NCBI GenBank assembly: GCA_964558645.1
Contig: CAZLEV010000007.1
Span: 96,001-160,000, forward strand
DNA: 64,000 nucleotides
Reading direction: 5' to 3'
Source: an uncultured archaeon
GTDB taxonomy: Archaea > Asgardarchaeota > Thorarchaeia > Thorarchaeales > Thorarchaeaceae
Shown: piece by piece, positions 1 through 64,000 of the stretch
Numbering within the stretch: position 1 is the stretch's first letter
Layout: each line of letters opens with the position of its first letter
Program-made: the position numbers and the translations under genes
Notes under the pieces: model-generated
Seen by the model: the letters and a program-made list of their open reading frames with translations, nothing else
The model's database searches: none
What the model was told of the DNA's origin: nothing

Positions 1-1
1 C

Positions 2-403
2 GTTATTTTCAGGTACAGGTGGTCCTCGGAAGGTGAATGGACGAACAAGACGGCCACACGGATCCAAGGCAATGAAACGAGAGGTCTTTACGAGTCCAAT
101 TTCACATATGCAGTCTGGTGGAACTATGAAACTGGCCGTCCAGAGACTGAGGGCTCAGGAGGCAATTTCTACTACAAGGTCTGGGCTAACGATACCATGG
201 GTAATTGGAATGAAGTCCCGGAGGTGGGCTACATGGGCGGCTATATGTATGTTGAGCCTCCTCCAGTTGCGGGACTATGGTCCATCCTCGAGTTGGTTTT
301 TCTCACTCTTGTCATTGTCGGGGGCATTGTGGCTCTTGCCGTCCTTGTGGTAGGACACGTAAAGGTGAGGCCTGGTCGAGAGAACCCTGAAATCGCACCT
401 TGA
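2..403 (+). CDS. 3' part of a secreted/surface protein with C-terminal membrane anchor (starts before the window)
   Basis: The frame is open from base 2 (VIFRYRWSSEGEWTN...FYYKVWANDTMGNWNE, an Ig-like strand pattern). It continues into a hydrophobic helix (LVFLTLVIVGGIVALAVLVV) and a short charged tail. Confidence 0.75.
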   Translation, partial: VIFRYRWSSEGEWTNKTATRIQGNETRGLYESNFTYAVWWNYETGRPETEGSGGNFYYKVWANDTMGNWNEVPEVGYMGGYMYVEPPPVAGLWSILELVFLTLVIVGGIVALAVLVVGHVKVRPGRENPEIAP

Positions 404-492
404 GACCCTGAGACCAAGAAATAGATGAGCGAGTTGCCGCATCCCATTCCGGAACCGAGGCAGCCCAAAAGGTTCAGTCACACAAGGGAACT

Positions 493-2679
493 CTATTTCC
501 AAGCCTCATCGCTCTGCGGCAGAGTGCCTTTGGGCGGTGCGGAGTCTTCAAGTTTCTTGACAATCTCTACGACTTCAGGGATCCAGTCAAGACCCAATTT
601 CCTTACGTGTTCAAGAGTAGGAACACCGTTTCGCGTCCAGCCACGACGCTTGTATACCGCATCAGTCAGGAGCTTGTACTGCTCTTCCCTGAACTCGCGC
701 AGTTTGGCAACCTTGTCTGCAGTGCTCATCCCGGCGCAATCGATCTCACACTTTTTCTTCAGTTCATCGTCATATCGATCCTGCCGACTCTCGTACTCCC
801 ACTCGGTAACCGGTCCAACGCTTCTATATGGTGGATTTGAGTCGTGGAGTCTAAGGCCCTTGCCCTGACGGATATTGAAGATTCGCTGGAAGTTGTAGAC
901 TCTCTCAGACTGTGTGATCAGGTCAGCTGGATCCACTTCTTTGCCTGTCACAGACGTGAAGAAGTCCGCATAGAACTCAAGGTGTTCGGGGACTTTCGCT
1001 GGCTCATCTGTCTCCTTGTTGTCAGCTGGTACTACGTCGTTCCACGGTAACTTGCATAGTCCGTTCAATGCAAACCACGTTCGCCACATAGGGAACCAGT
1101 GCAACGCTTCAGCCTTGTCCTCAAAGGTGGGCATGTAGTTGTGGACCATATCGAGAAATATGAGCCACGCCTCGTCGTGTTGAGGTCCTTTCAACGTCAG
1201 TCCGTAGCCACCCTGCTGAGCAAGACTCTCCTTCGTCACATATTCGCTGTATTCGAGACCTTTGTGCTCCATGCCGATGTCCTGCATGACCTGTTCGTCC
1301 ACGCCGAAATTCTCAGCGAAGTAGCCCTTAAGATATCGAATACCCTTACCGAAGTGTTTGCCAAAGCCTTCTCCTATGGAAATCTCGTGCAGTATAGCCA
1401 TAGCCTCTTCAGTCGCTCCCCAGTTCAGAATGTGCCCCCCTGTGGCTTTCTCATCGATGTGTCCCTCCTCGAAGAGCTCCATAACAAATGCCATGGTGGT
1501 TCCGAAGCTGATGGTGTCAAGCCCATAGGTATCACAATAGAAATTGAACTCTGCGACCCAATGGGGGTCGAAGACTCCTATGTTCGAGCCGCAACCTGCG
1601 ATGGTTTCGTACTCTGGTCCGTCAACGACGACCTTCTTGCCCTTGTAGTCACCTGTCTTGGGGATGAATCCCTCGATGCAGTGGGAGCAGTTGATCGCAC
1701 ATGGTCGCCAGCATCCGTCCCAGCCTTTTCCAGCATTAGTAAAAATCTCATCCCAGATATCGCCAAAGAGTTTCTTTGCCTCAGGGTCGCTGCCTGTTCT
1801 GAAGTTCCGTGTTGGTAGGAGGTCGAATTCGTCCATTATTGAAGGCAGGTGCGCTGTGCCAATGTCTCGCATGCGATTCTGTTTCGGGTCGAGTTCCAGA
1901 ATCTCCTTGGAGTGGGCGCGACCAACATCTCGTAGCGCGTCGGGGTCTGCAGGAGCGTTCATGTCGAGCGTGATTTTGTTGAGCTTGGCCACAAGGGCCT
2001 TAATCCTCTTGTTTCGAAAAACTGTTCCACAGCCCCCCCTACCCGCCTGCTTGTATCGAGGGAGATCGCGTCGCATATCCCACCACGAGAAATTTAGACA
2101 ACCCATGTATGCATGCTCAGCACCAGAACCAGCAGCTACCACTGAGATGTCTTTGCCTTCCTTCTCGGTGTGCCTGTCGCTGAGAATCCGCGTGATCTCA
2201 TATGCATCTGACGGCAGGTCACTCGCATCGTGGATTTCGATGATGCCTTTGTCCCCATCTATGAAGACATAGATATCTTCTTCTGCCTTGCCCTGGATGG
2301 CCAAGGCATCAAATCCAGCAAACTTGAGATTGGGGCCAAAATACCCTCCGACGTTGCTGTCAATCGGTATGCCTGTTTCTGGGGAAATGGTGGTCACGAT
2401 AGACTTACCTGCACCCGGATAGAGCGAGACACCTCCGAGAGGGCCACAGGCGATACAGAGAACGTTCTCAGGGTCATCCCATTTCACCACGCGGTCCTTA
2501 GGCATGCTGTCCCACATGAGCCAGAGATCAAACCCCTTGCCACCCGTGAAGGTGTCTTTCACATTCTTTTCAACAGCTCTGATCTCAATGCTATTATCTC
2601 CCAAGTTGATGTAGAGTGTCTGATTGCAGTATCCTCTCTCCAACTTCGGAATATCGTACGTAAATTCCTTGAGCGCCAA
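493..2679 (-). CDS. aor: Aldehyde:ferredoxin oxidoreductase family (W/Mo-pterin)
   Basis: Motifs TISPETG...DSNVGG, QAGRGGCG, C-x2-C-x3-C (CWRPCAINC), GPEYET, CDTYGLDTIS and YKRRGW...GVPT. TTG start with AGGTGAT SD. Confidence 0.92.
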   Translation of the reverse strand: MALKEFTYDIPKLERGYCNQTLYINLGDNSIEIRAVEKNVKDTFTGGKGFDLWLMWDSMPKDRVVKWDDPENVLCIACGPLGGVSLYPGAGKSIVTTISPETGIPIDSNVGGYFGPNLKFAGFDALAIQGKAEEDIYVFIDGDKGIIEIHDASDLPSDAYEITRILSDRHTEKEGKDISVVAAGSGAEHAYMGCLNFSWWDMRRDLPRYKQAGRGGCGTVFRNKRIKALVAKLNKITLDMNAPADPDALRDVGRAHSKEILELDPKQNRMRDIGTAHLPSIMDEFDLLPTRNFRTGSDPEAKKLFGDIWDEIFTNAGKGWDGCWRPCAINCSHCIEGFIPKTGDYKGKKVVVDGPEYETIAGCGSNIGVFDPHWVAEFNFYCDTYGLDTISFGTTMAFVMELFEEGHIDEKATGGHILNWGATEEAMAILHEISIGEGFGKHFGKGIRYLKGYFAENFGVDEQVMQDIGMEHKGLEYSEYVTKESLAQQGGYGLTLKGPQHDEAWLIFLDMVHNYMPTFEDKAEALHWFPMWRTWFALNGLCKLPWNDVVPADNKETDEPAKVPEHLEFYADFFTSVTGKEVDPADLITQSERVYNFQRIFNIRQGKGLRLHDSNPPYRSVGPVTEWEYESRQDRYDDELKKKCEIDCAGMSTADKVAKLREFREEQYKLLTDAVYKRRGWTRNGVPTLEHVRKLGLDWIPEVVEIVKKLEDSAPPKGTLPQSDEAWK

Positions 2680-2800
2680 TTGATATCACCTAAAAGGATC
2701 CCACAGTGTAAGTGCTGTATCCCGTCGTGGGTGGTTTGTCCTGAACAGATATATCAGTCTTAAGTTAGTCGACATGTCTGTGTGTGCCGGTCGGAGCTAT

Positions 2801-4141
2801 TCAGAGTACCCAGAGCACCAGAAACTCGATGCCTATTGCAGCGAGGACATATGCCACGAACATCGCTACATCAATGCGGATGGCGCCGCCGAGTGCGGTC
2901 TCGTAGTAGTAGCCCCAATGGAAATCCGTCATGTGGTCTGACTCCTTCAGTAACTTTCGGAGGGCCTGCTGACTCTCGCGGTGGAGCACTATGTTGAGTC
3001 TGGTTGTGTAGCCAAGAACAATCCCTCCCAGTATGAGAAAGATGTGTACCAAGTGCTCTCCTAGAGTTGCGCCTATAACAGCGACAATCAAGATGTATCC
3101 CAAGAGGAAGATGAGGTTGAAAACTACCAGCAGTCTTCGTCTGAGACTTACCTGACTGAACATTGGAGTTGCAAGTCTTCGGAGCTTGGCCACCGTTAGA
3201 CGTTTCGCCTCTTCCGCACCCATGTCATGAATCTCGAATGTTAGTCTTGAGTCCTCTTCGTAGAAGGTGAACCATCTGCATTGTGGGAATCTACTCTCTC
3301 GAAATACAACCCTAAGATCATCAGCAGTGCATCCGGTGTCTTCTTCAAAGAGGTCATGGAGTTCAAGTGCTGCGATCTCCGCGGCAATCAAGGCCTTGAG
3401 TTTCTCGGCAGTCTCCTTCTCCTGTCTTGTCAATTCAAGCAGTTCCCCGTCGTCATTCCCGATTTCGTCCCAGCAAGGATTGTGGTCAAGAGCTTTGTAC
3501 TGAGCAATGAAGAAAGAAGGAATGGAAACAAGCAAAGCCAAGAAGAAGATGATGGGCGGGTATGAATTGAAGTCCAGCGTGAGAACAGCAGGCCTTAGAA
3601 TGAGCAGCATGAAAGCGACGAAAGCGAGGAAGGGCCAGGCAATCTGTGCTGGGCTCTTAGTCACTTCATATCGGTCGTCGTCGAATTCAGTCAGGCCGCC
3701 AAGCTTGCTTAGTTCTTCAACCAGCTCTCTTCGCCATCTTGGATGTCTGATGGCTAGGGCATAAGAGAATCCAACGAGAATGCCCCCGATGCCAACATCT
3801 GTTACTATGGAGAAAGCCAGTGAGTACTGAGGAAGAGCTCTACCTAGCAGCAGGTGAATAATGGAGATTGCTACGATGGCAACGAATCCTGTCAGAACCA
3901 CTAGATTGGGGCGGTCTGCAATGAACCATTTATAGGAGGGCCATTTCTTCCTCACAGCATACCTCCCCACTAGTTGTCGTACTTGAGATGCGTGTTCTAC
4001 CTCAACTGCTATCGTACCATCCGATACCTGGCGGAGCGAGGGGCTGTACGCATCTTGAAGGGCCCTTACAATCACTCTTTCGCCTAAACCGCTCTTTTCG
4101 GTGATATCATCGGCTATGTCCTGTGCTTCATTCGTCTCCAC
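2801..4141 (-). CDS. Hypothetical multi-pass membrane protein
   Basis: 446-aa ORF with about 7 hydrophobic segments. GAGGAGG lies upstream of the GTG start. Confidence 0.75.
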   Translation of the reverse strand: METNEAQDIADDITEKSGLGERVIVRALQDAYSPSLRQVSDGTIAVEVEHASQVRQLVGRYAVRKKWPSYKWFIADRPNLVVLTGFVAIVAISIIHLLLGRALPQYSLAFSIVTDVGIGGILVGFSYALAIRHPRWRRELVEELSKLGGLTEFDDDRYEVTKSPAQIAWPFLAFVAFMLLILRPAVLTLDFNSYPPIIFFLALLVSIPSFFIAQYKALDHNPCWDEIGNDDGELLELTRQEKETAEKLKALIAAEIAALELHDLFEEDTGCTADDLRVVFRESRFPQCRWFTFYEEDSRLTFEIHDMGAEEAKRLTVAKLRRLATPMFSQVSLRRRLLVVFNLIFLLGYILIVAVIGATLGEHLVHIFLILGGIVLGYTTRLNIVLHRESQQALRKLLKESDHMTDFHWGYYYETALGGAIRIDVAMFVAYVLAAIGIEFLVLWVL

Positions 4142-4723
4142 ATCTTGACCTCCTCGAAATCATCATGCCTCCTGGAAGAGATGAGATTCTTCTTGATTCT
4201 CCGTTCAAGAACATCTTAGTGTTTCTCTTGTCGTTCTTCGTCGAGATGTATTCACAGACCCCTAGTTCTCTAAGGATACTGCAACTGTAAGTAGACCCTG
4301 CATATTTCTACCTGTTCTGAGTGGCATTAGGTTCATTATACTTGAAGGCCTCCTTCTCACAACATTCCATTCTTCAAGGGGTAGGTGTAATGATATGCTA
4401 ATCATGGATGTAGAAAGGACGCCTTCGGGTTGAAGTGTTAATGGGACTACCGGGTGGTGTAGACATCAAGCCAATCGGAGGATATGGCGCAATCAGCCGC
4501 GCACTTGCCCTCCTCCCAGCCATCCATAACGGTCAGTCAATCTGGTAGATCCACAGATTGGCATTCGACAATTCCCGAGAACAACATCCAACCCCCAGAA
4601 GCTCATGCGCTCAGAACTTGGAGTTGAAACTCAGCAGAGGTGCACAGGCCATCTATTCTCATTTTTCTGGGTACAAATCAGAAGGTCGAAAGAAGGACCT
4701 CTGTCATCGTAACCTACACTTTC

Positions 4724-4737
4724 CGAAGGAATATAAG
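4724..4737 (+). promoter_or_regulatory. Putative BRE/TATA promoter of the ECF operon
   Basis: CGAAGG-AATATAAG about 50 nt upstream of the ATG at 4789. GGAGG SD at 4777-4781. Confidence 0.45.
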
Positions 4738-4788
4738 TAGGAAATGCTGTATTCTCTTTACTTCTCATCCATACGCGGAGGATAAGCT

Positions 4789-5583
4789 ATGAGCGAAGGA
4801 GAAATGCGTGAAGAAAGAGTTCGAGAAAGACAGCCAATGGGATATGGTGGCGCAAGTGTCGCCTTTATCGCCGTCTATGCTGCGATTACTGGTGCATTGT
4901 CACTAGTGCCCATTTTCCCGTATGTTGGCGGCGGTGGTTTTGTTCCACTGTCAGTGGTGTTCTCAGCCATTGGTCCGCTAGTTCTAGGACCTATAGGTGG
5001 AGTGATTGCAGCTGCTGTAGGTGGCTTCATCGGGATGTTCATTAGTCCTGCTACCTTCCCCCTGGGCCCAGTAGATGTTCTGCTTACTGGGATCTTTCCT
5101 GCATTCTATACGGCCTTGGCCATAAATGCAGATGAAGATCGATACTGGCTGCTGGCGATTATCTCATGGGTTGGCACCGGTATCTTCGCTTCAGTATACC
5201 CCTATATGTGGCCCGGAATTGAGGGTACATCTTGGGTACCACTTGTCGCAATCTTGGGTGCCTACTACTGGCTTCCATGGCTGATTATCTTGATTACACC
5301 ACTAAGGACTCGAATAGCTGAATGGGCTCGGTCGGAAGAGCCGAAGATGCGCTATATTGGCGTTTTCTTAGCTGCGCTGATCGGGTTGATGGCATGGTAT
5401 CTCCCGTGGTCCTTGCCATACTGGCAGATTCTTAGCTACACCGTTGAGTTCGGAATCACAGTACATATCGGCTATACTTGGTGGGTGCCTACTATGGCTA
5501 TTATCACTACCCTCATCTCAGTGCCGGTAGTAGAAGCCATGGCAAGAAGTGGGTTGCCACGAATCCCACGTGCGATCTGGTAA
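4789..5583 (+). CDS. ECF transporter substrate-binding (S) component
   Basis: Hydrophobic protein with an N-terminal AxxAA helix and GPLVLGPIGGVIAAAVGG. First gene before the ECF ATPase and EcfT genes. Confidence 0.8.
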   Translation: MSEGEMREERVRERQPMGYGGASVAFIAVYAAITGALSLVPIFPYVGGGGFVPLSVVFSAIGPLVLGPIGGVIAAAVGGFIGMFISPATFPLGPVDVLLTGIFPAFYTALAINADEDRYWLLAIISWVGTGIFASVYPYMWPGIEGTSWVPLVAILGAYYWLPWLIILITPLRTRIAEWARSEEPKMRYIGVFLAALIGLMAWYLPWSLPYWQILSYTVEFGITVHIGYTWWVPTMAIITTLISVPVVEAMARSGLPRIPRAIW

Positions 5584-5600
5584 TCAGATAGTTCAGTTTG

Positions 5601-5626
5601 ACACCAGCCAGGATTCTGGCTGGTGT
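5601..5626 (+). terminator. Intra-operon stem-loop (partial terminator or mRNA stabiliser)
   Basis: Perfect 11-bp inverted repeat ACACCAGCCAG-gatt-CTGGCTGGTGT followed by T-rich TTAGTTACTTTT. Confidence 0.6.
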
Positions 5627-5687
5627 TTAGTTACTTTTAAGAATAGGTTAGCTCCTCTAGGTAAATTGTCACAATGAGGAGAACCAG

Positions 5688-7439
5688 ATGAGTCAAACTT
5701 CCCTTGTAAAAATAGAGAATCTGTCGTTCACCTATGAACGTGGCCCCCAAGCCTTGTCGAATGTTTCCTTCGAGCTTTCAAAGGGAGATGTGCTTGCCGT
5801 CTTAGGGGCAAATGGTGCTGGAAAAACTACACTTTGTTTCCATATCAACGGGATCATTCCTGAAGTATATGGTGGAACGGAGAAGGGAGAGGTTTCGGTG
5901 GCCGGTTTAGATCCATGGGAACGTCCCATAGTGGAATTGGCTGAGAACGCAGGAATGGTGCTACAAGACCCTGAAAGTCAATTCGTAACCAATGATGTCA
6001 AATCAGAACTGTCTTTTGGTCCGGCCAATCTTGGTGTTCCAGCAGACGAGATATTGGAGCGGATGGACTACGCAACCGAAGTTTGTGGTCTGGACGGACT
6101 CTGGGACCGTGCGCCGACAGATCTGAGCGGAGGACAGAAACAGCGTGTCGCTCTTGGAGCTGGCCTGACCATGCTACCGAAAGTCTTGATCCTCGACGAA
6201 CCTACAAGCCAACTCGATCCTGTCGGTACCGATGAAGTCTTGGACGCCCTTCAGCGACTGACGCAAGAGAAGGAAATGACGATAATCATATCAACTCACA
6301 AGACCGAGAAAGTTGCCGACTTCGCGACACGGGTCTTGGTCTTGGAGGAGGGTAAGATTGTGGCTCAAGGAACTCCAAAGGATGTCTTTGCTCGGACTGA
6401 AATGCTAGAATCCGTGGGAGTCAATCCTCCCCAGGTGACCCTGCTCTGCGCCCAGCTAGCCGAGAAGATTCCCGGCTTCAAAGAAAAATACGAGGAGAAG
6501 GGAGGTATTCCTATCTCGCTTGAAGAGTGCAGGAGCCTGCTTACAGAACTGCTTGAGGACGGGTTCATCCGAATCGACGAAGAAAAGAAGCTTCCTGAAC
6601 CTGAAGTGCCGTCTGAGGAAGTTGTGCTCGAAGTCAAAGATCTTGTCTATGTCTATCCCGGGCGAAATCCTGTCACGGCACTCAAGGGTGTTAATCTGAC
6701 AGTGAACAAGGGAGAAGTTGTAGCCATAATTGGCCAGAATGGATCCGGCAAGACTACCCTCGTGAAGCACTTTGTGGGACTGCTCAAGGCCACAGAAGGA
6801 GAAGTCATTGCTTTGGGTAAAGACGTGGCTCAAATGACCACGGGAACACTGGCAAAGACGATTTCACTCATCCTGCAGAATCCAGACTATCAGCTATTCA
6901 GCATATCGGCTGAGAGAGAGATTGAATTCGGCCTGAAGAACTTGGGACTGCCTCAAGATGAGATAAAGAAGAGAGTGGAGTCTGCCCTTAAGGATGCTGA
7001 TCTACTGGAAGACCGCGATACATTTCCTTTCCGGTTGAGTTTTGGTGACCGAAGAAAACTGGCTGCCGCAGCAGGTATCGCTATGGATCCTGGGATTCTG
7101 ATTCTGGATGAGCCGACAACAGCACAAGATTACAGAGGCCGCCATCGACTCGCTCAGATTGCCAATAAAATGCAGAAGCAAGGTAAGACCTCTCTTATGA
7201 TATCGCACGATATGGAACTAATCGCCACATATTGTCCACGAACCGTAGTGCTTGCTGATGGGAAGAAGATTCTAGATGCCTCAACAAGAGAAGTATTCTC
7301 GAAGGTAGATGTGTTGAAGAAATCGAATATTCATCCCCCTCAGATAACTCAGTTGGCTGCGATGTTGAACGGACACGGACTCACCCAAGTTCCATTGACG
7401 GTAGATGAGATGGCTAGTCTGATTATAGGAGGTGAATAA
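5688..7439 (+). CDS. ecfA: ECF transporter ATPase, fused duplicated A-A' domains
   Basis: Two Walker A motifs (GANGAGKT, GQNGSGKT), Q-loops QDPESQ and QNPDYQ, signatures LSGGQ and LSFGD, and two LDEPT motifs. Confidence 0.93.
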   Translation: MSQTSLVKIENLSFTYERGPQALSNVSFELSKGDVLAVLGANGAGKTTLCFHINGIIPEVYGGTEKGEVSVAGLDPWERPIVELAENAGMVLQDPESQFVTNDVKSELSFGPANLGVPADEILERMDYATEVCGLDGLWDRAPTDLSGGQKQRVALGAGLTMLPKVLILDEPTSQLDPVGTDEVLDALQRLTQEKEMTIIISTHKTEKVADFATRVLVLEEGKIVAQGTPKDVFARTEMLESVGVNPPQVTLLCAQLAEKIPGFKEKYEEKGGIPISLEECRSLLTELLEDGFIRIDEEKKLPEPEVPSEEVVLEVKDLVYVYPGRNPVTALKGVNLTVNKGEVVAIIGQNGSGKTTLVKHFVGLLKATEGEVIALGKDVAQMTTGTLAKTISLILQNPDYQLFSISAEREIEFGLKNLGLPQDEIKKRVESALKDADLLEDRDTFPFRLSFGDRRKLAAAAGIAMDPGILILDEPTTAQDYRGRHRLAQIANKMQKQGKTSLMISHDMELIATYCPRTVVLADGKKILDASTREVFSKVDVLKKSNIHPPQITQLAAMLNGHGLTQVPLTVDEMASLIIGGE

Positions 7440-8514
7440 CTTGGCTTTTCAGTATATCCAAAAGGATACTCCTCTTGACCGGATGAATCCTCTAGTCAAG
7501 TTCCTCTTCGTCGGCTGTGCTCTCGTATTTGGTTTGACAGTAGGTACGGGTGGACAGATACAAGACCTCAGCGTAATTGTGATCTGGATGTTGCTAGTCA
7601 CAAGTTGGTGGATTGCGGGCAAGATCGAGTTGAAGAGCTTGGGAATTCTCCTTTCACTCCTGAAATGGATGGTTCTATTCTTGATCATCGTTCAGGGGCT
7701 CACGTGGAAACTTGGGGATTCGACCACTGTCTTACAGCTCTTTGATTTTCCTTCAACTGGAACCGGTGGTCAGCCAGTCAATTTTGGTCATCTCACAGTG
7801 GGCGGAGTTCTCTTTGGACTACTGGTCAGCACTCGTATTATGGCAGTCGTTGCAGTGATTCCAATATTCACTATGACCACTTCGATGTCCCGACTGAATG
7901 CTGCGCTTACCAAGATTAAGGTACCTGAGAAGATCATCTTCATGATTGTTACTGCTATGCGATTTGTGCCGTTGGTTCAAGAGAGCTGGCAGGCAATTAT
8001 TGATGCGCAGAAAATCAGAGGCTTCGATATCGACAAGGCAAACTTCTTCCAGAAGATCAGACGGGCCTACATCCCGATCATCACTCCCCTCATTCTTTTG
8101 ATGTTCAGAAGAGCCATGGATCTAGAAGTGGCAATCAGCGCTCGCGCATTCGGATCAAAGAGAGAACGTACATATATAGAGGACATATCGTTCAAACGCG
8201 TAGACTATCTTGGCTTTGTAGCTGTCTTGGGAACATTCTTCCTTGTTATGTATCTCAGGTTCTTCCAGGCTGGAATGCTCTATCTTGTAATGACCGAGTA
8301 TCTTGGTGTTGCAGCAAGTCTATTCCTCACCGTCATGAGTAGTATAGGTGTCATCGATTTCGTGCAGGCTCTCAATGCCGTTCTCCTTCAGATTCCGTAC
8401 ATGAGTATCTACTTCGGCTACTTCAACAACTACATGTTCACAGGATATGGAGCGGTCTTCGGTCTTCTACTGATGGTGTTTGTTGTCTACAAGATAATTG
8501 GGCGATATCGATGA
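7432..8514 (+). CDS. ecfT: ECF transporter transmembrane T component (CbiQ family) with extra C-terminal hydrophobic segments
   Basis: MNPLVK, AMRFVP, DAQKIRG and AISARAF coupling-helix motifs. Confidence 0.9.
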   Translation: MNNLAFQYIQKDTPLDRMNPLVKFLFVGCALVFGLTVGTGGQIQDLSVIVIWMLLVTSWWIAGKIELKSLGILLSLLKWMVLFLIIVQGLTWKLGDSTTVLQLFDFPSTGTGGQPVNFGHLTVGGVLFGLLVSTRIMAVVAVIPIFTMTTSMSRLNAALTKIKVPEKIIFMIVTAMRFVPLVQESWQAIIDAQKIRGFDIDKANFFQKIRRAYIPIITPLILLMFRRAMDLEVAISARAFGSKRERTYIEDISFKRVDYLGFVAVLGTFFLVMYLRFFQAGMLYLVMTEYLGVAASLFLTVMSSIGVIDFVQALNAVLLQIPYMSIYFGYFNNYMFTGYGAVFGLLLMVFVVYKIIGRYR

Positions 8515-8520
8515 TCAGCT

Positions 8521-8562
8521 GATGATGGATTGAGAACCTTTCAGAGGTTCTCCTACATCATC
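8521..8562. terminator. Stem-loop between convergent genes
   Basis: GAGAACCT/AGGTTCTC 8-bp inner stem plus GATGATG/CATCATC outer stem, between the ecfT stop and the hydrolase stop. Confidence 0.5.
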
Positions 8563-8584
8563 TCAGTCGGACTTGTTCGGGATA

Positions 8585-9478
8585 TCAATCTCGCCATTCT
8601 CTAATGCTATCTTGAATCTGCAGCGAACCGAGATTCTTGAACACTTCACCTTTCTCTAGGTTTCTGTAGACGGGGAATCTTCCCTTGATTGGTGAATCCC
8701 TCAGAGTCTTCCATACAGGGGTGTTACCTGACGTACCATGTTGTCGAAGCCACGAAACTCTCTCCAAATCTATTGCCTCAACCATGGTTTCTTCATGCTG
8801 TCCTGCCTGCCGAAGCACTCTGCCTTCAGGATCTGCTAGAATCGACTGTCCACCACCCTGCTGGCCTATTGTGTTGATGCCGAACATGTAGATTTGGTTG
8901 AAGATTGCATGGGCCCTTGTCATGATGAGTTCAGTGTCACGGTCCGGCAGGAAAACTGCAGTGGGCTGAAGAACAATCTCAGCTCCCATCCATGCGAGGG
9001 TTCTAATCATCTCTGGTATCCATATGTCGTAACAGATAGCCAGACCTATCTTCCCTAGATTCTCGAAGTCAAAGACCACAAACTCATTGCCTGAGTCATA
9101 GTCTTCCCGAGGCAACCAGGGGAAGATCTTGCGGTACTTGGTCACAATCTCTCCCTCTCTGTTGAAAACCAGCGCAGTATTATAGACTTCTTGCCCATCT
9201 CGTTCTAGCAGTGTCCCAGGTATGAGCCAAGTTTCGAGAGTCTTCGCGAACTCAGAGAGCTCGTCGGTTAGCTCGTTTGGAATCTCCTGTGCATTTGCTC
9301 CCCATTCCTCTTCTGGTGAATGTTCTGCCAAGTAGTACTCACCAGTGAAGATGATGTCAACCCAGGGAAAATCACGCTTCATTTCTCTGGAAACTGACAT
9401 AAACTTCTCCAGGTTTGCTCTTGCATCAACCGGATTTCTTGCGAGTTGTAGGCCAGCGACCCCTATATATCTAGACAT
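8585..9478 (-). CDS. Carbon-nitrogen hydrolase (nitrilase superfamily)
   Basis: Glu-Lys-Cys triad motifs FTGEY, YRKIFPW and AICYD; also YNTA and GGGQSILADPEG. Confidence 0.9.
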   Translation of the reverse strand: MSRYIGVAGLQLARNPVDARANLEKFMSVSREMKRDFPWVDIIFTGEYYLAEHSPEEEWGANAQEIPNELTDELSEFAKTLETWLIPGTLLERDGQEVYNTALVFNREGEIVTKYRKIFPWLPREDYDSGNEFVVFDFENLGKIGLAICYDIWIPEMIRTLAWMGAEIVLQPTAVFLPDRDTELIMTRAHAIFNQIYMFGINTIGQQGGGQSILADPEGRVLRQAGQHEETMVEAIDLERVSWLRQHGTSGNTPVWKTLRDSPIKGRFPVYRNLEKGEVFKNLGSLQIQDSIREWRD

Positions 9479-9641
9479 TTGAATCAACCTTTAGAAACAT
9501 TGTACGTGCCTTGTTTGCCTAGTCTTATCGGGTGTCTTCACATAAACATGTGGCTATCTACAACCTTATCTGTGGCCACGAACTCAACCCCTGTGAAACT
9601 CGTGTGTAGAGCCTACACACATAATTACCACCTGAGGTATC

Positions 9642-11102
9642 ATGTTGGATCAAAGCGTTATCTCTCATTTGAAGCAACTAGTCGGAAGTGAAGACATCGT
9701 ATACGAACGAGTTGACCTGTTTGCATACGCCCGAGATTTGACTCCCTATTTGGCACTTCCAGATGTAGTAGTATTCCCCAGAACAAAACAATCTGTTTCT
9801 GCGATAGTCAGACTTGCTTCGGATAATCGCATTCCCCTCACTCCCCGGGGTGGGGGCGCATCTTTTCAAGGATCGTCGCTTCCGATCAAAGGCGGCATTC
9901 TACTCGATCTCAGCAGAATGAATGAGATTCTGGAGATCAGTGAAGAAGACATGGTTGCAGTAGTGCAACCAGGTGTCAGATACGAAACCTTCGACAAGGC
10001 ACTCTCTGAACGCGGGCTGTCATGGCCGCATGATGTGGGAAGTCATGATGCAGCAAGCATCGGCGGCATTCTTGCCTCAGATTCGAATGGACATCATGCC
10101 TACAAGCATGGTCGTGTCAGTTCTTGGATTCAAGCTATGGAGATTGTGCTTGCAGATGGCTCTGTTCTGAATCTTGGTACAAGGGCACCGCGTTATAATA
10201 TGGGGTATAACCTTGCTGCCCTCTTTTCCGGCTCACAGGGCACACTCGGTATCATCACTGAGGCAATCCTAAGGCTGGTACCTCGCCCGAAATATGACGC
10301 CACAATCGGAGCATTCTTCGATGACCTAGACGATCTTATGGCGGCGTCTCATGCTATCACATTGTCAGGTGTTGACGCAGGAACGCTTGAGGCAACAGAC
10401 GGGTATACAGTCAGAACCATCAGTGACGTGATGGACTTCGGCTTCCCTGAGTGTGAAGGTAACTTTGTTGGTGACATCCAGGCTTTCGACAAGGACGACC
10501 TCGAGAGACGACTGAACATCATGGCAGACATTTTGCGCGAACATGGTGGCAAAGAGGTCATCTTCGCGTACGATGATGCAACTATTCGGAAGCTTTGGGC
10601 CCCTCGGATGGAGATCGATGTAGCCATCATGAAGACCGACCCAGGGTACCGAGAGATCGGGTTCGCAGCAGCTGACCCTTGCGTGCCTCTATCTAAGCAA
10701 GCCGAAGCTATACGGGAGATCGGTAGGATAATCAGGTCACACGGACTTATCGCGGCTGTTTTCTGTCACACAGGAATTGGAATCATCCATCCTGCAGCCC
10801 TCATGGACCCCAAGAGTGAGGATCATTGGAAGGCTCTCAAACTGGCCGAGAAGGAAGTCATTGAGTATGTCTTCAGCATCGGAGGTGTCTTGAGTGCAGA
10901 GCATGGCCTTGGGTACGTCAAGAACCCCTATGTTAAGCGGGCTGTTGGTGAGAAAAAGCTCGAGATTGACCGGAAAATCAAGAAGTTACTCGACCCCGAT
11001 GGGGTCTTCAATCCGCGCAAGATGGCGCTTGACACGGAGGAACGAGACGTTGAGGCTAAGCCGATTCATTCGGCATATGTGACAGATAAGGAGGCTTGGT
11101 AG
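9642..11102 (+). CDS. FAD-linked oxidase, GlcD/D-lactate dehydrogenase family
   Basis: PRGGGAS, GSQGTLGIIT, HTGIGIIHP, SAEHGLG..K and LDPDGVFNP motifs. Confidence 0.9.
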   Translation: MLDQSVISHLKQLVGSEDIVYERVDLFAYARDLTPYLALPDVVVFPRTKQSVSAIVRLASDNRIPLTPRGGGASFQGSSLPIKGGILLDLSRMNEILEISEEDMVAVVQPGVRYETFDKALSERGLSWPHDVGSHDAASIGGILASDSNGHHAYKHGRVSSWIQAMEIVLADGSVLNLGTRAPRYNMGYNLAALFSGSQGTLGIITEAILRLVPRPKYDATIGAFFDDLDDLMAASHAITLSGVDAGTLEATDGYTVRTISDVMDFGFPECEGNFVGDIQAFDKDDLERRLNIMADILREHGGKEVIFAYDDATIRKLWAPRMEIDVAIMKTDPGYREIGFAAADPCVPLSKQAEAIREIGRIIRSHGLIAAVFCHTGIGIIHPAALMDPKSEDHWKALKLAEKEVIEYVFSIGGVLSAEHGLGYVKNPYVKRAVGEKKLEIDRKIKKLLDPDGVFNPRKMALDTEERDVEAKPIHSAYVTDKEAW

Positions 11103-11106
11103 TCAG

Positions 11107-11499
11107 ATGTCACTTGAAGACCATAGGCACATCATCATGGAATGCGTGAGTTGCGGTCTCTGTCAAAGCAATTGTCCCATCTACAAGCAGTCCTATCTCG
11201 AGTCCAACAGCGCGAAGGGGAAGATGTCCATTCTGTACGCGTTGCTTGAGGGGTGGCTGGATTGGGATGAGGTTGCAGAGAGGATGTACGAGTGTACCAC
11301 TTGCAAGAACTGTCAGGCAACGTGTCTCTCCGGATTGGATATCCCTGCAGTCGTCGAGGCCGCTAGAGCCGAGTTAGTGAAGCGGGGTTACGGAAACGAA
11401 ATCTCAGCAAAACTGGCAGAGAACCTGAAAGAGACCCACAATCCCTTCGGTGAGGATCCGAAAGTGCGAAACAAATTCAAAGAACTGGCGGAGGCGTAA
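11107..11499 (+). CDS. 2x[4Fe-4S] protein (N-terminal half of GlcF/HdrD-like)
   Basis: CVSCGLCQSNCP and CTTCKNCQATC motifs; C-terminal NPFG. Confidence 0.85.
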   Translation: MSLEDHRHIIMECVSCGLCQSNCPIYKQSYLESNSAKGKMSILYALLEGWLDWDEVAERMYECTTCKNCQATCLSGLDIPAVVEAARAELVKRGYGNEISAKLAENLKETHNPFGEDPKVRNKFKELAEA

Positions 11500-11502
11500 C
11501 AG

Positions 11503-12225
11503 TTGATAGTGTATTTTCTTGGTTGTATGGCAACGTACCGGCTACCATCTATAGCAGAGGCAACAATCAAGATTCTGAAACATGCAGGTGTTGACTTCAA
11601 GACGCTTGGTGAGGACGAGTGGTGTTGCGGCAGTGTCACTCTTCGCACCGGTTTCAATGAAGAGGCCGAGTATCTTGCTCGCCACAATGTTGAGGCTATC
11701 AAGGACGCAGGAGCCGATCGAGTTGTCACTGCCTGCGCCGGTTGCTTCCGAACCCTGTCTGTCGACTACCCGAAGATTCTCGGTGAGGAACTGCCTTTTG
11801 AGGTGGTCCACTTCCCGACGCTTCTCAAGGAGCTCATCGAAGAAGGGGAGATCCAATTCCCGGAGGACGAGCAGATTGCAGTTACCTATCACGATCCGTG
11901 TCACATCGGCCGCCACATGGGAATCTATGACGATCCACGTGAGGCTCTTGAGGCAATACCGAATGTAGAACTACGCGAGATGTTCAAGAATCACGAGAAC
12001 GCCTCGTGCTGCGGTGCTGGTGGGGGCGTTCGCTCGACAAATCGTGACCTAGCGCGAGGGGCAGCTGATACCCGTATCGAAGAGGCTGAGGAAACGGGCG
12101 CATCGGTGTTGACCACTGCTTGCCCGTTTTGTACATTCAATCTGAGAGAGTCGACTGAGCGCTCTGAGTCTGAGGTCGAGATGCTTGACTTCCCTGAGTT
12201 TGTCGCGAAGATACTGAAGCTTTGA
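11503..12225 (+). CDS. CCG-domain protein (C-terminal half of GlcF/HdrD-like)
   Basis: YFLGC, EWCCG, VTACAGC, YHDPCH, CCGAGGG and TACPFC motifs. TTG start after GGAGG. Confidence 0.88.
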   Translation: MIVYFLGCMATYRLPSIAEATIKILKHAGVDFKTLGEDEWCCGSVTLRTGFNEEAEYLARHNVEAIKDAGADRVVTACAGCFRTLSVDYPKILGEELPFEVVHFPTLLKELIEEGEIQFPEDEQIAVTYHDPCHIGRHMGIYDDPREALEAIPNVELREMFKNHENASCCGAGGGVRSTNRDLARGAADTRIEEAEETGASVLTTACPFCTFNLRESTERSESEVEMLDFPEFVAKILKL

Positions 12226-12235
12226 GCAGAATCAT

Positions 12236-12256
12236 GTCCGTCTGCGCGCAACGGAC
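12236..12256 (+). terminator. Stem-loop downstream of the GlcD/F-like operon
   Basis: GTCCGT...ACGGAC stem with inner TGC/GCA pairing, 10 nt after the stop. Confidence 0.35.
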
Positions 12257-12434
12257 CCATTCCCTTGCATGCAGTTCGGACTCTTCACAATCTTTCCATA
12301 ACGTAATCGACCTTAGTCCCCTTTTGCCAGTCCGAGTGTGGCTTATGTCGAGAAGGCTCTCCCGGGTCACATTCAAATGATTCTTATGGTTGACCTAACT
12401 CGACTATTCGTGTTTCTAGAGGCGAGATTCTGCG

Positions 12435-13061
12435 ATGGAGTTAATTGATGCGCCTATGCCAATTTCAAAGCGCGTGGCCGTACTAGCAGTCTTTTCAGCG
12501 ATAGCCATCGCCTTGGAAGTCTTTCCAATACCTGGCATCACTGATCTCAAGTTAGTTCCCGCTGTTCCTAGTTTCACAATTGATTGGACAGGGATACCGA
12601 TTACATTCATCTTTCTTGTTCTTGGATTCAACTACTCACTGGTGGCAGTGGCGACAATGGCTCTTGCAATCGGATACCGAAATCCGATTGGAGCTGTATT
12701 CAAGGCCATGTCAGAATTTCTAACGGTCTTGGGAATGCTTGCAGGACTACTCATGTATCGGTGCCTTGCTGAAAAACACACGAACAGAAGAAAGCGGGAG
12801 ATAAAAGCACTTCTCATGTTGCTTGGGGGTGTCTTCTTCAGAATGATGGGAATGTATGTTGCCAACATACTCCTGCTACCTCTGCTTCTGGGCTTGCCAG
12901 AAAGTGCAGCTATTTCAGCATCTGAAATACTAATTCCTTGGAACGGACTCCAAGCTGTCATTAACATACTGGGCGGTTTGATGCTTCTAAGGCTAGTTCC
13001 ACGAGAGGTTCTTCTAGAAGCAGGACTCGATACAGATTCAACAAACATACATCGGGAATAG
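12435..13061 (+). CDS. Solitary ECF S component (RibU/PanT-like fold)
   Basis: 208 aa, about 6 TM. AVFSAIAIALE, TIDWTGIP and a late IPWNGLQ motif typical of group II S components. Confidence 0.7.
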   Translation: MELIDAPMPISKRVAVLAVFSAIAIALEVFPIPGITDLKLVPAVPSFTIDWTGIPITFIFLVLGFNYSLVAVATMALAIGYRNPIGAVFKAMSEFLTVLGMLAGLLMYRCLAEKHTNRRKREIKALLMLLGGVFFRMMGMYVANILLLPLLLGLPESAAISASEILIPWNGLQAVINILGGLMLLRLVPREVLLEAGLDTDSTNIHRE

Positions 13062-13122
13062 AACGCTCTCTTGAAATGAAACCTTGGCTCTTCCCCCTGC
13101 ACACTATGCTCGCCTATGTGGC

Positions 13123-14292
13123 TCACATCTCTGTTTCGATGAAGCCTTCCACAAACCTAGAACTGGCCTTCGGCGCCTGTTTCATATCCTTGGCGTACAT
13201 AGCATGTCTCATCAGTCTGTCAAGAGCGACAGTATAGGCATCAAGCGCGCTCCATCCCTCAGATGAACTGTGATACTGACCGTTCACTGTTCTCAGGTTC
13301 ATCCGACATTGAACGAGCGTTCTTTTGCCAGCTACAGATCCTTGGGTCTTCATATACACGAAGAGGATGCCCTTTCCCAGAGTCGTATCGAATTTCTTTC
13401 TGAACGACGTGAAGTTCTGCATCATTATCTCTCTATCTCGGCCCGATATCTCAACCGAGGGCTTGATAGAGAACTGAATCGTGAGACGTCTCGATTCGAT
13501 TGCTTCTCGCGCTAGGGGTTCGAGGAAGTCTAGTTTTGTGACTATCCCGGTCATACGGTCTTCCTTTGTCACGACGAGGCACGATACTTGTTCCCTCTTC
13601 ATTTTGGATACGCAATCCTTCAGAGTGTTCCGTTCGGTCACTGTGACAACGGGCGAGCTCATGACTCCTCGGATCTCAATACCCATCACCCCGTATCTCT
13701 CTCCAATGCGTTCTCCTTTTGTTGTCCGACTTCTGATCTTGTAGACGAGGTCTATGATGTCCTGAATGCTTACCATGCCGATAGTCCTTCCGTCCTCGAC
13801 AACAGGTGCGTGAGATATGCCATGCTCTCTGAAAAGATTCAGTACAGACGCGGCTGTATCCTCGGGCTCCACGACTTCCGGCTTTCTTGACATAATCTCC
13901 TCAACCGGTAAATCCCCCAATGAACCTGATAAGACGCTCTCGAGTATCTGATCGCGCGTTACGATTCCTCTGAATCTCTGTCCCGCATATACTGGAAGCT
14001 GTGCTGCACCGCTCTCAATCATCAGTCTAGCTGCCTCACTGAGAGTATCGCGCATCTGAACCTGAGGAGGTTTCTGTATCAACTTCCTGATTGACACATT
14101 CGCAGGGTTCAGTCTTGATCTCCTCAGTCTTCTCAACGAGATCATACCAACGTATTCGCCTTTCCTGTCTCTGACAGAGAGGGCTTCAACTCCAAGTTCC
14201 TTGAGTCTTGCAAGACATGAGGTAAGACTATCAGTGTCAGTGACCGACTCGGTGATTTCGCTGTAAATATTCTGAACATGAAGGTCATCCAT
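13123..14292 (-). CDS. Four-CBS-domain protein with C-terminal HPF/RaiA-like domain (candidate ribosome hibernation factor)
   Basis: Four CBS motifs (VGMIS, LPVY..FRGIVT, HAPVV..IGMVS, CLVV..TGIVT). About 110-aa C-terminal domain with beta-alpha-beta-beta-beta-alpha pattern ending SSSEGWSALDAYTVALDRLMR. Confidence 0.75.
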   Translation of the reverse strand: MDDLHVQNIYSEITESVTDTDSLTSCLARLKELGVEALSVRDRKGEYVGMISLRRLRRSRLNPANVSIRKLIQKPPQVQMRDTLSEAARLMIESGAAQLPVYAGQRFRGIVTRDQILESVLSGSLGDLPVEEIMSRKPEVVEPEDTAASVLNLFREHGISHAPVVEDGRTIGMVSIQDIIDLVYKIRSRTTKGERIGERYGVMGIEIRGVMSSPVVTVTERNTLKDCVSKMKREQVSCLVVTKEDRMTGIVTKLDFLEPLAREAIESRRLTIQFSIKPSVEISGRDREIMMQNFTSFRKKFDTTLGKGILFVYMKTQGSVAGKRTLVQCRMNLRTVNGQYHSSSEGWSALDAYTVALDRLMRHAMYAKDMKQAPKASSRFVEGFIETEM

Positions 14293-14436
14293 TTACTCTA
14301 CCCCGTATCTAAGTAAAATATTGTGACTATTGATATATCTGTTTGGAAGGGGCAGCGAAAAGAAGTGAGCCTACTCTCCGATACGGCTTCTTCTTGTCCT
14401 TGTCCCGAAGTCGTCTAGAACTGCAGGAGAAGATGC

Positions 14437-15282
14437 TCACTCAAGTTCTACGCGGGCCACAACGGGTAAATGGTCACTCGCCATAGCTGTGGACACAACC
14501 ACACATGTTAGCACGGTAATGTCAGGGCTTACCCAGATGTAGTCTATCCTTTCGAACGGACCTGTGCTGGGCCATGTATAACCTTCGGGAGAATCGAGTG
14601 GATTTCCTGCGGCGGTCCATGTATCATTGAGATGTTTCGAGATGTCTTGGTAGATTGTGTCGTCTGGGCTCTCAACTCCCGGTTCGGGCTGGCCTGTTGG
14701 GAGGGTATTGAAATCACCCATTAGGACCTTAGGGCCGGAGGTAGCATTCACTGCACTCATCACTTCTTGTGCTTGAGTTGTCCTATCATAGTAGGAGAGT
14801 CCAAGGTGCACTACGAACACATTTAGATCGAGCGAGCCAATCCTGACAACGGTTTCAAGCATGACACGCGGCAATTCCTCATGTGTCAGAAGATGGTACT
14901 TGGCACTGATGATGGGGTGTTTAGAGAGAAGCGCCACTCCAATTATCTGCTCGTTCGAAGGAGGACCGAAGTAGCTGTGCATTCCAAGTTGCGTCGAGAG
15001 CCAGAGCACTGAGTCTATGTTCATAGAGCTAACCCTTCCTGAATCAGACTCCTGTAGACCTACTATGTCTGCCTCAGAATTCAGAATTGTATCACGGACA
15101 TACTCAAGGTTCACTGAGCCATCCGGGGTGTAACCTTGGTAGATGTTGTAGGTCATGACAGTAATAGTCTCAGATGCTGGGGCTTCAGGAGTTGGAGCCA
15201 AAGAGAGAACAAGGCCTGAGGCTGTTCCTATCAAGAAGACAATTGCAAGGGTTGTTACTGTTTTGTGAATAGACGAATCCAC
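14437..15282 (-). CDS. Membrane-anchored endonuclease/exonuclease/phosphatase (EEP) family hydrolase
   Basis: N-terminal TM helix; MTYNI, DIVGLQE, VALLSKHPI, VVHL, LMGDFN, RIDYIW and SDHLP motifs. Confidence 0.9.
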   Translation of the reverse strand: MDSSIHKTVTTLAIVFLIGTASGLVLSLAPTPEAPASETITVMTYNIYQGYTPDGSVNLEYVRDTILNSEADIVGLQESDSGRVSSMNIDSVLWLSTQLGMHSYFGPPSNEQIIGVALLSKHPIISAKYHLLTHEELPRVMLETVVRIGSLDLNVFVVHLGLSYYDRTTQAQEVMSAVNATSGPKVLMGDFNTLPTGQPEPGVESPDDTIYQDISKHLNDTWTAAGNPLDSPEGYTWPSTGPFERIDYIWVSPDITVLTCVVVSTAMASDHLPVVARVELE

Positions 15283-16487
15283 TAGTTAAGCACCTCCTTG
15301 TTGCCGAGTGCTAGAGCGAGGGGTACTGTTGCAGCGAGTGCAAACGATGAAATAATCAGATAAGGGGTAATGCCCTCAAGGGCTGGGAGTATCTGTCCTG
15401 CAACAAGGGCGAGAACATAGAGCAGTGTAAGGAGCAGGAGGATCAGCATTCCGGAGAAATGGAATAGTGCATGGTCTGTGAGAGTCGCGTTGCGAGAGCC
15501 AAGCAAGCCCCAGAGCAGTCGTAGATTGAGCATGAACACGAAGGTGGTTATGCCCGCCAAGACACCGGCTAAAGGCGAGTGCAGATATGCAAAGTCAAGG
15601 GCTGCTAGAAGGGCCAAGAGATTTAGTGCTGCAAGAGTGGGCTTGCGACTCAATTGCTGAACTAATCTTGTGTTGAGAACTGCCAGAGCGTAGGTGATGA
15701 GGCCGAGAATAACTGAGAGTCCAGCAATCTCATAGGAACTGGTGGTCCATCGAGCTATTACATTGGGATACGCTAAGAAGGTGAGAAATGCAAACATCAC
15801 TCCTCCAAACCCCAGACCAGCCGCGAACACTGCACCTCTTGATATTGAGGAAGGCTCGCTTACCTGTGAAGAAGCCACGGCTGACGGAAGCAGATGACTC
15901 AGATAGGCAAACGACCCAGCGAGAACACACAAGAGTGGGGCTATCACAATTCCGAGTGGACCAGTGGACAAGTCCCAGGTGATGCCAAGGGTTCTTAGCA
16001 TGAGATCACCTGCAATAGCCAGCGAGAAGGCTGCACTGAAGAGGTTGGGAACTGACAAAGCAGGACTCGGTTCGGCTTTGAACTGGGATTCCGTGGCAAC
16101 TGGAAGATACATGCCGTAGAACAAGACAGTCAGTCCCGCAGTAATCATGTAGAGCATAGCAGTTGTCTGAACAAAAGGCATGATGAATCGAAACAGGATG
16201 ACTCCTATCACACTAGACACTCTCAGAGACTCAGCTTGAGCATTCCGAAATGGTATAACCACGGCAGGTGATAGCAGTAAGAAAATAAGCGCAACAGAAG
16301 GTCCCAACGACATTGCACCAAGGTTCTGGAAGTATATCTGACCAATGAACTCTCTGACGCTCTGGAGAAAGAATAGAGTCATCATGAGGGGCAGTAGTAG
16401 ATGATTCATGAGTAAGCTCAACTCATCTCTTGAGAAGGCGTCTGTCACCCTCTTGGCTAGAGCTTGGGTAGATGTTCTTTCGGTCAT
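15282..16487 (-). CDS. Multi-pass membrane protein coupled to the EEP hydrolase
   Basis: 401 aa, about 12 hydrophobic segments. Its TAG stop overlaps the next GTG start (TAGTG), with a GGAGGTG SD inside the 3' end. Confidence 0.82.
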   Translation of the reverse strand: MTERTSTQALAKRVTDAFSRDELSLLMNHLLLPLMMTLFFLQSVREFIGQIYFQNLGAMSLGPSVALIFLLLSPAVVIPFRNAQAESLRVSSVIGVILFRFIMPFVQTTAMLYMITAGLTVLFYGMYLPVATESQFKAEPSPALSVPNLFSAAFSLAIAGDLMLRTLGITWDLSTGPLGIVIAPLLCVLAGSFAYLSHLLPSAVASSQVSEPSSISRGAVFAAGLGFGGVMFAFLTFLAYPNVIARWTTSSYEIAGLSVILGLITYALAVLNTRLVQQLSRKPTLAALNLLALLAALDFAYLHSPLAGVLAGITTFVFMLNLRLLWGLLGSRNATLTDHALFHFSGMLILLLLTLLYVLALVAGQILPALEGITPYLIISSFALAATVPLALALGNKEVLN

Positions 16488-16914
16488 CGTTCATCACCTT
16501 GGCATACAGGCCATGAGTCTGGTGTTAAACCGGGACAAAAGCGTTTTCATGCTCATGGCCCTGTTTCTCTATTGAATGAAACGCCTTACATCAGCTTCTT
16601 TTGGTGTACTCCAAGATAAATGAATTCTGACTATTTTGACTCAGGTCTTTCTACCAATTCATAGATTAAGTTCACTATCGACTCGACCACCGAGTCGTCT
16701 TTGGTCACAATGCCGACTTCCCAAGTTGAGCCGCCTGCTGAACTGCTGTTGAGGTCCATCGAAGAGGTGCTGGCTTAGCCCTATGAAACGGATTTCCTAG
16801 TAGTGCGTTCTAGGAGCAGATCAGGACATAAAAGCGGGCAAATGAGATGTATTTCACGAGTAAGATGCAAAGCTGAGATTCTTCTTGCCTATTCTTCTGC
16901 TTTCATGAACTCGT

Positions 16915-17439
16915 TCACGCTGTAAGCCTCTTTCGCCTCAGAGCAATTATGACTATAACAGTAATACCTCCAAGGATACCTACCGCAAGCAGATAATCCA
17001 TGCTGGTCAGATTGAAAAAGGGTGCGGGTTCTGCGCTCGTAACTGTGACCCAGACAGTATCAAATGACATATTGCCAGCCATATCTCGAACGACTACTGT
17101 GATATTATGGATGCCAACTCCCAGACCATCCAATTCGAAGACAATCTCGATTGGACTTGTATCCCATGCACCATAATCGGAGATTGTTCCATTGTTGAAA
17201 ATCACATATCCATAGGGATTATCGTCAGAGCATACCCAGATGATGGTTCTACCAGTTGTTCCCTCTGTCATCGTCACATTCTCTGGAGATGAGATGGTAG
17301 GTGGTGTAATGTCACCATGTGCATTTCCGTATGCTGTAACTGGCTCTGCAGCAAAGCCAAGAAACAGCACGATGCCCATGAAAACAATCGATGCCACCTT
17401 TCGTTTTCTCAAGAAGAAAGAGTGTGAAATCAGCATCAT
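16915..17439 (-). CDS. Small surface protein: signal peptide, one Ig-like domain, C-terminal TM anchor
   Basis: DITPPTI...EGTTG..IIW..D.NP..Y...NG...DGL.VG.HN.T.VV.D.AGN domain, shared with the two neighbouring surface proteins. TM helix plus RRKR tail. Confidence 0.8.
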   Translation of the reverse strand: MMLISHSFFLRKRKVASIVFMGIVLFLGFAAEPVTAYGNAHGDITPPTISSPENVTMTEGTTGRTIIWVCSDDNPYGYVIFNNGTISDYGAWDTSPIEIVFELDGLGVGIHNITVVVRDMAGNMSFDTVWVTVTSAEPAPFFNLTSMDYLLAVGILGGITVIVIIALRRKRLTA

Positions 17440-17745
17440 TTATCACCACGCTTTAATCAAAGAGTTGTCGAAAGTACATTCAAAACGGAGATAAGAATCT
17501 TTCCTAAGCTAGGACTCTGTGTGAAAAGTTGAAACGAGTAATTGCCCGTGCATGTCATGTGGTGCCATCCTCCAAGATTCTTCTTCAAGTATTTCCCTGA
17601 AATCACACTGCCGTTGGAGCAGGCCTTCAGTAGCTGTTGGGATGTCAAGACCATGCCGTCTTTGAAGAGATTCGCTTTGGAGTGATTGTCTTTAGTAATT
17701 CTTATGTAATTGCTTGCCCTAGATACAGATACTGGGATTGCGACG

Positions 17746-20256
17746 ATGACAAAGCTGACGAGTTCCTCGATATTCGTCCTACTGCTATTCATCGGCTTCG
17801 GTTTCTCCAGCATTGGTATTAGCATCTCTTTTACTGGGGCTATCCCTGTTGGTCAAAGGCAGTACGTGATTCCTGCCGGCGCCTACATCCCCCATTCACC
17901 TATCACCATCACCAACAACACCGACTTTTTCAGACAGGGCTGGCCCGGAAATGGTACTGAAGATGACCCGTATGTCATAGAGAGTTTCAACATCACAGCT
18001 AGTTCCACAGGCATTAAAGTAAGCAACACAGATGTCTATTTTGAGGTTCGAAACTGTCTGATTTCTGCTCCAAGTCAATCGAGCAGTGATGGAATTGTCC
18101 TTGAGAATGTGACCCATGGGACTGTAAAGGGGTGTGTTGTTGAATTATATAGTGCAGGAGTGCACCTTTGGTCATCTTTCTCATGCAGGCTGGCAAACAA
18201 CACGGTTTCGAATAATGAATTGGGGTTTAGTGTTTCTTCTTCTTCCAGCATCTCCCTCATGGATAATACAGCCACAAGTAATGGCATATATGGGGTCTAT
18301 ATCTATGGCTCCGATTCTTGTACCTTGGTCCACAACACAGCCCGAAAGAACAGATATGGTTTCTATCTCCTCAGGTGCAATTCCTCCACCCTGACGAACA
18401 ATACTGCAACTAGGAATGAATACGGGTTTTATATCCGCTCAGCGTCATGTACCATGATGGACAACACAGCCACTGACAACACCTATGGATTCTACCTCTC
18501 TGCCCATCATGAGTTTTTTGGTTCCATCGGTTCCTACACCTTGACTCACAACACAGCCACCGATAATGACTATGGATTTTCACTCTTCTCAATGTCCTCA
18601 AAGTCACCATGCATCCTGATTCACAACATAGCCACTAGAAATGCCTATGGCATCCACCTTGCATATTCTTCTGACTGTATCCTAACAAATAATACACTCA
18701 ATAACAATGGATTGGTATTTGATGGGTATCTTCTGGCTCACTGGTTACACAACATGTCAGATAACACAGTCAATGACAGACCCCTTGGTTACTTCAAGTC
18801 GGTCAACGACACGGTCATCGATGGTGACCAGTACGGGCAGGTGATCCTTGCTAACTGCTCCCGCATCGTGGTGAAAAATGGAACTTTCATTGCTGCCTCG
18901 ATTGGCATCCAGCTTGCGTTCAGCACAAACTGTACCTTGACTCACAACACAGCCATGAACAATGCCGTGAGCGGTATTCATCTCTCAGAATCGCTCAGTT
19001 GCATCATGAAGAATAATACACTCAATAACAATGGATTGGTATTTGATGGGTATCTTCTGGCTCACTGGTTACACAACATGTCAGATAACACAGTCAATGA
19101 CAGACCCCTTGGTTACTTCAAGTCGGTCAACGACACGGTCATCGATGGTGACCAGTACGGGCAGGTGATCCTTGCTAACTGCTCCCGCATCGTGGTGAAA
19201 AATGGAACTTTCATTGCTGCCTCGATTGGCATCCAGCTTGCGTTCAGCACAAACTGTACCTTGACTCACAACACAGCCACTGGGAATGGAGAATCGGGAT
19301 TCTTTCTTGCCAGCTCTGATTCTTGTATCCTGACTCACAACACGGCTATCGGTAATAGACACAGTGGATTCCGTTTCAGTGGGTCCGATTCTTGCATCCT
19401 GACTCACAACACAGCCACTGGGAATGGAGAATCGGGATTCTTTCTTGCCAGCTCTGATTCTTGTATCCTGACTCACAACACGGCTATCGGTAATAGACAC
19501 AGTGGATTCCGTTTCAGTGGGTCCGATTCTTGCATCCTGACTCACAACATGGCCACCGAAAATGATCATGGTTTCTATCTTAGCTCTAGTTTCTGCATCC
19601 TGACGAACAACACTGCTGCATTGAATGGATTTGGCATTTGTCTACCCCATCCCTCCTTTGGAAATCTCTTATTGTTCAACAGGCTCTTCTACAACAGCCA
19701 GAGCAATGGTCATGATGATGGCGGGCAGAACAGCTGGGACAATGGAATACATGGTAATTACTGGGGCGATTACGGTGGAGAGGGTACATACCTTGTACCT
19801 GGCTTTGCTGGAAGTGTCGATCATCATCCCTATGTCCTTGAAGCCTGTCCCCCCACCATCTTAATCTATGGGCCTGCAATCCTTCAGTATGAGGAGGGGG
19901 CTACCGGACATTTGATTACATGGGGACTGGAGCACCCTCATCCCGGTGACTATGTCATCTACCGGAATGGCTCAGTGGTGAGGGCGGGAGTCTGGAACTG
20001 CAGTTCGGAGAACATTACCATCTCCGTGGACGGGCTGACGGTGGGGCTCTACAACTACACGCTGGTGGTGAGGGACATTGTGGACAACCGTGCGGCAGCC
20101 GCAGTCTTTGTGCGAGTGGTGCAGAAAGGGTCGTCACCGGAGGAGCCCGAAGACAGGGGAGATGTATTCTCACTGCTCGTAATGGTGTCAGCTGCGGCCA
20201 TAATGGGAGAGGTTGCAATTGCCATCGTGATTGTCAGGGACAGAAGGGAGCACTGA
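17746..20256 (+). CDS. Surface protein with right-handed parallel beta-helix (NosD/PbH1-like) repeats, Ig-like domain and TM anchor
   Basis: Signal-like N-terminus; HSPITIT...GWPGNGTEDDPYVIE; 22-23-aa repeats C.L..NTA..N..GFYL..S; WDNG..GNYW.DY cap; C-terminal TM. Confidence 0.88.
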   Translation: MTKLTSSSIFVLLLFIGFGFSSIGISISFTGAIPVGQRQYVIPAGAYIPHSPITITNNTDFFRQGWPGNGTEDDPYVIESFNITASSTGIKVSNTDVYFEVRNCLISAPSQSSSDGIVLENVTHGTVKGCVVELYSAGVHLWSSFSCRLANNTVSNNELGFSVSSSSSISLMDNTATSNGIYGVYIYGSDSCTLVHNTARKNRYGFYLLRCNSSTLTNNTATRNEYGFYIRSASCTMMDNTATDNTYGFYLSAHHEFFGSIGSYTLTHNTATDNDYGFSLFSMSSKSPCILIHNIATRNAYGIHLAYSSDCILTNNTLNNNGLVFDGYLLAHWLHNMSDNTVNDRPLGYFKSVNDTVIDGDQYGQVILANCSRIVVKNGTFIAASIGIQLAFSTNCTLTHNTAMNNAVSGIHLSESLSCIMKNNTLNNNGLVFDGYLLAHWLHNMSDNTVNDRPLGYFKSVNDTVIDGDQYGQVILANCSRIVVKNGTFIAASIGIQLAFSTNCTLTHNTATGNGESGFFLASSDSCILTHNTAIGNRHSGFRFSGSDSCILTHNTATGNGESGFFLASSDSCILTHNTAIGNRHSGFRFSGSDSCILTHNMATENDHGFYLSSSFCILTNNTAALNGFGICLPHPSFGNLLLFNRLFYNSQSNGHDDGGQNSWDNGIHGNYWGDYGGEGTYLVPGFAGSVDHHPYVLEACPPTILIYGPAILQYEEGATGHLITWGLEHPHPGDYVIYRNGSVVRAGVWNCSSENITISVDGLTVGLYNYTLVVRDIVDNRAAAAVFVRVVQKGSSPEEPEDRGDVFSLLVMVSAAAIMGEVAIAIVIVRDRREH
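18688..19279 (+). repeat. Exact 268-bp direct repeat (18688-18955 = 19012-19279; period 324 bp, 108 codons)
   Basis: Base-by-base comparison showed no mismatch from AATAATACACTCAATAAC to CTCACAACACAGCCA. Confidence 0.95.
19262..19549 (+). repeat. Exact 138-bp tandem repeat (about 2.1 copies, 46 codons)
   Basis: Units start at 19262, 19400 and 19538 (TGACTCACAACA...). Confidence 0.95.
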
Positions 20257-20694
20257 GGACAAGGGCCATTTTTCTGAGGTATAGAAAGGCTGCGAGATGT
20301 AGTATGGTTCCCCCATTCCAAGCTCACCCGAGGAGCAAGGTGAGAGTAGGATTTAGAGGGCTTTCAGTGCCCGCAATGACATCCATTATAGTCTACTCTA
20401 GGAACAAAGCAAAATGTGTTTGGGCCATGCCAGCGTTCGATTCAATAGGAGGTGATACTACATCATCCTCCAATGATTTAGCCTGAGCTAGTCCGTTCCT
20501 ACAGGGTGTTTCAGGAACATAGACTGCAAAGAGGCTTATGTGGAGTTCGTTCGTGCCATCAATCTTCATCTTCTCCTTGTCTTAATTAGCAAGGCACTTG
20601 CTCTTACCCGACTTGCTCTTTTCCTAGTTTTCAGGTTTTCCAGAGTTCCAAAGGACTAATTTGGGAAACTACTTGGGAAGGAGAAGTAGTCGAT

Positions 20695-21144
20695 GTGGGA
20701 CTGATACCCAAAGACCAGCTCATCGATTATTTCGGTTCTAATGAGAAAGCATCCTCTGAAATGGCAAAATATCCGCATTACGAAGAAACGCTTCTCCACC
20801 ATCTGGTTGAAAGCAGTCATCTTTCGCAACCACGAGCTATTTCTCCCAGCCTCAAAACGCAAGTTGATTATTCTCAGGGTCCTTCGCCTGTTTGGGACAT
20901 AGACAACTACTACAATCTTGGAGATTATGCTACGAAAATATCTGAAATTTGCTCTGCACCTAATCTCAAAGTAACTCTGCATCTGTCATTGTCTTCTGGA
21001 GTTACAACTGCCACTAGTGTCAATGGAGGTGCTTTGTCGTATGGAGAAGGAACAGCTTATTCCACTACAAGTACGAAGATATTCTCAGTCGAGAATGGTG
21101 CAGTTCTGATGTGCTGTCGTGTTGACATTGTACTGGCGCTCTAA
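20695..21144 (+). CDS. Possible hypothetical protein or gene remnant
   Basis: 149-codon ORF with GGAG upstream, filling a gap between surface-protein genes. No recognisable motif. Confidence 0.25.
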   Translation: MGLIPKDQLIDYFGSNEKASSEMAKYPHYEETLLHHLVESSHLSQPRAISPSLKTQVDYSQGPSPVWDIDNYYNLGDYATKISEICSAPNLKVTLHLSLSSGVTTATSVNGGALSYGEGTAYSTTSTKIFSVENGAVLMCCRVDIVLAL

Positions 21145-24100
21145 GCAGACGTTCGTTGTTTCATCACGAAGAACACTGCGAGAACAGCGGCAAATCCGAT
21201 TGCGCCGATTACCGCAACCAGTATCAACGGGTCTAATTCGGATGGTTCTGTAGGAGTGGTAGTGGTTGTCGTAGTAGATGTTGTTTCTGTCGTGGTGGGC
21301 GTAGTGTCAGCAGGAGTCACTGTCACGAATACAGTATCGCTTGCGCTATTGCCGCTTGAGTCAACTACAACAACGGTATAATTGTAGACACCGGCCTCAA
21401 GACCGTCCACAAGTATTGATATGTTGTTCCCATACACTGAACTGGACAGAAGAAAGCTTCCATTTCGGTAGATAGAGTGATTGAGGGGACTTAGATCAAA
21501 TACATGCCAGACGATAGAATAGCCGGTGCTGCCATACTGATACTCGATATCATCCGGATGATCTACAGTGGGTGGTGTTGTGTCTACTACCGTGACAATT
21601 ACTGTACTACTGGTAGAGTTTCCTCTTATGTCGAACACAACGAGGGTATAGTTATGCACTCCGAGATGTAGCCCATCGATGCCTATGATGATGTCTGAAC
21701 CGTTCCAATTATCGCCAGTAAAGTACATATCGTTCCGATACAGCTCGTAAGATTGCGGGTAAGGATGTCTGGGGCTCCAAACGATCGAATGACCCGTCGT
21801 ACCTAGTTCGTATTCTATGTCTTCAGGATGGTTAATGGTTGGAGCGTATCCTGCAAAGAACATTGGGTGCCAGTCTCTGCTTCCGCTTGATCCTCCAATG
21901 AGATACTCCCCAACTCCCTCGTAATCGTCCCAGTAGTTGCCATGTGTGCCATTATCCCAGCTGTTGACTCCGCTGTCGTCCACAGCATTCGCTATGTTGT
22001 ATGCAAGAAAGTTAAGATACACCAGACCGCCATCGCAATAGGAGAGATGAATACCTCTTTCGTTGCCGGTGGCTGAGTTGCCAGTTAAGACGAAATCACT
22101 GGAAGATGTGATATAATACCCGCTTTCTGAGTCGGTTGCAGTATTGTTTGCAACCAAGCATTCGGTTGAGTGGGCCAGCATGTATCCGTTACCTGTAATC
22201 GCTTGAGCAGTATTCTTTGTCAGAGAACAATCGGCACACTCAGTCAAATAGAATCCTTGATCTGAGCCCATGACCACGTTATCGATGAGGTTACAGGTTT
22301 CACAGTGGTCGAGATACATTGCGACTCTCCCGCCACTGACCGTATTCCCGATCAGAGTGCAGTTGTAGCAGTATCCAAGTTGAATGCCATCTACATCGAC
22401 ATATGAGCCATCTGACACGATGACATTGGAACAATTCGCAAGTATGACCTGTGCGAACTCACTGCCATCTACTGCAAGGTTGGAACTGCTTCTGAAATAC
22501 CCCAACGGTTTCCCATTGACCATATTGTCAGTCAATTCATGCAACCAGTGAGATACATGCCATCCTCGAAGACGAAAACCAATGCCAACAACCTCATTCT
22601 GGATAAGCACACAATTAGCTGAGTTCTCGAGATAGACATCATGATCTGAGTTGTTGCTAGCGGTGTTGTTTGTCAGGGTGTTGTCATCCGCGTAGAGCAG
22701 GTAGAGCCCGTAGTCTGCGTTATTACTGGCCGAGTTTCTGTCGAATATGCAACTCTCAGACCTGTCTGCATGGAATCCACTTCCTGTGTTGAATTCGGCG
22801 GTATTGAAGACTAGACTGCAATTCGTAGATTCTCGCAAGTAGAATCCATGATTCATGTTGTTGCTGGCGGAGTTATAGCTCATGTCGCAATAATGAGAAT
22901 CGTTGGAGAAGTACCCACTACCTGTATTGAGATTGGCAGTATTGTAGTTGAGCGTGCAATTCAGGGATCCCTTCAGATGGTATCCATGTTCGACGTTGTT
23001 GTCCGCCACGTTGTGCGTTAGATTGCAGGCGGCTGTATTGAGGAGGTAGAATCCGTGTTCTCCGTTGTTGCCCGCGGAGTTATAGTTCAGGATACAATCA
23101 TCTGAACCATCAAGGTAGAATCCACTCCACATGTTGAGATTGGCGACGTTGTAGCTCAGTGTAAAGCCCTCGGAATTCCTCAGGTAGAATCCGCTTCTGT
23201 TGTTATTGTCAGCTACATTGTATGTCACGTTGCAGTCCCGCGAATCCCGCAGATAGAACCCATCCCCTGAGTCAGTGACTGTGTTGTTGTTCAAAGTGCA
23301 GTCGCTAGACGTGTACAAGTAGTATCCTGAGTAGCAGCCGATGGCTGTGTTGTTGGTCAGATTAGAGCTTCCAGACCTTCGCAGATAGAGACCCGTACCT
23401 GTGTTGATAAGGGTGTTGTTTTCCAGGACGCAGTGAGTAGAATCTTCTATGTAGAAACCCGCATACTCAACATCAGTGGCTGTGTTGTTGACGAGAATGG
23501 AATTGGGCGACTTGTATAGATAGTACGTTTGGCGTGAACCGGTCGCGGTGTTATTGATGATTGTACAGGTCGGGCTGAATCCCAGCTGGATACCCATCGC
23601 ACTCGTGAATACACCATTTGCCACTGTGATTTTGGAGCAGTTAGCTAGAATCACCTGGCCGAAATCACTAGCATCAACAACTTGGTCTGAAGCGTTGCGA
23701 ACGTACTTCAGAGGTCTTCCATTAACAGTGTTATCCGTGATGTTATGAGCCAGCCAGTGACTGAGTGAATCTCCCCTGATTCGAAGACCACCTCCCTCTA
23801 GAGTGTTGTTGGCCAGTGTGCAGTTGCTCGAATTCAGCAACTGAATTCCATCACCTACGGCATTCTCAGCTGTGTTGTTGCTCAACAGGCAATCTGTGAG
23901 GCTTTGGAGATAATAACCCGTGTACGAGCCATATGCAGTATTGTTTCTCACTGTGAGGTTTGATGACAGACTCATGACAAATCCATATGATGGATTGTCG
24001 ATTGCTATGTTGTGCTCCAAGGTGCAATCATTGGACCAGTGCAAACTGACTCCATGTTGAGAACTATTCCTAGCTGTGTTATAGTTCAGGACGGAGTCGG

Positions 24101-24722
24101 AGATTTGATGCATTTGGAAGCCATATCCACCATGGTCAGTGGCATTATTTCGGGTCAGAGTAGCATTTGGCGAATTATCCAAGTAGAATCCGGATTCGGA
24201 GTTTCCTACAGCTTCATTCTCAGCCAGAGTGCAGTGCTCAGACTGTGCAAGCGTGAAGCCGTAGCGCGTGTTAGAATGCGCTGTGTTGTTGAACAGAGTA
24301 CAGTTATTTGAACTATCAAGAACAATCCCATCTCGGTGCGAGCTGATGATGGTGTTCCGGATTGTGCCATTGCCTACGTTATAGAAGACAATCCCGTGGG
24401 TCTCTACGGGATCCGCAGCGGAGATCAGACAATCACTGATTTCGAAGTAGACATCCGTATTGCTGATGCTGATACATGTTGAGTTGTGGGTAATATTCAG
24501 TCCTGCAATGACATACGGGTTTCCCAGACTGCCATTTCCGGGCCACGACTGACTTTCGAAGTCAGCATTGCTGGTGATGACGATTGGGTCATGTTCAGTG
24601 TACGCTACATTGAAACTCTGGTTGGGCTCTAACGATGGCACTGGGGAAGTTTCAGATTCGTTGTATCCGATGGGAGCGGCGAGCAGTATTAGTCCCACGA
24701 CGAAAAGAACAAGTATTCTCAT
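21141..24722 (-). CDS. Large beta-helix (NosD/PbH1-like) surface protein with two Ig-like domains, Thr-rich stalk and TM anchor
   Basis: ATG at 24722 follows AGGAGG and gives a signal peptide. Many N-rich coils; two SHWL...NTVNG.PL.Y...GQVILANCS modules; TTPTTTETTSTTTT linker; TM. Confidence 0.9.
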   Translation of the reverse strand: MRILVLFVVGLILLAAPIGYNESETSPVPSLEPNQSFNVAYTEHDPIVITSNADFESQSWPGNGSLGNPYVIAGLNITHNSTCISISNTDVYFEISDCLISAADPVETHGIVFYNVGNGTIRNTIISSHRDGIVLDSSNNCTLFNNTAHSNTRYGFTLAQSEHCTLAENEAVGNSESGFYLDNSPNATLTRNNATDHGGYGFQMHQISDSVLNYNTARNSSQHGVSLHWSNDCTLEHNIAIDNPSYGFVMSLSSNLTVRNNTAYGSYTGYYLQSLTDCLLSNNTAENAVGDGIQLLNSSNCTLANNTLEGGGLRIRGDSLSHWLAHNITDNTVNGRPLKYVRNASDQVVDASDFGQVILANCSKITVANGVFTSAMGIQLGFSPTCTIINNTATGSRQTYYLYKSPNSILVNNTATDVEYAGFYIEDSTHCVLENNTLINTGTGLYLRRSGSSNLTNNTAIGCYSGYYLYTSSDCTLNNNTVTDSGDGFYLRDSRDCNVTYNVADNNNRSGFYLRNSEGFTLSYNVANLNMWSGFYLDGSDDCILNYNSAGNNGEHGFYLLNTAACNLTHNVADNNVEHGYHLKGSLNCTLNYNTANLNTGSGYFSNDSHYCDMSYNSASNNMNHGFYLRESTNCSLVFNTAEFNTGSGFHADRSESCIFDRNSASNNADYGLYLLYADDNTLTNNTASNNSDHDVYLENSANCVLIQNEVVGIGFRLRGWHVSHWLHELTDNMVNGKPLGYFRSSSNLAVDGSEFAQVILANCSNVIVSDGSYVDVDGIQLGYCYNCTLIGNTVSGGRVAMYLDHCETCNLIDNVVMGSDQGFYLTECADCSLTKNTAQAITGNGYMLAHSTECLVANNTATDSESGYYITSSSDFVLTGNSATGNERGIHLSYCDGGLVYLNFLAYNIANAVDDSGVNSWDNGTHGNYWDDYEGVGEYLIGGSSGSRDWHPMFFAGYAPTINHPEDIEYELGTTGHSIVWSPRHPYPQSYELYRNDMYFTGDNWNGSDIIIGIDGLHLGVHNYTLVVFDIRGNSTSSTVIVTVVDTTPPTVDHPDDIEYQYGSTGYSIVWHVFDLSPLNHSIYRNGSFLLSSSVYGNNISILVDGLEAGVYNYTVVVVDSSGNSASDTVFVTVTPADTTPTTTETTSTTTTTTTPTEPSELDPLILVAVIGAIGFAAVLAVFFVMKQRTSA

Positions 24723-24778
24723 ATCGGGTGGTTTCCTCCTGTCATGCAAGACGGCCGCAAATGATTAACAACATCTTG

Positions 24779-24785
24779 ATATAAA
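24779..24785 (-). promoter_or_regulatory. Putative TATA box of the large surface-protein gene
   Basis: TTTATAT on the minus strand about 57 nt upstream of the ATG. Confidence 0.4.
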
Positions 24786-25141
24786 CGTTCACTAATCTTA
24801 TTTCTGCGAACTTGAAAACACAAAACCTTCAGAAACGCAGAAACGCCTTGTTTCAGACGTTTCCGCTCAGACCTTCATAGAGTATCACTAGCAGAATTGT
24901 AGATAACTTATTGACCGGGTCGCACACCTTAGTGCCGAAACCTCTGGCATCTGCTGAGGTGGTGTCTGTTGCCATGATTATCACAATGCCTTCAGTCCGG
25001 GCGAATGACTATCTGCTAATTCCATACCTCGTCACAAAGGGGCTCTCATCATCTACCTATTGGGCAGATTTATCAAGGTGAGAGACTAAACATCCTTCAG
25101 GGATGTGTCGAGTCTGAATCGTAAGCGACCCACTAGATTCT

Positions 25142-26392
25142 TTGACAGTGACACAGGTGAAACAGGGTTTGGAGGATTCCAGAATAGACGCTAATTCTCA
25201 GGAGAACGCTGACCGCGTGTCATACGAGGCAGTTTCCGTCCGCGAAGTCCTTGCCAAGATGAAGACTTACTCAGAGCTCATGCTGGATCTTGCCTATTCA
25301 TCCATCCTCTTCTCAAGTCCAGAATTGACCAAGTGGGTGATGGAGCTGGAGGAGGAAGTAGACTATCTGGGTTATCAACTTCTCATGTCCCTATCTCTCT
25401 CAATAAGAGACAAGGACGATGCTGAACTCGCCGTGGGTCTTTTTCGAGTGGCCGGTTCAACAAACAAGGTGTCTGACGCTGCCGCAGATATCGCGAAACT
25501 GGCCAGGAAGAAGGGCGAGGTTCACCCCCTTATCGAGGATATGTTCAAGTACGTGGAAGAGCGCCTCATGCAGGTCGAGGTCACTGAAGGGTCAACTCTG
25601 ATTGACTCCACTGTGGGTGATTTGTGGGACAAACATGACATCAATGTTGATACTATTGCAGTCCGCAGAAACAGGAATTGGACTGTGAATCCGGAGCGTG
25701 AATGGTCGTTCAATGAAGGTGATGTTGCATTTGTGAGAGGGTCACCAAGAGAGGTGGCCAAAGTACATAGTATCGCATCAGGTACAGAGCCTGAGGTACC
25801 TGAAGAAGATGCACTTGAGCCTGAAGACAATCTAGAACGCCTCCTTCTTGATATGAAAGAAACTTCAGAATTCATGGTTTCCCTTGCCTTCGCAGCTGTA
25901 AAGTATCAAGATTCTGAACTGGCAAAAGAGGTCGGCGAACTGGAGGAACGAGTAGATAGTCAATGCGATTCTGCTGTGAGGGAGATACTCTCGCTTAGTG
26001 ATGAGAGTGTCAATCGCCGCCTAGATCTGATACGTCTGGTCATAGCTGCTGAGCAGATAGCTGATGCTGCCTGGGAGATAGCAGCTGTTCAGCTTAGCGG
26101 CCTGAAGACCCATCCGGTCATAGCCTCCATTGCTGATGAGGCCGAGGAGATTGTGAGTAGGGTAATCATTCATCCTGACTCTCCCCTTGCCGGTCATACG
26201 CTCAGAGAGTTGGCGCTCGACGATAACTACGGCATCTATGTACTGACAGTTCGGCGTGAGGGTCATTGGTTCCATCGGCCGTCAGCTGACTTCACGCTTC
26301 GAGAGAATGATGTGCTTGTCTTCGATGGATACAGGGAAGGTCTTGATGATATGAGATCTCTGGCAGACCCTAGTTGTGAAACGCAGAGCTAA
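25142..26392 (+). CDS. Tandem (PhoU-like + TrkA-C/RCK_C) x2 regulatory protein
   Basis: Two repeats of MK..SE.M..LA.....A..V.ELEE.VD...E.I.DAA..IA, each followed by an RCK_C domain (S.L.G.T...L...I.V..VRR...W...P). Confidence 0.85.
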   Translation: MTVTQVKQGLEDSRIDANSQENADRVSYEAVSVREVLAKMKTYSELMLDLAYSSILFSSPELTKWVMELEEEVDYLGYQLLMSLSLSIRDKDDAELAVGLFRVAGSTNKVSDAAADIAKLARKKGEVHPLIEDMFKYVEERLMQVEVTEGSTLIDSTVGDLWDKHDINVDTIAVRRNRNWTVNPEREWSFNEGDVAFVRGSPREVAKVHSIASGTEPEVPEEDALEPEDNLERLLLDMKETSEFMVSLAFAAVKYQDSELAKEVGELEERVDSQCDSAVREILSLSDESVNRRLDLIRLVIAAEQIADAAWEIAAVQLSGLKTHPVIASIADEAEEIVSRVIIHPDSPLAGHTLRELALDDNYGIYVLTVRREGHWFHRPSADFTLRENDVLVFDGYREGLDDMRSLADPSCETQS

Positions 26393-26492
26393 GCATGCTC
26401 CGGGATCATCTTGACCGATGCTATATGCATCTTGCCTCTTACCAAATACAAACTAACTTGAGAAAAGGACGGAGGGTCCGGCAATCAGTGCT

Positions 26493-27704
26493 TCAGACGA
26501 TCAGCAGGATTGAGAGTAATAGGAATACAGAAGTGAGTCCGTCCGCTATCGCTGATCCTATAGGAATTACGAAGTTGTCGGGGTCTAGTCCTCTGTTGTA
26601 GGTTACCATCGTCAAGAAAATTGAGATGAAGACCATTGTTGCAACGGCCGGTATGTTGGTTAAGACCAAACGTCCAATGAAGATGATGAAAATGCCTTGA
26701 TCTAATACACCAAACAGAAGAGCAGCTGCAAGTCCGTAAGTGAGGAACATGGTGAGAGATGCAGCCCAAGCTGAGGCAATCTCCTCGAGCTGCTGTCTGA
26801 AGGATCGTAGATTGGCTTGAATCGTCCCGAGGCTGAGCTTCGTGGTTGACGTCGATCCGATTATGGATCCTACATCACCGACAGTGCATATGATTGCAGG
26901 ATAGACGGCATAGATGTGTGGAACGCTAGCCACAGCTTGGCTGATGCGGTCCAAGGCTGAGCCGGCAATGTTCACAAAGAAACCTATGACGAAAAGGACG
27001 CTCAGAAACTCTTTCATTGCTCTTCGGAGCACCTTCTCATTACGATTGGTCCAGGTCATCTTCAGGATTATGCTGCTGAATATGACAACGATAACTAACA
27101 GTACGGTCATCACTTCAGGTGCATTGGACAAAGCGACGATAATCAAGTAGATGATAGTGACAAGAACATCGGCAACTGTGGAGATTACAGGGTATGTGAC
27201 TATATCAGGATCAAGGCCTTTTCGCATCGCGACGAACGAAACAAGCACGGTAACCGGGGAGATGGCCGCAAATGCCAATGCCATCGTTGCTATCATGACA
27301 ATAAGCATCATCATGACGTCAGCAGCTGTCAGTCCAATAAACACAAGACCGAAGATGCATGCGTATGCCCACATCACGATGGATGCTATCAATGAGAGGG
27401 ATGCCATGGTACTTGTAAGGACATGGAAATGCTCTGTATTGTCTGTCAGAGTTGGCCTTATTGTTCCAATGTGCAAGGCAGTAGAAAGCCTACCACTGAA
27501 CATGCCACCGATAGCACCTTTGACACTCAGAACGGATGGGTACAGGAGCAATCCCCAGCTGACAGCACCGATGACCGACTCAGAGGTTGCAAGAAAGAAG
27601 CCAGCTGCTATTCCTCCGAGGTTGAAGGCAAGCGAAATAACAGACCGACCGTAAAGCTGCGCTGGTTTCTTCAGGTTGTGCAGATTCAGCTTCACCGTCA
27701 TCAC
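26493..27704 (-). CDS. Divalent cation transporter with two MgtE membrane repeats (SLC41-like)
   Basis: Two motif pairs: YPSVLSVKGA and YPAIICTVGD; GLDPDIVTYPVISTVAD and GLDPDNFVIPIGSAIAD. Confidence 0.85.
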   Translation of the reverse strand: MMTVKLNLHNLKKPAQLYGRSVISLAFNLGGIAAGFFLATSESVIGAVSWGLLLYPSVLSVKGAIGGMFSGRLSTALHIGTIRPTLTDNTEHFHVLTSTMASLSLIASIVMWAYACIFGLVFIGLTAADVMMMLIVMIATMALAFAAISPVTVLVSFVAMRKGLDPDIVTYPVISTVADVLVTIIYLIIVALSNAPEVMTVLLVIVVIFSSIILKMTWTNRNEKVLRRAMKEFLSVLFVIGFFVNIAGSALDRISQAVASVPHIYAVYPAIICTVGDVGSIIGSTSTTKLSLGTIQANLRSFRQQLEEIASAWAASLTMFLTYGLAAALLFGVLDQGIFIIFIGRLVLTNIPAVATMVFISIFLTMVTYNRGLDPDNFVIPIGSAIADGLTSVFLLLSILLIV

Positions 27705-28182
27705 CGTCCTCCATGGATATTCGCCTCTTGCCTTGTTCTACATGTTCAGCTCTTACTTTCACTCGAAGTGACATATTGTCAGCAGACCACATCACCATAT
27801 ACTACGTCAATGTGAAGTTACGTGGGCTTTCCATTCAAGATATTGAATAATACCCGAATATTGACACGCGACCTTTGTGGTCCGCTGCAGATGCTGATAA
27901 GAGATTTTTGATGTGTATGATAAGTCTTTTCTCTTCAGCTGGATAGCACAGAAATGATCTCCACCTATCTCCATACTTGGCAGCACTGGAGCCCTTTGTC
28001 TTCTAACTAGGATGACTCTGAGTTCGCCAAGTCATTGCCTAATCTGATACTCAATACAGTTCGATTGTTTCGCTCAGTCATTACGAACTCGTCTTGAGTT
28101 CAGTGGGGCTATCAGCATCGATAGACTATTAGGCCACTCTCAATTCCTGAAATGTGTGTAAATACAGGGCTTGTGTCATTCT

Positions 28183-28926
28183 ATGGCTAAGAAGAAGTTT
28201 GCAAGAGACCTTGATACCCTAATTGACAGAATAAGACCGAGCATCTCGGCAGACCATCTTGATAATCTGTACGAGGTTCGTGATCGTCTTGTCGAACTGA
28301 GTCGCAGGGGCTTGGCAAAGGTCAACCACAGTGTGATGCAGGTTCTATGTGCTAAGCATCTCATTGAGGAGGGCTACGAAGTTAGAGTGGAGTATTCTCT
28401 TAACGGTGGGAGCTTGACAGCTGACCTATTCGCTGTCAGAGAGAGGATGCTCGGCCTCGGCGAAGACCCAAGAGATGCTATCCTAAGCGAAATGCATGGC
28501 GTTTCGGAAAACGAGGAAACTCTTGTCCTGGAAGTGGAAACTGGATTCGTGCCGCCAAAAGCGGCTCTCAGTCCTGGGAGTTACCGCTCGACAAGAATTG
28601 CTGCCAAGATTGCACGCTATGCCGGGTTCAGTCATCGGTTTAGTCTGGCAACTCCTCACTATCACGTCTTACAGATACCTGATGTCATGTTGCAGCCTGT
28701 CGGTCACCGAGATGAATCTCAGCTTCTCAAGCTCAAGGATCTCTGTGATTCGCAGTACTTCTCCCCACCCGTGTTGTATGATGCGCTTGCGACGTCTGAG
28801 ATACATAGCGTCTTTGTTGTCAACGTTGACGAAACCAAGACACGGGAAGTTGACCCCCAGCAGTACAGATACACTGTCATGCAGGCTGAGGGCATCATCC
28901 AGATGGAAACCGCAACTGGTCTCTGA
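28183..28926 (+). CDS. Conserved archaeal hypothetical protein, restriction-endonuclease-like (PD-(D/E)XK) pattern
   Basis: H...Q...A..L...GYEVRVE...ADLFA...VLEVETG pattern. Confidence 0.65.
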   Translation: MAKKKFARDLDTLIDRIRPSISADHLDNLYEVRDRLVELSRRGLAKVNHSVMQVLCAKHLIEEGYEVRVEYSLNGGSLTADLFAVRERMLGLGEDPRDAILSEMHGVSENEETLVLEVETGFVPPKAALSPGSYRSTRIAAKIARYAGFSHRFSLATPHYHVLQIPDVMLQPVGHRDESQLLKLKDLCDSQYFSPPVLYDALATSEIHSVFVVNVDETKTREVDPQQYRYTVMQAEGIIQMETATGL

Positions 28927-28989
28927 CATGCAAATGGAATGATTCCTCTGGTATTGTATGAAATGGTGAGATGGAGTAGAGATATAGCT

Positions 28990-29280
28990 CTAGCCGCCGC
29001 CAGCAAAGATTGGAAGAAGGTCGATCTGGTCGCCATCGTTCAGAACCGTGTCCAGTCCTTGCATCCGGAGAATAGGGACATCGTTAATGTTCACCATAAC
29101 ATCCCCGCTTATCTTCTCTCCTTCGGGATCGTAAATGTACGTCTTGAAGACCTCGCTGTGCTTCTCAATGAGACGGTAGAAGAGGTCTCTCACTCTGGCT
29201 CCGTTGGCGAGTTCGACAGAATCACTAGTCGTTGCCATCTTTGATGCAAGCAATCCAAAATAGTTGATGACAATGCTCAT
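28990..29280 (-). CDS. MoaD/ThiS/SAMP ubiquitin-like protein
   Basis: 96 aa; YFG..., VNIND, LNDGDQIDLLPIFAGGG C-terminus. Confidence 0.9.
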   Translation of the reverse strand: MSIVINYFGLLASKMATTSDSVELANGARVRDLFYRLIEKHSEVFKTYIYDPEGEKISGDVMVNINDVPILRMQGLDTVLNDGDQIDLLPIFAGGG

Positions 29281-29344
29281 CGAATCACCCAGGTACTAGG
29301 TGTGTTAATCCAAATTGTTTTTCAACATTTCGACTGTAGCATCA

Positions 29345-30439
29345 TCATCGGGGGGGTTCTATCTTATCTGTTCCTCTCATGACAAGGTCTGCAATCACGA
29401 CTGCAGCAAGACATTCGACAACTGGCACCGCTCTCGGAACTATGCAGGGATCATGCCGACCTTTTATACGAATCTCTGTGTTCTGTCCAGTTTCAAGATT
29501 CACTGTGCTTTGCGGCCCTGCGATGGAAGGTGTAGGCTTGAAAGCCAACCTGAATACAATTGGCTGACCATTTGAAATTCCACCGAGGATTCCACCAGCG
29601 TCGTTCTTGAGTAATATCACTTTCCCGTTCTGGATTGCAAGAGGATCGTTGTTTTGGGAACCTTGACTGGCTGCACTGGAGAAACCCGCCCCGAACTCGA
29701 TACCCTTTGCTCCGGGAATAGCAAACATCGCTTGGCTCACTACGCTCTCTATGGATCCGAAGAGAGGCTCACCCACGCCGACTGGAACACCCAGGATTCG
29801 GCATTCGATAATGCCGCCGATCGAATCTCCTTGACGCTTCACCCTCGCAATCTCCTTGGCCATTTCAAACGAGATTTTGTGGTCGGCACACCTGACCGCA
29901 TTAGCATATGTTTGGGATCTGATTTCTTGATTAGTAGCCGGTGTATGGATTTTCACGTTACCAACTTGGACGACATGTGCAATCACCTCGATTCCAGCCC
30001 CTGCAAGCAGCTGCTTCGCAACGCTTCCGGCAGCAACCAGTGCAGCCGTCATTCTTCCTGAGAATACGCCGCTACCACGGTAGTCATTCTTTCCGTTGTA
30101 TTTAATTCGGGCAGTATAATCGGCGGTACCTGGCCGAGGGGTGTCCTTAAGATTGTCATAATGTGACGAGTTCGCGTCTGTATTGGGAATCGTCATGACC
30201 AAGGGGGCCTCCGTCGTCATCCCGTCAAACAGGCCGCTCAATACTGATATGGAGTCCATTTCTCTTCTTGCAGAGGTCAGCTTTCCTTGGCCTGGCCTTC
30301 GATGGTCTAAATCACTTTGGATGGCTTCCAAGTCAATGCCAAATCCCGGTGGACACCCTTCTATGATGACACCAACGCAATTTCCATGCGACTCTCCGAA
30401 GACATGTATCTTGAACTTCTGGCCGAATGTGAATGTCAT
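29345..30439 (-). CDS. aroC: Chorismate synthase
   Basis: GESHG, RRPGQ, PRPGTAD, SGRMTA, GGILGGISNG, FKPTPSI and GRHDPC motifs. Confidence 0.96.
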   Translation of the reverse strand: MTFTFGQKFKIHVFGESHGNCVGVIIEGCPPGFGIDLEAIQSDLDHRRPGQGKLTSARREMDSISVLSGLFDGMTTEAPLVMTIPNTDANSSHYDNLKDTPRPGTADYTARIKYNGKNDYRGSGVFSGRMTAALVAAGSVAKQLLAGAGIEVIAHVVQVGNVKIHTPATNQEIRSQTYANAVRCADHKISFEMAKEIARVKRQGDSIGGIIECRILGVPVGVGEPLFGSIESVVSQAMFAIPGAKGIEFGAGFSSAASQGSQNNDPLAIQNGKVILLKNDAGGILGGISNGQPIVFRLAFKPTPSIAGPQSTVNLETGQNTEIRIKGRHDPCIVPRAVPVVECLAAVVIADLVMRGTDKIEPPR

Positions 30440-31740
30440 ATCTTTCCTCCTGACAGTGTGTAGTTATTTGCGAGCTCAATTCTCCCTCCAAGAGTCTGAA
30501 TGTCTCGGATGAAGTTGGGATAGCTCTTGCTTATGCATTCTACACCTTCTACCACGGTGTTTCCGTCAGCAATCATACCTGCAAGAATGCAAGTCATCGC
30601 TATGCGATGATCGTTGTGGGAGTCAAGCGTGGCCCCCTTAAGCGTCGTGGGTCCTCTAATCTCAAGACCATCATCATTGATACTGATGTTAGCTCCCATT
30701 TTCCGGAGTTCAATGGAGATAGAAGCCAAGCGATTGCTTTCCTTGTAACGCAGCCTTGCCGCATTGTAGATTCGAGTTGTCCCATGCGCTTGAGTTGCAG
30801 CCAGGGTCAACACAGGGACAATATCTGGTGTTTGGCTCACGTCGATTGCGAGAGCCCGTAATTCTGAAAGACCAGTGGAGATGCTACGTCCTGTGTTTCT
30901 TACTGAAGCACCCATTTCATTGAGAATGTTGATGATATGGGCATCGCCCTGTTTCGAATCGCGTTTCAATCCAGTTACTCTGACATTCCCCCCTAGTGCT
31001 CCAGCGACCATCAAGAACGCTGCAGATGAATAATCACCTTCGACGTCAAACTCGTCTGAGTGGTACTCCTGGTTTCCAGGCATATGGATGTATTTCCAAT
31101 TATCTGCTGCTTCGGAATAGACTCCAAAATGTGCCATCGTTTCAAGTGTAAGTTCGACGTAGGGCTTGGACGCCAACTCTGTTGTGATTTCTAGTGTTGT
31201 GTCTCCGACAGCCTTAGAGCATGCAAAGAGGAGGCCTGAGATGTACTGAGACGAAACATCCCCACGAATCCTGACAGAGCCTCCTCTCAGAAGTCCTCCG
31301 TGGACTTCTACGGGGGGCCGCCCGTTCGAGTTGATTGACTTCGCGTTTACGCCCAGTTGACGCAGACCGGAAACGAGATGTTTGATGGGTCTTCTGGACA
31401 GAGTCTTATCTCCTGTCAACACACATCTTCCATCTGCTAAGGCAGAAAGTGCAGTGAAGATCCTAAGAGTGGTGCCGGATGCCCGGCAATGCATTTCCGA
31501 GGCAGGAGCACGTAGTCTATTCGGCCCAGTTATCTCCGTGGTGATGCCCCTGCGAATATCTGCGCCCATCATGCTCGCGTTCTGTAGTGTGACTTCGGTA
31601 TCGTCGCACAACAGAGGGTTGTTGATTCGTGTCGTTTCTGGAGAGAGAAGTCCGCATACAATAGCTCGATGTGTATGACTCTTTGACGGCGGAGTGCAGA
31701 CAGTTCCGTCAACTTCAGAATTCCAGACATTTGCCCTCAG
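30436..31740 (-). CDS. aroA: EPSP synthase (3-phosphoshikimate 1-carboxyvinyltransferase); start inferred at CTG 31740
   Basis: SGTTLR, SSQYISG, GDYSSAAF, LRYKESNR, DHRIAM and SYPNF motifs. The N-terminal PPSKSHTHRA motif lies upstream of the ORF-track start in the same frame. Confidence 0.93.
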   Translation of the reverse strand: MRANVWNSEVDGTVCTPPSKSHTHRAIVCGLLSPETTRINNPLLCDDTEVTLQNASMMGADIRRGITTEITGPNRLRAPASEMHCRASGTTLRIFTALSALADGRCVLTGDKTLSRRPIKHLVSGLRQLGVNAKSINSNGRPPVEVHGGLLRGGSVRIRGDVSSQYISGLLFACSKAVGDTTLEITTELASKPYVELTLETMAHFGVYSEAADNWKYIHMPGNQEYHSDEFDVEGDYSSAAFLMVAGALGGNVRVTGLKRDSKQGDAHIINILNEMGASVRNTGRSISTGLSELRALAIDVSQTPDIVPVLTLAATQAHGTTRIYNAARLRYKESNRLASISIELRKMGANISINDDGLEIRGPTTLKGATLDSHNDHRIAMTCILAGMIADGNTVVEGVECISKSYPNFIRDIQTLGGRIELANNYTLSGGKI

Positions 31741-32258
31741 AGTCCAAGCCTCCTTCGAATATGATCTACAGTTTCACTCACACCCATTGTGTCCGTACAG
31801 ACTTCTATGTCCTTGATGGCATCGTACAACCTACTTCTCTTTGCGAGAAGCTGTTTCACCTGCTCTATGCGTTTAGTTTCGTCCTCAGGCAAGAGCGGGC
31901 GGAGCTCAGAGGACCTAGCCCTTGCAGCGATTGTGGCAACAGACGCCCTCAAAAGAACAACCTGTGTGCGCTTGCTTATGATTTCGGAACTAGAAGGATA
32001 TAGGAGTGCCCCACCACCAAAACTGATGACAGCGGAGTTGATTTGGCACACATCCCTTACAACTCTCGCCTCAATCTCTCGAAAAGCCATTTCGCCAGAT
32101 TCCGAAAAGATCTCACTAATGGATTTGCCTTCTTGGTGTTCGATTATCTGATCAGTATCACGAAATTCTCTCCCCAAGCTTGCGGCTAGTGCCTTGCCTA
32201 TAGTGGTCTTCCCAGTAGCCATGAATCCAATCAGTCCGATGTTCGTCATACAATCCAC
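31737..32258 (-). CDS. aroK: Shikimate kinase, P-loop (bacterial AroK) type
   Basis: GFMATGKTT, DTD, GEMAFREIE, SFGGG, RPLL and R..LY motifs. Confidence 0.93.
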   Translation of the reverse strand: MDCMTNIGLIGFMATGKTTIGKALAASLGREFRDTDQIIEHQEGKSISEIFSESGEMAFREIEARVVRDVCQINSAVISFGGGALLYPSSSEIISKRTQVVLLRASVATIAARARSSELRPLLPEDETKRIEQVKQLLAKRSRLYDAIKDIEVCTDTMGVSETVDHIRRRLGL

Positions 32259-33109
32259 TAACTGTTTCCCCCTTTCAGGGCTTTGAGCACTGCCTTCTTC
32301 ATAACATTGATTGGTGCCTTCTTACCGGTCCAAATCTCGAAAGAAGCGGCTCCTTGTTGCACAAGCATAGTCAACCCATTGATGGTCTTACATCCAGATT
32401 CCTGTGCCTTTCTAAGAAGCTGAGTGCGCAGAGGGTTGTAAATTAGATCCATGACAATGTCAACTCTCGAAAGCACCTCTGCAGGAATCGGGGTATTGTC
32501 ACTAGAATGCCCTGTCATTCCAACAGGAGTACAGTTTACCAGAAGACTTGATTCCGCAAGTTTGTTCTCAATTCTTTCTAGATTATGGCACTTCACTTCA
32601 GTTCTACTTCGCATTCGAACCAGATTTGCCAGACTCCTGGCCTTTGGTAGTGACCTATTGAAGATGGTCAGCTCCTTCAACCCGGACCTGGCTAACGAAA
32701 ATGAAACAGCTCTTGCAGCTCCACCGGCACCAATCAGTGTTGCCTTCTTGGTTTGAAGACTCACATCCGCCTCTTCAATCGCTCTCTCAAAGCCCCTCAC
32801 ATCTGTATTGCATCCCACAACTGTCCCTTTCTCTCGATAGAGCGTGTTTACAGAACCCACAGCAAATCCGATATTCGAAACAACCGGGACATGTTCTATG
32901 ATTCTCGATTTGTACGGTATTGTGATGTTTGCTCCTTGTAGTTGGCCGGTAAGAATCGACTGGACTAGATCGGGCAGCCGAGCACCTTCCAAGACACAAG
33001 CTCGATACTCAAACTCGTTAGATAATCCCAGTGCAGAAAAAGCTGCATTATGCATTACCGGACTCATTGAATGCTCCAGCGGATATCCCACAACAACGAA
33101 TCTTTTCAC
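32258..33109 (-). CDS. aroE: Shikimate dehydrogenase
   Basis: HSMSP.MHN, NITIPYK, VNT, NTD, GAGGAARA, NCTPVGM, DLIYNP and GLTMLVQQG motifs. Confidence 0.95.
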   Translation of the reverse strand: MKRFVVVGYPLEHSMSPVMHNAAFSALGLSNEFEYRACVLEGARLPDLVQSILTGQLQGANITIPYKSRIIEHVPVVSNIGFAVGSVNTLYREKGTVVGCNTDVRGFERAIEEADVSLQTKKATLIGAGGAARAVSFSLARSGLKELTIFNRSLPKARSLANLVRMRSRTEVKCHNLERIENKLAESSLLVNCTPVGMTGHSSDNTPIPAEVLSRVDIVMDLIYNPLRTQLLRKAQESGCKTINGLTMLVQQGAASFEIWTGKKAPINVMKKAVLKALKGGNS

Positions 33110-33795
33110 AGGAGCACCTTCACAATTTTTCTCATCTGTGACAGGCTCATCTGGCCTGGAGCTGCTCGCCTTTGATTGTCCATAGAAACATACATGAATG
33201 GGGCACCCATGAGCAACGCATAGAGCCTACTGAGTCGCCCGAGGCGCCCCATTGCGAATGCAATCAGCGAATGTCGATTGTTGTGTTCAGCATCGTAGAG
33301 ATGCATGATTCTTCGACAGTCATCGATTGAACTAGGGGTAGTCACTATCTTAATAATGTCCGGATTTTGGATCAGCATACGGTCCCGCATCGAGGCAAGT
33401 TCACAATACTCAGGAGTGAAACTTTGATAGTGTTTTGATGCAATCAAGCGGCGATTGAGAGATTTAGCTCTCTTTTTGACGCGTTCAAACAACTCTGCCT
33501 CAGTTTCCACCTCGACATCCACATATGAAGCGCCGGCATCTATGCCCTCAAGTAAGTGCCCAATCCGATCCTGCTCGCTACCTTTGTAATGGCCGCCATT
33601 CCCTAAAGATCTGCAAGTGGCAATAATCGGGGCACTGGATGCACCGTATATCTCATCTAAGTCTTCAATCTTGCACATAAAGTCCATTCGATGTTCGATC
33701 AGCTCTGCGTCACATGCTCTTACAAACTCGATGCACCTAGGTGCGTTTTCTGCCGTCATTGATACACAAAGTTTCATCGTCATCTCCCTATTCAC
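33106..33795 (-). CDS. aroD: Type I 3-dehydroquinate dehydratase
   Basis: EHRMD, IATCR...GG, YVDVE, SKH, IIKIV, AMG..G.LSR and APGQ motifs. Confidence 0.93.
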   Translation of the reverse strand: MNREMTMKLCVSMTAENAPRCIEFVRACDAELIEHRMDFMCKIEDLDEIYGASSAPIIATCRSLGNGGHYKGSEQDRIGHLLEGIDAGASYVDVEVETEAELFERVKKRAKSLNRRLIASKHYQSFTPEYCELASMRDRMLIQNPDIIKIVTTPSSIDDCRRIMHLYDAEHNNRHSLIAFAMGRLGRLSRLYALLMGAPFMYVSMDNQRRAAPGQMSLSQMRKIVKVLL

Positions 33796-34880
33796 TCCTC
33801 AGTGTGGATATCGCCGCCAGAAACAGTGGTTCCTAGTGCAACTAGCTGAGTTCTTCTTTCTGCAGGAAGTCTGAAGCGTTGAGGCATCATCTCGCGTCGA
33901 GCAATGTCTGTCATGAATTCTCGAAACATGACAGGAGTGAGTGACTGGGGTCCATCAACCAAAGCCTCCGTCGGATTCGGGTGAACTTCTATCATGACTC
34001 CATCAGCTCCAACAGCAAAACCCGCTCTAGCAAGAGGAATTACCAGGTTTCGCTTTCCAGCCGCATGACTGGGGTCAACAATCACCGGTAGGTGTGTCAG
34101 ACTCCTCAATTCGGGAATAGCACACAAATCCAGTGTGAACCTGCTATACTGATTGTACGTCCTCATTCCTCGTTCGCACAGTATTACCTGATTATTTCCT
34201 TCTGCCATCACATATTCTGCTGCAGAAAGGAGTTCAGTCAGCGTAGCCCACATACCTCGCTTCAATAAAACGGGTTTACGCGACCGACCTGCACGCTTGA
34301 GTAGAGAGTAGTTCTGCATATTTCTGGCTCCAATTTGAATGATGTCTACTGCTGCCTCTACAGCGGGAAAGCTCTCTGTATCTACGGCCTCAGAAACTAC
34401 GGGAAGACCAGTTCGCCGTCGAGCCTCAGCCAGCAGGCTCAAGCCATGGTTGCCCAGACCCTGGAAAGAATAGGGCGAGGTCCGTGGTTTGAAGGCACCT
34501 CCTCGCAGGATGTCGCCTCCGCATTCTTTTACCAACTGAGCCGCTTCTATCATCTGATCCATGGATTCAACACTGCACGGTCCTGCAATGACCACAGGTC
34601 GTTTACCCCCAATCTCACATCCACCTACTTCTACTACAGTTCTTTCAGGATGCACTTCAATGTCTGCTAATCTATATGGTTTAGTTACACGAATGACTCT
34701 CATTACACCGGGCATTCCCGTGAAAGAGGAAACGTCTTGTACTCTCACATCTCCTGTGACGTTTATCACGGTTCGACTAATCCCGGGATTGACATGGCTC
34801 TTATAGCCCAGTTTCTCGATTCTTTCCAGGACTTCCGTCATTTGTTCGTGTGTTGCATTTGCGTACAGTATTACCAGCAT
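33792..34880 (-). CDS. aroF: DAHP synthase type I-beta with N-terminal ACT-like regulatory domain
   Basis: IAGPCSVES, FKPRTSPYSFQG, QIGARNMQN, LCERG, DPSH and EVHP motifs; about 65-aa N-terminal domain. Confidence 0.95.
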   Translation of the reverse strand: MLVILYANATHEQMTEVLERIEKLGYKSHVNPGISRTVINVTGDVRVQDVSSFTGMPGVMRVIRVTKPYRLADIEVHPERTVVEVGGCEIGGKRPVVIAGPCSVESMDQMIEAAQLVKECGGDILRGGAFKPRTSPYSFQGLGNHGLSLLAEARRRTGLPVVSEAVDTESFPAVEAAVDIIQIGARNMQNYSLLKRAGRSRKPVLLKRGMWATLTELLSAAEYVMAEGNNQVILCERGMRTYNQYSRFTLDLCAIPELRSLTHLPVIVDPSHAAGKRNLVIPLARAGFAVGADGVMIEVHPNPTEALVDGPQSLTPVMFREFMTDIARREMMPQRFRLPAERRTQLVALGTTVSGGDIHTEE

Positions 34881-34882
34881 TG

Positions 34883-35962
34883 TTATTCCATCCTTCTATT
34901 CGGTATCAAAGATCCCCCATCAACCATCATCATCTTGGTCCGTCCTATGTCAACGAGTACGGGAACCCTGAGCTTATCTCGCCTGATTTTCTTGTCTTGT
35001 CGAATGGCTAACTCCATCTCGTCTGCATCGAAGGTAGGGGGTATCTCGGTAGGCAGCTCAAACATCGATAGAGTAGTAATCAGCAGTTCAAGTGAATCAG
35101 TATCAAACAGGCCCAATCTGGCCGCGAAGCGGGCTTCTTCCGCAATTCCAATTGCCACAGCGAATCCGTGCGGGAGTCTGTATCCTGCACAGACTTCTAT
35201 TGCATGACCGACTGTGTGTCCATAGTTGAGAACCTCTCTCTCGCCTTTCTCCTCTCTTTCGTCCTCTTCAACAATCTGCGCCTTAGTCCTCAGGCACTTC
35301 TCAACAACCAATGCGAGTACTTCAGGTGTTCTCGAAAGGATATCCTGCCTATTTCCACGGATAAGCTCGAATAGATCCTTATCCAATGATACCCCATATT
35401 TGATGACTTCCGCAAGACCACTTCTGAATTCGCAAGTAGGCAGAGTCCCGAGAACACAAACGTCGGCAATGACAGCGTGCGGTTGGTAGAATGTCCCTAC
35501 AAGGTTCTTACCATGGGGTAGGTTTACTGCGGTCTTGCCTCCTATGGCGGAGTCTACTTGGGATAGTAGCGTTGTTGGAATCTGTACCAAACGCATTCCA
35601 CGTTTGAATGTTGATGCCACAAAACCCGCCAGATCTCCAATGACGCCTCCCCCAAGTGCGACAACAACATCTGACCGTGCCGCAGTGTTCTTGGCGAAGA
35701 AATCGTAAATTTCCCGTGCTATCTCAAGGGATTTCATAGCCTCTCCCTGTTTGACTGCCTTGGTGAATGACTTGAGTCCTACCTCCTTCATACCTCTTGA
35801 GAGTGGCTCGAGAAGTAACTCTGCTACGGTATCGTCAGTCAAGATAAAGGCTCTATCCCCTAAGTCAGCAATGAACTCACTGGCATTCTCTACTAGGTCC
35901 TGGCCGACAATGACCGGGTAGCTCCTACTTGTCGCTGTTACATCAAAAGTAGTATATTTCAT
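34883..35962 (-). CDS. aroB: 3-dehydroquinate synthase
   Basis: GGGVIGDLAGF, PTTLLSQVDSAIGGKTAVN, GLAEVIKYG, LNYGHTVGHA and HG.AVA motifs. Confidence 0.96.
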   Translation of the reverse strand: MKYTTFDVTATSRSYPVIVGQDLVENASEFIADLGDRAFILTDDTVAELLLEPLSRGMKEVGLKSFTKAVKQGEAMKSLEIAREIYDFFAKNTAARSDVVVALGGGVIGDLAGFVASTFKRGMRLVQIPTTLLSQVDSAIGGKTAVNLPHGKNLVGTFYQPHAVIADVCVLGTLPTCEFRSGLAEVIKYGVSLDKDLFELIRGNRQDILSRTPEVLALVVEKCLRTKAQIVEEDEREEKGEREVLNYGHTVGHAIEVCAGYRLPHGFAVAIGIAEEARFAARLGLFDTDSLELLITTLSMFELPTEIPPTFDADEMELAIRQDKKIRRDKLRVPVLVDIGRTKMMMVDGGSLIPNRRME

Positions 35963-36843
35963 GGGACCACCTCAGATGTTATCTGATCTTCTAACATGCA
36001 CAGGACGCGATACATGTCGCTATAGCTTTGAGTCAAATCTACAGTCCTTCCGAACTCTGCTTTGATCCCCCTACAAAACTCTCCAAAACCTTCCCCTTCC
36101 CCATTGAGGTCTCTTAGACCTGACGCTGTATGGTCGTGGAACTTCTTCAGAATTTCAAATGCGTGGCTGTTTCGTTTATGTAGGCCCTCATGCAAAGCGC
36201 AAGCATTGAACATCACTCCTCCGGTGAGCATCAGCTGCATCCTGAAGGTCGTCCCTCCTAGTTTCTGTAGAGTGGTTATGTTTTCGTTTCGGAGGACTGA
36301 CGCAATAATCAGATTAACAAAGTAAGGTAGAGAGATCGTGAGGGCCATGATTCTATCATGTTCTTCTGAATCAACAACAATAATCTCAAAATCCGGGAAC
36401 AGACGCCTAGCAGTATCTAATTCCTTGTTCTTGTTGATAAGGGGTATGAGGGCCATCCGCTTCTTCAGAATCTCCGCTCCCTCTCCAAACAATGGATGTA
36501 CACTCAGTAATCTGACACCATGCTGCTTCAGACTGCGTAGTGTTGCTGGTATTCCCGCCTTGATTGAGGAGATCTCACAGAGAACTGCCTCTTTCTTCAT
36601 TCTCGGTATGACTTCTCTAATGACTGCGCCAGTGCTCTCCATCGGAACCGAGATTATGGCCACATCAGCGTTGGATACGGCAGTGGTGTTGTCGTTCACG
36701 ACTCGTATGCCAAGTTCTTTCTCTAAATGCTTGATACTTGGTGCCAACGGGTCTGATACGATTATATTGCTCTTGTATGAGGAGAAGTAGTTGACAAGCA
36801 GCTTCCCCATTCTTCCAGCACCTCCTACTATTGCCACATTCAT
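35959..36843 (-). CDS. tyrA: Prephenate/arogenate dehydrogenase
   Basis: MNVAIVGGAGRMG Rossmann start in an ATGA overlap with the upstream stop; SSIK, HPLFG and HD.IMA motifs. Confidence 0.9.
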   Translation of the reverse strand: MNVAIVGGAGRMGKLLVNYFSSYKSNIIVSDPLAPSIKHLEKELGIRVVNDNTTAVSNADVAIISVPMESTGAVIREVIPRMKKEAVLCEISSIKAGIPATLRSLKQHGVRLLSVHPLFGEGAEILKKRMALIPLINKNKELDTARRLFPDFEIIVVDSEEHDRIMALTISLPYFVNLIIASVLRNENITTLQKLGGTTFRMQLMLTGGVMFNACALHEGLHKRNSHAFEILKKFHDHTASGLRDLNGEGEGFGEFCRGIKAEFGRTVDLTQSYSDMYRVLCMLEDQITSEVVP

Positions 36844-38237
36844 TGCAGAACACCCTCCATGGCCTTTACAGCCCTGACGATGACGTCTTCTGGTTGACAA
36901 ACTGATACTCTGAAGCAGTCTGAGTAGCCTGGACCATACGTTGAGCCGGGAGTGACACACACACCAGTTTCCGCGAGGAGGCGCTCTGCAAACTGAACGC
37001 CGTCCATATCACTCCGAGCTATCCTTGGGAAGACGTAGAAGCCTCCTTGTGGTGGAGCGAAGGACACCGGTAGCCGAGCCAGATGAGCAGATAGAAGGTT
37101 CAGCCTCCTGGTCACGGTCTTCACATGATGGCGTAACTCGTCATCGCAGTCAAGTGCAGCAATGCCTGCATGTTGAATGAATTCTGGGGTGCTGGTGAGG
37201 CACAGATTCTGCAGTTTCGTCATCTCATCGATTGTGTCCTTGTCAGACACAGCATAGCCCAGTCGAAAACCAGTCATTCCATAGCTCTTGGAGAAAGAAT
37301 TCACGTAGATGTGTTTGCTGTTCGTGAATTGAAGTATGCTTGTCGGACGTATGAGTGAGAAATCCGAGTACACTTCATCACTAAGAATAGAAATATCCCG
37401 TGATTCAGCAAGCTCCACAATCTGACTGAATGAGTGCCGTCCAATAACCTGACCTGTAGGATTAGCAGGAGAGTTCAGAATAATCATAGTTGTGGTGCTG
37501 TTTATGGCATCCTCTAACTCACCCAAGTTGGGAATCCAATTATTGTCGATTTGAGTGGAAACGTGGACAGGTGTTGCACCCGTTGCCTTTACAACATCAT
37601 CATAGGCTGGGTACGAAGGATCAAATATAATCACTTCATCTCCTGGACTACTATTTGTGGTAACACCCAAGAAGAGTGCGAATCTTCCGCCTGTGGTGAT
37701 GAGGACCTCATCTGCTGAGATTCTTGTGTTATGCTGCTCGCCGAGATGGTCGGCGACCTTTTTTCGAAGAGCGTAGATACCCGCCGATGCTGTGTATCGA
37801 GTTAGGCCCTGTGAAACAGCTTCCATCATTGCCTTCCTGACTGCATCTGGTGGACCAAAGTCAGGCTCCCCGATTTCAAGATGGGTGATAGGTCGTCCAG
37901 TCTTCTCTAAGGCCTTGGCCTTCTGCCATATGTCGTATGCTGTCAAAGGTGCTGAAGGCCGTATGATTTGGCGCTGAACGTTCTTTGATTCCGCAATCAG
38001 GAAATTCAGCAGTCTCAGAGCGAATCCTTTGTCATGATTGTCAGAATCACATTGATTGACCACCGATATCCTGAGATCACGCTCAACTTCCTTATTCAGC
38101 ACAGGATTTCCGAGCCGTGACTTTGCGTGAGCCACCTCCAAAGCAAGACAAGTACGTTTTCCTGCTAGAGAAACGATCTCCAACGTCAGTTTCTTGATTA
38201 GATTCCTTGTTCCTCGTAGCTTCGCGTTTTCATCCAA
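36840..38237 (-). CDS. Chorismate mutase (AroQ-like) fused to class I/II PLP aminotransferase
   Basis: N-terminal helical domain R..I...R...A...K...E...ESKNVQ, then GEPDF, NSPANPTG, SDEVY and SFSKSYGMTGFRLG. TTG start after GGAGGTG. Confidence 0.88.
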   Translation of the reverse strand: MDENAKLRGTRNLIKKLTLEIVSLAGKRTCLALEVAHAKSRLGNPVLNKEVERDLRISVVNQCDSDNHDKGFALRLLNFLIAESKNVQRQIIRPSAPLTAYDIWQKAKALEKTGRPITHLEIGEPDFGPPDAVRKAMMEAVSQGLTRYTASAGIYALRKKVADHLGEQHNTRISADEVLITTGGRFALFLGVTTNSSPGDEVIIFDPSYPAYDDVVKATGATPVHVSTQIDNNWIPNLGELEDAINSTTTMIILNSPANPTGQVIGRHSFSQIVELAESRDISILSDEVYSDFSLIRPTSILQFTNSKHIYVNSFSKSYGMTGFRLGYAVSDKDTIDEMTKLQNLCLTSTPEFIQHAGIAALDCDDELRHHVKTVTRRLNLLSAHLARLPVSFAPPQGGFYVFPRIARSDMDGVQFAERLLAETGVCVTPGSTYGPGYSDCFRVSVCQPEDVIVRAVKAMEGVLQ

Positions 38238-38367
38238 TATCAGACCACACCTCCAGAAAAGCAAAGCCATACTCTCCGATAAATGACCAATAAACTTGTG
38301 ACCACGCTGGGTATTTCGATAGAATCGGCATTTGGACTTCTGACTTCTATAAACATAAGACACCACC

Positions 38368-38466
38368 AAAACGAAAAGGCTCGACACAGAGGTCGATATC
38401 GTCAGTAGCGTCTCGACTTACAGATAATAACTATAATAGCCACTATACTGACAGGATTTCCCTGTC
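38368..38466 (-). promoter_or_regulatory. Candidate attenuator region: alternative pairing segments plus U-tract
   Basis: On the minus strand, UCGAC (38392-38396) can pair with GUCGA upstream (38413-38417) or downstream (38381-38385); the latter is followed by GCCUUUUCGUUUU. GUCAG(UA)UAGUG in the leader (38441-38452) can pair with CGCUACUGAC (38401-38410). Confidence 0.55.
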
Positions 38467-38498
38467 GTACGGATGTTTGCGGCTATTCCTCTGTTCAT
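38418..38498 (-). CDS. Tyr-rich leader peptide of the aro/tyr operon (MNRGIAANIRTTGKSCQYSGYYSYYL)
   Basis: ATG at 38498 (in-frame GTG at 38510) to TAA at 38418. Five TAT codons among the last nine sense codons. Co-oriented with, and 180 nt upstream of, the operon. Confidence 0.7.
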   Translation of the reverse strand: MNRGIAANIRTTGKSCQYSGYYSYYL

Positions 38499-38535
38499 CG
38501 AAACGTTCACTGAGCCCGTTCACGACCGTTACCCC

Positions 38536-38550
38536 TAATATACTTTGTCG
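38536..38550 (-). promoter_or_regulatory. Putative BRE/TATA promoter for the leader and aro/tyr operon
   Basis: CGACAAA-GTATATTA on the minus strand, 25 nt upstream of the in-frame GTG at 38510 (leaderless-transcript geometry). Confidence 0.5.
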
Positions 38551-38772
38551 GTAGAATTTCACTTTCGATACGTTCATTTTGTCATATTGATGGACGAAGC
38601 GCACGGACTATGCACACGGGTTCCAAGAGCGTCGAGAGCTACTTGACCACGACTGCTTTTCGTTGATGCCGTTTCCAGAGTTACTAAGTTTGGGCATCTA
38701 CTCCTTCATGGTAGTATTTGGATAAATTCTATATTGCACCAATGCATAGATGCACAGCAGGTCGCTGTGAAC

Positions 38773-39528
38773 ATGGAATCAGAAACGCCGCTGTCTGAAT
38801 CTGAATTGACGAGATACGATCGACAAATCATGGTTGATGATTGGGGACGGAAAGGGCAAGGGAGATTGAAGGACTCGACAGTTCTCATAGCAGGCGCGGG
38901 CGGCCTAGGGTGTCCTGCTGCTCTATACTTGACCGCCGCAGGTATCGGGAAGATTGTGCTCGTAGATAAAGATGAGTTTGAGCTAAGCAATCTCAATCGG
39001 CAGGTTCTTGCTTGGGAGCAGGATATCGGCCAGCCCAAGGCCGCATCTGTGGCCGAGAAACTTCGGGCATTGAACTCACATGTTGAGGTCGATGCAAGGA
39101 TTGCGGAGATTACCGAAGAGAATGTGAGTGGTATACTCAACGGTTCAACTGTGGTGGTTGATGCCATGGACAACTGGGCTACTCGGTTCCTTTTGAATCA
39201 GGAGTGTGTCAAGCAACGAATCCCATTTGTGCATGCGGGCATCCATGGCCTCTATGGACAGGTAACGACCATAATCCCTGGAAAGGGACCCTGTCTTCGA
39301 TGCATTTTGTCAGAGGATCCAAAAGAAGTAGCAACGTTCCCTGTAATTGGTGCAACACCTGGACTGTTTGCTATGCTGCAGGTAATGGAAGTTCTAAAGA
39401 TCATTGTTGGGTTTGGCGAAACATTGGTTGGAAAGATGCTGCTATTCGATGGCGAACGAATGGATTGCATGTCCACAGAGGTGAGTCATAGAAAAGACTG
39501 TCCAGTCTGTTCACACCTCTGGGCGTGA
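38773..39528 (+). CDS. ThiF/MoeB/UbaA E1-like activating enzyme
   Basis: RYDRQI, GAGGLG, D.D..ELSNLNRQ, DAMDN..TR; Zn motifs CLRC and CPVC. Confidence 0.92.
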   Translation: MESETPLSESELTRYDRQIMVDDWGRKGQGRLKDSTVLIAGAGGLGCPAALYLTAAGIGKIVLVDKDEFELSNLNRQVLAWEQDIGQPKAASVAEKLRALNSHVEVDARIAEITEENVSGILNGSTVVVDAMDNWATRFLLNQECVKQRIPFVHAGIHGLYGQVTTIIPGKGPCLRCILSEDPKEVATFPVIGATPGLFAMLQVMEVLKIIVGFGETLVGKMLLFDGERMDCMSTEVSHRKDCPVCSHLWA

Positions 39529-39699
39529 TACCAACCGTGGTCTTGCTGCTGCAACACGTATCAACAAAGCCATCATCAATGATTCAGGATTTGGCATCTT
39601 TGGATGGTATGAAATTAGTTAGTTTCGATTCAGGCGAAGAAAAAGAGTAGTGGGGCAGGGAGAAGAATCTACTCCGAAGCCCCAACTGACTGCGATAGT

Positions 39700-41034
39700 C
39701 TATATCTCTGGTGCTACCTTCTTGAAGACTTCGAGGTGGGTCTCGATGTCCTCCTTTGTGTGCTGAACCGATATCAGCCATTCCTCATCAGCGCCACAGG
39801 CCATGGCAATGACTCCCTCATTGAGCATGGTCATCCAGTAGTCCATTGTTCGCTCTTTGTCCACCTTCATCCAAGACCTATAATCTGTGACTGGTTCAGT
39901 GGTGAAGAGAATGCCTCCAACAGCATTGATGCCTTGGACAATCGCATCCATCTTGTGGTCGTTGATGATGTCCTCGTATCCCTTCATGAGCTCGTTACCC
40001 AGCTCCGCAACATGCTTGTATGCAGAGTCTGTCAATATCTCTGTCAGAGTGATCTTGGCTGCCTTGATTGACATAGGGTTGGCCGAGAATGTTCCAAAAA
40101 GACCCTCGTGACCAATTCCATCCATTATTTCTGCCTTCCCACCACAGGCTCCGATAGGCATACCCCCGCCAATCGCTTTCGCCAATGAGACCATGTCCGG
40201 CTCAACTCCGAAGAATTCGGTTGCACCGCCGCGTGCAAGCTTAACGCCGGTCTTGACCTCATCAAAAATCAGGACGATGTTATGTTCATTGGTTATCTTC
40301 CTGAGCTCTTTGAGGTAGTCCTTCTGAGGAGGTATAACACCTGCGTTCATCATTGTGGGTTCGACGATGAGTGCTGCAACTTCGCCCAAGTTCTCTTCAA
40401 GCAGTTCATTCAAAGTTTCAGTATCATTGAACGGAGTAATGATAGTGTCTTTGATGGTTCCATCTGTGATTCCCTGACCGTAGGGTACCTTCGCAGGACG
40501 TCGGCGCGGTCCATACTCGCCTTTGCCGGGTCTCTTACTGATGTGAAGCGAATCCATCACTCCATGGTATGCTCCCTCGATTTTCACAATCTTGTCCTTG
40601 CCAGTGTATCTTCTGGCGAGTCGAATTGCGTAGAGGGTTGCCTCAGAACCTGAATTTACAAATCTGAGCTTCTCGATGGGTGTAAACCTCGAGGCTAGTT
40701 CCTTTGCTGTATCGACTATGTCTTCATGGGGAAAGCCGTACATAGTTCCGTACTTGAGCTGCTCTTCTAGGCCTTCAATGATCTTTGGGTGTCTGTGTCC
40801 AACCATCAGGACGCCCCAACACAGGTTGAAGTCTAGATACTCGTTATCATCAAGGTCCCAGACTCTTCCGCCTTCGCCTTTCTTGACCGCCATGGGATAC
40901 GGTGCAAAATCTGGTGCAGAACCACCGATGCCACCGGGCAGGAGTTTGATCGATTCGTCAAAGAGCGCCTTGGACTTGCCTGTCTTCTCTCTGTATCGAT
41001 TCTTCGTTTCTTCAAAGTGTTCCTTCTTTGCCAA
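39700..41034 (-). CDS. Class III aminotransferase, glutamate-1-semialdehyde aminomutase (HemL)-like
   Basis: RFVNSGSEAT, GAYHG, IFDEVKTG, AKAIGGGMPIG and GTFSANP motifs. Confidence 0.88.
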   Translation of the reverse strand: MAKKEHFEETKNRYREKTGKSKALFDESIKLLPGGIGGSAPDFAPYPMAVKKGEGGRVWDLDDNEYLDFNLCWGVLMVGHRHPKIIEGLEEQLKYGTMYGFPHEDIVDTAKELASRFTPIEKLRFVNSGSEATLYAIRLARRYTGKDKIVKIEGAYHGVMDSLHISKRPGKGEYGPRRRPAKVPYGQGITDGTIKDTIITPFNDTETLNELLEENLGEVAALIVEPTMMNAGVIPPQKDYLKELRKITNEHNIVLIFDEVKTGVKLARGGATEFFGVEPDMVSLAKAIGGGMPIGACGGKAEIMDGIGHEGLFGTFSANPMSIKAAKITLTEILTDSAYKHVAELGNELMKGYEDIINDHKMDAIVQGINAVGGILFTTEPVTDYRSWMKVDKERTMDYWMTMLNEGVIAMACGADEEWLISVQHTKEDIETHLEVFKKVAPEI

Positions 41035-41340
41035 CTTAAATCGCCTACTTCATTCCCTCTCTTGGAAGTGAATGAGAATGTGTCATGTACTTCTAAACAG
41101 GACCTGCTTCTTTATATTCGTTATGAAGCCACAAAAACAAGGTTGAATCTGGATGGATTTCAAAGAAGGTCTGCAAGATGGAATGCATTGCAAAAGATGG
41201 TACCTTGGTTTGCATCTAGCCGCCTCGACCGCAAGTTGCTTATTGCACCGTGACTATCTTAGATATGCTAGGAATGCAGGTCGGCTGAGTGGCTTCGACA
41301 ACGGCCTTCCTCTTCCAAGAGATAGAATGACAGACAGGTC

Positions 41341-42606
41341 TTGACCATGAGACGACACCTTGAGAATCTGCCCACGTCTGGAATTGGATTGCTTCTTGCA
41401 ATTGCCGAAGACAATGAAACAATCAGTCTTGGTATGGGAGAACCCAGCTTTGATACGCCGCGCCACATCATCGAGGCGGCTCATGAGGCGCTCAGGGCTG
41501 GCAAGACACACTACTCACCTGACTACGGAATTATGGACCTCCGAGAGGCGATTGCAGAGAAGATTCGTGTTGACTCAGGAGTTGACCTCAGTCCAGAACA
41601 TGAAGTCATCGTATCAGCAGGAACGTCACCGGCAGTGTTTAACGCTATGATGTCTCTTGTTGACAGTGGGGAGGAGGTGGTTATTCCGACTCCCTCCTAT
41701 TTCGCATACGACTACATCACCAGAATAATCGGCGCGAAGCCAGTCTTTGTACCATCATATGAAAAGAACGGATTCATTCCTACTCCTGATGACTTGGTTG
41801 AGTGCATCAGTCCAGAATCAAAGATGCTGGTGATCTGCTCGCCAAGCAACCCGACAGGTGCCGTCTGGACGATGGAGAGCCTTAGAGCGGCAGCAGACTT
41901 AGCTGAAGACCATGACCTAGTCGTTCTCTCTGACGAACTCTACCAGCGAATCGTTTTTGATGACGTGAAGGCACAGAGCATCGCTGGCGTAGGCAGTATG
42001 GCAGAAAGGACCCTTGTCCTCAACGGTCTTAGCAAGAGTCATGCTATGACCGGCTTCAGGGTTGGGTGGATTGCCGGCCCCAGAAACCTACTTGAAGGCT
42101 TCAAGAAGCTACACGAGTACAACGCAATCTGCGCACCCATCGTCTCACAGCACGCTGCTCTGGCAGCACTAACTGGTCCAGACGACCGGGTCCAAGAGAT
42201 GGTCGCTGAGTACGCTCGTCGCAGGAAGCTCCTCGTCGACCGCTTGAACAATGAGGTTCCACTTGTCAGTGTGCAACCTCCCAAGGGGAGCTTCTTCATG
42301 TTTCCCAATGTCCGAGATCTTGTCGAAGCGCATCACGATGACATGGTTGAATACCTGCGAGGGGCCGAGGGTGAGCGTTACTTGAAAGGTCTACCCTCGT
42401 CTCTGTTCAGACCCGAGGACCTAGAGCAGTCGGACTCGCTTGCGGTTATGCTGTACCTATATGCTAAGGGACGCGTGGTTACGGCATCAGGTACGCTCTT
42501 TGGCAAATCTGGCGAGGGATTCCTGCGTCTATCTTTTGCGCAGAATGCCGAGGTCATCAATGAGGGATTGGACAGGATAATTCGTTCTCTGCAACAGTGG
42601 GAGTAA
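41341..42606 (+). CDS. Class I/II PLP-dependent (aspartate/aromatic) aminotransferase
   Basis: GEPSF, SPSNPTG, SDELY, LSKSHAMTGFRVG and LRLSFA motifs. Confidence 0.92.
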   Translation: MTMRRHLENLPTSGIGLLLAIAEDNETISLGMGEPSFDTPRHIIEAAHEALRAGKTHYSPDYGIMDLREAIAEKIRVDSGVDLSPEHEVIVSAGTSPAVFNAMMSLVDSGEEVVIPTPSYFAYDYITRIIGAKPVFVPSYEKNGFIPTPDDLVECISPESKMLVICSPSNPTGAVWTMESLRAAADLAEDHDLVVLSDELYQRIVFDDVKAQSIAGVGSMAERTLVLNGLSKSHAMTGFRVGWIAGPRNLLEGFKKLHEYNAICAPIVSQHAALAALTGPDDRVQEMVAEYARRRKLLVDRLNNEVPLVSVQPPKGSFFMFPNVRDLVEAHHDDMVEYLRGAEGERYLKGLPSSLFRPEDLEQSDSLAVMLYLYAKGRVVTASGTLFGKSGEGFLRLSFAQNAEVINEGLDRIIRSLQQWE

Positions 42607-42686
42607 GCGACCCATTAGACAGAATCCTGAGCCCTGAAATGAACTGAGGCCTTGGAAAGACGTTAGCAGTTGCTCTTGTTCTTTGC

Positions 42687-45600
42687 CTAGCTCCGTTTTC
42701 TCATGATGAAGAGGATGGTTACCACCACAACGGCACCTATAGCTCCAACAATCAACGTGACAAGCAACAAATCAGAGTGAGGTGTTCCGGTCCCGGTCGT
42801 TGTTGTCCCACTAGTTGTAGTGCTGGTGATCGTTGTGCTTGTAGTCGTTGATGTGGTTGTGGTAGTTGTTGTTGTCAATTCTAGCACTGTTAGTGTAAAG
42901 GCTGCAGATGCGGCATTTCCACTTTCATCACTGACGGTCACATTTAATCCATACTCACCGGGTGATAACACAGAAGTGTTTGTCAGTAGACCTTCGGAAG
43001 AGACTGCGAAATGGACTGTGTCATTGACGCTCCACGTAAGAGGGGATAGGTCAGTGGCTTGCAGCTGGTATGCGAATGCATCCGTTTCATTAATCTCCTG
43101 ATTTGTCGGTGTCGTTGTCCAAGTTGGAGGGGTGCTATCCACAACGGATATCACGATTGTTGCCTGAATGGTATTGCGGATGTAGTCAGAAGATCTAACC
43201 GTCAATTCGTAGTCATCGACAGTAAGTGGGATTACATTCGTGATGATACCACTGGGACTGACTGTGAAATTGGTCTGATCGTTTATCCACCAATCTCTTA
43301 CTCCGACTGCTGAAGATGCCTTCAGCTGGATTGAGAATACATCACCCAGCTCTGAGGTTTGGTCCCAGGGTGTTTCGACCCACTTGAGAATGGGCTTCTG
43401 AACGAAGTAGGCAGATCCTGTGAGTGAGCCGGATGGAGCGTGATACCCTCCCATTGCTAACCCTCCTGCTCCAACTTCTATGATGGTATTGAAATACTCG
43501 ATATCTTCTGGGGTTCCCGCGCTTTCATTTGCAAGAAAATTTCCATCTAAGTCGACCCACAGGAAGTAGCCATCTCTATTGCCACCTGAGAAGCTGTAGC
43601 TCTCACCCGCAGCTGCCAATGTGCCGTCGTGAATCTGAACAATGGCTGCACAGTGGTCATTGAGGCTGCCACCATACGTGTAGTTCCATATGACGAAGCC
43701 TGTTCCATTTGTCCTCACCACAAATGCATCTCTATGAGTTTCTCCGACAGGAGTAATGTCGCCGGTCAAGGCAAAGCCGCCGTCAGACAGCTGAGCAACT
43801 CCTCGCGCAACGCTGACATCCACTCCATGGTACGAACGATTCCAGAGCTGAGCCCCATCCTCATCAATTCTCACGAGCCAAGCATCATTATTACAGGATG
43901 CACTGCCATTCGTATAACCTGCCAGCGCATAGCCTCCAGAAGCACATGATACGATATCAAAGCCCTCGTCAGTGGCTGACTGGTATCCATATGTCTTGTT
44001 CCAGAGATGGTTTCCACCGGAATCAGTACGGATGAGCCAGGAGTCGGTCTTTCCTGACGACGCCTCATGGGTTGAACCGAGAACGAGAAAACCTCCATCA
44101 TCGGTTTCCACCACGGAACGCCCTATGTCCGCCCCTGAGGCCACGAAGGTCTTGTTCCACAGGTGTTGTCCATATTGGTTGATTCTCAGTAGCCATACAT
44201 CATCATCGGGTTGAACAAGAGTTGTAGCGTAACCCACCGCTGCGTATCCCCCGGTTGAACAACCAATCAGGTCCATCAGAGCATATCCATCGGGGTAGAG
44301 CTCCGCCCACTGTTGATCTCCTGAGGAGTTGTACTTGGCGAACCAAGGTGCAACACTACCTTTTATGACTGGTTCGCTCCTACATCCAAAAACGAAACCC
44401 CCGTCAGGGTCCTCGACTATCCCCATTATTCTGGTGCGTTGGCCACTACTGAACTTGAAGCTAGAATAGACCCAGTAGACCGAGATGGTCACTTCAGCTT
44501 GAATCCAGTGCCCATGAGCATCCTCAACTTCAATCTCAAGTCCATGCTGACCAATTGGAAGCGATGTGGCATTCCGCAGGATGCCATTGGAATCCAGAGA
44601 AAAGTCTTCAGTGTTATTGACAGACCAGCTTAGAGGGCCATCAGTGGATGATGCGTTAATATCATAGTAGAGTCCTTGTCCCAGTTCCAGCTCTCTGTCT
44701 GTCGGCGCGGGATTCCACATGGGCTCAGAGAGCCTGTAGATGACAGTGTCCTGGTCCCCTACAGAAGGATTCACATACCCTGAGAGAGCATATCCACCAT
44801 CACTTACCTCGATGACCTTGTCCGGCCTATCGTCACCGGGGAGATTTGTCTTTTCTGACCACCATACCTCACCCTCCGAGTCTGTGCGTACCAGCCAGAT
44901 ATCTTCTCCCGTTCCTGGAGCGTACCCCGCCAACATATAACCGCCGCCAGAAGCGGAGGCAATTGAGATGGCCATCTCGTTCCCTGCACCGCCGTAGGTC
45001 TTATTCCATATCAGGTTCCCGGCACTGTTGTATTTGAGAAGATACATGTCGTACCCTCCCCCTCCCCAGCTAGCTGTGGTGCCGCACAAGGCATATCCCC
45101 CATCGGTGGAGTCTGTCAGACCGAAGCAGTATTCTATCTCGGGTCCGCCATGAGTCGAGTTCCATACATGATTCCCGCCTTCATCAATCTTCAAGAGATA
45201 GAAGTAGTTGCTTGTGGCATTCTGCATTGAAGCCGCAACCACATACCCATTTGCCCCGCCGAGGTCAAGCACATCACGGCCACCTAAGCTTTCGCCTTCG
45301 TCTATCTCTGCGTCCCAGGTCTGTACTCCGTTCAGATCAGTCTTGACAACATAGAGGGGGCCACCCATCGTGCCACTACCGACCAAGATGAATCCACCAT
45401 CATCTGTTTCCGCGAGGGCTCTTGCTTCATAGTTCGATCTACCTGTATAATTCCTCATCCAATCTACATTTCCATCAGTATCAAATCTGACCAAATAGAA
45501 GTAGTTCCATGATCCGATTCTGACGTAACCACAGGTAGCATATCCCCCGCTGCTGACTTCTATCACGTCCCATGCCCTCTCTAGGCTTCCATTGTCAACC

Positions 45601-45941
45601 GTGGTATTCCAGAGCTCCGTGCCATTTGCATCAACCCGAAGCAAATAGAGGTCATTGGCAGTCTGACCTGCAATCACGAATCCTCCGTCAGTGGTTTCAG
45701 CGATAGAATATCCCCGATCGTTAGCATTGTTGCCTGCAACATCATATATGAAGTTCCATATTGGATCGTTGGCCGATGCTTCAAAGCGATTCACGATATC
45801 CGGTTTCCCATCTGCGTTAGGTGTTATCTCAGATCTAACGCGATAGAATCCGACTGAGATGATGGCACAAAGCAATACAGCTAGCAGAATGCGACTCCTT
45901 CTGGCGTGCAATGATTTCAACCAACCATTTTGGTCGGACAA
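42687..45941 (-). CDS. Surface protein with two beta-propeller-like repeat domains, cadherin/Ig-like domains, Thr-rich stalk and TM anchor
   Basis: Repeats of DGG(F/Y)...G...D.WL.R.D..G..LWN.TYGG in two blocks, three W.VN.T..F..S..G...N modules, poly-Thr, TM and RKRS tail. Confidence 0.85.
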   Translation of the reverse strand: MSDQNGWLKSLHARRSRILLAVLLCAIISVGFYRVRSEITPNADGKPDIVNRFEASANDPIWNFIYDVAGNNANDRGYSIAETTDGGFVIAGQTANDLYLLRVDANGTELWNTTVDNGSLERAWDVIEVSSGGYATCGYVRIGSWNYFYLVRFDTDGNVDWMRNYTGRSNYEARALAETDDGGFILVGSGTMGGPLYVVKTDLNGVQTWDAEIDEGESLGGRDVLDLGGANGYVVAASMQNATSNYFYLLKIDEGGNHVWNSTHGGPEIEYCFGLTDSTDGGYALCGTTASWGGGGYDMYLLKYNSAGNLIWNKTYGGAGNEMAISIASASGGGYMLAGYAPGTGEDIWLVRTDSEGEVWWSEKTNLPGDDRPDKVIEVSDGGYALSGYVNPSVGDQDTVIYRLSEPMWNPAPTDRELELGQGLYYDINASSTDGPLSWSVNNTEDFSLDSNGILRNATSLPIGQHGLEIEVEDAHGHWIQAEVTISVYWVYSSFKFSSGQRTRIMGIVEDPDGGFVFGCRSEPVIKGSVAPWFAKYNSSGDQQWAELYPDGYALMDLIGCSTGGYAAVGYATTLVQPDDDVWLLRINQYGQHLWNKTFVASGADIGRSVVETDDGGFLVLGSTHEASSGKTDSWLIRTDSGGNHLWNKTYGYQSATDEGFDIVSCASGGYALAGYTNGSASCNNDAWLVRIDEDGAQLWNRSYHGVDVSVARGVAQLSDGGFALTGDITPVGETHRDAFVVRTNGTGFVIWNYTYGGSLNDHCAAIVQIHDGTLAAAGESYSFSGGNRDGYFLWVDLDGNFLANESAGTPEDIEYFNTIIEVGAGGLAMGGYHAPSGSLTGSAYFVQKPILKWVETPWDQTSELGDVFSIQLKASSAVGVRDWWINDQTNFTVSPSGIITNVIPLTVDDYELTVRSSDYIRNTIQATIVISVVDSTPPTWTTTPTNQEINETDAFAYQLQATDLSPLTWSVNDTVHFAVSSEGLLTNTSVLSPGEYGLNVTVSDESGNAASAAFTLTVLELTTTTTTTTSTTTSTTITSTTTSGTTTTGTGTPHSDLLLVTLIVGAIGAVVVVTILFIMRKRS

Positions 45942-46053
45942 ACCTCGTAAAAAGTTGTTCTATCTTGTGATGAACCGCTTGAACCTTAACCAAAAGCCAG
46001 TGAGTTCTTCTGTAGAAACTCGCGCAGTTATCCTGCATAGGTGCTGCTGGTGC

Positions 46054-46950
46054 CTAGGCTGCTACCAGGACGAGGACTACGCCCATGACACTCATGGCCG
46101 TAGCTGCATAGACACGCCGACTCACTCGTTCGTCAAGGGCGAGCATTGCCATCGGAGTGGCTGAGAGGGGTGCTGTTGCTACCAAGATTGACGTAACTGT
46201 TGCTCCAATAAACTTGATTGAGAACATTGCTAAGAACAGGCTCACTCCTATCCCGAGGACTCCTGTCAGCAGGAACCCAGCAGCATGCGTTCTACTCAGA
46301 GCCTTCACCTCTCTCGTCGTCCTAGGTAAGAGGGGAAGCATAATGATTGAAGCTGCGAGCACACGAACCAGATTTCCATCTACAGGATCCACGTCCATCA
46401 GACCAACTTGGATACTCACGTCGCCTATGGCCCAGAAGAGAACGGTAAGACCTGCAGCAAGCATTCCTAGTCTCTGGTTTCCGGACCCGTTTGAGTTAAG
46501 GGTTGGAACGGTGTTGGGTTCTTCGCGTCCAATGATTCCTACTCCAAGAACCACTAGAACTGCACCAACGACGCGAGATATGAAGAAAGGCTCTTCTAAG
46601 AACAGATAGGCAATAACATACACAGCGAGTGGATAACTCATTACGAGAGGAAAGGCCCGACTCACTCCGAGATGTCTTTGACTCAGGAAATAGAGCGAGT
46701 CTCCAATGACAATTCCGATAATCATGGAGAAGGAAAGGACCAGCGCTGACCCTATTGGTATCGCAAAACCGGACTGCCCAACGGGAAGCAGGAGCGCAAA
46801 GAGAGCCACTGGTAGACTGACCCAGATTCGTGATGCGGAGATGGTGGCTATTCCCACTCGAGTCCCATATCTCTTGTAAACGACGTTGGTCAGACCGAAG
46901 AGAAATGACGCGGCAACGGCGCACGCAACACCAATCCAGTACTCGCTCAT
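46054..46950 (-). CDS. DMT/EamA family transporter
   Basis: 10 TM in two repeats; GVSRA.P...YP....A..FLEE and GAT....L....P....A...LDE. Confidence 0.88.
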   Translation of the reverse strand: MSEYWIGVACAVAASFLFGLTNVVYKRYGTRVGIATISASRIWVSLPVALFALLLPVGQSGFAIPIGSALVLSFSMIIGIVIGDSLYFLSQRHLGVSRAFPLVMSYPLAVYVIAYLFLEEPFFISRVVGAVLVVLGVGIIGREEPNTVPTLNSNGSGNQRLGMLAAGLTVLFWAIGDVSIQVGLMDVDPVDGNLVRVLAASIIMLPLLPRTTREVKALSRTHAAGFLLTGVLGIGVSLFLAMFSIKFIGATVTSILVATAPLSATPMAMLALDERVSRRVYAATAMSVMGVVLVLVAA

Positions 46951-46961
46951 TTTTTCTCTCT

Positions 46962-47984
46962 CTAGGGTGAGGTATTCTTCGCCACATCAACCAAGGCTTG
47001 TACGTTATCCTCGGGTGTTTCTAATGGTATGTCACAACCAGTACTGAGAATATGTCCCCCTTCAACACTCTGCGCTTTCTTGATGCAGTCTGTGGCATGT
47101 TTCTTCACAGTTTCAGGCGTTCCTGTCAACATAATCGATGTGTCAACGTTTCCGATAAGTGTCGCCTTGCCTCTTGTGATGGACTTTGCCTCCCTCATGT
47201 CTACCACAGCATCAATACTCAATGCATCAGCTCCGGTTGCGAGCATGCTGCCCAGTATCCTCGCTGTGTCCCCACAGATGTGAAGCGTGGACAGCGATCC
47301 CATCGTCTTGATCTGTCGATTGAGCTTGATGAGCGACGGTACCGCGAAGGTGTCGAAGAACCTTGGAGAGATGATGCTTGTACTGGCAGTCGGCTCAAGT
47401 ATGATGATATTGTGTGCACCTGCTTCAGCAAGAGCCTCCACATAGGGTATGATAAGATTCCTGCATGATTCGGTAATAGACATCGCCCTATCCGGTTCCT
47501 CGATAGTCAGCTCCAAGAGTGAATCCACGCCCATAAGATGACCGGCAAGTGTGAATGGGCCGATAACATAGCTGCTAACTAGATGAGAGTTTCCCACGGC
47601 TTGTACGAGTCTTCTGGTTGTGTCCACAAAGACGCGCAGCCGAGACGTTTCGATGTCAGGCATTCTCAACTTGTCGATCCCTCGTCCATCATGGTATGGA
47701 TGGGTCTTCACATACGGAAAGCCATCTTCTTGAAAGACAGTTTTTGCGCCCAAGACTTCGGCCTCTACTGTGAGATCCATGCAGGTGATGACTCCGTCAT
47801 ACCCGAACCTTCTGAGTGCAGTAAGCTGCGCACTGGTCTGTTTCGCTGAATCGTGAACCAATTCGTTGAGACCGCTGTTGACTAGTTTGGCGGAGTAGAG
47901 ACCCAGCAGAGGAAGTACAGGAGTTCTATCTGGACTCTGGTGTTTCAGTGCCTGGCTTACGATATCAATGGGCGACTTACTCAT
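46962..47984 (-). CDS. Uroporphyrinogen decarboxylase-like methyltransferase (MtaA/CmuA family)
   Basis: DLTVEAEVLG, GPFTLA, EPTAS..IISP, Zn motif LHICG, GNVD and STGCD. ATG after GAGGAG. Confidence 0.9.
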   Translation of the reverse strand: MSKSPIDIVSQALKHQSPDRTPVLPLLGLYSAKLVNSGLNELVHDSAKQTSAQLTALRRFGYDGVITCMDLTVEAEVLGAKTVFQEDGFPYVKTHPYHDGRGIDKLRMPDIETSRLRVFVDTTRRLVQAVGNSHLVSSYVIGPFTLAGHLMGVDSLLELTIEEPDRAMSITESCRNLIIPYVEALAEAGAHNIIILEPTASTSIISPRFFDTFAVPSLIKLNRQIKTMGSLSTLHICGDTARILGSMLATGADALSIDAVVDMREAKSITRGKATLIGNVDTSIMLTGTPETVKKHATDCIKKAQSVEGGHILSTGCDIPLETPEDNVQALVDVAKNTSP

Positions 47985-48122
47985 CGGCTTCTCCTCACGG
48001 TTCAGAGGCTCGTACTCTAGATGCTTGGATGAGTAACACAAAAATGTTCTTATATCCTACATGTTTCCGAACAACTACACGCCAAATTAGAATTCTTACA
48101 AGGCGCCTAAAAGTGAAGCGAA

Positions 48123-48764
48123 ATGTCAGAGAATGACGTCCTGCGAAAGCTCATCGATTCCATTGTAGAAGGTGATAGGAAGTCCTCACCTGAATATACG
48201 GAAGAGCTGCTGGATCGAAACATGTCAGCATATGACATTGTGACCAAGGGCTGCTCTGTAGCGATGAAAGAGGTTGGAGACCTCTACCAGCAGGGTGAGT
48301 ATTTTGTGCCCGAGATTCTGATGGCTGCAAAGGCTTTTGAAGCAGCGATGAGCATTCTCGAGCCGTTGCTGAAGCAGCTCGATTCTAAGGCCAGTGGGAC
48401 AGTAGTGATTGGTGTTTGTGAAGGTGACATCCACTCCATCGGCAAGAACCTCGTTGCAACCATGCTTGGGGCTGCCGGGTTCTCAATAATCGATTTAGGA
48501 AGTGATGTACCTGTCGAGAAATTCATTGAGGCTGCGATTGAGCATGATGCTGATATCATCGCGGTGTCAGCTCTCATGACAACATCGATGCTAAAGATGA
48601 AAGAGATTGTTTCGGCACTGGAGAGCAGCAAGATTCGATCCAAGATTATGGTTGGCGGTGCGCCGGTGAGTCAGGACTACGCTGATAAGATAGGTGCTGA
48701 CGGATATGGGAAAGATGCGATGGCCGCGGTGAGAAAGGCAATCGACCTGGTTGAAACCTCATAG
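48123..48764 (+). CDS. Corrinoid protein (MtbC/MttC-like cobalamin-binding protein)
   Basis: EYFVPE cap domain; EGDIHSIGKNLV (DxHxxG), SALMTTS and VGGAPV motifs. Confidence 0.93.
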   Translation: MSENDVLRKLIDSIVEGDRKSSPEYTEELLDRNMSAYDIVTKGCSVAMKEVGDLYQQGEYFVPEILMAAKAFEAAMSILEPLLKQLDSKASGTVVIGVCEGDIHSIGKNLVATMLGAAGFSIIDLGSDVPVEKFIEAAIEHDADIIAVSALMTTSMLKMKEIVSALESSKIRSKIMVGGAPVSQDYADKIGADGYGKDAMAAVRKAIDLVETS

Positions 48765-48957
48765 GAAGTGCCATCGAGTGTGCATTCAGAACCCCTGTGT
48801 CATGTTGGACCTATTTCGGAAATCTAGATTTGTTCGAGCCACTCGTCCTAGAGTCTAGAGCGGTAACAGCTTGGTAGTGGCCACTTGGAGGAGGAACTGC
48901 CCAGCAATCATCAGGCTCTTATGGATGTGGGGTCAAAAACATACGAGTTGAAAGCCA

Positions 48958-49989
48958 ATGGTTCTTCCCAGAAATCTTGTAGACACAGCACTGAACGGAG
49001 AGCTCCCTGAGCGCATACCTGTTTCTGTCGTGTCGACAGCGTGGGTGTATAATCATTATGGACAGACCCTGCGCGAGGTTGACCACGATGCTGAGAAAAT
49101 GGCCCGGGCTTGGTTGGCCTTTGACAAGGATTTCGATGCAGATACAGTCTGTCCCATGTTTAGCCCAATGATCATTCCTGAGTATTATGGTTCCAAGCTC
49201 AAGTTCCCGGAGGGAGGATTTCCCATTGTGACTAAACCGGCAATCGAAGGACCCTCTGACTTGGACAAATTGGATGGGTTCGCCCCTGACGAGGATCCAC
49301 GCATTGGGGCTGCTATCGACTGTGTATCCAAGGTTGTAGATGAGGTAGGAGCGAAGAAGTTCATATGGCTGGTGTGCATAGGTCCCATCTCCAATGTTTC
49401 GCGACTCATAGACACACAGCTCATCATGGAATCTCTCATAGAGGATCCTGATTTCGTTCACGCGTTGTTCCAGCGGAGCGTTGACATCTGGAAGGCAGCG
49501 TTAGAACCGTTCTTGAATCTGGGAGTTGACGCCATTGACTTTTCTGATCCCGTGGCCTCACCTGACTTGGTTTCACCCAGAATGTACCGCAGATTCTTCC
49601 AGGACTATGATCGCCAAGTGGCCACGTGGATTCAGAAGAATAGCGTTCATGCCATCTACCATGTATGTGGCGATGTGTACCGAATCATCAAGGACATGAA
49701 AGACACAGGCGCCCATGGTCTTAGTATCGATGCCCCCCTCGACTTGGCGGCCGCACGTGAGATTCTGCCTGATACAACATTCATTGGAAATGTGGACCCA
49801 GCCAATATCATCATGAATGGGACTGAGGAAGAGGTTCTTGAGGCAAGTAGGGCGGCCATGAGTGATGGTGGCACCACAGGCCCGATGATTCTGGCTCCGG
49901 GTTGTGATGTACCTCCGCCAAGCCCTGCGCCGAACATTCATGCGATGATCAGAGCAGCTAAGGAACATGATTTACCCCTCTCACCATAG
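48958..49989 (+). CDS. Second MtaA/CmuA (UroD-like) family methyltransferase
   Basis: GPIS, DPVAS...SP, YHVCG, GNVDP and APGCD motifs. Confidence 0.9.
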   Translation: MVLPRNLVDTALNGELPERIPVSVVSTAWVYNHYGQTLREVDHDAEKMARAWLAFDKDFDADTVCPMFSPMIIPEYYGSKLKFPEGGFPIVTKPAIEGPSDLDKLDGFAPDEDPRIGAAIDCVSKVVDEVGAKKFIWLVCIGPISNVSRLIDTQLIMESLIEDPDFVHALFQRSVDIWKAALEPFLNLGVDAIDFSDPVASPDLVSPRMYRRFFQDYDRQVATWIQKNSVHAIYHVCGDVYRIIKDMKDTGAHGLSIDAPLDLAAAREILPDTTFIGNVDPANIIMNGTEEEVLEASRAAMSDGGTTGPMILAPGCDVPPPSPAPNIHAMIRAAKEHDLPLSP

Positions 49990-50048
49990 TGGGCGAAAGA
50001 ATCTCATAAGACAATTACTCTACGATTGAGACTTGTTGGCACTGACAA

Positions 50049-52784
50049 CTATCTCCATCTGCTTATCCGCTCGGTTCTGGGCCTGAAACCTGCCGATAAT
50101 GAATAGTTCCTTGCTCGGAGGAGTGCGATTCTTCCCTCGCGGTTTCTGGTGTAAATCAGTTGCATATCTCCCACATGTTTCTTCCAATTATCGGCGAATC
50201 GCTCGGCGAATCGTCGGTTCATGGCGAGCACTGATGGTACGCTGTGATAGTCCCGTCTGACTATCGATTTACCAAGCTTAGTCTTCCTCAATAGCAGATA
50301 CCTTGGCGATTGGATGGGGCCCAGCAGTTCTCTGAGGGCCTCAAGATACAGGCTTTGCTCTCTACTTGTTCCTCCCTTGACATGACAGAAGACACTACCG
50401 CGGGACCCCTCTTCTGTGACCACTTTGAGTTCGTCTGGGTGTGTCATAATGAGGCCAACCTCACATAGTGTAGTCAGCATCGCCTTGCCAACCTGCTTCA
50501 GACTTGACTTTACAGGTCCGTGAAGAACAAAGAGCCGCAAGGCCCTGTAGAGCTTCGGCAAGAACTTGATCGCAAACAGCAGCAGACCCAGCTGCATGAG
50601 GTATGAGATCCAAACTATACCTAGGTCCGGAACCGGAAAGAAGAAGGAGGTGGCTTGGCGGACCAAAAACAGGGCTAGCAATATCATAATCTCATATCCT
50701 AGTGCCTCAATCGTGTTCGTAAACACGAAGCCTCGTGGCATGTGTGTCTTCTTGGCCAACACATCTTCTACGAGTCGAACACCCTCCTCTCCTCTTCTCA
50801 AAGCTTCGTCCCATTTGCCTTTCAGTTGTTCGCTGGAAGTAGCTAGATGGACCATCTCACGATTGATAGAGGCAATGGTCTCTTGCGTATACGGCGGTGT
50901 CGGAAGATTCATTCTGTTGATCCCATTCTCAATAACTGGTTCGGTCGCCGAAACCCCGAGAAATGCCTTGAATCGCCTTTCCATGATGTCGTAGTCATGA
51001 CCCAGCTTCTTCGAGTCGGTTTCCACGCATACTAAGTGCCAGATGTTAGCGACCTTTGATTCATTCTTCTTGTGTATCCTGATGGCGCGACCTCTCATTT
51101 GGTTTGAGAGCATATATGAGCCAACGAAGCTTGCAAGCACAAGTGAGTTGATACAGGGAGCGTCCCATCCTTCACCAAGGAGGGACTTGGTTCCCACCAG
51201 TGTATTGATTCCTCCTCGCATGAAGAGACCTGTGATGAGTTGTACTGTCTTCTGCTGTGTTTCCAATGTTGAACGGAGAATCGAGTAATCCGGGTCAGGT
51301 AGAGTTTCGAACCGTAGAGATTGAGGGTCAATCCCGATCTGAATCGCACAGGACTTGAGGAGTTCACGCGATTGCGACGGAATGACGACCAGCGATCCTG
51401 TCAATATCGCAAGTTTGCACCCCCGAATGCCTCGCTTCCTAAGCGTTTCAAAGATGGGTGCAGCTCCCATTCTATCGAGGTCAATGTCTTGGCTAGGCTC
51501 TCTTTGGAGATATGCCTCCCTGATATAGTCTGTCAGAATGACCATCCTGAGATCGCTTTGCATTGACTTATACTCGATCTCGACAATGGCTTGGATCGCA
51601 AAGAGTTTTGATATGCTTCTACGGAGAATACCTTGTAGCTTCCTAGGGGTTCTAAACTCGATGTTTCTGCGATGCAGAGCTCCCATTCGTGAGAGTGCGT
51701 GTCGCGTGTCAAGAAGTAGTGGGTCGAGATCCTTTTTCGTGATTCCTGTCGGAAACAAGAGGCCCTCAAGCAGAGTTTTCAACCATTCTTCTGTGAACTT
51801 GGGCAGGGCATGATATGAACCTACTACGAGCTCTCGGGTTGATCGGGGGATTTCAATGCCTTTGAACTCCAAATAGATTAACATACTTGAGAAGAGTTCA
51901 GCTTCTTCGAGTATCTCCTCTAGATGGTCTTCAGGTGCTGCTATCCAACGATGATTCTTCACAAGAACAAGGTACCTGTCATCATCCTTGAATGACCCTA
52001 TGAACTCCTGGGTCCTTCTTCGGAAGTCATTGATTCTGTTGGATTCAACAAATGATGGGGAGGTGAAGATGACCAGGTCCTGGTGAGGACAGAGGTCTCC
52101 GGCCTTGACCAGCTCGGGTACAGACACCTCTGCGTCTATGGGACCGCACATGTCGACATAGCGACTCCATTCGGATATTGAAACATCGTAAGGGGGAGTC
52201 GCAGTAAGCGAAACCCTGGTCGTTGCAGGAAACTTCTGTAGGAGTTCATGCAGACAACGCCACCAGTTAACTCTGAGATGATGTGCCTCGTCAAGGACAA
52301 TCGTTCCGAGGCTCACCCTCCTCAGGGCTTCAATGACCTGTTCCTCTCCTGACAGCTCAACTAGCGCGTCCCCTTCATTCGCTTCGTGAGTTTCATTTTG
52401 CATTCCACTGAATGCAGCGTACAATGCTTGGTAGGTGCCAACTGTCAAGAATCTCGGGTTTCTAACGTTCTTTGAGATCCAGCTTGGAATGGTTTTCTCT
52501 TCCAAGAAGAAATCACAGAGTCTCTCTAGCCATTGGTCACGTATTGCTCTTGTCGGTGCAAGAATGATAGTAGGTCTGTTAAGGCGATGGGTTACTTCCA
52601 GCCCAAGAAGAGTCTTTCCTGAGCCGGGTGCTGCAACAACATGCAGTCTATTGTCGTCAAGGTGTTCCTCAAGTGTTTGCAGCACCCGCGCCTGATACGT
52701 TCTCCACTGTCCTCTGAAACGGACATCGGTGGGAAATTGTCTGGCTCTGGGTTGCACTTGACTACTCCCTCCTCTCGGGGGCAT
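50049..52784 (-). CDS. SF2 DEAD/DEAH-box helicase-like protein with C-terminal TM hairpin
   Basis: APGSGKT, DEAHH, LTATPP, LGEGWD and QMRGRAIR motifs; two hydrophobic helices after the helicase core. Confidence 0.88.
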   Translation of the reverse strand: MPPRGGSSQVQPRARQFPTDVRFRGQWRTYQARVLQTLEEHLDDNRLHVVAAPGSGKTLLGLEVTHRLNRPTIILAPTRAIRDQWLERLCDFFLEEKTIPSWISKNVRNPRFLTVGTYQALYAAFSGMQNETHEANEGDALVELSGEEQVIEALRRVSLGTIVLDEAHHLRVNWWRCLHELLQKFPATTRVSLTATPPYDVSISEWSRYVDMCGPIDAEVSVPELVKAGDLCPHQDLVIFTSPSFVESNRINDFRRRTQEFIGSFKDDDRYLVLVKNHRWIAAPEDHLEEILEEAELFSSMLIYLEFKGIEIPRSTRELVVGSYHALPKFTEEWLKTLLEGLLFPTGITKKDLDPLLLDTRHALSRMGALHRRNIEFRTPRKLQGILRRSISKLFAIQAIVEIEYKSMQSDLRMVILTDYIREAYLQREPSQDIDLDRMGAAPIFETLRKRGIRGCKLAILTGSLVVIPSQSRELLKSCAIQIGIDPQSLRFETLPDPDYSILRSTLETQQKTVQLITGLFMRGGINTLVGTKSLLGEGWDAPCINSLVLASFVGSYMLSNQMRGRAIRIHKKNESKVANIWHLVCVETDSKKLGHDYDIMERRFKAFLGVSATEPVIENGINRMNLPTPPYTQETIASINREMVHLATSSEQLKGKWDEALRRGEEGVRLVEDVLAKKTHMPRGFVFTNTIEALGYEIMILLALFLVRQATSFFFPVPDLGIVWISYLMQLGLLLFAIKFLPKLYRALRLFVLHGPVKSSLKQVGKAMLTTLCEVGLIMTHPDELKVVTEEGSRGSVFCHVKGGTSREQSLYLEALRELLGPIQSPRYLLLRKTKLGKSIVRRDYHSVPSVLAMNRRFAERFADNWKKHVGDMQLIYTRNREGRIALLRARNYSLSAGFRPRTERISRWR

Positions 52785-52904
52785 GGCCTTTGGACTGCTT
52801 GAGATTCTTCTTCAGTAGTGATGAGTATAAGCCAGTCATATATGGGTTTGTGGCATCTTTCTAGCAGTGTCAACTCTGGTCCTATAGGCACTCTTGAGAA
52901 GGAA

Positions 52905-53261
52905 CTACGGCCAATCATCGCGCCGCATCCAATACCCATAGATGACAAGCCCCCAGCCAATAGCAGCCACGACACCAAAGGGGAGAAGCTGGGAGACTAT
53001 CCTTGGATCTATCCCTGTTAGCTGTAGTGCAATCAGTGTTAGTGTGATGAAAACGAAAGTGACACAGAAGGAGCATCCAATATGCCATTTATAGTCACCT
53101 GCAGCTTTGCAGGAAAACGAGCAATAGTGATTGAGTGGTCCGCTATAGAGACACCGGCTTAGATCATCTGTGGGTCTGCCGCACCACGCGCACCGCTGGG
53201 TTGTATCACCATACTCACCCTGGCGAGGTCTATCCTCATACCCCATTACCTTCGTCACCAT
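52905..53261 (-). CDS. Small zinc-finger (TRASH/MYM-like) membrane protein
   Basis: CAWC...YCSFSC followed by two TM helices. Confidence 0.65.
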   Translation of the reverse strand: MVTKVMGYEDRPRQGEYGDTTQRCAWCGRPTDDLSRCLYSGPLNHYCSFSCKAAGDYKWHIGCSFCVTFVFITLTLIALQLTGIDPRIVSQLLPFGVVAAIGWGLVIYGYWMRRDDWP

Positions 53262-53318
53262 GTAAGAGATACGAAGTTTCGCTACATATGACTTTCGAAG
53301 TCAATGCCGATGGCTGTC

Positions 53319-56300
53319 TCAGTAGAGAAGGCCAGGCACGAATGTTAAGGCCGAGAATCCGGCCAGACAGGCAATCAAGGCAAGGAGAGTCACGAGCCTG
53401 GCATAGACCAACTGAGGATTCTCACTCTCATGGTCGCGGATATAGAGGCTGACAAAAAGCAGCAGCGCAGACGATGCAAGAAGAAGCCCTTGAACGAGCT
53501 CCCCGAACACGAAGGTGAACCCAAAACCGGTAAGGGCAAAGAAGAGTGGTGCGTTGAAAAGATGAAGGTGCTTGCTCTTGGCAACAGGGAGCAGTAGCCA
53601 CGACATTACAAAGGCGGACAGGTAGATGCAAGGCAATGGAAGGAACGCCAAGCTCGCTGCAGCATATGTGATTAGTGTTGATGTGCCAGCTATACCGACT
53701 TGTAGAGACTTCAGCATGGACTCATCTGTCAGGCCTACTCTCGTAGAGGCGATGAATAGACTGAAACATACGATCAGAGATAGCCCAATCGATATCGACA
53801 TCAGGTTTGTGCTCATTGCCGAATTGTAGAACAACGAAGCGATGAAGACTGCAACTGAGATCGGTACCGTGAAGAACAGTCGACGAAGTACACTCTCATC
53901 TTTCTCAAGGTGATTAGCAAGGACTGTGAGTGACATGAAGCCCATTGCCAGAGTGGCTGAGATTGCAGGGATGACAAGTCCTCTGTCAATGAGAAAGGCG
54001 GCTGCGGTTGCGGTTACTCCTGAGACTAGTATTCCGACACTCGACATACCGAATGATGATTGAACACCTCGTCTGATTGCTGCGATGGAGATGAGAAGCA
54101 GTCCGAACAGCCCCAAGGGAATGCTATAGCTTGGCAAGGAGTAAAGCGGCGTTCCAGGTTTCATTCCTACTAGCTCACTGAAGAATGGATATGATAGTGT
54201 CCCGATGACCATGGTAACTAGGCCGGAGAATAACAGCCAGAGGACATAGCCGAAACGGTCAAACAAATACCTGAGAAATGCGTTCAGTCTTCTCAGGGCA
54301 TCTAGCATTATCGCACCAAGATTAGCAAGCAGTTTCATGAGGGCTCGTATCTGCTCAGTTATGAAGGGTACCTCAATCAACAGGGTCACTAGCATCGCCA
54401 TCAAGAGCGATTCGACAAGCGGTATATGTACCAAGGCCGAGAAACCGATGAACGTTGCTATTCCAGAAGATACTCCTCCGAGTATGTGACTCGGGTGTAT
54501 GACTCGGCCAAAATGAAATGCCCTGCTCAGTGCGCTCATGACAAGGAGTGCTGTTGCCATAGATGTGGAGAGAGCAAACAGAGCAGCAGCGAACTCTGTA
54601 CCTGAACCAGGAAACAGAACCAAGGCGGGTCCTGTAAACGCGGTCGTTGTGATTCCCACAAGACTCAGTCCCAAGGCTGAGGTTTCATGTCTGTCTTCAA
54701 CAACCCTTGCTCCCGAGTAGTATAGGAATCCGAAGGCAAACGAGGCACATGTTGTCGACAAGAGAAGTTTGTGATTGGTATCAAGTAGCAAGCCTGGCAG
54801 CAGGTTGAAGAGGGTTACAAACACAAAGAGACCTGTAATGGGTGGAGTGAAAAACACTAATCCCGTCTTGTGTTTGACTGCGAATTCCTTTGCTCTGCTT
54901 AACGCCCACAATGTCGCAGGCGCGCTAGCTGGAAGTGCAACAACATACCAAACAATGAGGGTTGCTACCATTCTGACCATCTCATTGTTGAAGGCGCCAC
55001 CCAGAGACCATGAAACATATGCAAGACTAGAGGCAAAGAAGACATCAGCCATTAGAGGGTACCTTTCGTTTCTTCGAGGATGAAGAAGTAGGAAAGGTGT
55101 GATTGCACACGAGAATGCGACTGCACTCACTCCTAGCCGCAGATGAACGTCAGAAAAAACAATGGTATACTCCCATGCTACGAGTACGCATCCAAGAATT
55201 GACGGGCTCCAACTGATATGAGCTAACCGGTCTAGGTTGCTATTCCTTGACTCTCCATAGAATATCGCAGGTGTCAAGAAGGCTCCATACAGTGACAGAA
55301 TCCACCCCAACGTCAATAATGGTTGGGACGGAAAGCCGAACTGGAAGAGCGTCCAGCTGGAGAGGTACGCCCCCAGAATGACCGCATTCAGCCCAGACAC
55401 TGCTTCCCATACGAACTCAAATCTGGTCCATTTCATGCTGTCTGTCGCTGGGATAAGCAATGTAGAGAGTAGGAGAAGTGCAGCCCCTGTACTGATTGCT
55501 GCAGCACTGAACATGAAGATGAAGTAAGCGTGCCAGATCCATGCAACCTCGAGCAGAAGGATGACTGCAGATATGGGAGTCAGTGAATGGCGGTTCGAAT
55601 AGCCCGATCTGAACCATCGAAGCAATGAGATACTAGCGAGTCCCGAAGCGATTGATAGAGGGATGACCTCAGTCACCGGGTACAAGAGCGTCCAAAGCGT
55701 CATCGAGTAGAATACAATCAGGAAGATAACGATACCTTGGTGAACTGATTGGAAAGACTCAGATTGAGAATGGACGGCGGCGATCGCGAAGACGGGCAGA
55801 AGAGCGAGATGAAGTGCTACGATGGAATTCGTGAAGGGCAAACACAACGAATAGACAACCGCCAAGCTGGCCAGTCCAACAAGATCCTGAAGGATGACAT
55901 GCAGCTTCTTTGAGGTTGAGCTCACAGATATTCTCAGAGTCACAAGCGAGGCGAGGAGAGCCAATTCAGTTGCGATGACAAGTCCAAGAAGCGGAGTGCA
56001 CTGTAACGCAACGAGTAGACCAATCCATGTCCCCCTGAGGGCGGCAAAGAGTGTGTTCACCCTCGCCTTTTGGCCGCTGATTCTCGGAGTTCGTCCGAGA
56101 AGCTCTATGATCGTACCTGCGGCCAACAACAGGGCGCCATTAGAGACTAATGATACTAGTAGGTATACGAAGTAGCCTGTCGAGATCGAGAACAGAGCCC
56201 AGCTTATGGGATGATAGATATCTTCCGGGATACATAGAAGGAGGGATTCTAGCATAACGAAGAACATGGCTGCAGTCAGAAGATCAGTAAAGGGAAGGAG

Positions 56301-57473
56301 GACATGAAGCGAAACGAGGCCAAGCACGCCGCTCGTGGCAACTGGATAGAGAACCTTCAAGAAAGTCTTCTTTTCAACAACCAGGCCAAGAACCATTGCG
56401 GTCCATGATATTGCTACAAGCGCTTTGAGTACCAAATCGAAGGTAACAAGTTGGAGAGAGAGGACCATCAGTAAGATTAGTCCAAGCACCAGGGGATGGC
56501 GGCTATCACGAATCTCTGGGATAAGAGATGATAGTGGGGTAATCACTAGACATAGAATTGTGGATGCGACTAGGATGCTCACCGTTGGTTCCATCGGCTG
56601 CAGTAGAAGAACAACGAAAAGGGAGGTGACAGTGGAAAGGCTGACGAGCATCGCTGTTCGGACGCTGACGTTGAACTGCTGAACTTTGAGAACTGCAGCA
56701 GATGCGCATAGGAGGGTGAACAGCACAGTGAAGAGGACTCTCGCTAAATCAGGCTGAATCATTGTGTTGAAGAACCAAGAAGCATTTGCCAGAATCACCA
56801 GTGAAGCAGACAGCCCAACTATCGCTGCTGCAATAACCGTGTAAGTTAGAACGAGAACAAGAAGCGCTTCTCCAATCTTCTGAGCAAGTCTACCTACGTG
56901 TCTAAGAGCTCGCACATAGTATGACGATGCTACAGGTATCAGTGTTAACGCTATTCCAGCTACGAGATACGTCAACGGCAGTCCGAAAGCAGACCAGAAC
57001 AGCACACATGCCGCTACTATACTGATAGCGTATCCGATACTAGCTGAAACCTTGAGCCTTTCAGACCTAGACGACATCAGCATGTAGAGGGCAACAATAA
57101 CCCCTGTCCATGCATAAGCCAAGTCTTGCTCATAGATTCTCGATAGCCACCAATAAACAAGTGATGAACCGGAAAGGAGTGTCGCACCCCACAGGACAAG
57201 CGGAATAAACGGATGAAGTGTGTCTGGAAGCTCCTCTCGTAGTGCTGCAAGAATCGCGGTGGCTGTCGTCACGGCCAGGAACAGCGAATGAATCTGAGGA
57301 ACGAATGTCAGAGCCAGATGGTATGCGAGTGCTCCTGTGAAAAGGGCAAGCCCCGCAATCACAAATGTGACAAGGGTGCGATGTTCCATTCCGCGATACT
57401 TCACAACTGGCGAATATGACAAGAAGAAGAGAAAAGCTGCAATAACAAGAATGTATGTGAGCTCAAGCCTCAA
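53319..57473 (-). CDS. Giant multi-pass membrane protein, C-terminal portion (same frame as the upstream ORF)
   Basis: 1384 hydrophobic codons. The frame stays open upstream to the TAG at 57531-57533, and there is no clear SD at the TTG. Confidence 0.75.
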   Translation of the reverse strand: MRLELTYILVIAAFLFFLSYSPVVKYRGMEHRTLVTFVIAGLALFTGALAYHLALTFVPQIHSLFLAVTTATAILAALREELPDTLHPFIPLVLWGATLLSGSSLVYWWLSRIYEQDLAYAWTGVIVALYMLMSSRSERLKVSASIGYAISIVAACVLFWSAFGLPLTYLVAGIALTLIPVASSYYVRALRHVGRLAQKIGEALLVLVLTYTVIAAAIVGLSASLVILANASWFFNTMIQPDLARVLFTVLFTLLCASAAVLKVQQFNVSVRTAMLVSLSTVTSLFVVLLLQPMEPTVSILVASTILCLVITPLSSLIPEIRDSRHPLVLGLILLMVLSLQLVTFDLVLKALVAISWTAMVLGLVVEKKTFLKVLYPVATSGVLGLVSLHVLLPFTDLLTAAMFFVMLESLLLCIPEDIYHPISWALFSISTGYFVYLLVSLVSNGALLLAAGTIIELLGRTPRISGQKARVNTLFAALRGTWIGLLVALQCTPLLGLVIATELALLASLVTLRISVSSTSKKLHVILQDLVGLASLAVVYSLCLPFTNSIVALHLALLPVFAIAAVHSQSESFQSVHQGIVIFLIVFYSMTLWTLLYPVTEVIPLSIASGLASISLLRWFRSGYSNRHSLTPISAVILLLEVAWIWHAYFIFMFSAAAISTGAALLLLSTLLIPATDSMKWTRFEFVWEAVSGLNAVILGAYLSSWTLFQFGFPSQPLLTLGWILSLYGAFLTPAIFYGESRNSNLDRLAHISWSPSILGCVLVAWEYTIVFSDVHLRLGVSAVAFSCAITPFLLLHPRRNERYPLMADVFFASSLAYVSWSLGGAFNNEMVRMVATLIVWYVVALPASAPATLWALSRAKEFAVKHKTGLVFFTPPITGLFVFVTLFNLLPGLLLDTNHKLLLSTTCASFAFGFLYYSGARVVEDRHETSALGLSLVGITTTAFTGPALVLFPGSGTEFAAALFALSTSMATALLVMSALSRAFHFGRVIHPSHILGGVSSGIATFIGFSALVHIPLVESLLMAMLVTLLIEVPFITEQIRALMKLLANLGAIMLDALRRLNAFLRYLFDRFGYVLWLLFSGLVTMVIGTLSYPFFSELVGMKPGTPLYSLPSYSIPLGLFGLLLISIAAIRRGVQSSFGMSSVGILVSGVTATAAAFLIDRGLVIPAISATLAMGFMSLTVLANHLEKDESVLRRLFFTVPISVAVFIASLFYNSAMSTNLMSISIGLSLIVCFSLFIASTRVGLTDESMLKSLQVGIAGTSTLITYAAASLAFLPLPCIYLSAFVMSWLLLPVAKSKHLHLFNAPLFFALTGFGFTFVFGELVQGLLLASSALLLFVSLYIRDHESENPQLVYARLVTLLALIACLAGFSALTFVPGLLY

Positions 57474-57530
57474 TCCACTGTAAAGGTAAGCATAACTCCC
57501 GTAGGCTATGAAGAAGACAGCCAGAGATGC

Positions 57531-59468
57531 CTAGGAAACCAGGATGAAGCGAATGAGAAACTCTCCAAAGGCAATCATGGCACGATAGACGGCGACACCT
57601 ATACGGATGAGCGCGGCTGCCATGGCGTCTTTGGCCCGAGTCAAACCGCGCGTGTATTCCTCACGAAGTACCCCGACGGGAAGAATGATGATGGCCGTGG
57701 CTGGTAGGAGATATTCTGTTGGCAGATAAAGCGGCTCAACAAGGTGTAGGTACCAAACTGCTCCGACCAATCCGGGAAGATAGAACAGACCCGAAACCTT
57801 CCTACTGATTTCTAGCTTCTGTAGTGCAGCTGATCCAAGCATCCAAATCATTGGAATAGTAACCCTCTGGATTGGTCCTGTATCCAACAATGCGGTGAGG
57901 ATCCAGTGAGTAAGAACTGCATTTGCTGATAGGAAAAGAATCCAGGTCACTGCTGCAAATTTCATCCTGCTTCTCATGCGTTTCAATGCCCCGATTCCTA
58001 TCATTCCAAAACCCGAAGCAATCGTGATCGAGAGTGGAATCAAGGCTAGTTCATAATACGGAAGTCCGCTCATTAGAGGAACGACTAGTGACAGGACTGC
58101 GGCAGTGAGAAGCAAGTCAATAGCCACGCCGGTTTGCACTGGGTGATTCCGGATCCAGTGCTTCACCATTCTGAATCTGTGAACTATCTTGAACCATAGA
58201 CTCCTCCATATTCTGCGGACTTCTCGAAATATACCTGTCACGCCTGTGACAATGACAGCTCCAGCCAGAGCTAGGGACTTTTCAATCGGCCAGAACGAGA
58301 ACTGAGTCCACATGAATGAGGAAGTAGTACCAGCCAGTACTGTGAGAAGACCCAGGATTTTTACGGTTTGTTCCTCGCGACGACGAGTCATATAGCGAGC
58401 GAGCCGCAGAAAGACTGTTGCTGGAATAATGACTAGAAATGAAACAATGGCAGCCAAGGGGAAGAAAAGAAGTGGTACCCAACTTGATTCCGCAAACGAA
58501 CTGAGAGCGGCTAGTGACACCAGTTGGGTAGGAACGCCACAGGCGACTAGAATCAGACCAAGGGACGAAAGTGCATGAGCAGTATTTGGGTCGATGATCC
58601 ACGGCGTCGGGGGGAGTGTTTGCACTGGGGCCTCTGATACTGTTTCGTCATCCGTGTATTCGTCGAGCCCCATCAGAGATTCGATGCGTTGCCTCTCGGT
58701 GACGTATTGGGTGTCCCCGACAGTGCGCCTAAGGATATTGGTCTGAATGTATCTAAGCATCTGGCTCGAGAGCAATAGGCTAACTCCGAGCACAATGAGA
58801 TGAGCCGAAATCTCTACAAAGAGGTCAACAACCAGCATGTCCGAATACAGGAGAGGGGCGAAACCCTGTGACATTGCTGCAGAGAACACAACCGTTTCAA
58901 CAATGGCAAGAATCGGTCGTTTCTGGTAGATATGCAGCCCGATAAGGTAGGGGACAGAAGCCAACAGTGCTATGAGCAAAGTCAGCTGAAGACTCGAACC
59001 TAACTGTATCATATACAGGGCACCTATCAAGGGGCCTGTGACAATGGCCAACAGAATCAGAGTCCAGATGACAACTGTTGCTCTCTGCTCTTCAAGCAGC
59101 TTCTTGGATGAGGCATCAAGAGCAAGAACAAGCGCTATAATGATGTTTACGTGGACACATCCCATTGTCATGAACGACTGGTCCCAGAATATCGAAAGAG
59201 AATAAGCTCCCAGGACCGCTCCAGACAAGACCAAGACATACCCGAACAGATTACGCCCTGTCTTCGTTCCGATTGCACCTGCTAAGCAAAGGGCGAAGGC
59301 GAGTGAGAATGTCTGACGAACAGCAATCTCTGAGATGAACGGTTCTGTTATGAAGAAGACCGCGAGTAGCACCGCAGCGGGGATGATGATTAGTAGAACA
59401 AGTAGTTTTGCTGCTGTCTGGATGACGTCGGCAACTTTGGCGGCTTTATAGGTGCTGTCGTTCACCAT
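57531..59468 (-). CDS. Giant multi-pass membrane protein, N-terminal portion ending at an in-frame TAG
   Basis: 645 codons with many TM helices. The stop falls inside a hydrophobic helix (FILVS*ASLAVFFIAYG). Confidence 0.75.
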   Translation of the reverse strand: MVNDSTYKAAKVADVIQTAAKLLVLLIIIPAAVLLAVFFITEPFISEIAVRQTFSLAFALCLAGAIGTKTGRNLFGYVLVLSGAVLGAYSLSIFWDQSFMTMGCVHVNIIIALVLALDASSKKLLEEQRATVVIWTLILLAIVTGPLIGALYMIQLGSSLQLTLLIALLASVPYLIGLHIYQKRPILAIVETVVFSAAMSQGFAPLLYSDMLVVDLFVEISAHLIVLGVSLLLSSQMLRYIQTNILRRTVGDTQYVTERQRIESLMGLDEYTDDETVSEAPVQTLPPTPWIIDPNTAHALSSLGLILVACGVPTQLVSLAALSSFAESSWVPLLFFPLAAIVSFLVIIPATVFLRLARYMTRRREEQTVKILGLLTVLAGTTSSFMWTQFSFWPIEKSLALAGAVIVTGVTGIFREVRRIWRSLWFKIVHRFRMVKHWIRNHPVQTGVAIDLLLTAAVLSLVVPLMSGLPYYELALIPLSITIASGFGMIGIGALKRMRSRMKFAAVTWILFLSANAVLTHWILTALLDTGPIQRVTIPMIWMLGSAALQKLEISRKVSGLFYLPGLVGAVWYLHLVEPLYLPTEYLLPATAIIILPVGVLREEYTRGLTRAKDAMAAALIRIGVAVYRAMIAFGEFLIRFILVS

Positions 59469-59730
59469 TTACCCTCTGTGTGCTGCTGGTCGACAGCCCT
59501 TCTCGATGGTTGGGCGCTAGCGTATATTACTGAAACTATGCTAATAAGCAAGCCTTGGATGTATGATGGTCTATGCGTGGGCTGTCACAGCTGGATGCAA
59601 TCTTGAGAATAAAAGCAAATTGCTATTCTTGAGTCTGTCCTCAGAAATCTTTTATCCACAAGTTCCATGTAGAAAGCTAGCCACGCACGCTTCTTTCGTT
59701 TCCGTGTTGAATGGCTGATTCTGTTGAGGG

Positions 59731-60258
59731 ATGGAATTGCCCGAAAGACTCCAATGCCGATATTGCGGAAGACAGAATGACCCAGATGCCACCGATTGCC
59801 AGTTCTGTGGAGGTGCCCTATCAGATGCCGACCGCGAGGTGTATTGCGATTGGTGCGGTGTCCCGCTTGGCAGAGGGCGAGAACCGGCTGGGAAGTGCGT
59901 TGCATGTGGCGTCGAGGTCTTCTTATGTGATAAGCATTTGAGAAAGGCCGTGAAGGACGAGGTCTACTGCAAAGATCACCAGTCTGAGTGTTTCATCGCT
60001 ACGGCGGTTATTGGGAGTCCGCTTGACCCCAGGATTGACCTTCTTCGTCAGTTTCGGGATCAACGGATGTTGACGAATCGTTTGGGCACTATGCTTGCTC
60101 ATGCGTACTACGAGCTCTCGCCACCCATCGCAGGGTGGGCTCGTTGGAGTCCTCTTCTGAAGAGGGTTTTGCGGCGCTTCCTCGTGATTCCTTGGCTTGC
60201 ACTGGCCCGTGCAGTCCTTTGCTCTTCAGATGGCCAGACGAGTGCAAGTAGTCCGTAG
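59731..60258 (+). CDS. Zinc-ribbon protein with CFI-box-CTERM domain
   Basis: CRYC...CQFC, CDWC...CVAC, CDKH...CKDH, then CFIATAVIGS...LRQFRD...G......YYELSPPIA. Confidence 0.8.
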   Translation: MELPERLQCRYCGRQNDPDATDCQFCGGALSDADREVYCDWCGVPLGRGREPAGKCVACGVEVFLCDKHLRKAVKDEVYCKDHQSECFIATAVIGSPLDPRIDLLRQFRDQRMLTNRLGTMLAHAYYELSPPIAGWARWSPLLKRVLRRFLVIPWLALARAVLCSSDGQTSASSP

Positions 60259-60689
60259 CTGACTACTTCATGCCTTAGAAACAACACTCCTAGGCATAGT
60301 CGTCCTGATCTATTTGGACAGATAACAACGACTGTCCGGATACGAGAACCAATTCCTCCAGAATCCCAGTGAGCATGAACCACGTATTGATGGGAAACAC
60401 GAGTTCCGAGACGTTGAACGGTTCTATGTACTGTATCGTGATTGTTACAGTGGTGCTTGTTGTTTCAAGTGTCCTTGCTGTAGCTGCGTAGAAACTGTAG
60501 TGTTTGTGGAACTAGCGGCTAACGTCGAGGCAATGAAGCCGCTGAAAGAGATCTTCTTTCTATGTAACAACCGTGAACTTGGAATAGGAACTCTTTTCTA
60601 TCGCATTGCATATCTAAGTCGATTGGAAGAGCATGCAGAACTGCTGTTTCAAGAACCCCTGATAGAATCCAAGACATGGAGGAACCTGT

Positions 60690-63443
60690 TTGACAATCGA
60701 GAAGGCTTCTGGCCCTAGCTCACAGACTGAACGAGAGGACGAAAAGACCCTGGCTGCACTCGTCATAGGTGGCGGCGTGGCAGGAATGCAGGCAGCACTT
60801 GATATCGCGGATCAAGGCTTCAAGACCTATTTGCTCGAGAAGTCCCCGTCCATTGGGGGGCGAATGGCGGCAATTGACAAGACATTCCCGACGCTGGACT
60901 GCTCCGCATGCATTCTCACACCGCGTCTGAGTGACGTATCTCGTCATCCAAGAATCGAGCTCCTCACGTATTCTGAGGTTCAGTCGATTCATGGTGAAGT
61001 GGGAGATTTTACAGTGCGAGTTAGGAGAAAAGCGAGGTATGTTGACGAAGACGCGTGTTCAGGATGCGGTGATTGCGTGTCGGTGTGTCCAGTAGAGCTC
61101 CCTAACGAGTTCGATGAATCTCTTGGATTCAGGAAAGCCATCTACACTCCATTTCCTCAAGCGACACCTAATGTCTACACCATCGACAAGAAAGGTGAGC
61201 CTGCATGCAGAGACACCTGTCCAGCCCGTGTCAATGCGCAAGGATTCATCACTATGATGAAGAAGGGGGACTATGCTAGAGCTCTTGAGATTGTCAGAGA
61301 CTCCATCCCGTTTCCTGGCGTCCTTGGCAGAGTCTGCATATCGTTCTGCGAGGGTGAGTGTGAGCGTGGTTATCTCGATGAGAGCATGAAAATACGGAAC
61401 CTGCATAGGTTCCTTGCGGACTGGGAGCGATCACTGGATGTGGTGGAGCCAGTTGTGCCCAACATCGACAAAGAGGAGCAGGTTGCTGTTATCGGCTCTG
61501 GACCTGCGGGTATTAGCTGTGCATATCAGTTGGCGCGCAGGGGCTATCCAGTTACCGTCTTTGAGAAGGAGCCGCTGCTTGGTGGTCTGCTAAGATATGC
61601 GATTCCAGAGTATCGACTGCCTCGCGACATACTCGATGAGGAGATACAGAGAGTCGTCGACCATGGTGTCAAGATGAGACCCAACACCCCAGTCGAGTCC
61701 ATTGAAGACCTCAAGAAACGAGGATTCAAGGCCGTGTTCATCGCTAGTGGAACTTGGGAATGCAATGAGATGGGGGTGAGAGGCGAGGACTCAGAGGGCG
61801 TTCTTCATTCCATGGAGTTTCTCAGAAAGGTAAACACTGGAGAACAGGTTGACCTTGGAAGAAGGGTTGTGGTCATCGGAGGAGGAGATGCTGCAATAGA
61901 CTCAGCCAGAGTTGCTGTTCGTCTGGGCGCTGAAGAGGTCACACTTGTCTATAGGCGGTCAGGTATAGAGATTCCTGCCATTCCAAGCGAGGTGGAAGAT
62001 GCTAAAGAGGAAGGAGTCAAGTTCATGCTTCTGACCAATCCTACTGAATTCCTGTCATCAGATGGCAAACTGACTGGAATCAGATGCGTTAAGATGCGTC
62101 TTGGAGAACCTGACTACTCAGGCCGGAGAAGACCGATCCCAATTCAGAACTCTGACTTCACAATGGCAGTAGACACGGCCATCGTGGCAGTGGGCCAAAA
62201 GGCAGATATCCACGGTGTTCAGACCAATTGCGACTGCACGAAATGGGGCACTGTTACTGTCGATGAAGTCACGTTGCAGACCAGCGAACCTGGGGTATTT
62301 GCTGGAGGAGATATTGTCACAGGACCCCTCACAGCTGTGAAGGCTGTTGGTCAGGGGCGAGAGGCAGCCGAGTCTATCGATCGCTATCTAAGAGGAGTAT
62401 CCCTTGAAGAGGGGAGAGCTGAACCTCTGCATCGGGTACAGTCCTATGAGGTCGATACAACTCACAAAGAACAGTCAAAGGGTGCTGTGATGCCGAAGCA
62501 GGGGTTAGCGTCGCGACGTAATAACTTCGCTGAGGTGGAACTAGGCTTCACTGAGGAAGTGGCCCGTCTTGAATCTGAACGCTGTCTTGGATGTGCCAAT
62601 TGTTGCGAGTGCAAGCTCTGCGTGGATGCCTGCACGCGTGAGGCAATTGATCACTCGATGAACGATGAGATACTTGACCTTGATGTCGGTGCCATTGTCT
62701 TGGCAACCGGTTACAGACTCTTCGATGTGTCACGATATCCGCAGTACGGCTACGGCAAGTACCCCAATGTCATTCACGCCATGGAATACGAGCGTCTCAT
62801 CAACGCGGCTGGACCCACCAAAGGGCATCTTGTTCGCCTTAGCGACGGCAAGATTCCAGAGAATATTGGGTTCATTCAGTGTGTCGGGGCTCGTGATGTG
62901 AGTAAAGGTGTACCATACTGCTCACGTGTGTGCTGCATGTACGGGATTAAGAATGCCGTGATGGCGAAAGAGCATCAACCAGAGTGCGAGGTCACCATGT
63001 ACTATGCCGATATCCGGGCCTTCGGGAAGGGATTTGAGGAGTTCTACGAGATGGCTCGTACACGTTTCGGTGTGGACTTCGTCCGTGGTCGCGTGTCAGA
63101 AGTTAATGAGAACGAGGAGAACGGGAATCTGATTGTAAGAGTGGAGGATACTGAAAAAGAGGTTCTCCATAATGTCGAGCACGATTTGATTGTCCTGAGT
63201 CCGGGCATTCAACCGCCAGAGGGAATGAGCGATATGGTTGTGGAGCTGGGTATGGATCTGGCAATTGATGGGTACATAGATGTGGCTGATCGGGTCATTA
63301 CCCCAGTGGACACGAAGCTTGCTGGTGTGTTTGTGTGCGGATGTGCAGATGGGCCTAAGGACATTCCTGACTCAGTATCTGCCGGTAGTGCGGCAGCGAT
63401 GAGAGCAACTATCATCCTTAACAAATATCAAGAGAAGAGTTAA
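60690..63443 (+). CDS. hdrA: HdrA-like flavoprotein with inserted GltD/NfnB-like NAD(P)H module (HdrL type), lacking the N-terminal HdrA domain
   Basis: GGGVAG, KTFPTLDCSAC and ferredoxin motifs; insert CRDTCP..GRVC..CE..C.R, GSGPAG, GGGDAAID, FAGGD; then QCVGAR, YCSRVCCMY and GPKDIPDSV. Confidence 0.9.
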   Translation: MTIEKASGPSSQTEREDEKTLAALVIGGGVAGMQAALDIADQGFKTYLLEKSPSIGGRMAAIDKTFPTLDCSACILTPRLSDVSRHPRIELLTYSEVQSIHGEVGDFTVRVRRKARYVDEDACSGCGDCVSVCPVELPNEFDESLGFRKAIYTPFPQATPNVYTIDKKGEPACRDTCPARVNAQGFITMMKKGDYARALEIVRDSIPFPGVLGRVCISFCEGECERGYLDESMKIRNLHRFLADWERSLDVVEPVVPNIDKEEQVAVIGSGPAGISCAYQLARRGYPVTVFEKEPLLGGLLRYAIPEYRLPRDILDEEIQRVVDHGVKMRPNTPVESIEDLKKRGFKAVFIASGTWECNEMGVRGEDSEGVLHSMEFLRKVNTGEQVDLGRRVVVIGGGDAAIDSARVAVRLGAEEVTLVYRRSGIEIPAIPSEVEDAKEEGVKFMLLTNPTEFLSSDGKLTGIRCVKMRLGEPDYSGRRRPIPIQNSDFTMAVDTAIVAVGQKADIHGVQTNCDCTKWGTVTVDEVTLQTSEPGVFAGGDIVTGPLTAVKAVGQGREAAESIDRYLRGVSLEEGRAEPLHRVQSYEVDTTHKEQSKGAVMPKQGLASRRNNFAEVELGFTEEVARLESERCLGCANCCECKLCVDACTREAIDHSMNDEILDLDVGAIVLATGYRLFDVSRYPQYGYGKYPNVIHAMEYERLINAAGPTKGHLVRLSDGKIPENIGFIQCVGARDVSKGVPYCSRVCCMYGIKNAVMAKEHQPECEVTMYYADIRAFGKGFEEFYEMARTRFGVDFVRGRVSEVNENEENGNLIVRVEDTEKEVLHNVEHDLIVLSPGIQPPEGMSDMVVELGMDLAIDGYIDVADRVITPVDTKLAGVFVCGCADGPKDIPDSVSAGSAAAMRATIILNKYQEKS

Positions 63444-63722
63444 AGGGGGGTTCCAGACCGCCATGTTGCTAGGTACCCTTCTGGAAGAAAGTAGCGAGGA
63501 ATGTAAATTGTGTGCCCATGGGAATGCTCTGGATTGCCTTCTGGAGAGGTCTTCAAGGTTTCAGAGGCATGGAACGGCAGTCGAATGCTGTTCTCATGGT
63601 TGCGTACCCGCACGGAAGAACAAACATTTTGACACAACCATATACTTTTTTGTTGAAGTTTGTAACCAGCAGATTGAACCAATGGCAAAGAGCCTAGAAT
63701 ACCGGAAGGACGTGTAAACGGA

Positions 63723-64000
63723 ATGGTTGAAACAAAAGGTGAGCTGAAGCAACCGTCTTTGCATCATCCGAGTTCAGATTTCTCGGAGGAGCTATCCAAC
63801 GAACCCGGCGGGGAGGATATCACCAAGTGTATCCAGTGCGGTATGTGTACTGCAAGCTGTCTTGTAGCCAAGTACACAGACCGATATAGACCCCGAAGAC
63901 TGATTCAGAAGATACTCCTGGGAAAACGCGAAGAAGTGTTGGACAGCGACCTACCATGGTTGTGCATGACCTGCCGGCTATGTGAGGAACGATGTCAGGA
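63723..64000 (+). CDS. hdrC: Heterodisulfide reductase subunit C-like (runs off the window)
   Basis: Manual translation MVETKGE...KCIQCGMCTASC...PRRLI...LG...PWLCMTCRLCEERCQ. Confidence 0.88.
   Translation, partial: MVETKGELKQPSLHHPSSDFSEELSNEPGGEDITKCIQCGMCTASCLVAKYTDRYRPRRLIQKILLGKREEVLDSDLPWLCMTCRLCEERCQ

Follow-up and report, generated by a model that had tools for sequence, protein, structure and literature searches.

Leader control of the kind considered here was found described only in bacteria in the literature searched. The closest layout is that of the mycobacterial leaderless polycysteine small ORF Ms5788A, in which the control codons pair with a Shine-Dalgarno (SD) site and stalling of the ribosome frees that SD (bioRxiv 10.1101/834739). 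The aroR-aroF attenuator of C. glutamicum is controlled by Phe and is insensitive to the supply of Tyr (review PMC11802643). In archaea, Tar (T. kodakarensis TK0271) and TrpY (M. thermautotrophicus) are DNA-binding promoter regulators (PMC6737238). Archaeal Ribo-seq papers mention possible upstream ORFs (uORFs), without function; no archaeal leader-peptide attenuator was found in the literature searched, which included few subscription papers, and the same search returned no Tyr-specific leader. An attenuator-like leader at the trp cluster of T. kodakarensis is said to have been suggested long ago. The two-uORF control of ATF4 and GCN4 relies on scanning and on eIF2 phosphorylation, and is not codon-specific.

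The locus described here lies on the minus strand of a 64,000-nucleotide stretch of archaeal DNA, probably from a member of Thorarchaeia in Asgard archaea (the window), in which the original prediction had seen a tyrosine-sensing, trpL-like attenuator ahead of a shikimate/tyrosine operon. It is a strong candidate for ribosome-based Tyr sensing in an archaeon, one whose switch would be inverted in an unusual way and accompanied by a relay ORF. The leader contains a Tyr-rich sensor ORF (uORF1), a switch strand past its stop codon (segment 3), a U-tract, and the SD-like site (SD2) and start codon (AUG2) of a second ORF (uORF2). It resembles Ms5788A in its leaderless GUG, its length of about 30 codons, its C-terminal control codons, its long stable duplex and the presence of an SD in the switch, and differs in that the strand past the stop does the pairing, the stall is predicted to lock the SD, a relay ORF is present, the control codon is Tyr and the host is an archaeon. 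As in the ermC/cat/polycysteine type, an SD is sequestered in one state (SD2 with segment 3), but a stall would not free the SD of the regulated gene, as this SD belongs to uORF2. The general features of leader-peptide attenuators are found: a conserved short ORF, codons for the end product, and mutually exclusive, ribosome-dependent helices (the last by computation). The E. coli trpL, pheL and hisL leaders (Trp_leader, Phe_leader, His_leader) share with this one an ORF rich in end-product codons, alternative helices, a U-tract before the first gene and an untranslated state predicted to be off. Unlike in those leaders, the control codons are at the 3' end of the ORF, a 2:3 antiterminator is not conserved, the U-tract is not accompanied by a conserved GC-rich hairpin and 7-8 U, no Rfam match is obtained, and the helix formed on stalling would itself be the antiterminator. 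The aroR leader peptide of C. glutamicum likewise has a Tyr codon before shikimate-pathway genes, and Tar and TrpY likewise control archaeal aro, tyr or trp operons, though with no leader ORF. With ATF4/GCN4 control the locus shares, as an analogy only, a sensor uORF, a second uORF touching the main start and a signal of amino-acid starvation, but SD sites and RNA helices are used here.

The operon begins with a chorismate mutase-aminotransferase fusion (CM-AT), which has its own SD at 38254-38248 and starts 180 nt past the uORF1 stop (Table 1). The gene order is CM-AT, tyrA, aroB, F, D, E, K, A, C; the original prediction had the gene content right but listed the genes in another order. It had also held that pheA and trp genes are absent from the operon; prephenate dehydratase, trpA and trpE were indeed not found in the 93%-complete genome (3.6 Mb, about 50% GC, with a selenocysteine tRNA), but a lone trpB2 is present on another contig. 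The aroA start is most likely a CTG overlapping the aroK stop (31740-31737, minus), 8 nt past a GGAGG site; CTG is also used in relative G001, other relatives have ATG or TTG there, and gene callers shorten aroA. Near the operon, a 1084-aa protein (42687-45941, minus) gives only weak matches to beta-propeller repeats. No exact match was found in viral contigs. The CM-AT fusion has a patchy distribution, being present in 24 of 86 family genomes (16 genera), and might have been acquired; its relatives outside the family are distant and mostly lie directly behind aroC, without a leader, and the closest of them include Nitrososphaerota (36-38% identity).

Table 1. Positions of the leader elements and operon genes in the window, and of the trpE leaders at three other family loci.
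Feature	Position	Strand	Remarks
BRE + TATA box	38535-38549	minus	first T at 38542, 32 nt 5' of uORF1 start codon
uORF1 (Tyr sensor ORF)	38418-38510	minus	30 codons, GTG 38510 to TAA 38418
P1, 5' strand	38497-38505	minus	uORF1 codons 2-5; partner 38417-38409 when uORF1 is ribosome-free
P2	38487-38479 with 38443-38435	minus	inside uORF1
P3 hairpin	38466-38450	minus	inner, within uORF1
Segment 3 (switch strand)	38399-38417	minus	directly past uORF1 stop
P4, 5-bp stem	38381-38396	minus	variable tip of long 3:4 hairpin
U-tract	38368-38379	minus	two U4 runs; candidate aCPSF1/FttA site
SD2, Shine-Dalgarno-like site of uORF2	38361-38367	minus	core nearly invariant
uORF2 (putative relay)	38240-38356	minus	38 codons, AUG 38356
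CM-AT (chorismate mutase-aminotransferase fusion)	36840-38237	minus	TTG start 38237; PF01817, PF00155
tyrA, prephenate dehydrogenase	35959-36843	minus	
aroB, aroF, aroD, aroE, aroK, aroA, aroC	29345-35962	minus	mostly stop/start overlaps
trpE leader region, locus L258	3490-3690	plus	
trpE leader region, locus L259	18200-18390	minus	
trpE leader region, locus L267	1540-1760	plus	

Comparison with relatives confirms uORF1 as a real, conserved element. The leader is readable in 23 of the genomes carrying the fusion (at family locus L038 it is cut by the contig end), and a Tyr-rich ORF stands ahead of CM-AT/tyrA in all 23, which represent about nine lineages and not 23 independent tests. The original prediction had expected such an ORF in orthologous leaders. 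It is also present at five metagenome loci, and two others (L146, L148) show no clear Tyr leader. Five of the last nine uORF1 codons are Tyr, all UAU, as had been described; the start was set at the GTG at 38510, since the inner ATG is absent in several lineages. The BRE/TATA-like box was recovered as well. From the first T of the TATA box to the uORF1 start there are 31-33 nt in 21 of 23 leaders, and the intervening 30 nt are not conserved, a combination that points to a leaderless-type transcript, probably starting near 38510-38512. Relatives exchange ATG and GTG at the start with the distance to the TATA box fixed. Genome-wide, TATA-to-start spacing based on crude ORF calls showed no clear peak; pheA in relatives has a spacing similar to that of uORF1. 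The length of uORF1 varies between relatives by whole codons and all three stop codons are used. In the last 36 nt of uORF1 across the 23 leaders, the reading frame contains 90 of the 93 Tyr triplets, and Tyr accounts for 33% of the last 12 codons. UAU is used 85 times and UAC 5 times, against a genome-wide use of 50:50; UAU is thus the codon read by wobble, given the one tRNA-Tyr(GUA) detected in the genome. Constraint on the peptide sequence is weak (pN/pS 0.65, with changes at all codon positions), and a Ser-Gly pair ahead of the Tyr run, located in stem P2, is kept in most leaders. An open frame with five Tyr codons arose in 66 of 100,000 shuffles, and of the 37 small ORFs in the genome that follow a TATA box, uORF1 takes the first rank. 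uORF1 is probably translated, and a ribosome short of Tyr-tRNA would be expected to stall in the Tyr run.

The leader RNA folds better than shuffled versions of itself (z = -4.6; 0 of 200 shuffles). Free of ribosomes, uORF1 is predicted to fold into a long hairpin in which codons 2-5 pair with segment 3 (P1), with P2 and P3 inside; the alternative partner of segment 3 is the region formed by the U-tract, SD2 and AUG2. The original prediction contained neither P1 nor uORF2; P3, the 5-bp stem P4 and the U-tract are present as it placed them. Its call for covarying stems was answered in P1-P3, where 88.6% of alignment cells pair and 42 two-sided changes occur against 14 in shuffles, a test inflated by relatedness. 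Pairing drops to 29-41% when the register is slid. The two-sided changes involve four pairs in P1 and five pairs in P2 and P3, two stems in which about 90% of cells pair, and G-U pairs are kept in the stems, as in RNA. The register of segment 3 shifts between genera, hence duplex strengths were compared between a leader's own partner and that of another group: the own partner is stronger in 22 of 23 leaders for P1 and in 21 of 23 for segment 3 with the U-tract/SD2/AUG2 region, against 10/23 and 14/23 for two control pairs (null). By this comparison, both alternative helices are conserved. The 2:3 pair, between the Tyr-codon strand and segment 3, can be drawn in this genome, but its own partner is stronger in only 13 of 23 leaders (mean z -0.6). 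P4, proposed as the terminator stem, varies in sequence and length and is not the switch; it is no more than the tip of the long hairpin in which the U-tract and the SD are buried. The most conserved letters of the switch region are the SD and AUG, with AUG2 located 56-74 nt past the uORF1 stop across relatives. A search of Rfam with the leader gave no match near threshold.

The second ORF shows a different pattern of conservation. In relatives uORF2 has 25-52 codons, its pN/pS is 1.1 and its sequence is not conserved (in one assembly of a relative it is annotated as a 38-aa gene). Its stop always falls close to the CM-AT start, at the earliest 2 nt before it and at the latest 11 nt inside it, and both non-coding frames are used; the other genes of the operon are joined by the same kind of stop/start overlap. 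Based on this constant end and on the overlaps elsewhere in the operon, we read uORF2 as a coupled relay ORF. A frameshift, read-through or fixed-frame reinitiation leading from uORF1 to uORF2 was rejected, since AUG2 occurs in all three frames relative to uORF1 and the path is open in only 7 of 23 leaders. A sequestered CM-AT binding site that requires uORF2 was also considered and dropped: opening that site costs 13.1 kcal/mol versus 11.4 for other genes, which is no clear signal. uORF1 and CM-AT share a reading frame here, separated by just one TAA, an arrangement peculiar to this genome and not conserved. A 33-codon ORF with three Trp, three Tyr and three Phe codons (38331-38230, minus), which overlaps uORF2 and the CM-AT start, is not conserved in relatives either and is probably due to chance. 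The uORF2 of relative G009 (locus L052) contains a second short Tyr-bearing stretch that is like the end of uORF1 and is possibly an old duplication.

The effect of a ribosome on the leader was computed by masked folding, in which only RNA 3' of the ribosome may pair and the transcript is cut at the polymerase position; the fixed footprint makes these models crude. Opening the U-tract/SD2/AUG2 region is predicted to cost about 10 kcal/mol when the ribosome is stalled on the Tyr run and about 3.7 kcal/mol when the RNA is free or the ribosome is at the stop, a lock of 6-7 kcal/mol whose direction is the same in 21-23 of 23 leaders (middle Tyr codon, three footprint sizes). The opening cost of the ribosome-binding site of uORF2 (RBS2) rises on stalling by about 3.5 kcal/mol, with a rise in 20-22 of 23 leaders. 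In this genome the corresponding values for the whole region are 15.7 kcal/mol for the stalled ribosome, 5.9 with the ribosome at the stop and 8.2 in free RNA; since the region is partly closed in the free fold, the model depends on timing. The 2:3 pairing exists here, as had been claimed, but in this genome the region stays closed at every ribosome position that precedes the last codon. Stalling is thus predicted to form the downstream helix, which is the reverse of classical attenuators, and the proposed trpL-like 1:2/2:3/3:4 logic is not supported; the wider idea of a Tyr-codon leader with alternative RNA folds before tyrosine-branch genes is supported. That the locus senses tyrosine by way of ribosomes, in some form, is very likely in our judgement. 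As a Tyr stall ahead of a biosynthetic operon should mean on, three readings of the locking helix are left: it hides a terminator, it silences a uORF2 that acts as a repressor, or it forms because abundant tyrosine has brought about the stall.

In the leading explanation, the stall hides a termination site for aCPSF1/FttA, so that low tyrosine would give read-through (probability about 0.5). A ribosome would load on the leaderless GUG and open P1. With ample Tyr-tRNA it would reach the stop, cover segment 3 and depart, after which P1 would close, the U-tract and the next 15 nt would leave the polymerase single-stranded, and aCPSF1/FttA, or the U-tract itself, would terminate transcription. With scarce Tyr-tRNA the ribosome would pause on the UAU run, and the free segment 3 would pair with the emerging U-tract/SD2/AUG2 region, hiding the terminator and allowing the polymerase to continue. 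Once the delayed ribosome arrived at the stop, SD2 would open, uORF2 would be translated and ribosomes would be passed to CM-AT by stop/start coupling. The original remark that U-tract exposure rather than a hairpin might be the output agrees with this scheme. At least six U in the 10 nt before SD2 are found in 91% of leaders versus 2% of other SD-led starts. The published binding site of FttA is a U-rich stretch at positions -30 to -36, counted from the RNA 3' end, with a preference for U at -23 (PMC11616081), and two U4 runs are the minimum aCPSF1 site reported (PMC8716108). The FttA-bound stretch (-30 to -36) is outside the polymerase and is the part that segment 3 covers; by estimate, it would emerge about 10 nt ahead of the point at which AUG2 could receive a ribosome. 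At the -23 position, 16 of 23 leaders have U, and this genome has G; a U4 run occurs in 12 of 23 leaders, and two such runs in 2 of 23, including this genome. aCPSF1 is encoded in the genome, and a pyrimidine tract also lies 3' of the uORF in trpB2 leaders of the family. It is on the U enrichment, the FttA geometry, the U4 runs, the encoded aCPSF1 and this pyrimidine tract that the terminator reading leads. Clear U-richness was not seen at the gene ends of this genome, as judged with crude ORF calls. Against a terminator, the U-richness could simply be the complement of the purine-rich segment 3, and the fact that the SD and AUG are the best-conserved letters of the region points to translation. 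The complete scheme, in which a leaderless ribosome senses Tyr, the stall helix hides an aCPSF1/FttA cleavage site and the relay ORF restores coupling, is held tentatively, at somewhat less than even odds.

The same conserved letters would fit a translational double negative, in which a Tyr stall locks SD2, silences uORF2 as a repressor and so turns CM-AT on, in a two-uORF logic like that of ATF4. The locked region does hold SD2 and AUG2, the RBS2 opening cost does rise by about 3.5 kcal/mol on stalling, and uORF2 always spans the CM-AT SD, which is no more structured than average. Repression would have to come from uORF2 ribosomes running over the CM-AT ribosome-binding site, and occlusion of a binding site by upstream ribosomes is reported in bacteria (PMC13285730), but for close binding sites and not for sites 120 nt apart. 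Moreover, the end of uORF2 at the CM-AT start has the geometry of positive coupling, as in the rest of the operon, and the U-tract is left unexplained; we regard the double negative as unlikely, and its proposed means to the same degree. Another reading needs neither a terminator nor a repressor to obtain the right sign: free tyrosine would stall the ribosome through the nascent peptide, SD2 would lock, the relay would be lost and the operon would be switched off, with uORF2 looking like the positive relay that this requires. In fungi, the arginine attenuator peptide stalls the ribosome in this manner in response to Arg. The Ser-Gly kept ahead of the Tyr run in most leaders would suit a peptide of this kind, but it falls in stem P2, the peptide as a whole is weakly constrained (pN/pS 0.65), and the 85:5 bias for UAU suggests that decoding speed matters over peptide sequence, so that product-induced arrest seems slightly less probable still.

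Alternatively, the Tyr run might only reflect some other function of this stretch, as a DNA operator, as a further TATA box or as a site of RNA-protein contact; the ORF would then be untranslated, or translated without sensing tyrosine. The run is an AT-rich near-palindrome, the Ser codons in it are all AGY, and the archaeal aromatic operons studied use the DNA-binding regulators Tar and TrpY (PMC6737238). Nevertheless, start, frame and stop survive insertions and codon exchanges, the Tyr-run motif occurs once in the genome even at three mismatches, no purine-rich BRE precedes the run, and the stems keep G-U pairs in an RNA-like fashion; we consider this explanation improbable. Lowest in our ranking is the classical trpL-type attenuator, in which the 5-bp hairpin with the U-tract terminates and 2:3 forms as the antiterminator on stalling. 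All the pairings that it names can be drawn in this genome and some hairpin precedes the U-tract in most leaders, but conservation of 2:3 is lacking (13/23, z -0.6), a stalled ribosome would cover segment 2, which carries the Tyr codons, the region here stays closed at all ribosome positions ahead of the last codon, and a ribosome at the stop does not extend as far as P4; the odds against it are therefore long. A small remainder of the probability is assigned to none of these explanations.

Judged from gene arrangement, the control codon tracks the end product of the pathway. In relatives G008 and G009, which provide a natural control, the aro genes are inside a complete trp operon, away from CM-AT and tyrA; the Tyr leader remains with CM-AT/tyrA and the trp-aro operon bears a different leader with a Trp codon. 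In the eight pheA-bearing relatives no Phe leader was found before pheA, which is directly preceded by a TATA-like box; Phe codons are present in the leaders of 5 of these 8 genomes versus 4 of 15 others, with too few lineages for a comparison. Trp-codon leaders of two types were observed elsewhere in the family. A leader ORF (loci L223-L252) is located about 190-270 nt upstream of trpB2, the copy of this genome (L231) being cut by the contig end; it has a near-invariant Gln-Trp, and an AUG overlaps the UGG with AUGA-like stop/start geometry in 28 of 29 cases. The -1 frame is open for about 200 nt across the pyrimidine tract; by a strict positional cut-off, its end lies close to the start of trpB2 in 22 of 29 cases. 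Reinitiation at the hungry Trp codon is a candidate mechanism. The second type stands before trpE, the first gene of a full trp-aro operon in three family members, and is an SD-led ORF of 16-20 codons with a Trp codon near its end (Table 1). Read backwards from trpE, its frame (+1) stays open into this leader ORF, and in G009 it has no ATG, GTG or TTG until well inside the first domain; ribosomes may shift by +1 at the Trp codon, or they may start at an AUU.

A Tyr-specific leader is in itself unusual, and this one is a candidate for uORF-based amino-acid sensing in an Asgard lineage. The switch spans 270 nt and would test compactly whether an archaeal ribosome and FttA compete on nascent RNA; its state would follow the position of the ribosome and might also require aCPSF1, and Thermococcus, Methanococcus or Haloferax could serve as hosts for a transferred copy. 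If the terminator reading is true, attenuation would here have been rebuilt around an archaeal, CPSF73-like terminator and, together with the Trp leaders of trpB2 and trpE, the locus would be one of a set of leaders, spread through the family and each combining a sensor with a relay, in those prokaryotes that are most closely related to eukaryotes.
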